DNA of 63,766 bases, counting the filler, from Craspedostauros australis (Eukaryota): the NCBI GenBank assembly GCA_030167865.1. It is 21 parts of 21 records of this genome, joined end to end, with 100 filler letters (N's around TTAATTAATTAA, not from the genome) between each part and the next. Parts side by side here need not be neighbours in the genome. Positions count along the whole stretch, not along the records: positions 37,003 to 39,585 come from JALAGF010005067.1; 20 more parts are not named here. The stretch is one strand, 5' to 3'. This document shows, piece after piece, positions 1-63,766 of the stretch. Numbering within the stretch: the stretch's first letter is position 1; each line of letters starts with the position of its first letter. Made by a program: the position numbers and the translations under genes. The notes beneath the pieces are model-generated. The model saw only the letters and a list, made by a program, of their open reading frames with translations, did no database searches and had not been told where the DNA came from.

Positions 1-22100: not shown

Positions 22101-25100
22101 GTCAGGGCTTCGTCTGGTTGATGATCCATCCCGTTGGGACAGTTCATGTAGATCTCCTCGTCGAGGTCTCCATGTAGGAATGCCATTACGACATCGACGA
22201 GTGCGCAGTCCATTTTCTTGATCAGCATGATCACCATCATGACCTGATAGGTCACGTCGTGGATGACTGGTGAGTAATGCTCTTGGAAGTCTACTCCTGC
22301 GACTTGTGAATAGCCACATGCAACGAGCCGTGCTCGATGTGTGCCATCACGCNNNNNNNNNNNNNNNNNNNNNNNNNNNNNNNNNNNNNNNNNNNNNNNN
22401 NNNNNNNNNNNNNNNNNNNNNNNNNNNNNNNNNNNNNNNNNNNNNNNNNNNNNNNNNNNNNNNNNNNNNNNNNNTCGATGGATGGGATCTGGGTGATTGA
22501 AGGCTCCGTCGAACGTTGTAGGTTCGATGTGCTTCTCTGGTTCCTTGTTCTCGTCCTGTATCGATAATCCGATATCGATCGCTGGTGTCTCGGTAATGAT
22601 TGCGTTCATTCCATATACTCCTGTTGTACTATGGTGAGTGATCTCGATTTCTCCTTCATCCATGACTTCTTCATCATCTGTAGTTTCGTTGTTGGAATCA
22701 TCGATCATCTCGTCGCTGAGTTCGTCACTCGCCTCATTGGATGATGGATCGCTCTCATAGCCTTCTTCCTTTCGNNNNNNNNNNNNNNNNNNNNNNNNNN
22801 NNNNNNNNNNNNNNNNNNNNNNNNNNNNNNNNNNNNNNNNNNNNNNNNNTTCTCCCTTCCTGCCTCGTGCTTCGTGACGTCGGATCCTCTCCTTTCTAGC
22901 TATGTCACGCTTGCTTGGTTTGCTCGGTGGAGGTCTAGATGATGTGTCATGTGTAGACCTCGCTGGTGTATTCGGAGGGGTGACGCCTATCTCATCATCG
23001 GCTTCGTCGCCGGAGGGTAGGATTTCGTCATCCTCATGATTGGATTCGCTCCGATCTGCCTCCTCGTTGTGGACTGGTTGCGTCACTACTCCGTCATCCT
23101 CATTACCCTCATCATCGCTGTCTGATAGGATGTAGTACCTGTTGCTGTCAGCGAAAGATACTCTCTTCGCTTCTGCTGTTTGACGCGTTGCCGTCCTTGG
23201 CGTTGCTCCCTTCCGTTCGATGGTTGTGAAGCCGTCTGCGTCCGTTGTTCCTGTTTCGTTGGATATGTTTGGTGCTGGTGCCCAGCCACAGAACTGTCTG
23301 TATGATTGGTTGAGCCACTTGATGTCCCGTGAACAGATGAGTGACTTGGTCGATGGTCTGTACATGTTGTAGACTCCTGATGCATGTTGGTGTGCATATC
23401 CNATGAACACCATCTCTTCTCCTCTGTTCTTGAGNTTGGCGGTGATCCCGCCGTAGGTAGTCTTCACAACACCCACCTCTCCAAACGTGCGGAGTGCATC
23501 CGCATATGGTGGATCGTTACCGAAGAATTGTCGATGTGGTGACTCCTTCTGGTTCTTCGCTACGGTGATATTGGCGATGGCGGTGGCAGTGCTAGCAGCT
23601 GCTGCCCACAGGCCATGCCTATACTCTTCGTCGAGCTGTGCTCCGTTGAGCATGGAGCGGATCTTGGTGTAGAGGTACGCGAACTTGCGTTCTACTCTGC
23701 CATTCTGTTGCGGCGTGTTCAATGCCATGTATTCGAATTTCACGTTGAGTCCTGCATCGATGAGAATATCCTGCGTGGACTTGTTCTCTCCGCTGTTGTC
23801 ACCTCGGAAGATGATCTGTTGGTCACCANNNNNNNNNNNNNNNNNNNNNNNNNNNNNNNNNNNNNNNNNNNNNNNNNNNNNNNNNNNNNNNNNNNNNNNN
23901 NNNNNNNNNNNNNNNNNNNNNNNNNNNNNNNNNNNNGTCCAGTAGCGTTTATCTCCGAAGCTTATGTGTTTAGTGTAACTAATGTCAATGAAGAGCCGTT
24001 CGCCACGGCGAGTTGCTCTTGGAATGGCTGCCTTCGGGATGTTCTTCACTCTTGCGTTCGCGACCGCGCAGTCGCGACATACCAGCATCTCGCCAATGAT
24101 CTTCCATCCGTACTGAGCGGCCGTCCGCTTCATGGTCTCGAGTGGCGCGTGGCCGAGCATTCGGTGCANNNNNNNNNNNNNNNNNNNNNNNNNNNNNNNN
24201 NNNNNNNNNNNNNNNNNNTCTCGAGTGGCGCGTGGCCGAGCATTCGGTGCAGGTTCACCGCGCTGATCTCCTTGGATGGATTCTTGACGATGGCTGTGCA
24301 AGTCTTGTCGTCGTCTGTTGGCATGATGGGATGCATCTGCACTCCCGTGATGAATCTGTTGGATGTAGGGAAGACTCGATCGAACACGATCTTCGTTCCG
24401 GATCCATTGATGATGTCCATCAGAATGCCGTTGTTACCAAGCTGGTAACTGTTGTACAGAGCCTTGTTCGTGGAGAAAAGGTTCACCACCATTTTTGGTG
24501 TGTACTTCACGTCATCGAGCCGGATGATGTGGCCAGTGTTGTCTCGTTGCTTGACCTTCAAGCAAATGGATCCCATTTTGGGAGAGTCCAGCTTCGTGCT
24601 GTCTCCCACTTGGACGAAGGACTTGATATGCCGCACGTTGAAGAGGGCGGCGTCTGAGTTGACGATGTGACACGAAGCTCCACTGTCGGCAAGCCAGGTG
24701 TCCTTGTTGACCTTGTCTTTGTATCGAGTGCTCAGCTCGTGGAGCTGCTCCACAGCTGCCGCAGCTGTATCGGTCATGACGTCGTCTTCGTCTTCTTCGT
24801 CGACGTGGACTCCATATTCGTTCCATGGGTTCTCGTGATGCTCGTCGTCTGTCTCATCGGGTAGCTGCGCGTAGCCCGATGGAATAGTGTTGCTTCGATG
24901 TGATCCTGTGGCTGGATCGTATGGGTGGACGCGTGATCGCTCGCGTAAGAGCACGCGCATGCATCCTCCAAGGATGTAATGCAGATCCGTCTCTGGGATC
25001 GTTTCTGAGTTATTCGCTTCCAGTACGCGGTTAATGATGATCGCATTGACAAGGATCTCTTCGATTGATTCGAAGTGCTCGGATAAGATGGATCCCATCA

Positions 25101-26911
25101 TGTTCACCCATATCGGTCTGAGCACTCCTCGTGCGGTTCCTGAAAACAGTCGCATCCCCGCTTCCATTACGGCGTCAAAGATGAGCTGCTTTTGGATTAT
25201 CAATGCTGTTGCTGTTGCATTTGGGATGGTGGTGTGACGGAGGAGGTAGTCGACGCTGTTGGGGTCCTCAATAGGTGGGAAGTCGATGTTCCCTGGGTAG
25301 ACGACACGCTCGTTTGGGTTGAAGCTGTTGTCCGGATGATCTTCGGTTTTGTCGCTGTCATCTTCGTCAAAGATGCCCGATCTGTTGTTCCCCGCTGCTG
25401 GAGGAGGCGGCGCTGCGCCGCGGTTTGTTTCGTCTTGTCCTCTGTTGGTGAAGATTCCCGTTCTCTCGTATCTCCCTACTTGCGGAGAAGGCACCTCGTC
25501 GCGGTTCACCTCGTCGTCTTCATCTGCGCCGTCCTCGTCGGCGTCGTCGTCGTCATCGCTCATGGCCTCTTCGATGTCGCTATCGTTGGCCTCGTTGTCC
25601 ATCTCAGCTTCGTCGCCGTATGAACCGATCAGGTTGTTTGCGTTGAAGCAGCATTCGTAGCTCACTTCGCGTCTTGGATCCACCTCGTGGATGATTGGCT
25701 CCTCGCTGAGCCACTCCGGGATGATCTCATCATCCTGCACTTCGTCGTCACTCCCGACGTATTCGAAGTTATCGAAGAAGGAGTCTTCGATGTAGTCGTC
25801 GGACACCGACATGCAGAGCGGCATGTCCTTTGCAGAGAGTACCATCTCGTGCCCGCTCTTGTCGTGTCCTTCCATTGCTGTGTTGGCCTGTTCGTCGGCC
25901 TTCTTCTTCTCATTGAACTTCTTCTTTTGGCACTCCGCCTCGCGATGTCCGAAGATGCCGCAGTAGTTGCACTTTCCGTTGAAGCCGCTTCCTTTGTTGC
26001 GGTTGTTGTTGCGCTTTCCGTTCATCTTGTTGTTGTTATTGTTTTTCTTGTTGTTCGATTTCTTGCGTTCTGGGCAATCGGCGGATCTGTGACCATACAC
26101 ACCACAGTTGTGGCAGGTCCCCTTGAAGTTACCGGTGCTCGCGAAGCCGGTGTCGTTGCTCTTCGTGTTACTGTCTTGGAAGTCGTCGATGTACGCCTTG
26201 CCTCCTTGATGAGTGGCGTATGCTGTTCGGAGTACTCCTCTGATCGTGTTGATGGTGACCAGTTCCGGATTGAACGTGAGTTGATGTTGGAAGTTCACGA
26301 TGTGGGTTCTGTATTCCACGCTCACCGTGCTGAGGATCTGCATGATCATCTCTTCGTCTGTAATCGTGTACTTGACATCGTGGAGACGCGATCGTAGACC
26401 CTCGAGTCGTGTGATGTAGATGTCGGGGTCCGAGTCTTTCTTCATCTTTTCGTTGTTAAACTGACGTTTGAGTTTGATCTTTGTTGCTGCGTCGGATGGA
26501 CGGAACTTCTCCGCGAGAACGTTCCACGCTGCGTGTGGATCTCCTTCGGGGTAGTCGTCGGAGACGCATTGGTTGATGTACTGGATGGCTTGCTTGCCTT
26601 TTCCTTTCTCTGCATCCATCATGAGGATCAGATCACTGAAGCAGTCGCATCCCAGCTCGTAGATCTCCTCCATCGCTTCCTTGGCTTCGTCGGTGGCTGC
26701 CGCGATCTCGCTCACTGTTGGTATCTTGGTCTTGCCCAACATCACGTCTCTCGTCTTCTGTGCACAAGCGTATGCCTTCGCTTGGGACTCCCATGCGCTG
26801 TAGTCTTCCTGTTCACTGCTGAACATCGGTGCCTTGATGCGTCGCTTGTTCATGTTGGCTGATGTCGCCATGTTGATTTGTTGTTTCGTTGTTGGTGCGC
26901 TCGCGCCCTTG
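22101..26911 (-). mobile_element. Ty1/copia family A, copy 3: gag, two zinc knuckles, extra domain, protease, integrase and RT N-part; no stops in the sequenced parts
   Basis: ORFs 24130-26871 and 22049-24301 are joined across an overlap gap. Motifs DSGAS, HRMLGH, GDNSGEN, QQNGRVER, FGEVGVV, RARLVACGYSQVAGVDF, AFLHGDLDEEIYM. Confidence 0.95.
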
Positions 26912-27011
26912 NNNNNNNNNNNNNNNNNNNNNNNNNNNNNNNNNNNNNNNNNNNNTTAATTAATTAANNNNNNNNNNNNNNNNNNNNNNNNNNNNNNNNN
27001 NNNNNNNNNNN

Positions 27012-28891
27012 CAAATTTAAGTGCTAAGTACATTGTTTAAACCTTGAAGACTTTTAATCCGCCCATTTTACTTGTTTGTAACCCTCGTCCGCGCCGTAAG
27101 TCTCCCGTCTAAAAAATCCTTAAACTTTTTTAAACTTGCAAAATGCCATCAACCCAAATTTATTCTAAAATCGGACTAAATGATTAAAATCAACTAGCAA
27201 TTCTTCTAATTTAATAATAAATTAACTCTAGAAAATTTTANNNNNNNNNNNNNNNNNNNNNNNNNNNNNNNNNNNNNNNNNNNNNNNNNNNNNNNNNNNN
27301 NNNNNNNNNNNNNNNNNNNNNNNNNNNNNNNNNNNNNNNNNNNNNNNNNNNNNNNNNNNNNNNNNNNNNNNNNNNNNNNNNNNNNNNNNNNNNNNNNNNN
27401 NNNNNNNNNNNNNNNNNNNNNNNNNNNNNNNNNNNNNNNNNNNNNNNNNNNNNNNNNNNNNNNNNNNNNNNNNNNNNNNNNNNNNNNNNNNNNNNNNNNA
27501 AAAAACATTAAATCTTAAAAATCACTCATAAATGTATTAAATTTACTAAGATCTATATGATACACTTATGTAAGTCAAATACGCGCATAATAACTCAAAA
27601 CACGGCATAATACTTTTAGTTACATTTGCCCGTGTGCGATCTTAAGTTTTAAACCATTTCTAAACAATAAAAAAAAAATTAAATTTCTATTTCACAAAAA
27701 ATGAAACAATTCGTCAAGATCGTCTTGGAAAAACTAATACATATTTCAANNNNNNNNNNNNNNNNNNNNNNNNNNNNNNNNNNNNNNNNNNNNNNNNNNA
27801 TAAACGTCTCTAACGAAAAATCACATAATCAATAAAAACACTCACATACGGCCTAGCAATATAAAGTATAACTATACTTATATTAAATATAACATATATT
27901 ATCACCCAAATCACCCTCATTAACATTAAAATTTTCACTAATTCCTTTAAAACAATCGATTGAATAGAATGCTCCCATTTCTAATTTGTATGTTTATATA
28001 GATACATTAAAGCAATTCTATACCACTATATCCTTTTATGAATTCGTCAAATTTGAGTGCTAAGTACATTATTTAAACCTTGAAGGCTTTGAATCCGTCA
28101 ATTTTACTTGTTTGTAACCTTAGTTCGTAACATAAGTCTTCCGTCTAAAAAATCTTTAAAGTTCTTTGAATTTACAAAAAGTGCCATCAACCCAAATTTG
28201 TTTTAAAATCGAACTAAATGATTAAAATCAACTAGCGATTCTTTTAATTTAATAACAAATTAACTCTAGAAAATTTTACCGCCGCCATTCCAATAATCAC
28301 ATCTATCCTTCATGCTTGATTTCAACTACAATTTCATACAAAACTTGATAGTGACACCTTTTTTTATCAAAATTCACACAAAATCTAATAAAAAGACATA
28401 TCAAAGATCCTTAACTAAGATAGAATACTTTTAGTCACATTTGCCTGCCTGTGATCTTAAGTTTTAAATCATTCCTAAATAATAAAAAAAGATTAAATTT
28501 CTATTTCACAAAAAATGAAACAATTCGTCAGGACCGTTTTGGAAAAACTAATACATACTTTAACTTAATAACTATAAACGTCTTTAACGAAAAACTACAT
28601 AATCAATAAAAACACTCACATACGAACTATCGATATAAAATATAACCATACTTATATTAAATATAACATATATTATCACCCAAATCACCCTCATTAACAT
28701 TAAAAAAAACATTAATTCCCTTAAAACAGTCGATTGAATAAAATGCTCTCATGTCTAATTTAGATAATTATGTAGATACATTGAAGCAATTTTATACTAC
28801 TATGTCCTTTTATGAATTCGTCAAATTTGAGTACTAAGTACCATTATTTGAACCTTGAAGACTTTGAATCCGCCGATTTTACTTGTTTGTA
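27012..28891. repeat. AT-rich tandem repeat, unit about 774 bp, about 2.1 diverged units
   Basis: CAAATTTRAGTRCTAAGTAC recurs at 27012, 28048 and 28822 with long collinear similarity between units; no ORFs. Confidence 0.88.
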
Positions 28892-28991
28892 NNNNNNNNN
28901 NNNNNNNNNNNNNNNNNNNNNNNNNNNNNNNNNNNTTAATTAATTAANNNNNNNNNNNNNNNNNNNNNNNNNNNNNNNNNNNNNNNNNNNN

Positions 28992-31900
28992 GTCGTTCTC
29001 TTCGTTCGATTCATTTTCCCCTTGGGCAGGGAGCAAGCTATCTTGCCCTCGCGCAGCGTCATCAGTATCTTCTATCTCTTTGGCTCTGCTGCTGCGATCC
29101 GCGTCGTCGGCCTCCATGCTTCTGATGGTCTCCGATCGTCGCTCCCAAGTTGTTCTCGTAGCTCGGGTGTTTATTCCCGACGTAGAGTCGTCATCTTCTA
29201 GATCTATCAGCACAGATCTGTTGGCATTCTCGATACCNNNNNNNNNNNNNNNNNNNNNNNNNNNNNNNNNNNNNNNNNNNNNNNNNNCTCTGGGATTGGG
29301 TCGTTGTTGTACCCGGCGAGAGCGCTCAGCATCCTTGGTATGCGTGTTACAGGTTCTGCGACAGGGGTGTCGTTGGGCTCTTTCTCGGCCGCTTCGTCTA
29401 CCTTCCCCTCGTCGTCCCTTCCGAATTCATCGTCGTTCTCTTCGTTCGATTCATTTTCCCCTTGGGCAGGGAGCAAGCTATCTTGCCCTCGCGCAGCGTC
29501 ATCNNNNNNNNNNNNNNNNNNNNNNNNNNNNNNNNNNNNNNNNNNNNNNNNNNNNNNNNNNNNNNNNNNNNNNNNNNNNNNNNNNNNNNNNNNNNNNNNN
29601 NNNNNNNNNNNNNNNNNNNNNNNNNNNNNNNNNNNNNNNAGATCTATCAGCACAGATCTGTTGGCATTCTCGATACCTCTGAATTGCCCGTATGACTGAT
29701 TCATCCATGTCACGTCTCTCGTGAATAGGATCTTTGTTGTTGCGAGATTCAGCATTCGATCTACTCCCTTAGCGTGCGACTGGCCGTAGCCGACGAACAT
29801 GGCTGGTCTGGATCTATCGTCCAGCTTAGCCTTTATCGTACGACCGCCGATGTATACCATGCCTATTTCTCCGAATTTTCGTAATCCATCCACGAANNNN
29901 NNNNNNNNNNNNNNNNNNNNNNNNNNNNNNNNNNNNNNNNNNNNNNNNNNNNNNNNNTTTTCGAGCTGAGTCGCGGTTCGGGCTGCCTCCGCCCACAATT
30001 TTCCACGCACTGTTCTCGGTAGATGCGTTTGGTTGAGCATGGAGCGGACTTTCCCGTACAGCGTTGCGAATTTTCTTTCCACGCGACCATTCTGTTGGGG
30101 AGTGGAGGCTGCAGTATATTCGAATGTTGGACCGAACCCTGTGTTGAGAAGCTGTTTTTCCGTGGCATAATTCTCTCCCGCGTTGTCACATCTGATATTT
30201 TTCACATGAGCCTGTTGGTTGGAGTGAAGCCATCGGAGGAGCGTGATCAGCTTTTCTCCGACTTCACTTTTCTCTTTCAAAAAGTAGCTCCAGCAGTAAT
30301 CACTGTANNNNNNNNNNNNNNNNNNNNNNNNNNNNNNNNNNNNNNNNNNNNNNNNNNNNNNNNNNNNNNNNNNNNNNNNNNNNNNNNNNNNNNNNNNNNN
30401 NNNNNNNNNNNNNNNNNNNNNNNNNNNNNNNNNNNNNNNNNNNNNNNNNNNNNNNNNNNNNNNNNNNGCATGCAACTTGCCTGTGACATTCCAACCGTAT
30501 CGTCCCGCTGTGCGAGAGATCGTGTAAGTGTCAACATGGCCTAACATTTTATGAATTTGGTTGATGTCCACTGCGGACTTGGTGGACACGCCGACATTGG
30601 CTTGGTCTTTGTGGGGAGGGGCGCTGATCATGTTCACTCCACTCACGAAACCGCTATGGGTTGNNNNNNNNNNNNNNNNNNNNNNNNNNNNNNNNNNNNN
30701 NNNNNNNNNNNNNATTTTTCACATGTGCCTGTTGGTTGGAGTGAAGCCATCGGAGGAGCGTGATCAGCTTTTCTCCGACTTCACTTTTCTCTTTCAAGAA
30801 GTAGCTCCAGCAGTAATCACTGTAATCATCGATGACAAGGAGCCAATATTTTCCTTGACCGTAGCTGTGCGTTTGAACACTCGATGTATCAATGAACAAC
30901 CGCTCACCAATTTCTTTTGCTCGGCGCTGCAGGCGTTTTGTCATTGACTTCTGCTTCTGTTTTCCNATTGCGCANTCAATGCATGCATGCAACTTGCCTG
31001 TGACATTCCAACNGTATCGTCCCGCTGTGCGAGAGATCGTGTAAGTGTCAACATGGCCTAACATTTTATGAATTTGGTTGATGTCCACCGCGGACCTGGT
31101 GGACACGCCGACATTGGCTTGGTCTTCGTGGGGAGGGGCATTGATCATGTTCACTCCACTCACGAAACCGCTATGGGTTGCCATGAGTCTGTCGAACGTG
31201 ATGCGTTGACCGCGCTTCTCCAAGCTCATCACGACACCTTGGTTGCTGATGTCGAAGCCGTTCTCGAGAGCTTTGTTGATGCTCAAGAGGTTCACCCACA
31301 GGTTGGGCACGAACTTCACTTGCTTGAGCACGATGGTAGCTTGGTTCCCGTTCTTCTGCATCACGACCATGCGTTTATCGCCAACCTTCGTTGCCTTGAG
31401 GTATCGGCCGCTGCCGATCTTGATGGAGTGGTTGGCCACTCGCACGTTAATCATTCCCTCTTCGCTATTGGTGAGGTGGCATGAGGCACCGGAGTCACCC
31501 AGCCACGTGTTTGCTTCGTGGTGGTCGGGGGCGATGGTGTGGCGGAGTGCGCTTGCTTCTTCGAGGTCACCGATCACCATGGCCATGTCTGGTTGAGCGT
31601 CTTGGTGGTCACCGATCACCATGGCCATGTCTGGTTGAGCATCGGCCGCTCGGTAGATGGGGAGTTGGTTGAACTCCTCAGGGTCTCGGACTCCTTGGTC
31701 ACTTGGATGATGCATCCACATCAGCATCTCTGCGGCGTGCTGAACCAGGCTGTCGATGAGCCCTCGGTGGATCGGTGGTAAGTTGAGCTCCTCAAGCCTT
31801 GCGTTGATGTGTTGCACGGCTTGCACCAATTGCATTGGCGTGAACACGTCGATGCGGTGCATCATGTAGTAGAGTGTGCGAGGGTTCAGGCTTTCTCCTC

Positions 31901-32919
31901 CTCCTTCGGTGTACGCATGCGCTGCGTCGCAGCACAGTAGAGCGAGTTCAGAGCGCACTTCATCAGCGACCATAATGTTACTGAGAGAGTATCTCATTGC
32001 GACATGCAAAGGTCCTGCAGTCCAGAGCTTCTGGCGGCGCGTCATGATGTCTTGGATTGTTGTTGGCACCGCCCTTGCAGGGGGGTTTGCCAGTTGGATG
32101 AGGAACGGCGAGTTACGGCAGGTCTTGCACATGGCGTAGAGAGGGCCGCGCTGAAANNNNNNNNNNNNNNNNNNNNNNNNNNNNNNNNNNNNNNNNNNNN
32201 NNNNNNNNNNNNNNNNNNNNNNNNNNNNNNNNNNNNNNNNNNNNNNNNNNNNNNNNNNNNNNNNNNNNNNNNNNNNNNNNNNNNNNNNNNNNNNNNNNNN
32301 NNNNNNNNNNNNNNNNNTGAGGGGTTCATCCTCGTAGACGATCCCTTCGAAGAGATTGTCTTCGTCGGTGTAATCGTCTTCATCGCTTGATGGGAATTGC
32401 TCGCGGTTGATAGTCTCAACTGCAGCAACAGGGGGCCCGTAGTATCCGTACACACTTGGGGTGTGAGCCTCTCGTTCCTCTTCGGAGTACTCGTCCTCTT
32501 CTTCGAGGTCGAGTCCGGTCATGTCTTCGTCGGTGGTTGCGAGGGCCATGTCGTTGATGAACGACTCGTAGTGCGCCATGTTGGTGGTGTTGATTGTTTG
32601 GTTTTTCTTGATGTTCGTGATTTCGTCGATTGTCACGATTCTTGGNNNNNNNNNNNNNNNNNNNNNNNNNNNNNNNNNNNNNNNNNNNNNGGTGGGGAAA
32701 CACACCAATTCTTCGTTGTTGACCGACTTGTCTTCGTCGGGTAACCACATTGATTCATCGGTCATCACGAGACCGATTTCGTCTTCTTCGTCGTTAGCGG
32801 GCATCCACATGGGTTCATCTACCACGACGAATGCAGCGTTGTCTGCCGCGGCGTCTTCGGGTAGCCACATCGGTTCCTCGACCATCACGAGGGCGACGTC
32901 GTCTGTTCCGTCCATACCG
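28992..32919 (-). mobile_element. Ty1/copia family B polyprotein fragment (linker repeats, zinc motif plus extra domain, protease, integrase)
   Basis: Motifs WLGDSGASCH, HKMLGH, LFIDTS, IRCDNAGEN, TPQQNGRVERKF, LWAEAA, FVGY. Confidence 0.93.
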
Positions 32920-33019
32920 NNNNNNNNNNNNNNNNNNNNNNNNNNNNNNNNNNNNNNNNNNNNTTAATTAATTAANNNNNNNNNNNNNNNNNNNNNNNNN
33001 NNNNNNNNNNNNNNNNNNN

Positions 33020-34812
33020 CCAGAATCCAAACAACGCCAATCAGTACCCGAACAGCTGATCAACCTGGCGACCTTCTCTCCGCAAACATACGCAGTATGT
33101 GACAGAGGCGCACAATGCTGCGTTATCGGGAACAAGGACCGGGTCTGGAAGATTGACTACATTTACCCGCATCGGACGTACAACATCGTCGGTGCCGTGG
33201 CCAGCACGATGAGGAAGAACAACCTCGCGGTGGTAGACGCAAGTATCNNNNNNNNNNNNNNNNNNNNNNNNNNNNNNNNNNNNNNNNNNNNNNNNNNNNN
33301 NNNNNNNNNNNNNNNNNNNNNNNNNNNNNTCGGGTGACGCTGCTATCCGACCACCAAATTCGGGCCAGTGGAACCGTCCTCGATACGGTTTCGTCGGAAC
33401 ACCGGGCATCGTTTTCGACACCAGGCACAGGCCGACAATGCCTAATGCCTAGCGAAGATACGACGATCAACTTGGAGATGCGTGATGCGCTGATGACGTT
33501 CGATGTCTTCCCCATCATGGAGGACGATGAGGATCTACCCACCTATGACATCACCCCAAAGCAAGGATGGAACCCTTCAGATCACCAAGGAGGACACGTA
33601 TGCAACGTGCCCATGGGTTGCTACCTTACCAGGGACCCAATTGGAGGAGACAAGGTTGTCGACTGGGATGACCACCCTGATGCATCACGTGACGCTGGAG
33701 CAATGGATCCAAGCGCCCACAACGCACCGAAGGATCCCACGGAACCCAGGACACGCCAGGCCATAGACGGTATCCCGGATGATCCCATGAAAAGACGAGA
33801 ACCCATGGACCCCAACGCCCATCATCCAGATGAGCACGCCCCTGGAGACCCCAACCGTGTACACGAAGAGTACCCCAAGGTGGACGCATTCCTTGACACT
33901 CTAAGTCTCGAGGAGCTCATCGGAATGTCACANGCAATNGACACGGTAACGTTCGCGAAATCGGCTACCGACACGGCCATCTCGATCCAAGGCACCCTTT
34001 TCGACATGGTGGACAATCTCTCAGCGGGAGACATCGAGCACCTATACAGGGAGCTGGGCATCGATCGCGAGGCCAACATGGTAGGAACGGACCAAAAGGG
34101 ATACACCGAGCCAACCAACGTTCCATCGACAAAGGTATCAGACCCGGATGACGAGGCAGACAGCGTCATCTCATCCTTACACTCGGTAGGANNNNNNNNN
34201 NNNNNNNNNNNNNNNNNNNNNNNNNNNNNNNNNNNNNNNNNGGACGCATTCCTTGACACTCTAAGTCTCGAGGAGCTCATCGGAATGTCACATGCAATTG
34301 ACACGGTAACGTTCGCGAAATCGGCTACCGACACGGCCATCTCGATCCAAGGCACCCTTTTCGACATGGTGGACAATCTCTCAGCGGGAGACATCGAGCA
34401 CCTATACAGGGAGCTGGGCATCGATCGCGAGGCCAACATGGTAGGAACGGACCAAAAGGGATACACCGAGCCAACCAACGTTCCATCGACAAAGGTATCA
34501 GACCCGGATGACGAGGCAGACAGCGTCATCTCATCCTTACACTCGGTAGGATCTGAACCGGCGTTCCAGAGAAATCGGGAAACATTTCGCATCCCCAACG
34601 AAATCGGCATGACCAAGGCAACACGTGCTGACGCCCACCGGGGAGACCCGCAAAGGGCACCTGAATACCACGGACACATCAAGGGCGAGAACCCCGTTGG
34701 GATCGATGACCTAGGAAAGGACAATCCTATGGACACCATGGACCGACACCCTGCAGAAGCCATGACCGAGTACAGCCACCAAGGGTTCCCCTTCCGAGCC
34801 AAATGGAAGTCC
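33020..34812 (+). mobile_element. CoDi-type Copia pol fragment: aspartic protease and acidic linker
   Basis: The frame from 33022 gives YAVCDRGAQCCVIG (D-R-G-A protease motif), then TLLSDHQIRASG...LPTYDIT...WNP, as seen in diatom CoDi proteases. Confidence 0.7.
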
Positions 34813-35681
34813 NNNNNNNNNNNNNNNNNNNNNNNNNNNNNNNNNNNNNNNNNNNNTTAATTAATTAANNNNNNNNNNNNNNNNNNNNNNNNNNNNNNNN
34901 NNNNNNNNNNNNTACTCGCTGTTGTGTTCCATGCTTGTGCTCGCCCTGGTAGTGGCGTCGTGTAGTAGTAGTAGTCGTTGTTGTTGTTGTTGTTGTCAAC
35001 AAATGGTCGACCATTCATCGTATGCTCTCCTTCCTCACTTCATCTCAACCTGTGCAGTTCATCACATCCGACTAGCAACAACTATTCTCTCCAGCAACAA
35101 CTCCACCATGCCTACCTCTGCCCCTGCCAAGACCCTCTCCAAGNNNNNNNNNNNNNNNNNNNNNNNNNNNNNNNNNNNNNNNNNNNNNNNNNNCCTCATG
35201 AAACTCCTGCTTGTTTCTCAGAAAGTTCTTTGATGTTCTCGTTTATTTATCGTAAGGTACTCAGTCACGGAGACGACGTCGAAGATGTCGTTCGGTTGGT
35301 ACGCGTTAAATACACGTTAGCATCTGCGACATGATCTCACATTTTGCTCGTCACAAAACACATGACACAAAACACATCACACAAAACACATCACACACAC
35401 AACATCATCGACATCCGTTCACAAATTCAAACATCATCGCCACACTTTCGCTCTATTTCGCAACTTTCTTCGCCAATGTCATGCGTACTCGCTGTTGTGT
35501 TCCATGCTTGTGCTCGCCCTGGTAGTGGCGTCGTGTAGTAGTAGTAGTCGTTGATGTTGTTGTTGTTGTCAACAAATGGTCGACCTTTCATCGTATGCTC
35601 TCCTTCCTCACTTCATCTCAACCTGTGCAGTTCATCACATCCACCTAGCAAACAACACTACTCTCCGCCAACAATTCCACC

Positions 35682-36902
35682 ATGTTTCCCTCTGCTGCTG
35701 CCAAGGCCCTCTCCAAGGATGGCAACCCCTCTCCTCGTAAGAAGCCGTGTTCTACTTACCCTGTATCTGCTCCTCCATTCGACTCCAAGGGAAACTTGCT
35801 CCCAACCGCGGAGCAACTGTTGCCTGACAAGCCATCCGCTGCGTTGAGGAAGCCAACCACNATCACGCAAGTGATCGATGTGAAGCCGATGCATGCAGCG
35901 GATGGCAGCCTCGTCCCGAACGGTACGCATGCGCACGCCAGCGAGCTGCATGTGTACATTCACATCCTCCACGACAACGGAGGCGCCTACGACAACTCCA
36001 ACGTCAGGGTGCGATCCGAGGGACGAGGTGTCGGCGATGGAACAGTGGTGAGCGTTGTCGTCAACGCGCCGCCCCCGCCTGCTGCAGCTGATGTTGCGCC
36101 ACCTGTGGAGCCGACCCCACCAGCGAGGCTTCCCCGGCGTTGCAACACTGTTGTTGCTGGTGGCTACGCGGATCCCTCCCATGACAGTGACAGCACCTAC
36201 ATGGACGACAAGGAGGAACAGATGCGCGCCAGCAGGGGCAGGAGGGGCGGCAAGTTCGAGGGTGATACAGCAGAGGAGGGGAGCTGGAGACTTGATGCTG
36301 TGATCCGCGTGATGGAAGAGCTCACGGATCACATCGACATGGACGTGTTTAATTGCATGCCTGCCACGGGATTCATGCTTGGTGCCAAGTGCGACAGGCC
36401 AACCTGGTGGCACTTAACACGTGTGTGGGTCACTGTAGCTACTGCGCTCTGGGGTGTCTTGCTCCCTCACGAGGAATTGCCAACGCGCCAGATGCAACAG
36501 GTGGTGGCGTTTGTCCGCGCTCGCGCGGATCTACCGCCAACTACACTTGGTCTAAATCTATACACCCTATGTGTTAGGGGAGAAGCGACACTGGCCAACG
36601 CTGCCAGAGCTGTGCTNNNNNNNNNNNNNNNNNNNNNNNNNNNNNNNNNNNNNNNNNNNNNNNNNNCTCGGTCCGAATCTATACACCCTCTGTGTGAGGG
36701 GGGAAAAGACACTGGCTAACGCATCCAGGGCTGTGCTTGCTGCGTCTACGACATTCACTAACAGCTCTGCAATCCTGTCTCATCATGTGGAGACTCTTCC
36801 AGAGGACCAACGTATTCGTGTCAAGCCTGCACGCGCTACTATGACCCGGAGTCAACTAACAACCTTGCGACATGCTTTTGAAATGTTCAGCCGCGGCAAA
36901 AT
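35682..36902 (+). CDS. Hypothetical protein of a multicopy family (3'-truncated)
   Basis: ORF of more than 300 codons; diverged variants of its 5' region (34913-35143 vs 35487-35718) and C-part (about 36546-36616 vs 36667-36737) sit in the same scaffold; no recognisable domain. Confidence 0.45.
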
Positions 36903-37002
36903 NNNNNNNNNNNNNNNNNNNNNNNNNNNNNNNNNNNNNNNNNNNNTTAATTAATTAANNNNNNNNNNNNNNNNNNNNNNNNNNNNNNNNNNNNNNNNNN
37001 NN

Positions 37003-38535
37003 GTGTGAACGTCAAGCTTGGCAGGCGGATGCCCTGGCTTCCGGACAGTGACACGAGACCCAAACACACGTAGGTGCCCGAGATCTAGCTTGACCCCATG
37101 TTGGAGCTCGTAGGGAGTCTTGGAGATGGACACATGCCACAACTGGTTCTTCAGGTAGACCGAATGCACGAGCGCAAGGGCCCAGAACTGCGGCTTGAGA
37201 CCCGCGGAATACAGTAGGGCCCTCGTCANNNNNNNNNNNNNNNNNNNNNNNNNNNNNNNNNNNNNNNNNNNNNNNNNNGCCAAAAGTGCGGTTCAGCCGC
37301 TCCACCTTCCCATTCATCCAGGAGCAACCAGCACCAGTGGGCTCGAGATTGTACCCAGCATCACGGACGGCCACTTGGAAAGCTCCAGATCGAGTAAGCT
37401 CCCCGCCTGTATCGACACGCACCGCGCGATGACCCGAACGTCGGCCAAAATCACCCAGAAGTTTGGAGAATATCTCAACTGGAGGCGACCTGTCCTTGGT
37501 TGGAAACACCCACGTATATCGTGTGTACGCATCCGTGATGAGGAGGTACGACGTGAAGCCTTCGAGGGATAGGACAACCCGGCGATTGGCATCGCGGCCG
37601 CGTGGCTTTGCAGCACCATATGCCTCGTTGGTGGCACGCATGAAACCGAAGTCTGCATGGAACCGAGCGCCCGGATGTGGTTCAACAGTGTCCACGTTGG
37701 GTCCGCGAGCGGCCTTCTGGCGGTGAGCCTGGCTGCACGTCGTGCAGTGTCGCAACGGGTGCGCGCTGGACCGTAGTTTGCCAGGGACGCCAGTGACATG
37801 CGCAGGCAACTTCTCCAACTGCGACATGCCGGGGTGTCCCAGGCGCAGGTGCCATAGCTCCGCTTGCAAGGCCGGCGACGAAGTCTGAATGGCGAACGCC
37901 ATGGGTGACCGCGTGGAGTCGCCGTTGAAGAAGTACAACCCATTGGACTGAGTCATAGAGGCAGAGCAGTCACCGCTTGCACCATGGAACGTGAGCGTGG
38001 CGCCTTGTAGGGTGGATGCAAATGTGAAGCGCTGGAAGGCATTGTCACTCTGTCGCACGATGGACTGTGGCGAGATGAGTGTCTCAGCCAGGTTGGGGCA
38101 AAGCGCGGTCCAGACTGAGATAGTCGACCCCTCGCACGTGGGAACGTCCAGGAAGCCTTCACCCGGGCATACCATGGACTCAGCAAGAGCATCAGCTGCC
38201 GCCAGCATGAGAGGTGAGGAGAAAGGCTGGTAATCCCTCAGGACTTCCTTGTACGGAGTCGCGCTCACATTGGCACCGATGTCGCATTGACCCACACCGC
38301 CATAAGGATTCCAGGCCCGAATGCCGGATCCATCAGTACAAGCGGCGTGAACACAGCAGGCCCTGACCACAGCATATCCCATAAGCTTTTGTGGCTGGAT
38401 GGCGGAGGGAGCAGGAAGAGCAAGCACGGAAACCTCATCAATGTGATGACCTGCTGGTTTCCCGCTGTTGCGATTGTTGAAAGATGGCCGTTCACCAGAG
38501 AGCTCGCTTACTCCTGGCCGGCAGACCAAAAATCC
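37003..38535 (-). CDS. pol of Copia lineage C (protease, GAG-pre-integrase, integrase), in the -1 frame relative to gag
   Basis: Motifs QCDIGANVS, ELWHLRLGHPG...CTTC, FHADFGFM, VRVDTGGEL, NGKVERLNRTF, FWALAL, HLRVFGS. Confidence 0.9.
38487..38535 (-). promoter_or_regulatory. Putative -1 programmed ribosomal frameshift signal
   Basis: In-phase G GAT TTT (38535-38529), 6-nt spacer, then a 36-nt hairpin containing the gag stop. Confidence 0.75.
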
Positions 38536-39585
38536 TGGTCAACGGATTCGAGCACTTCATTGGACACCACGAGGTTGGCAATGGACTCATGTTCATCCCC
38601 GCTGTAGCGCTGGATGGCCCGAGCGTTGGCCGTGAAGGTCTGCTTGGTGAAGTGCCCGCGGAACTTGTCACGCATGGCGTCAGCATACTCCGAATGCGAC
38701 GCAGCGTACTCGTTCATGTGCGCATGGCGCCCAAAAGTCTTGCACGTGTCCTTGGTGTGACCCATGTTGCAGCAGGCCTCACAGAAGGCACCAGGCACCG
38801 GCTTGTAAAAGGCGTGCTGGCGCCTCTTGGGACATTGGCCTTGGCAACCACCACCACCGCGTCCTTGACTGCGTGTGTTGACACGATGCGCGACACCTCG
38901 AGCAGGCTGCTGGGGAAGATCCGCAATTTCCTGCCCAAGTTGCTCCACGCGCAGATTGATGGGAAGGTCCTTGGGCACGGCAACGCCACGGACGGCAGTA
39001 TGGAAGTGCCCCAGTTCGTACCCATGNCCACGAAGTTCTTCAAGGAAGTGGCGCGTGAGCTCCAGCTGGGAGATGTGTCGGCGAAACACGAGGCCCTCCA
39101 CAAGCTGGAAGCTGAACAGCTGTTCAGCGTACGTCGCAACGGACCCTTGAAAAGCTGGAGCCTTGTGGACCTGCGACTGGACGGCATCATACGCGCCAGA
39201 GAGCAGTGTATGAATGAAGACGTACGCGGAAAGCCGGTGCGGCATGATGCCGATGCTGCTGGTGTACTTCAGGCGAAGCGCGGCATGCTCCAGGTTGATG
39301 ACACCATCGGCCTGCAGCTTCACCACCAGCTGGTCATTCATGGCAAAGACACGGTGACCGTGGGCATTGCGAGGAATGACGGAAGAGGACGGCTGGAACG
39401 AACTCAGCGGGCAAGAGTGCAAGTCCGCACGTGCAGCAGCAGCCTGGAACTGGCCATACCAGTTGAAGATCGCGGTGGGCGAGTCATCCTTGAGGGGCAG
39501 ACGCCACTTGTCCCAGGCCTGACCAACACCGTAGTCCAGACGCTCGAGAGCGGGCGGGACCTCGTAGGTACGGTGTCGCCGGAAC
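38508..39585 (-). CDS. gag C-terminal part of a Copia element (lineage C), with CCHC knuckle
   Basis: Frame open from the scaffold edge to TAA at 38508; CEACCNMGHTKDTC = CX2CX4HX4C. Confidence 0.8.
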
Positions 39586-39685
39586 NNNNNNNNNNNNNNN
39601 NNNNNNNNNNNNNNNNNNNNNNNNNNNNNTTAATTAATTAANNNNNNNNNNNNNNNNNNNNNNNNNNNNNNNNNNNNNNNNNNNN

Positions 39686-40337
39686 CATCCCAGTGAAGAC
39701 ACCGATCAAGGTCCGTGTGGACAACATCGGAGCAATCTTCATCGCCAAGAACCCATCAACATCCCAACGGTCGCGGCACATCGATGTGCGCCATCACTAC
39801 GTGAGGAACATGGTAATCAACAAGACCATTGAAATCATATTTGTCAAATCCGAGCAGAACACAAGCGACGGATTCACCAAAAACATCAAGGCCGACTTAC
39901 AACGCGAACACGAGAAGTCGTACCTTGACACATCGAGAACATTCGAATGACCGAATGCACATAGGNNNNNNNNNNNNNNNNNNNNNNNNNNNNNNNNNNN
40001 NNNNNNNNNNNNNNNCCTTTCCGAAGCGGCAAAGGAAATCTTCTTCGTCGTGCAGCTACTCGAAAGTGTGGGCGTCCCAGTGAAAACACCGATCAAGGTC
40101 CGTGTGGACAACATCGGAGCAATCTTCATTGCCAAGAACCCATCGACATCCCAACGATCGCGGCACATCGACGTGCGCCATCACTACGTGAGGAACATGG
40201 TAATCAACAAAACCATCGANNNNNNNNNNNNNNNNNNNNNNNNNNNNNNNNNNNNNNNNNNNNNNNNNNNNNNNNNNNNNNNNNNNNNNNNNNNNNNNNN
40301 NAAGTCGTACCTTGACACATCGAGAACATTCGAATGA
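39686..40337 (+). mobile_element. Copia RNase H end (two overlapping variants), followed by PPT AGGAAGGG
   Basis: EAAKEI, VDNIGAIF, RSRHIDVRHHYVR, SDGFTKN; purine tract 40350-40357 abuts the LTR. Confidence 0.92.
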
Positions 40338-40357
40338 CCGAATGCACATAGGAAGGG

Positions 40358-41146
40358 TGTCGAGATGTACATGTGAGTATATGTCAAGATGTAAGTGTAT
40401 ATGTGCATCGCTCACCTGTTATTCTCTCATACGCACTTGGACGGTATAACTATACTCGTGTCGATAGTATACTGTGATTCGTCAGAATTATAGTGGAAAC
40501 GGAACACACGAAAAGGGGCAAGATTTCTGGAGAAAATTTGCAATCGACGATTTCTGAGAGAATTAGAACATCGTCCGTCCATCCATCAATGGTACCAAGA
40601 GAATCTCAAGGTACTTCCCAACTAAACCTCAGATGACGATATCATCTGACAGACTACTGCATCACCAATGGAACGTGACATCTGGAGAGCAGAAGGAAGC
40701 CCACTGACGTCGACAGGATGTCAACATGTCACCACGTCGACAGTTGTCTCCAAGTCAGAGCAGGGGGCGAAGATACGATGACCCATGAAGATCATGGATA
40801 CAGAAGGTGAACTTCAAATGGCGAGTACTCATGGAGTAGGAACCAGTACTGAATGAACAGAGTGTCGAATGCGGAGTACGCATCGAACACGGAGTATCGT
40901 GTAGCACGAGTACACGATGTTGAGAGATGGAGAGAATACAGAGAGGAGCGAGAGAGCATCTCGCGTACCAACTCATAGTCGGAGACCGAATCTACGAAAC
41001 AAATTGAAGCACCAAGAGCATCGGGCAAGAGAACGGCGTACACCGAGAGGATCGGAGTAGCCAACGTAATGAAATAGCAAACGAACGACTATCAACCAAC
41101 ACCATCTTCCACGATCGTAGGTTACCGTGAGCGGAACTTGCCAACA
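40358..41146 (+). repeat. 3' LTR (family A type), 789 bp
   Basis: Starts TGTCGAGA right after the PPT and ends GAACTTGCCAACA; homologous to the LTRs at 6039 and 53992. Confidence 0.92.
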
Positions 41147-41397
41147 TGGGAACGTTCTTGCCCTTTGCCTTCGCCTTGAACTTGAAGTTGTCCTGGTGGC
41201 TCTCGGTGTTGTGCGAGAGACGCCAGCGGCGGCATTTGGCGCACCACATGAACGTCTTGTCGTTGACAAGCTTGCGCTGTGGTTCACCGGGCTTGGGGGC
41301 TTTGGACGACCACCTCTGGCCGGCGTTGCGTTTGGCGTCGCGTTCCTTGGGCTTCCTGGAGTTGTTCCTCTTTCCGTCGTTCTTGGAGAAACCCTTG
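41147..41397 (-). mobile_element. gag fragment of another CoDi-like element, interrupted by the LTR
   Basis: PKPGEPQRKLVNDKTFMWCAKCRRWRLSHNTESH (WC-x2-C...H-x4-H motif); the reading frame runs into the LTR end. Confidence 0.7.
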
Positions 41398-42464
41398 NNN
41401 NNNNNNNNNNNNNNNNNNNNNNNNNNNNNNNNNNNNNNNNNTTAATTAATTAANNNNNNNNNNNNNNNNNNNNNNNNNNNNNNNNNNNNNNNNNNNNCGA
41501 AGCGAAGAATTGAAGGAGAAGAGCGATTAGGTCGAATTAGTCGAATACTGACGTGGTTGATACATTTGCCGAGTGTCCCTGCAGCGAGAGGATGACTATT
41601 GGTATTATGATCTGTGCACACCGTCCCCTGATTGCATTGTGTGCACTGTGTGCATTGCAGTATTCGTTTTGATCATTATACCTTCCACACCGTTGCAATA
41701 CTTCTCGTGCTATCCCTTAACGACCCAACGCCCATATTATGGGCAATAAAAATTTCATAATCAGTTATTCCAACTTTCGACCCCAACGCCTACNNNNNNN
41801 NNNNNNNNNNNNNNNNNNNNNNNNNNNNNNNNNNNNNNNNNNNAAGCAAAACACAAAGAAAGCGAAAATCAGATAGAAATGGGTGCCACGTGTCGTGACA
41901 GGAGCTCCGAAAAAGCGAATTCTGGCCACTTGCATCACGTTTTGCCTCTAAAACGCTAGGCTGATGCCATCATAACTTAATAACCAAAGGCTAGACTCAC
42001 TGTCTAGCACCTGGTCCTTATTGCCGATGTGTTAAAGTATATATGTTAAATTTTAGTCTCCATAGGAGCCCATTTTTCAGAATCCTGCCGTGGTCGTACG
42101 GTCATTGGCTGACGTGGGTCCTATGGATATTGCATCATGTGTGGAAGCGATCTGAATCACTTCTGAGTCATACTGCCNACGGAGTTGCGTCTGTCATCGT
42201 TCCCTCTCGGATGTGATGGCTCGTCCACGGAATGTCCGATGAGATTGTCCTCTGCTGAACCAAAGGTCGCGCCACACCGCATCACAGATGTGCAGTTGAT
42301 CATTGAAGTCCCCAGGCGCGTATCTTTGTGCCATCGATTGCGTCGTGGTCAAATTGGTTGAGAAGTCGAGGAGAGACGATGCCGCCGACTTTCGACACAA
42401 ACGCGCCCCCACACGATCGTCATCCAAGGCGGAAGCCAGACGAGCATGGGAGCCTTTGTTCTAT

Positions 42465-44979
42465 CCCTTAACGACCCAACGCCCATATTATGGGCAATAA
42501 AAATTTCATAATCAGTTATTCCAACTTTCGACCCCAACGCCTACNNNNNNNNNNNNNNNNNNNNNNNNNNNNNNNNNNNNNNNNNNNNTCCTCTTTCCAA
42601 CCATGCTATTACATTTATATGTCTTCTACTGTTGTTAGGTTGATATCGTCGCCTAAAGTACTCGTGAGTCAATTTCGAGCTGCGGGACTGTCGCTCAATC
42701 CATTGGCGAGAGGGGAATCGCCAAATTGGCGAGGCCGCATTTTCGTTTTTTCGCATTTTCTTCCTCGCCAACACCCGAGCGTCATACCTTTGCTGTTGTG
42801 AATCGGCATGCCTCTTCCTCCCAATGCAATGCTTGCAGGTTGCGGTGCCTGCTTCTCTTACCATGCAACCAGCATGACAGCATGTGAGCATGGCATCATG
42901 TGAGCATGGCATCATGTGAGCATTGCAGCATGGCAACATTGCAGCATGGCAACATCACAGGATGGCTGCATCGCAACATCGCATAATCGCAACATCGCAT
43001 AATCACAACATCGCACGATCACAGCATTGCTGCATCACAGCGTCGCGGCATCACAGCGTCGCGGCATCACAGCGTCGCGGCATCACAGCGTCGCGGCATC
43101 ACAGCGTCGCGGCATCACAGCATTGCAGCATCGCGGCATCACAGCGTTGTGGCATCGCGCCATCACAGCATCGCGACATCACATCATCACGGCATCGCGG
43201 CATCACATCATCACAGCGTCGCGGCATCACATCATCACAGCGTCGCGGCATCACAGCATTGCAGCGTCGTGGCATCACAGCATTGTGGCATCGTGCCATC
43301 ACATCATCACAGTGTCGTGGCATTGCAGCATCACAGCATCACAGCGTCGTGGCATTGCACCATCACGGCATCGCGCCATCACATCATCGCAGTGTCGCGA
43401 CATCACAGCATTGCAGCGTTGCAACATCACGGCATCGCGCCATCACATCATCGCAGCGTCGCGACATCACAGCATTGCAGCGTTGCGACATCACAGCGTT
43501 GCAGCATTGCAGGATCACACCATCACGGCATCACATCATTGCAACATCACATCATTGCAACATCACAGCGTTGCGGCATTGCAGGATCACACCATCACGG
43601 CATCACGGCATCGCACCATCACATCATCGCAACATCACAGCATTGCAGTGTTGCGACATCACAGCGTCGCGGCATTGCAGGATCACACCATCACGGCATC
43701 ACACCATCACATCATCGCAGCGTTGCGACATCACAGCATTGCAGTGTTGCGACATCACACCATCACGGCATCACATCATTGCAACATCACAGCGTCGCAG
43801 CATCACAGCGTCGCGGAATTGCAGCATCACATCATCGCGGCATCACAGCACCGCGGCATCCCAACATTGCAGCATCGCGGCATTGCAACATCACAGCATC
43901 AGATCACATCAGTCCAAGTTGCATCATGGTTGATCCCCCAAAGAAGCCATCACGAAAGCGCGCACCCCCCACAGGCACATTGCCATCCTTGCCTGCACAC
44001 AAGCCCCTTGCATATGACGGGTCACCCTACAGCAGCTCACGGCCACATATCATATTCCTGAATGGTGTGCCTTCCTCTGCCATCTTCTTTGGAGACAACA
44101 ACAGCACATCTAATTCTGAGCGAAGTCCAACCTACAGAGACTTCCTTGGAAACAATGAATCCTGCAACACCACCAACATCTGGGGCAATCCTAATCTGCC
44201 TGGTTTGGATACCACTGCCTCCTCATTGGACNNNNNNNNNNNNNNNNNNNNNNNNNNNNNNNNNNNNNNNNNNNNNNNNNNNNATCAGCCCTGCCATGAC
44301 GATGCCACAAATGGCAGCACAGTCAGCCCCATCCCTTCGCCAACACGAAAATCCTACACCAACAGCATTACTACACCAGAGTTCTCCACAGACAGCACCA
44401 CCACGCGAGGAAGCTTGGAGGGTTGTGCATGCTTCACTGGTGATGGCAGCAACCAGAGAACCATTCCGCAACTGAACTTCCCTCCATTCCCAACACCAAC
44501 AGATGGGCAATCCAGGCGCAATACCGTCGTCTGCTCCAAAGAATCCACCAAGCCACCCTGGGATTCCCGCCATGCAGCCTCCCCAGGGGACAACATCGCC
44601 AGTCCTCCGGTACCTCTTCTTCATCCCATGGCTCCTCCTCCGTACACGCCCCTACCCATTGGAAATCACAAGCCAAGATTTGCTGGCATTCGGAATTTGA
44701 AGACAACAGTGGGCAGCCTTCTCAAGATCATTTTTCCACATACCTTGATGGAAAGAATCCAACAGCATTCGAACAATCATCTATGGAAGAGCGGCAGCAT
44801 GGCCCCTGCCATCACAATTTCCGAGCTGTACATATTCCTGGCAATGTACTACTACATGGGAGTATGGAACGCACCATCAAAAAGGGACTATTGGCGTGGC
44901 ACCTGCGTATCCGTCCCTACTAACACACTCATGACCCACCTGAGCAGGAATCGATATGACATCATCTTCCAGCATATCC
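42465..44979 (+). mobile_element. piggyBac-like DNA transposon, left end and transposase 5' part (a second left end lies at 41714-41793)
   Basis: Terminus CCCTTAACGACCC. ORF from ATG 43926 has IIFPHTLMERIQQHSN, ITISELYIFLAMYYYMG...KRDYW and LSRNRYDII, matching the N-terminal motifs of piggyBac (DDE_Tnp_1_7) transposases. Confidence 0.8.
42880..43915 (+). repeat. About 1 kb degenerate 8-bp tandem array (CRTYRYRN; CATCACAG/CGTCGCGG)
   Basis: Strict 8-nt periodicity read directly; it produces spurious S/H/R/I/T/A-rich ORFs. Confidence 0.92.
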
Positions 44980-45079
44980 NNNNNNNNNNNNNNNNNNNNN
45001 NNNNNNNNNNNNNNNNNNNNNNNTTAATTAATTAANNNNNNNNNNNNNNNNNNNNNNNNNNNNNNNNNNNNNNNNNNNN

Positions 45080-48000
45080 GGCAAGGCGTACTCAATTGCC
45101 TTCATGAATCTCAGTGTAAGCGCCGATCTTGCGTCCTCTGGGGAGATCTGCGCAGTACGCATCTTTCCTCCGACGTCTTCGGCTTTCTTTCACAACTGCT
45201 TCACTTGCTCCCCATTGTCTCTGTCAAGCTCAATGAGCACACCCAGGGTGAACAGCGGCTGATCCATCGTCTTGTTGGGGATCTCCGCTCTTGTACCTTG
45301 TCCTTCGTCGATNNNNNNNNNNNNNNNNNNNNNNNNNNNNNNNNNNNNNNNNNNNNNNNNNNGCTGATCCATCGTCTTGTTGGGGATCTCCGCTCTTGTA
45401 CCTTGTCCTTCGTCGATGCGAATATTGGTGGTGGCCTTGGCATCGCGCCGTTCCCATCTATCGGTGTTGAACTCCGGTTGGATGGCCCACCATGCTGACT
45501 TCTCTGGTACCAGCGCTCCTCCTGTGACTTGCAGCAGTTGGCTCAAATCCTGGACTGTCTGTTTCAAGGCTTCGGTATCGGCGCCGTCGTGCTCCCGTTG
45601 CTCGAGTCGGATCAGGTCGGTATCATCAACCAATTCCAAGCCTAGCACTGGTATGAACTCTCCCAGCAGACTGGACAAGGCCAACATGTGGCCCAGTCTT
45701 GTCATGGCCTTAAACATGACAGAGCTGATACCAGCCCAGATTGCAGGGCCTGCCCCATTGTCTTGTCCAATGCCATGCATGTCACAGTCAGTGCCTTTTT
45801 GTAGCACCTGCTGGACACTCCATATGCAGTGTTGATGTGGTGTCTGGCATCGTGTAGGNNNNNNNNNNNNNNNNNNNNNNNNNNNNNNNNNNNNNNNNNN
45901 NNNNNNNNAGGGACACTAGTAGCGCCGGCGCCATGATGTATCGCCACTGCGTCTGGGTGAGCTGGACTAGCGGCAAGGCGTACTCAATTGCCATCATGAA
46001 TCTCAGTGTAAGCGCCGATCTTGCGTCCTCTGGGGAGATCTGCGCAGTACGCATCCTTCCTCCGACGTCTTCGGCTTTCTTTCACAACTGCTTCACTTGC
46101 TCCCCATTGTCTCTGTCAAACTCAATGAGCACACCCAGGGTGAACAGCGGCTGATCCATCGTCTTGTTGGGGATCTCCGCTCTTGTACCTTGTCCTTTGT
46201 CGATGCGAATATTGGTGGTGGCCTTGGCATCGCGCCGTTCCCATTTATCGGTGTTGAACTCTGGTTGGATGGCCCACCATGCTGACTTCTCTGGTACCAG
46301 CACTCCTCCTGTAACTTGCAGCAGTTGGCTCTAATCCTGGACTATCTGTTTCAAGGCTTCGGTATCGGCGCCGTCGTGCTCCCGTTGCTCGAGTCNNNNN
46401 NNNNNNNNNNNNNNNNNNNNNNNNNNNNNNNNNNNNNNNNNNNNNNNNNNNNNNNNNNNNNNNNNNNNNNNNNTGTGGCCCAGTCTTGTCATGGCCTTAA
46501 ACATGACAGAGCTGATACCAGCCCAGATTGCAGGGCCTGCCCCATTGTCTTGTCCAATGCTATGCATGTCACAGTCAGTGCCTTTTTGTAGCACCTGCTG
46601 GACACTCCATATGCAGTGTTGATGTGGTGTCTGGCATCGTGTAGGGTTTTGAACATGCTCCTTGTAGCCGATCCGTTCGCACCCGCGGCCATCATCGCCG
46701 CAGCCACACAGTTGGGTATGATCCTGTTGGAATACAACTTCGCATCATTGGAACAGAACACCACTGCTACCTTATGTTGGAATCCAAGGACAATGGTGAG
46801 CTGCTTGCTCAGTGCAACACTCATCGCCGATCTGCGCTTTCGGCTCCCAAACTGAAAGCCCGATAGCCAGCCGGCCTTCTCCGCCGTCTGCATCATCTGC
46901 TTGCCGAGCCACTTGTTGTTCAGGTTGAATTGTGCGTCCATGAGCTGTATCGTACGCAATTTTCAATGTTGAACACTTGTGCCTTCTTGAGAATTTCCAC
47001 ATTGGTATTGCCACGGGTTTGGGGAATGCCCGGTCTGGTATGGTGCCTCCTTTAGCATTGTATCCACGTGGGCCAGTGCCTGAACCATTGCAGCAGCCTT
47101 GCAATGATCAAAATGGGGACAGCTCAGCTCTGAATTGGTGAGCTCCATCTGCTTTTTCCAGGCCTTCGAATGCTCCATTACAGTGAGTTCCGACTCGTCC
47201 TGCACAATAGACTCAAGGGACTCCAACAGAGCCCTGATCATGGGGTCAATTGTCTCTGGTATGGGTGCCTCCGTCTCAACGAGCTGTCGTCCAAGTTCTG
47301 GTGTCCATATACGGTCCATGAGTTGCTTGCCCTGGCCGATCATACAGGGGGCGCTGTTGACCTGGGAGAACCTCTTCTTGTTTTCACGGATGCATGCTGT
47401 GACTATCTTGTACTGCTCATTACATTCATACAGCTGTCCTTGTTGTCCATTAACAGAACTTTGGTGGTCATCAATTTGCCTTGCCCAAACGCTGCTCTGA
47501 GGCTGCCGGCTTGCTCTCGCTGCTTCTCCCTGTTCAGGAGCATTTGTAGAGCAGCTTCGTAATCCTGTTCGTTTGAGTCATGCCGTTGTCTTGCCATCTG
47601 CACCAGGTGATCTTGCCTTGCTTGCGTGTGCTCTATATTTTGCTTCTAGTAGGCTTTGTATGCTTCAGAGCACATTTGCTGTGCTTGTTGGAGGTTCATG
47701 CCTTCCTAGAGACCTACCCACTTTCTGGCTCGCTGTTGAAGAGAGGAGTTCACTTTCACACCCAGGAGATGCTTCACCTCAAGTGACCAGTGTCGAATCA
47801 TGTCCTGAGAGCGTTGTATCTCTGGCGACCATGCGACTTCCCCCATTTTCAACTTGCTGCACCCTTTCTCTGCAAACTGCCTGATCTGGTTCGTTTGTTC
47901 CAGGAGCTTGTCGAACTGGAGGCGCTGCTCTTGTGTCATGGTCCATCCTTGGGCCTTTGCTGTTGCCAACAATTCCTCCACGTGTCTGTGTATGTTGCGT

Positions 48001-48163
48001 TTGCTGTATTCTTCGAAAAAGAGCATGGTCCAGCTTTTTGCTGCAAAAAAAAAATGGTAGTTTGGAAATCAGTCCCCGTGCTTCCACCTGTCATTTGGGA
48101 TGGAAGATGAAAAAGGTGCGATTGCGGTCGGACTTGTCTGTATCCACTGACATGAACAATGTG
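45080..48163 (-). pseudogene. Decayed non-LTR retrotransposon RT region (Ambal-like LINE)
   Basis: RTIQLMDAQFNLNNK, QFGSRK, SNDAK...RI, GIGQDNGAGPAIW, VDDTDL and TGGALVPEKS, with stops and frameshifts. Confidence 0.85.
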
Positions 48164-48889
48164 NNNNNNNNNNNNNNNNNNNNNNNNNNNNNNNNNNNNN
48201 NNNNNNNTTAATTAATTAANNNNNNNNNNNNNNNNNNNNNNNNNNNNNNNNNNNNNNNNNNNNTCACGGAATTGAATCCTGTGACACCATTGACAAAACG
48301 AATTGCGTATCGAACTTGTCATGATATTGTGAACTGCGTCCAAGAAGGGTTCACAACCAAGCGCAAGATTCTGTAGATCATGGAATGCCGTTATGTAGAC
48401 GTTGACCTACAATTCATTGAGGAGCTCCGACGTATCTTGAGCCCTAAATGAAGTGATCTGATTGGCCGAGAAGCCCATTGTATGAAATCATGANNNNNNN
48501 NNNNNNNNNNNNNNNNNNNNNNNNNNNNNNNNNNNNNNNNNNNNNNNNNNNNNNNNNNNNNNNNNNNNNNNNNNNNNNNNNNNNNNNNNNNNNNNNNNNN
48601 NNNNNNNNNNNNNNNNNNNNNNNNNNNNNNNNNNNNNNNNNNNNNNNNNNTCACCCTGTGACAGTGTCAACGTTTTGCTGTGCCAAGACAAAATCATGAG
48701 CACATCGCGATGTGCACTTCAGGATCCACTGAGAAAGGGCGTTGATGGAAGACGCGAGTTGGAGAACACAACAAAATCAAACACAGCACCCCACGCATCG
48801 AATGCCATACACATTTGTTGCCATCTCCAACAACAACTCCACTCACCAGGCAACACCAGCACCATTCACCAAATGCAACCACAAGTATC

Positions 48890-49940
48890 AATGCAAGAAG
48901 CCGCCACTACATCTAATGTCGCCCATGAGAGCATGCACCTCCTTGGACGGCCTGTGACAATTGATCAGTGCAATCCTCCCCCTCCCTGGATGCACAGAAC
49001 CTTCCAAACATCATTTGGAACNAATGCAACGGTGGCAGCAAAGGTGTGGGAGGGCCTGGTCCACCACGACCTTATCCCAAGCAACGCACGCATGGAGCAC
49101 ATGCTCTTGGCCATGGCCTTCCTCAAACAATACTCCTCATGGGATGCACTAGCTGTGAGACTCAACCGTGATTGGAAAACATTGATGAAATGGACATGGA
49201 TCATGCTGGAAGGGATGGGCAGGTTGAGCAAAAAATTGTAAGTCAACCGTGGTATGCATGTGCCTTGATGACTGCTGCAATTTGCTCCACACCTCATCCT
49301 TACTCACCATCATCGTCAACTCTCCGATGTTTGCTTTCAATGCTGTTCCCTGCACTTGCAGATACTCCTAAACAATCGAAAAATAAATGCCAAGCCTCAT
49401 GCAAAGCAGCTCATGTCTGTTGATGGAACGGATTTCCGCATCGTTGAACCAAAACCATTCAACAAGCTCTGGTACTCTCACAAATTCAGACATGCTGGGC
49501 TTCGATACGAAACTGGTGTGTGTATTGAGACCGGACATCTTGTGTGGGTGCGGGGACCCTATGTTTGTGGTGAATACCCAGACATCACCATCTTCCGTGA
49601 ATGCCTCAGACAGCAACTGGATCCTGGTGAGCAGGTCGTCACAGACAAAGGCTACAGAGGCGAGGCAGCATGTTGTTTGGAGCGCACTCGTTTCAATGGA
49701 GTTGTCCGTGCCCGCCATGAGACCGTCCACAAGAGGTTCAAAAATTGGGGGTGTCTTGACAACAAGTGGCGCCATGCTCACGAGCGGCATCAGCTTGCAA
49801 TGTATTCGGTAGCTGCAATAACACAACTGGAGTTGCAGCACACAAACCCCTTGTTCGACATTCACCAGACAATGGCAAACATAATGGAGGTGAGAACCTG
49901 GGTTGCCTCGCTCGTGGAAGATCCAGAGCAGAACAGCTAA
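48890..49940 (+). mobile_element. PIF/Harbinger (ISL2EU-like) DDE transposase, two exons, intron about 49238-49361
   Basis: Exon 1: FQTSFG, AFLKQY, KTLMKWTW. Exon 2: SVDGTDF, YSHKF, GLRYE, PDITIF, DKGY, RARHETV. GTAAGT donor and TTGCAG acceptor. Possible TIR similarity between 48265-48285 and 49969-49990. Start codon uncertain. Confidence 0.82.
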
Positions 49941-50459
49941 TGCGTAGATAACACATTGGTTCATAGAGTACAGGTTTAATTCACAGCCCTTGGTGCTGTA
50001 GTGGTGTGTCTTGCCTTTTGGATAGCACNNNNNNNNNNNNNNNNNNNNNNNNNNNNNNNNNNNNNNNNNNNNTTAATTAATTAANNNNNNNNNNNNNNNN
50101 NNNNNNNNNNNNNNNNNNNNNNNNNNNNAGTTCATACTCGTAGACCTGTAGGTACCTCTCCTTCGGTCTCCTGTCACCTCACTGGTCCCACTTCATTTCA
50201 GTTCCTCCCTCCAGTCATCTCGATGGTTGCCTTTGGATGTTTGGAACTCATCGTCGTCTGGATCGTGGTCTTGGGTGAATAGGGATTGCCTCTGTTTCGC
50301 TTTCTCACATTAGGTTCTCAGGGACGCGTCGACTTGTTCAGATATATTGGTTGTCGCGCTCATTCGATTCANNNNNNNNNNNNNNNNNNNNNNNNNNNNN
50401 NNNNNNNNNNNNNNNNNNNNNNNNNNNNNNNNNNNNNNNNNNNNNNNNNNNNNNNNNNA

Positions 50460-51047
50460 TAAGACAGGTAAGGCCATTGGGCTGTCCGAGTGCAACTGGT
50501 CGATTGCTAGGTTGCGGTTTGTCTGGGAGATGCTATTGGGGGCTGCGGCAATCATGGGTATTTTTGCACTTAATACCATTCCGGTTCCAGTCAGTCCTCA
50601 TGGGAGCTGCGGTAGAATAGGGTATCTTTGCAAAGTCGTACCCCCGATTCCTGACAAAGATCGATGACCTACAGATTCGTGATCACCCCATCTGGAGAAT
50701 AAGACACGTGCCACCTGCGGACTAGAACAATTCAGAAAGAGCATCAAGCATGACACCAATCGTAAAACAGGTGTCAAGAGATCAAGGGCGAAACCTGTGA
50801 CAAGTCAAGTGCATGACTTCGGAATTGTACCGCATGAATGTAGATGATGAGATGCATGATGAGATGCATGATGAAAGGATCAATGAATACAAGCGAGAAT
50901 GCAAAAGTATAACTCGATGCTGCTGCAGAAGATGCTATATGGGAAATGAAAGTCGAAAGAGATGAAGAGATTGAGCTCACAGTTCTAAAACGGTACGATC
51001 TAATATCAGATTAGGTTCCTACTAACTACAACCCCGGATTTCCAACA
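50460..51047. repeat. Fragments of family B-type LTR in opposite orientations
   Basis: 50656 downward (minus) matches the LTR start at 55695; 50976-51035 (plus) resembles 56382-56435 and ends CCCCGGATTTCCAACA. Confidence 0.6.
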
Positions 51048-51657
51048 TCGAACCTCAGTCTGGATTGGGTGACAATGTATCTGCTCAGCGCAGATGGGAT
51101 GTTCGTGGAGTGATTAACGAGCCCGTCCATGAATGCGCTGCAACAGAGTGCGACGCTGTTCATGAAGTCCATGGACCACGACGAGCTATGAGGCAGGGTG
51201 TTGGACGACGGTGGATCGCGACGTTGTGCGTGTTGCTAGTGTGGATGGATGACCGCACCTACATGTGCATTTGTGCAAGCAAGGCTGGTTCATTTGACTC
51301 AATCGCAGTTGTTCTAAATGCACTCTGTTGAATAGAAGCTATTTCGTTGATTGGCTGGTTGATTATCGGTGTACTAAGTATGTGTACGGTATGTATGATC
51401 GGAATGATGGGCATGGAAGGCAAACTAACAGACATCGCCTTTTCCATCATGTGTATTGACGTCATGTCGTCATGCATAATAGTCATGTAATGTTTGTGGT
51501 GAAGCGTTGGATGTCATAAGGGGTGTGCCACCAACGCGTTCTCTTGTGTTGTGAATGGAGATGGAAGCTTCGTTGGATGCCGTTAGATGCTGCACGAGTA
51601 CGAATGGGCACCATGTGCCTGCCCTCCTCTTCTGCACTTGGAACAGACAGAACTGCC

Positions 51658-52102
51658 TCACTCTTTTGTCTTGAACATCTTGAGCTTGTCTTGAACTGAT
51701 GCCAAGTGACGCACGATTCCCGGTGTACACATATTGGTGCAGCCGAAGCGTCTCATGTCGGTGCACAAGATCGCAGGGTCGGTCAAGTAGTACTTGCCAT
51801 TGGCCTTGACACCTTGAAGATCCGCCACAATCAAGTACTCCTTGGAGAAGACGTACGAGAACTCCACGAAGCGAAGGAGCGACTCATCGATGTGATCGGG
51901 ATGCCAGGCTCCCGTGTTGCTGCAGTACTTGGTGAATGGCGTTCCGGTGGTTGGCAGCACATCTTCACCACAGTAGAAACGGTTTCCGGCTGCTTCATTT
52001 CTGTCGCTGACCTCCTCCACCACGCATGCCTGCAGAACCTTGATCATGGCACAGTGCGAAGGACGGAAGGCTGACTTGTTGTATTCGTTGGCAAGGAAGC
52101 AC
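51658..52102 (-). CDS. Alpha-kinase (eEF2K/MHCK family) catalytic domain, C-terminal part
   Basis: FTKYCSNTG, LIVADLQGV, YYLTDPAI and FGCTN match alpha-kinase subdomain motifs; 5'-truncated. Confidence 0.85.
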
Positions 52103-53679
52103 NNNNNNNNNNNNNNNNNNNNNNNNNNNNNNNNNNNNNNNNNNNNTTAATTAATTAANNNNNNNNNNNNNNNNNNNNNNNNNNNNNNNNNNNNNNNNNN
52201 NNCTACAGTCACTTCAATGCTTCATCAATGCTCTACTTCTGAGGTTCAAAATGATGGTGTCATATATATACCTCACTGATTATAACCGTTAAGTTATGTG
52301 CTGGGGGGCGCTTTGATTCTGCCTCGTTTATTCTCCATGTCTGCACGCAGTGGGAACGGATGTGTCAGTATTATGATCGTGTTGGGAGAGAGGGCTGTGT
52401 CCGTTGGGCAGNNNNNNNNNNNNNNNNNNNNNNNNNNNNNNNNNNNNNNNNNNNNNNNNNNTCTCCATGTCTGCACGCAGTGGGAACGGATGTGTCAGTA
52501 TTATGATCGTGTTGGGAGAGAGGGCTGTGTCCGTTGGGCAGGTCTTTTTGCTGGCGATGTTGTGGTGCCAGGGGAATCGTCTCAGGGTGCGATCTGCCTA
52601 TAGTTCCATTTCCAGTTCACAAGCACTGCCGTGGCTGGTGATGCATTGCCTCCAAGGCCTTGGTGCATGGCTTGGACCAATGGAATGAGCTGGGCGGTCT
52701 GCTCAGTGTGCGGATGATGCTCCCAAAGTGGGTGCAGGACTGCAGGGATGGTGGTTGGCGGGCATGTTCGCAGTATCTGAAAATATTGGAGCAGCACAGG
52801 CGTCGTGTCATCGGAAGTCTGGGACGCCTTGACCTTGGTCTGGTCCTGCCATTGCATCAGTGTCGTGTGCCACATGAGGTTGGTGACACTGTCCTGCCAA
52901 TTGTGAAGTAGTCGAGGGCGCGCCTGCGATTGTGAGGTACCATGGGAGGTGCTTGCGCACTCCACTGCATCGCCCATCCGCCCTAAATCATGGCCATCCA
53001 GCCTACTTTGCTTTGCTGCAGCTGTATGGATTTGGTGGGGGAGTCGCGAACGCCGGAGAGACAATGGTGTCAACATGGCTTGGATCCAACACCTGATGTC
53101 GAACAGTGTGGACAGGACTATCCACAAATGTCCAACACAACCATCAACCATGTTGTTGATCACAGCATCACTCTCCATCATCATCTCAGTCTGAGGATGC
53201 ATTGAACTGGAATGCCTGTCATGTATGTCCATGACATAGTTACTTCTACAGAAGGTCAAAACCTCAGAATCCTGGATGGAACCCATCACTCTCCGATCTT
53301 CGCGACAGTGGAAAGCTGGAATGCAACTGCTGGCCGATGGAGTGCCAATGAAGTACACAAACAAAGCATCACCGCACATACAAAAAACATATGTAAAATG
53401 TGCATGGGTGCTCCTCCAACCAAAGCAAGCTCATGTGTGGTACAAAGTAGCTATTCTGCATCCATTGTGATGAGTGCATGGTGTGAGAGCCTGTACAAAG
53501 CAGAGAACACAAGAATTATGATTTCGGTGTGAGGTGGAGTAAAAGCGTGAAGTCTCTGTCCACACAGATGGACAATTTCCAGACTGTGACACCCGCTACA
53601 ATTGATGGACTGGGACGACCAAACGATCCAAAAGTATGCAACTACTCTAATCAGTTGCAGCCGCCGCTCGCTTCATGTT

Positions 53680-55694
53680 GCTGGCCACACAGGGACATCA
53701 CTCCAGAGACGTGGTCCCAGTGCCTCATGAAGAGGGGCAGAGAGGTCTGTTTGGTACACATGTCGGCAGCGATCAAAGCAGACAAGTTTCTGCGAACGCA
53801 ATGTGGTTGTTTTCCACCCACTGTTGAACAGTAAAATGTTGAATGGCGCCGTGGCGTGTGCGACGCGAGGGCTGCCATGCGTTGGCCATCATGAGCGCAA
53901 TTCAGTTGTTCTCGTACAGCACCGTACCACACCGCTGAAGTACACCAAGCTTGTCAAGGATGCAACGAATGGATAATGCCATGCGACCAGCTGTTGGCAA
54001 GTTCCGCTCACGGTAACCTACGATCGTGGAAGATGGTGTTGGTTGATAGCCGTTCGTTTGCTATTTCATTAGTTGGCTACTCCGATGCTCTCGGTGTACG
54101 CCCGTTCTCTTGCCCGATGCTCTCGGCGCTTCAATCTGTTTCGTAGATTCAGTCTCCGACTATGAGTCGGTACGCGAGATGCTCTCTCGCTCCTCTTTGT
54201 ATTCTCTCTCTCTCAACATCGTGTGCTCGTGCTACAAGATACTCCGTGTTCGATGCGTACTCCGCATTCGACACTCTGTTCATTCAGTACTGGCTCCTAC
54301 TCCATGAGTACTTGCCATTTGAAGTTCACCTTCTGTATCCATGATGCTGATCCTCTTTGGTCATCGGATCTTCGCCTCCTGCTCTGACTTGGAGACAGAT
54401 GTTGACGTGGTGACATGATGACATCCTGTCGACGTCAGTAGGTGTCCTTCTGCTCTCCAGATGTCACATTCCATTGGAGATGCAGCAGTCTGTCAGATGA
54501 TATCATCATCTGAGGTTTAGTTGGGAAGTACCTCGAGATTCTCTTGGTACCATTGATGGATGGACGGACGATATTCTAATTCTCTCAGAAATCGTCAATT
54601 GCAAATTTCCTCCAGAAATCTTGCTCCTTTTCGTGTGTTCCATTTTCGCTGTAATTCTGACGAATCACAGCATACTATTGACACTAATGTAGTTGTACCG
54701 TCCAAGTGTGTATGAGAGAATAGCGGGTGAACGATGCACATATACACGTACATCTCGACATATACTCACATGTACATCTCGACAACCAGCATTGGAAGCA
54801 CAGAGAGGTTCAGTCTCTGTGCTGGACATGGCGACCGTGATCTGCACTCTCGGTTTCCATGCGACGGCAGCAGCAGCGAGATGGAAAACGATGGACGACA
54901 CCGACTGTTGTTGCTGAGTATCTATGGTCCAATCACTGTCAGCATACCTTTAGAGGACATTGGGTTGTTCTGCTGGATGGCCAAATACATCATCATGCAC
55001 TGGCGTTTGCTTGACTGGAACAGGCATGGGCAGTAGTGCAGGGACAGTGTCGGTGCAATGCAGCGCGATGCCTTGAGCGGGAGTGTGGAAGAGATATCGA
55101 GAAGCCTGCTTGGCGACAGCGAAATGATCTATGGCCAGCCTCGCCAAGAATTGCAAGAGTTTCACCATGGGAAAAGCGATGGCTGGCCTACAGGTGATCA
55201 TAGGACAGATGAGTTCGCCAATAGCCTCACAATAGCATTCAATGTCTGCCTGTGCCTGCTTGAGGCCGCATGCATCCAAGGCTTCAGAATCATCCAGCTT
55301 GCGTATGTGCGCATTGCCATCATCCATTGGAGTGAGCACACCATTCATCTTCTTCTGCTCATGCCATTTGAAAACCTTTTTGAGATGTGTGCTATTGTGG
55401 ATGGAGACATGTGTGGCAGCTTGGATCAGATCCGCACCAATGAAGTGTTGGAGAACGCTGAATCATTTCATAGGAATGAACAGGAACGAATCCAAGCTCA
55501 TCGCAGATCGTGGAGCAAGCCGCTACATCGCTGCATGCAATGGCAAAGTTATCAACCTGACATAGAAAGAGCATGTCGTGTTCTTTGTAAGCGCCACGGT
55601 ATAGGCATAGAGCATGCATGATGGGCCTGAAACCCATGCGCTGCAGCTGTGTATCAATGTGCACCGCCCACTGCCATAGTGCTCAGGAATGACC
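53680..55694 (-). pseudogene. Decayed Copia RT-RNase H (QVDD-type lineage), interrupted by a solo LTR
   Basis: LFLCQVDNFAIA, AIGELI..TCRP, AVAWK..VQITVAMSSTE, SNAG|RMAL, RRTRH, AADMCTK; stops and frameshifts. Confidence 0.82.
53992..54784 (-). repeat. Solo LTR (family A type, 793 bp) flanked by the 6-bp TSD ACCAGC
   Basis: Same termini as 40358-41146; ACCAGC at 53986-53991 and at 54785-54790. Confidence 0.93.
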
Positions 55695-56435
55695 TGTCAG
55701 GAATCGGGGGTACGCTTTTACCAAGATACCCATGATTGCCGCACCTCCCAATAATATCTTCACAACTCGACGAGGTCAACTTTGTTGGTAACACTCGGAC
55801 CACCTTGCAGCCTGTCCCCCATCAACTCTCTGTTCATGAATGACATCAACATCAGTCATGTCCCACCATGGAACCTATCCATGAACCACCGCTGTGATGA
55901 GGGCAAACCTATGGATCGACCTCTAGGGATGTAATCGCACATGAGCCAAGACTATGAACGAAGCTGTCGATATGTATCAGACATGTCGACGCGCATCGAC
56001 GGACAAGGGATCGCTTCTCTGAGAAAGAGAAACGGAGGCGATGCCTCTATCCGCTCCAAAGCACGATCGACGACGTGACATGCGTTCATCATAACCAGCG
56101 TGTATGCAATATCGGATCAGAAGGAATGCTGAGGAACCAAAGTCAAGTGGGATCGATCAGACTGAGACCCATGCTGAAGATACCTGCGCGTCTATGAGAG
56201 ATGATACTCGAATGTAGAAGATGCAAATCACCACGACGATGCGTGATGAACCTGCAGAGGAGAGCATGAGAGCAAGTTGATGAAGCAGATGAAAGCAACC
56301 ATGGACATGTGCATGATCATGGTGAACTGCTACAGATTACACTTGCTGCTGAATTGGAATTGAAGAGTCAAGGAGTTTGTTCTCACAGTTCTAAATTGGT
56401 ACAGATTGATAACAGATTAATCTACTACCTAACCC
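55695..56435 (+). repeat. Probable 5' LTR of the family B element (3' end lost in a gap)
   Basis: Begins TGTCAGGAATCGGGGG where the old RT relic breaks off; both ends match the fragments at 50460-51047; upstream of gag. Confidence 0.7.
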
Positions 56436-56542
56436 CNNNNNNNNNNNNNNNNNNNNNNNNNNNNNNNNNNNNNNNNNNNNNNNNNNNNNNNNNNNNNNNN
56501 NNNNNNNNNNNNNNNNNNNNNNNNNNNNNNNNNNNNNNNNNN

Positions 56543-59036
56543 CTCTTCAAGTCTGATCGCGTTGTCGTCTTCGACGGCAAGCGTTCCAGTTGGAAAGGCT
56601 GGAGTATCAAGTTCATCACCCGCGCCACGCGCAAAGGGCTTGGGGACTTTTACCTCATGGACTACGACGATGTAGTGGTGAAGCCAGCTCCGTTCAGCTC
56701 AGACCCCTTGGCTCCTGTTCCTAAAACGGAGGAAGGCGCGAGTGAACCGAAGAAAGTATCCTCCCTGACCCGTGCGGAAAGGGCAGAGTACAAGAAGATG
56801 CTGGCTAAGTATGCGTTCGAAGAACTGACCGTGGCTATCAACCACGAAACTACNNNNNNNNNNNNNNNNNNNNNNNNNNNNNNNNNNNNNNNNNNNNNNN
56901 NNNNNNNNNNNNNNNNNNNNNNNNNNNNNNNNNNNNNNCTTGAGCGCATCTACGAGCAACGAACCGCGCCTATGAAGGCAAAGTTGTTGGCTCAACTCAA
57001 CGGGATGCGATTGAAGAAAGGCGAGAACCCAGACACGTTCCTCACCGAAATGGAAGTGCTGCGCAATCGTCTCGGTAACGCTGGTATCAACATGGATATG
57101 CAGCAGTACCACATGCTCGTGCTCAACGCCCTTGGCAAAGAGTACGAAATGGATNNNNNNNNNNNNNNNNNNNNNNNNNNNNNNNNNNNNNNNNNNNNNN
57201 NNNNGCGTTCGAAGAACTGACCGTGGCTATCAACCACGAAACTACGGAAGGCGATGTCGCCTTCATGGCTGTGGTGGGGACTAAGGGCGGTCTCACTGAG
57301 AGTGGAGACCCGCGCAAGGCGTGGAAGGCCCTTGAGCGCATCTACGAGCAACGAACCGCGCCTATGAAGGCAAAGTTGTTGGCTCAACTCAACGGGATGC
57401 GATTGAAGAAAGGCGAGAACCCAGACACGTTCCTCACCGAAATGGAAGTGCTGCGCAATCGTCTCGGTAACNCTGGTATCAACATGGATATGCAGCAGTA
57501 CCACATGCTCGTNCTCAACGCCCTTGGCAANGAGTACGAAATGGATGTGAAGATCATAGAACTCAGATTCCTCGGAAAGGAAGAGACCATGACCATCGAA
57601 GACATCCGCGAGACCATGAGTGCCACCTACAACGGCCGCAACATCAAAGGAGGCAACTCCAACCGTGGCGGCAACAACAGCAAGGAGGAGATGGCACTCG
57701 CAGCCATTGGGAGCTTCAAGGGCAACTGTCGCAACTGTGGCGCCTACGGCCANNNNNNNNNNNNNNNNNNNNNNNNNNNNNNNNNNNNNNNNNGCAAGAA
57801 CAAGTCGAAGGGCCAAGGCAACGGCGGAGGCAAACCCAAATTCAACGGGGAATGCAACTACTGTGGCAAGAAGGGGCACAAGATTGTGCAGTGCTTCAAG
57901 CTCAGGGCCGCTATGAAGGAGGCAGACTCTGCCAACGTCGCTACCGACGGGATGGACGGAGCTGACGACGTCGCACTCACCGCATCAGATGAAATGATGT
58001 GTGTGTTCATCAACGAAGACGCGACCGAAGACGAAAGTGTGATCAGCGAAAAACTCAACAAAATCACCGAATTCGCGAACCAAGACAGAAATGTGACCAC
58101 ACAGGACCGTGTGATTTCACACGATGATGACGTGATGATGGACGACATGGCGTTCATCACGATCGACGTCGACGGAACCGCCAGCTTCGAGAGCGGAACA
58201 TCCAACGCGGAGAGAGCGTGGACTTCCNAGGATATGGCCAAGCACTCTCCACGAGAGTACGGATACTACGGGCCCCCTATCAACGATGGGGAGATGATCA
58301 AAGACGAGCTCTTTTCATCTGACGTAGAAACAGAGGACCCCGACGAAGTGGTCACAGAGTACCACGAGGGAACGACAGATGAGGAGGACGCAGACGTAAT
58401 GGAGATGGCGATGACAGGAGTCGACAACGATAATATCGACCGCGCCATCAACGAACCGGTCTATAGTCTCCCATCCCGCCCAAGCGCACTCGACGACTTG
58501 ATCGAGCAATCATCGCGTCGCGACATGAACAACGGATGGTGTCCGTTGTGCCTCAAGCGCGGGCCTCTCTACGCATGGTGCGTAGACTGCCCAAACATCC
58601 CTTTCTTCATCCAACTCGCCAACGAGCCAAGAGGTGCTGTGCCTAGAAACGAAGGCGAAAGGATGGTCCGCAGAGAGGTGCTAGAAGAGACGAGTGGAAT
58701 GTTGTTCGAGACCGCCCGATGCTCGTTGAGCAACGTCCTTTCACCAAACGACGTCCGGTCCGAACTCTCCCTCATCTGCTTCGACGCAGTGCATGACATC
58801 GCAACCCTCAGACTGACGGGGGTGGAGCCACGCTCCCTGTACTACTTAATGCACCAAATCGGAGTGCGAGGCGCACTCGACATCTGTGTCAACGCATACC
58901 GGATGAACGGAATGCTGGAAAGCGTTCGCCTCCAACCAATCCAACAAGCGCTAATCGGAGCTATGAGCAGCACCGCATCGGAGCAGCTGATGTGGATGCA
59001 CCATCCGAGCATCAACGGCGTCCGTGATTATCGTAC
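56543..59036 (+). mobile_element. Copia family B-related gag, zinc knuckles, acidic linker, C4 motif and extra domain
   Basis: FDGKRSSWKGWSIKF, AWKALERIYE, ENPDTFL, CRNCGAYG, CNYCGKKGHKIVQC; C-part homologous to 31680-32156. Confidence 0.9.
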
Positions 59037-59262
59037 NNNNNNNNNNNNNNNNNNNNNNNNNNNNNNNNNNNNNNNNNNNNTTAATTAATTAANNNNNNNN
59101 NNNNNNNNNNNNNNNNNNNNNNNNNNNNNNNNNNNNAGATGCATTCGAGGACACGTTGGACATGTTTGGGTTGATGGTTGGGAAGAGGGATGAGCCTGCG
59201 GGTGAGGGCAGTGGCAGAATTAGTGCCGTCATCGACGTGCTGATGTTGGATTCCCGAGTCGA

Positions 59263-60084
59263 TCAATGTCTGAATGGACGGGACAGTGACCATGAGGACT
59301 CCGGAGTTTGCTTTGATTGGCTGTTGTTCGTCGCCTTGTCCGCACAGGAAGGTGATGTCTGCCTTGNNNNNNNNNNNNNNNNNNNNNNNNNNNNNNNNNN
59401 NNNNNNNNNNNNNNNNCGAACAGCGCTGCGACGATCTTGGTCGATGCTGATGTTGGTTGCTGTGTGGATTTTAGGATTGCTGTGCTTGGTTGGTGTTGTG
59501 ATGGTGTTTGTGTGGCTTTGCTTGCGCACCTGCATCTCTGTTTGCAGCTGTGTCTGCGGTTGCAAGTTGCGACGACTGAGATGACCGAGACGCTTCATGA
59601 TTGATGTCATCATCTTGACCTGCTTGTTCGCGATGATTAATTCGACGGGTGTTTTGTTGTCGTTGTTTTGGATGTCGATATTGACCTTGGTTGATTCGAT
59701 GAGGTACTCGACGCATTCAGACTTGCCGAAGAAGCATGCTCGATGAAGTGGAGTGTTGCCATCGTTGTTCTTGCAGTTGACATCGGCGTTGGTTGATTCA
59801 ATGAGGTACTTCACACATTCCAGGTGGCCGTTGCCGCATGCTTTATGAAGTGGAGTGTCGCCATAGTTGGTTTTGCAGTTGACATCGGCGTTGCATGTTT
59901 CGATGAGGTACTTCACACATTCCAGGCTGCCTCCAACGCATGCATCGTGAAGTGGAGTGTCGCCACAGCCGTATTTGACCGTGTTGACATCACGTCCTTC
60001 GTTCTGCTTCTTCCATTTCTTCAACACCGACAGACCACCTATAACAGCAGCAAAAAGGAGTTGTTTGTCTGAGACATTCGGCAT
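59263..60084 (-). CDS. Ankyrin-repeat protein (three full 34-aa repeats plus a partial one); true 3' end uncertain
   Basis: GDTPLHDAC, GDTPLHKAC, GNTPLHRAC and NKTPVEL; likely ATG at 60084 (MPNVSD); the upstream part of the track ORF is low-complexity. Confidence 0.85.
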   Translation of the reverse strand: MPNVSDKQLLFAAVIGGLSVLKKWKKQNEGRDVNTVKYGCGDTPLHDACVGGSLECVKYLIETCNADVNCKTNYGDTPLHKACGNGHLECVKYLIESTNADVNCKNNDGNTPLHRACFFGKSECVEYLIESTKVNIDIQNNDNKTPVELIIANKQVKMMTSIMKRLGHLSRRNLQPQTQLQTEMQVRKQSHTNTITTPTKHSNPKIHTATNISIDQDRRSAVXXXXXXXXXXXXXXXXXXRQTSPSCADKATNNSQSKQTPESSWSLSRPFRH

Positions 60085-60926
60085 GTTGGTCGTTGGTTGT
60101 TGAGCTGTTGGTAGACAAACAATTGTTGGATGATTGCTCAATGTGTTCACGGTCTTATGATGAAGATGCTGACTGATGGTATGAGACCAAACTGTTGCAA
60201 GGAATAGCAAGGTTGTCGTTGTCTTGTTCGCACGTTCTGTTTCTCTGTTCCATGATCGCACTCTGGTTTGTCGTGGAAGAACTGGTTGCTGCGGATCCTT
60301 CTCGACATCCACCACAAAACACACACACACAAACAACACAAACAACACAAACAACACAAACAACACGAAGAAGGAATGTGTGCGATCGAACTCGGTTGTC
60401 TGGAGGATACGGAAAAGCACAGACCAGCGCGTCAAGTCTTGGAGCGTATCTAAATTGTTAATTCTGACTTTCCAAAAAGGTCTGAAAATAGGGTTATTTT
60501 TTGAGAGGAATACGCGAATTGTATTTTCCCAAAGGTGCACTTGTGTCTGCGTATCATCAGTGCTGTACGCGTCACTCTGTGTGGTTTGTCTGTTGTGACA
60601 ACAACTGTGTGTTCGTTGACACAGATTGGCGTGTGTGGTTCTTTTGATGACTTCAGCTGTTGTGGTGCTTGATCCACACAAGGTGCCTCTGTTCTGGTAC
60701 ACAGCCGGCAAGTGTCATTGCACAAGGAGCGTTGGTAAATCGTTTGTTGGGTCGAAGTTGTCTCGCACCAAACTGCATCACACCACTCGCGTCACCAGGA
60801 CAGCATGCACAGTCGTGTCGCATCGNNNNNNNNNNNNNNNNNNNNNNNNNNNNNNNNNNNNNNNNNNNNTTAATTAATTAANNNNNNNNNNNNNNNNNNN
60901 NNNNNNNNNNNNNNNNNNNNNNNNNG

Positions 60927-62224
60927 TGCATGCTTGACTACATCAACAACTTCTTCGCCGTCTTCACCCTCTACGTCGCCCTCGCCATCGAGTTCTCTGG
61001 ACTTCTGCACTCGTGCTACCTCGTCCAGATGTTCTTCGTCTGGGCATCCGGCAAGGAAATCGAGTCGAAGGAACCACCTCGCGACGGTGCCCAGAACCTC
61101 TTCTACTGGGGCCGCATCCTCATCTCTCTCGCCATCCTGTGCTACGCCATGGCCGTCACCCTCGTCGCCCTNTTCGATGGAAAGACCACCATGTGGGCCG
61201 GAGTGCCAAACGGAGTCGCCGTCATCCTCTTCTTCCTCTTCATGTCCATCGTCGGTATGCTCGAGGGTATGCAGATTGCTTTCTTCGCCGTCGCCAAGCT
61301 TCCAAAGGAGGACCGTGGAGACCACCCAATGGCCCGCAAGACCTGCGAACTTCTGTTCCGCGGTGACGGACGCAACCTTCCAGGATTCATGATCGGACGT
61401 CAGATCTGCGTGACCATGTGCTTCTTCATCATCGCCCGTGTCACCACNNNNNNNNNNNNNNNNNNNNNNNNNNNNNNNNNNNNNNNNGTCTCCGACAGCA
61501 CCCAGGAATTCTTCAACACCGGACTTCTCGGAGCCCTCATCACCACCATCATCGCTTCCATCACATGGCAGCTGGTCGCATCCGTCTTCCCAATCGCCTT
61601 CCTCTCCAACCCAATCGTCTACATCTTCCTCCAGTTCTGTNNNNNNNNNNNNNNNNNNNNNNNNNNNNNNNNNNNNNNNNNNNNNNNNNNATCGCCTCCA
61701 TCACATGGCAGCTGGTCGCATCCGTCTTCCCCATCGCCTTCCTTTCCAACCCAATCGTCTACATCTTCCTCCAGCTCTGTCTGTTGTTGGAAGCCACCGG
61801 TATCTGCTCCGGAGCCTGGGTTCTCGCTTCCATTCACAAGGCCGTCTCTGGCTTCCAGCTCGATGAGGTGTACATTGGCACCCCAGAGGAACGTGCCGCC
61901 GGCATGAAGCCAGACCACCAGAGCAACCGCAACCTGCACCTCGGAACCAACGTGCTGACTGGAGAAGCCGGTGCCACCGCCGTTCCACGCGAGTACCTCG
62001 AGATGCAGAAGGCCTTGGCCGCCCAGCCAGAATCCTTCTCTTCCCGCCGTGCCACCATCCTGTCCAACATCAAGAGCCTCCGCGAGGAGGTCGATGGTTG
62101 CGAGAGCAAGGCCGACGCCGCCGTCTTCGAGGCCTCCATCCGCAAGGAGATGCAGGCACTGAACAGACTGAACCAGGAGGAAGAGAGCGACATGACCGAT
62201 GTCGCTCTTGAGATGGATGCCTAA
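60927..62224 (+). CDS. SIT: Diatom silicon transporter, C-terminal part (5'-truncated)
   Basis: CMLD motif at 60927, two GXQ motifs (EGMQ, IGRQ), multiple TM helices, LEATGICSGAW and a coiled-coil-like C-terminus; TAA at 62222. Confidence 0.95.
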
Positions 62225-63742
62225 ACCGATCAATCAATCGATTCACCAATCGATCAACCCATCGATCGATCGATGCTGAGCCACATCAAGCGAACGCATG
62301 CTGAGGACTGTCGCAGCATGAACATGAGTATGCACAGTTGCATATTTTTCCAATGCAATCCAACTGCAAATACAAATGCGGATGCAAATCAAGATGACCC
62401 TCAGTGTGTTGGCATGAAGACACGAATTCAGGAACCAGACAATCATGTCCTGATCTAGTTCGTGATCTCGCAGGACGAGAGCAGGCGCAGCACACACACA
62501 CACTGAACACTAATGAGATACATAAACCAAAGTTAACCAAACAACAGCAAAACAATCACGAAATGAAATGAAATGAAATGAAACGAGGACAAGTACACAA
62601 TCATGGGAACAAAATTGACTCCACCGATCAAAGTTTGTCTGTTTGCATTTTCTCGGAAGTGTAAGTTCGCCGTGTCTGTTTGCGGTGAATCACGAAACGG
62701 ACGCTTCAATTTCCGTTGCTGTTCATAAACTGTCACCTCCCTCGAATCCTGTATGAGACATTTTCGACGTTTTGCAGACAGACAGAGGCTCCAACAACAG
62801 ACTGATTCGGTTATATAGCCTCTCTAGGTTCAGCAACGCCGGTACGAAGCTCAATCATTCGGCTCATTCTGATGTGTTCGCAACAAATCGTATCATGCCA
62901 CATCACAACATGTCCTTCTCTCTTCACTTGCGCTCGCCTGCCCGCCTGGGTGCATCGGCACGGTACCGTACACTCGTGCGGTGCGATTTGGCTGTGGGAA
63001 GATACGAACAAGGTACTCGTACTTGTCCTCGGACACTGTCACAGTGATTGCATTTCACGTTACATGCACTCGTGCGGTATCTCGCCTCGCGCATGAGTGT
63101 TGCGAAGGAAGACACATGACACATGGCACATGACCGGAAGAGACAGGACAAAGGGAGGAAACTTGTGGTGTACGTTGCGATGAAGTGTTTGGCGGAATGA
63201 CAGTTTGGCTCGTTCTTGTTCTCACATCCCGTCACTATTAGCGACAGAGCGACAGAGCGGCAGAAACAGCACGAACAGCAGGGCAACAGCGGGCGACGAG
63301 TTCCGTCTCTGTGATACTCTCTGGGGTCTCCTTCCATCAACTGCTCTGCGTCACGGTGTCTTGCATTTCTCATTGTGCGTTAGGTGTAGTCGTGTTCTGA
63401 TCTTGACGCCGGTGTCGGTGTTGCGGTCATGTCACCTGTTCCATGTTGTGACGACGCGACGCCCATTTCGGCAAGAGCTGGTTTCTGTCCGCACATGCGA
63501 CAGACGTCCACGGCAGTGTGATGGCTGTGGCAGAAAGAGGAAAAACAACCTGTCTGTACCGTGCTTTATTGGTGCCGCTCCACCTCGATCCGAGCAAGGA
63601 ACGCAACGAACGCTCGCGGAGATTGTCATGTTTGCAACTACTGTCACTCATCCACACAACACAGGCCAAAACGAAGCAGGCACATCAACAGAAACGGAGG
63701 ATATACATTATAATAGGTCGTAGAGAGGAGTTCTGTGAACTG

Positions 63743-63766
63743 CTCTCTCTCTCTCTCTCTCTCTCT
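63743..63766. repeat. (CT)n microsatellite at the window end
   Basis: Read directly. Confidence 0.9.

Follow-up and report, generated by a model that had tools for sequence, protein, structure and literature searches.

The window analysed here (63,766 bases) contains, at 37003-39585, a contig of 2,583 bp that carries a 2.6-kb fragment of a retroelement copy. The contig is tiny and gapped, and it is one of several unplaced contigs concatenated in the assembly. Two long reading frames, gag and pol, overlap on its minus strand, and the following features were located in them and around their junction:

38508..39584, minus strand: gag ORF of 358 codons and TAA, its 5' end cut off where the contig stops at 39585
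38742..38783, minus strand: CCHC zinc knuckle of Gag, C-x2-C-x4-H-x4-C, residues 268-281, assigned from motif position and alignment A1
38539..38541, minus strand: TGA closing the -1 (pol) frame upstream, 5' limit of the interval open to a shift
38529..38535, minus strand: slippery heptamer G GAU UUU (GGATTTT) in gag phase, coding for Asp-Phe
38523..38528, minus strand: spacer UGGUCU, 6 nt
38487..38522, minus strand: bulged stem-loop, assigned from folds, covariation and the match of a leave-one-out covariance model
38508..38510, minus strand: gag stop TAA, inside the 5' half of the hairpin, 3' limit of the interval open to a shift
37279..38538, minus strand: pol ORF, -1 frame, 420 codons before the N50 gap
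38283-38281, minus strand: protease motif D-I-G-A of pol, residue 86
about 37726-37941, minus strand: GAG-pre-integrase domain of pol, residues 200-271, followed by the integrase region
37003..37228, minus strand: integrase continued after the N50 gap (C-terminal, SH3-like part; PF25597, E = 2.6e-4, under the curated cut-off)

In gag phase the minus-strand junction reads ...GTT GAC CAG GAT TTT TGG TCT GCC GGC CAG GAG TAA GCG AGC TCT CTG GTG AAC GGC C... The gag frame is open from stop to stop over 38508..39629, with real sequence from 39584 onwards and hence 358 stop-free codons. A TGA at 38541-38539 closes the -1 frame, which past this codon is open over 37012..38538, with 420 stop-free codons down to the N gap at 37278. 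Because of this upstream TGA and the gag TAA at 38510-38508, any shift is confined to 38538-38511, an interval of 28 nt. The sequence-only reading had assigned different frames to gag and pol, with pol in -1 and fewer than 30 nt left for a shift, and sequence and coordinates agree with it. RT/RNase H and the LTRs are missing from this copy because the contig ends, and when further copies were sought by blastn and tblastn within the 63,766 bases, only the self-hit was returned.

The in-phase G GAU UUU, the 6-nt spacer and the bulged hairpin were found at 38535-38487 exactly as that reading had described them. The hairpin is composed of a lower stem (GCCG/CGGC), a 3-nt bulge on the 3' side (GAA), an upper stem (GCCAG-GAGU / GCUC-U-CUGGU) and the loop AAGCGA, and it was the MFE and the centroid structure in all folds tried. 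The 36-nt hairpin alone folds with -17.0 kcal/mol, a value that 4 of 200 shuffles matched (z = -2.36); longer contexts were no better than chance (41 nt, z = -1.12, 24 of 200 shuffles; 106 nt, z = -1.21, 23 of 200). By itself, the fold in the window is weak evidence, modestly above chance. Rfam covariance models run on 38300-38700 gave no family at E <= 1. Across six sequences, namely the window and the five relatives described below, the hairpins have energies of -9.1 to -17.0 kcal/mol (-9.1 to -12.7 in the relatives) and z-scores of -1.4 to -3.7, and the MFE structure of one of them, L006, is a variant of the consensus fold.

A Pfam search with the gag ORF of the window gave no match. Alignment A1 shows no variation at residues C268, C271, H276 and C281, and the Gag homologues are stand-alone proteins of 220-685 aa that share the same end point, with no Gag-Pol fusion among 32. 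In 17 of these 32, 'DF' is followed by 0-7 residues before the protein ends, and this holds for all nine homologues whose alignment reaches at least query residue 335. The pol product shares 41-47% identity with Pol proteins (902-1393 aa) bearing PF13976 and PF07727, the former preceding the latter. Fused Gag was found in none of 16 long Pol homologues (902-1585 aa), the lengths and precomputed domains of which fit Pol alone, and sequence inspection of 11 of the 16 revealed no Gag. The pol frame has its first Met at residue 53. Within the window the domain order runs from the protease motif through PF13976 to the integrase, and the contig ends before the RT; relatives at the same 41-47% identity have a Copia-type RT (PF07727, RVT_2). 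From the protease-integrase order here, and from a Copia-type RT known only in the relatives, the element is provisionally assigned to the Ty1/Copia lineage.

With a Pol profile, 80 loci were fetched from metagenome contigs, 22 of which have a recognisable gag beside pol. Four of the 22 have pol in the -1 frame overlapping the end of gag (by 34 nt in L001, 16 nt in L002, 61 nt in L003 and 16 nt in L006), and L004, found separately, has the same arrangement. These five relatives share 24-29% Gag identity and 41-44% Pol identity with the window element. The case named at the outset as fatal to a frameshift, namely gag and pol in one frame elsewhere, did not occur, all five readable junctions of the same clade being in -1. 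Each relative has a heptamer in phase and in the same alignment columns as the window (GGATTTT in L001-L004, AAATTTT in L006), then a spacer of 5-6 nt and a stem bulged by 3 nt on its 3' side. The check proposed together with the sequence-only reading, conservation of the heptamer and covariation of the stem, was borne out, with a slippery heptamer in six of six sequences and compensatory changes in three of nine pairs. In L002, L004 and L006 the -1 frame opens just 6 nt ahead of the heptamer, and in L002 and L006 gag stops 3-5 nt past it, so that the 16-nt overlap holds little else and a shift elsewhere is hardly possible in these two. L004 and L006 have near-identical flanks and differ by a GG-to-AA change that turns G GAU UUU into the strict, textbook heptamer A AAU UUU, a difference predicted to replace the amino acid without loss of slipperiness. 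A T4 run is present in three of the five relatives, and T5 is confined to the window element and L003; the frame arrangement is therefore independent of homopolymer length.

Covariation was measured on alignment A3 (the window plus the five relatives), in which 96.3% of 54 cells are paired, compared with 10-52% in slid controls. The altered pairs changed on both sides account for five cells, and the covariation score of 0.333 (0.104 in shuffles) was reached by none of 500 shuffles. RNAalifold independently predicted the same helix, the closing pair of which, G.U, is invariant. Nucleotide identity is maximal (0.70) over the heptamer and the 5' arm, compared with about 0.35-0.5 in the flanking sequence. 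Read in the pol frame, each arm of the lower stem specifies an Arg shared by all six sequences, so part of this sequence conservation could be at the protein level. When a covariance model (R1), built from the five relatives only with the window left out, was run on both strands of the 63,766 bases with filters off, one significant match was obtained, at 38482-38541 on the minus strand (27.7 bits, E = 8.2e-6; next best E = 3.5). Over the 80 metagenome loci R1 matched the five training sequences alone, followed by L045 with E = 0.082. A quick ML tree unites the -1 elements in a single group (SH-aLRT 98), and their sister clades have an in-frame UGA, often as UGA-CGG, followed by a different conserved extended stem-loop. 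A Pol-profile scan of viral_contigs yielded no relative. The 57 matches of a pattern scan for heptamer and arms in the same set were attributed to chance, with none at E <= 0.01 by the covariance model and none encoding a Gag/Pol relative.

The junction combines a -1 overlap, an in-phase heptamer (not strictly of the XXX type, but a variant documented to work), a helix after 6 nt, within the 5-9 nt of canonical -1 signals, and conservation with covariation over only six sequences. On this strong comparative footing the cassette very probably serves gag-pol recoding in an LTR retrotransposon of Ty1/Copia type and would act by -1 frameshifting. Most likely, the slippery sequence and hairpin conserved in distant relatives direct a predicted -1 slip that yields a Gag-Pol fusion. 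A Copia element with retrovirus-style -1 frameshifting had been suggested before, and the cassette shared by the relatives together with the lack of Gag-Pol fusions among the homologues supports this suggestion.

The frames may also be real and Pol be made in another way, through internal initiation or reinitiation, splicing or transcriptional slippage in the T run, with the helix serving as a packaging, dimerisation, or pause/processing site or reflecting a protein constraint on the Pol N-terminus. We consider this improbable. In its favour, frameshifting is read here from sequence, the conserved Arg codons lie in the arms, the bypass of the gag UGA in the Copia element Tca2 has been called unclear (PMC2194720, in the part considered), and splicing is described for Drosophila copia and plant Copia elements in the corresponding section of a review (PMC5580714). 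Against it stand the in-phase heptamer in six of six sequences, the sole variant A AAU UUU being slippery as well, and the heptamer-helix distance of 5-6 nt, which is the canonical -1 geometry. Moreover, pol opens just 6 nt ahead of the heptamer in three relatives, and no conserved ATG was noted near the start of the pol frame, the first Met of the window element being as late as residue 53. A T4 run is also too short for efficient transcriptional slippage.

A second alternative concerns the stimulator alone, which had been suggested to be an H-type pseudoknot between loop GCGA and a downstream UCGC, instead of a simple bulged hairpin. Pseudoknots are used by many retroviral frameshift signals, and the 4-nt complement is indeed present in the window, but the complementarity did not exceed that of shuffled sequences: the best match between loop and downstream sequence is 5 bp, and 416 of 500 shuffles did at least as well. 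The five relatives reach 3-7 bp at positions that differ between them, a level also attained by 71 to 500 of 500 shuffles, and no conserved partner was found, which makes a pseudoknot highly improbable.

Finally, an artefact or dead copy, in which an ancestral single gag-pol ORF was broken by an indel of 1 nt or by a sequencing error in the length of the T5 homopolymer, could be imagined for a small and gapped contig from concatenated unplaced pieces, with T5 being a homopolymer and the window holding no second copy, but five relatives at 41-44% Pol identity share the -1 arrangement at the same columns, three of them with T4, Gag homologues stop here with no fusion among them, and both frames are otherwise stop-free over 358 and 420 codons; from the relatives, the covariation, the R1 match and the ends of the Gag homologues, such an error is therefore very unlikely.

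For the preferred -1 frameshift the following course can be proposed. Most ribosomes on gag would terminate at the UAA (38510-38508) and release Gag, and a minority would pause over the bulged stem-loop that starts 6 nt past the heptamer. On G GAU UUU, tRNA-Asp in the P-site and tRNA-Phe in the A-site would then slip back by one base, with perfect re-pairing from UUU to UUU and only partial re-pairing from GAU to GGA, a situation known from certain RNA viruses with this heptamer. The weak P-site re-pairing of GAU to GGA is a point against this reading. Translation would continue in the -1 frame as ...Q-D-F-L-V-C-R-P-G-V-S-E... and lead to a Gag-Pol fusion with protease and integrase, and with RT/RNase H in complete copies. 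This copy, a fragment, may be active or may once have been so.

Retroviral -1 sites include U UUU UUA with a stem-loop in HIV-1 and A AAU UUA in RSV. Like the signals of retroviruses, Ty3/Gypsy and BEL elements, the present one places pol in the -1 frame over the last part of gag and has an in-phase heptamer, a spacer of 5-6 nt and a 3' helix, and its presumed role, a low ratio of Gag-Pol to Gag, would be the same. Among surveyed animal LTR retroelements, 28 of 51 have pol in the -1 frame (PMC5009743, in the section considered). Unlike these groups, the window element apparently has the Copia gene order, with protease and integrase before RT, and a Copia-type RT in its relatives; it also differs in the non-canonical G GAU UUU and in a bulged hairpin without an Rfam match. 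This heptamer is also the shift site of the dianthovirus RCNMV, and in dianthoviruses and umbraviruses the bulged helix base-pairs with a remote element on the 3' side. It is listed as the -1 shift site of the umbravirus PEMV2 (pea enation mosaic) in the relevant part of Atkins 2016 (PMC5009743) and termed a 'typical -1 slippery motif' in the passage considered of a mycovirus study (PMC11050907). With PEMV2 the window shares not only the identical heptamer but even the UGG after it (G_GAU_UUU_UGG), and with umbraviruses and dianthoviruses in general a bulged stem-loop as stimulator and, in three relatives, a nearby 0-frame stop. In contrast to these viruses, the signal would serve a retrotransposon Gag-Pol and not an RNA-virus replicase, and the window lacks the element's 3' part.

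Within the Copia group, retrovirus-style -1 shifting is unusual. The yeast Pseudoviridae Ty1, Ty2 and Ty4 are described as using +1 frameshifting, Ty1 at a hungry codon without a stimulatory helix (PMC7175516, in the section considered). The window element shares with them the Ty1/Copia superfamily, two ORFs and a Gag-Pol made by recoding, but the shift would go in the opposite direction (-1 instead of +1) and by a different mechanism. For the Copia element Tca2, a layout of UGA and pseudoknot is presented as stop-codon readthrough in the relevant passages of two papers (PMC2194720, PMC5580714), and a review, in the part considered, cites a follow-up study of this proposed readthrough (PMC7175516). 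The sister clades share this MLV/Tca2-type layout of an in-frame UGA and a subsequent stem-loop; the window element lacks an in-frame stop of this kind and needs a change of frame. Like the CoDi elements (Copia from diatoms; Maumus et al. 2009), it would be a Copia element of marine protists, and CCHC knuckles are reported for some CoDi families (PMC2806351, in the text considered). The main text of that paper describes, in the parts considered, no slip site, shift direction or RNA structure, and details of single elements are given in its Additional file 1 (PMC2806351). In the literature on -1 frameshifting in Copia or CoDi elements, as far as the sources were covered, nothing was found beyond one sentence of Maumus 2009 (PMC2806351).

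Copia elements are usually described, in the sections considered, as having a single ORF, +1 shifts, splicing or readthrough (PMC5580714, PMC7175516), a picture of Copia recoding that would be broadened by a Copia clade with a conserved -1 signal of the retroviral kind. Tentatively, this may be the first conserved, covariation-supported family of -1 stimulators in Ty1/Copia elements (Pseudoviridae), marking a Copia clade of marine protists that would have switched its recoding mode relative to the UGA-readthrough sisters while the Gag-Pol junction was kept; equally tentatively, the G.U closing pair and the GAA bulge beside a dianthovirus/umbravirus heptamer could mark a regulated stimulator that needs a long-distance contact or a bound factor. 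Current gene calls give Gag separately and an N-terminally truncated Pol, and the cassette and model R1 would permit a correct Gag-Pol annotation of such elements. The cassette would also offer a compact and testable frameshift signal for protist translation systems, and the -1 clade together with its UGA-readthrough sister clades a natural comparative system for the exchange of recoding signals in retroelement evolution.

Rechecking of coordinates and folds showed that the sequence-only reading had placed the frames, stops, heptamer, spacer and hairpin of the Copia gag-pol junction correctly to the base.

Features of the window element
37003-39585: contig with the Copia element, 2,583 bp, one N50 gap at 37229-37278
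39584 (contig end) onwards, minus strand: gag, 358 codons, stop TAA at 38510-38508
38541-38539, minus strand: TGA closing the -1 (pol) frame, followed by 420 open codons to the N gap
38535-38529, minus strand: heptamer G GAU UUU, in phase
between heptamer and hairpin, minus strand: spacer UGGUCU
38522-38487, minus strand: hairpin GCCG-GCCAG-GAGU[AAGCGA]GCUC-U-CUGGU-GAA-CGGC

The gag-pol overlap leaves a shift window of 28 nt, which holds the heptamer. The hairpin was the MFE and centroid structure in every fold run, with -17.0 kcal/mol for the exact 36 nt (z = -2.36; 4 of 200 shuffles equally good) and z of about -1.1 to -1.2 in longer contexts; taken alone, its stability is unimpressive. Rather than a single chromosome piece, the 63,766-base window is a series of about 30 small contigs joined by N44-TTAATTAATTAA-N44 linkers (e.g. 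36903-37002 and 39586-39685). These stop all six frames; ORFs and repeats are not to be read across contig joins. Further N50 gaps lie inside the contigs, and about 230-260 bp followed by N50 is a recurring layout after each linker. A neighbouring contig has a 567-codon open frame unrelated to the Copia element (33157-34860, plus strand). Two copies of a stretch of about 120 residues (DAFLDTLSLEELIGMS...SLHSVG) lie in this frame on either side of an N50 gap and could reflect a tandem or an assembly duplication. No second copy of the Copia element was found within the window, and copies for comparison were therefore taken from relatives elsewhere.

The window Gag gave no Pfam match and carries a CCHC knuckle at residues 268-281. 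The -1 ORF encodes a D-I-G-A motif resembling that of proteases (residue 86) and a GAG-pre-integrase domain (PF13976, E = 4.7e-9) followed by an integrase, the C-terminal part of which resumes past the N gap and continues up to the contig end; RT, RNase H and LTRs are absent from the 37003-39585 contig. All 16 long Pol homologues (31-51% identity, 902-1585 aa) contain PF07727 (Copia-type RT), preceded in 13 by PF13976, as is the order in Copia elements. None of the 16 has a fused Gag as judged by length and precomputed domains, nor was one seen in the 11 sequences inspected. Two Pol relatives, P0017 and P0018 (31-33% identity, 1543-1585 aa), include a dUTPase domain (PF00692), which is unusual among Copia-type elements. 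An exhaustive HMMER search with the window Gag led to 32 matches of 23-39% identity (a single 48-aa fragment reached 55%), all without a Gag-Pol fusion: they are stand-alone proteins, mostly of 220-685 aa, and one match of 1,150 aa is a repetitive protein aligned in 9 stretches. When 13 homologues were aligned, F352 was invariant and the preceding Asp nearly so, with the protein ending 0-7 residues on. 'DF' followed by the C-terminus within 0-7 residues was observed in 17 of the 32 (P0020 and P0022 have 7 residues beyond it), the remainder being fragments or alignments short of the C-terminus, and 'DF' was present in 9/9 homologues aligned to query residue 335 or further. This near-C-terminal Asp-Phe is encoded by the GAU UUU codons of the proposed slip site.

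The relatives came from a marine-eukaryote transcriptome set and metagenomes. Scanning metagenome contigs with a Pol profile gave 478 matching stretches; 148 of them encode relatives, and the best 80 of the 148 were kept. A recognisable gag adjoined pol in 22 of these best 80 loci.

Junction types in the 22 loci
-1 pol, with a gag overlap of 34, 16, 61 and 16 nt: L001, L002, L003, L006 (n = 4)
gag, single in-frame TGA, pol: L005, L007, L009, L010, L011, L013, L014, L015, L016, L017, L025, L029, L040 (n = 13)
one fused ORF, a distant, typical single-ORF Copia: L069 (n = 1)
unclear or degenerate: L018, L022, L034, L060 (n = 4)

A -1 pol is likewise found in L004, whose gag is truncated by the end of the contig. 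All five -1 relatives possess an in-phase heptamer (GGATTTT in L001-L004, AAATTTT in L006), a spacer of 5-6 nt and a helix whose lower stem has 4-5 bp and whose upper stem has 7-10 bp; the 3' strand of this helix carries a 3-nt bulge, which is ACA in L002 and GAA in the other four. The 16-nt overlaps of L002 and L006 hold little but the heptamer. Between L004 and L006 the flanks are almost the same and the heptamer differs (GG versus AA), so that Asp becomes Asn with the slippery pattern maintained. L004 (143-300) reads TAC where its close relative L006 has the gag stop TAG, and its gag frame continues for at least 50 codons past that position, the frameshift cassette being intact. In L002 pol is followed by some 690 non-coding nt and then by an N-terminal piece of gag (5780-6268), as expected if the element was joined in assembly via a one-LTR circle or a collapsed LTR.

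The five relatives share 24-29% (Gag) and 41-44% (Pol) identity with the window element, Pol homology being detectable from about 80 residues past the shift site. Nucleotide identity reached its maximum of 0.70 over heptamer and 5' arm and was about 0.35-0.5 on either side. In the six-sequence alignment, 96.3% of the 54 cells of the 9-pair core helix are paired, with three compensatory pairs (G-C to C-G; U-A to A-U or C-G; G-C to U-A) and a covariation score of 0.333, compared to 0.104 ± 0.047 in shuffles and equalled in none of 500. Sliding the partner by 1-3 columns reduced pairing to 10-52%, and RNAalifold without a supplied structure returned the same helix plus one extra pair. Past the core, the upper stems differ wholly in sequence between elements, and pairing is present in each. 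A covariance model trained on the five relatives only, leaving out the window element, gave a single significant match in the whole window (38482-38541, minus strand; 27.7 bits, E = 8.2e-6; runner-up E = 3.5). No Rfam family matched the cassette. Each lower-stem arm encodes one Arg in the pol frame in 6/6 sequences, so that protein constraint may add to the conservation; in L002 the Arg codons differ and the helix register is moved by one base. Such a constraint would explain neither the compensatory pairs nor the heptamer.

Heptamer conservation and stem covariation, which the sequence-only reading had named as its check, were thus found across five relatives (six sequences), and its proposal of -1 frameshifting between Copia gag and pol is supported by their common -1 layout, heptamer and covarying helix. 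Programmed -1 frameshifting at the window junction is very probable; the diatom host in the sequence-only reading is a guess. tRNA-Asp and tRNA-Phe would slip -1 together on G GAU UUU, with the bulged hairpin as stimulator, and the product would be a Gag-Pol with the junction ...QDF-LVCRPG.... That Pol is made by another route, with the helix serving another role, appears improbable. A pseudoknot as the stimulator, suggested previously from loop-downstream complementarity, is very unlikely, since 416 of 500 shuffles matched this complementarity in the window and the pairing is not conserved in the relatives. An indel or assembly artefact as the cause of the separate frames is hardly credible: only T4 of the T5 run is conserved, the next base being T, A, G or C among relatives, which removes a homopolymer error as the explanation.

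Other relatives have an in-frame UGA at the same junction.

Loci with a single UGA between same-frame gag and pol
with extended stem-loop: L005:3417-3495, L009:3281-3359, L013:3437-3515 (= L014), L017:2543-2621, L025:3210-3288, L029:1607-1685, L018:1503-1581
no obvious helix: L007:2088-, L010:5805- (= L011), L015:3194-, L016:3072-, L040:982-

The largest stop-codon group reads UGA-CGG-UCC-GGG (UGA-UGG in L018), and has a long stem-loop after it, for which 16 pairs are predicted, five of them compensatory; this combination of UGA and conserved extended stem-loop looks like a stop-codon readthrough signal. No conserved helix was obvious 3' of the TGA in the second set, where downstream folds gave -3 to -16 kcal/mol. 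In L032/L033 and L043 a TGA lies just 5' of the pol ORF and gag was not recognised, making their in-frame-stop label provisional.

A quick, unrooted ML tree was calculated from 32 Pol N-terminal segments, comprising the window element, L001, L002, L003, L006, six of the eight loci with UGA and long stem, four of the nine other loci provisionally labelled in-frame stop (L032, L033 and L043 of the nine being unconfirmed) and 17 other loci; L004, L010, L017, L018, L032, L033, L040 and L043 were too short for the segment filter. The five -1 elements form one group (SH-aLRT 98), which is one of three unresolved branches together with L008 and a group of in-frame-stop elements (support 88). A long branch with support 100 separates these 17 elements from single-ORF Copia elements. 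Taken with the junction types, the tree suggests that clades near to one another differ in recoding mode, some using readthrough and others -1 frameshifting at a shared gag-pol junction; being unrooted, it does not fix the direction of this recoding switch.

The heptamer G GAU UUU is recognised as a -1 site of RNA viruses, dianthoviruses among them. It is given as the -1 site of PEMV2 (G_GAU_UUU_UGG_UAG; PMC5009743) and is called a typical -1 slippery motif in a mycovirus (PMC11050907). Gao et al. (2003), as summarised in PMC5009743, list many -1 cases for animal retroelements and no plant example, with Copia not singled out. Split frames in such elements were already noted by Maumus et al., in the main text without slip site, shift direction or structure (PMC2806351). 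Full-text literature searching turned up no account of a -1 frameshift cassette for either Copia or CoDi elements. The cassette is a -1 signal of textbook architecture, supported by covariation, in a superfamily where such signals are uncommon.
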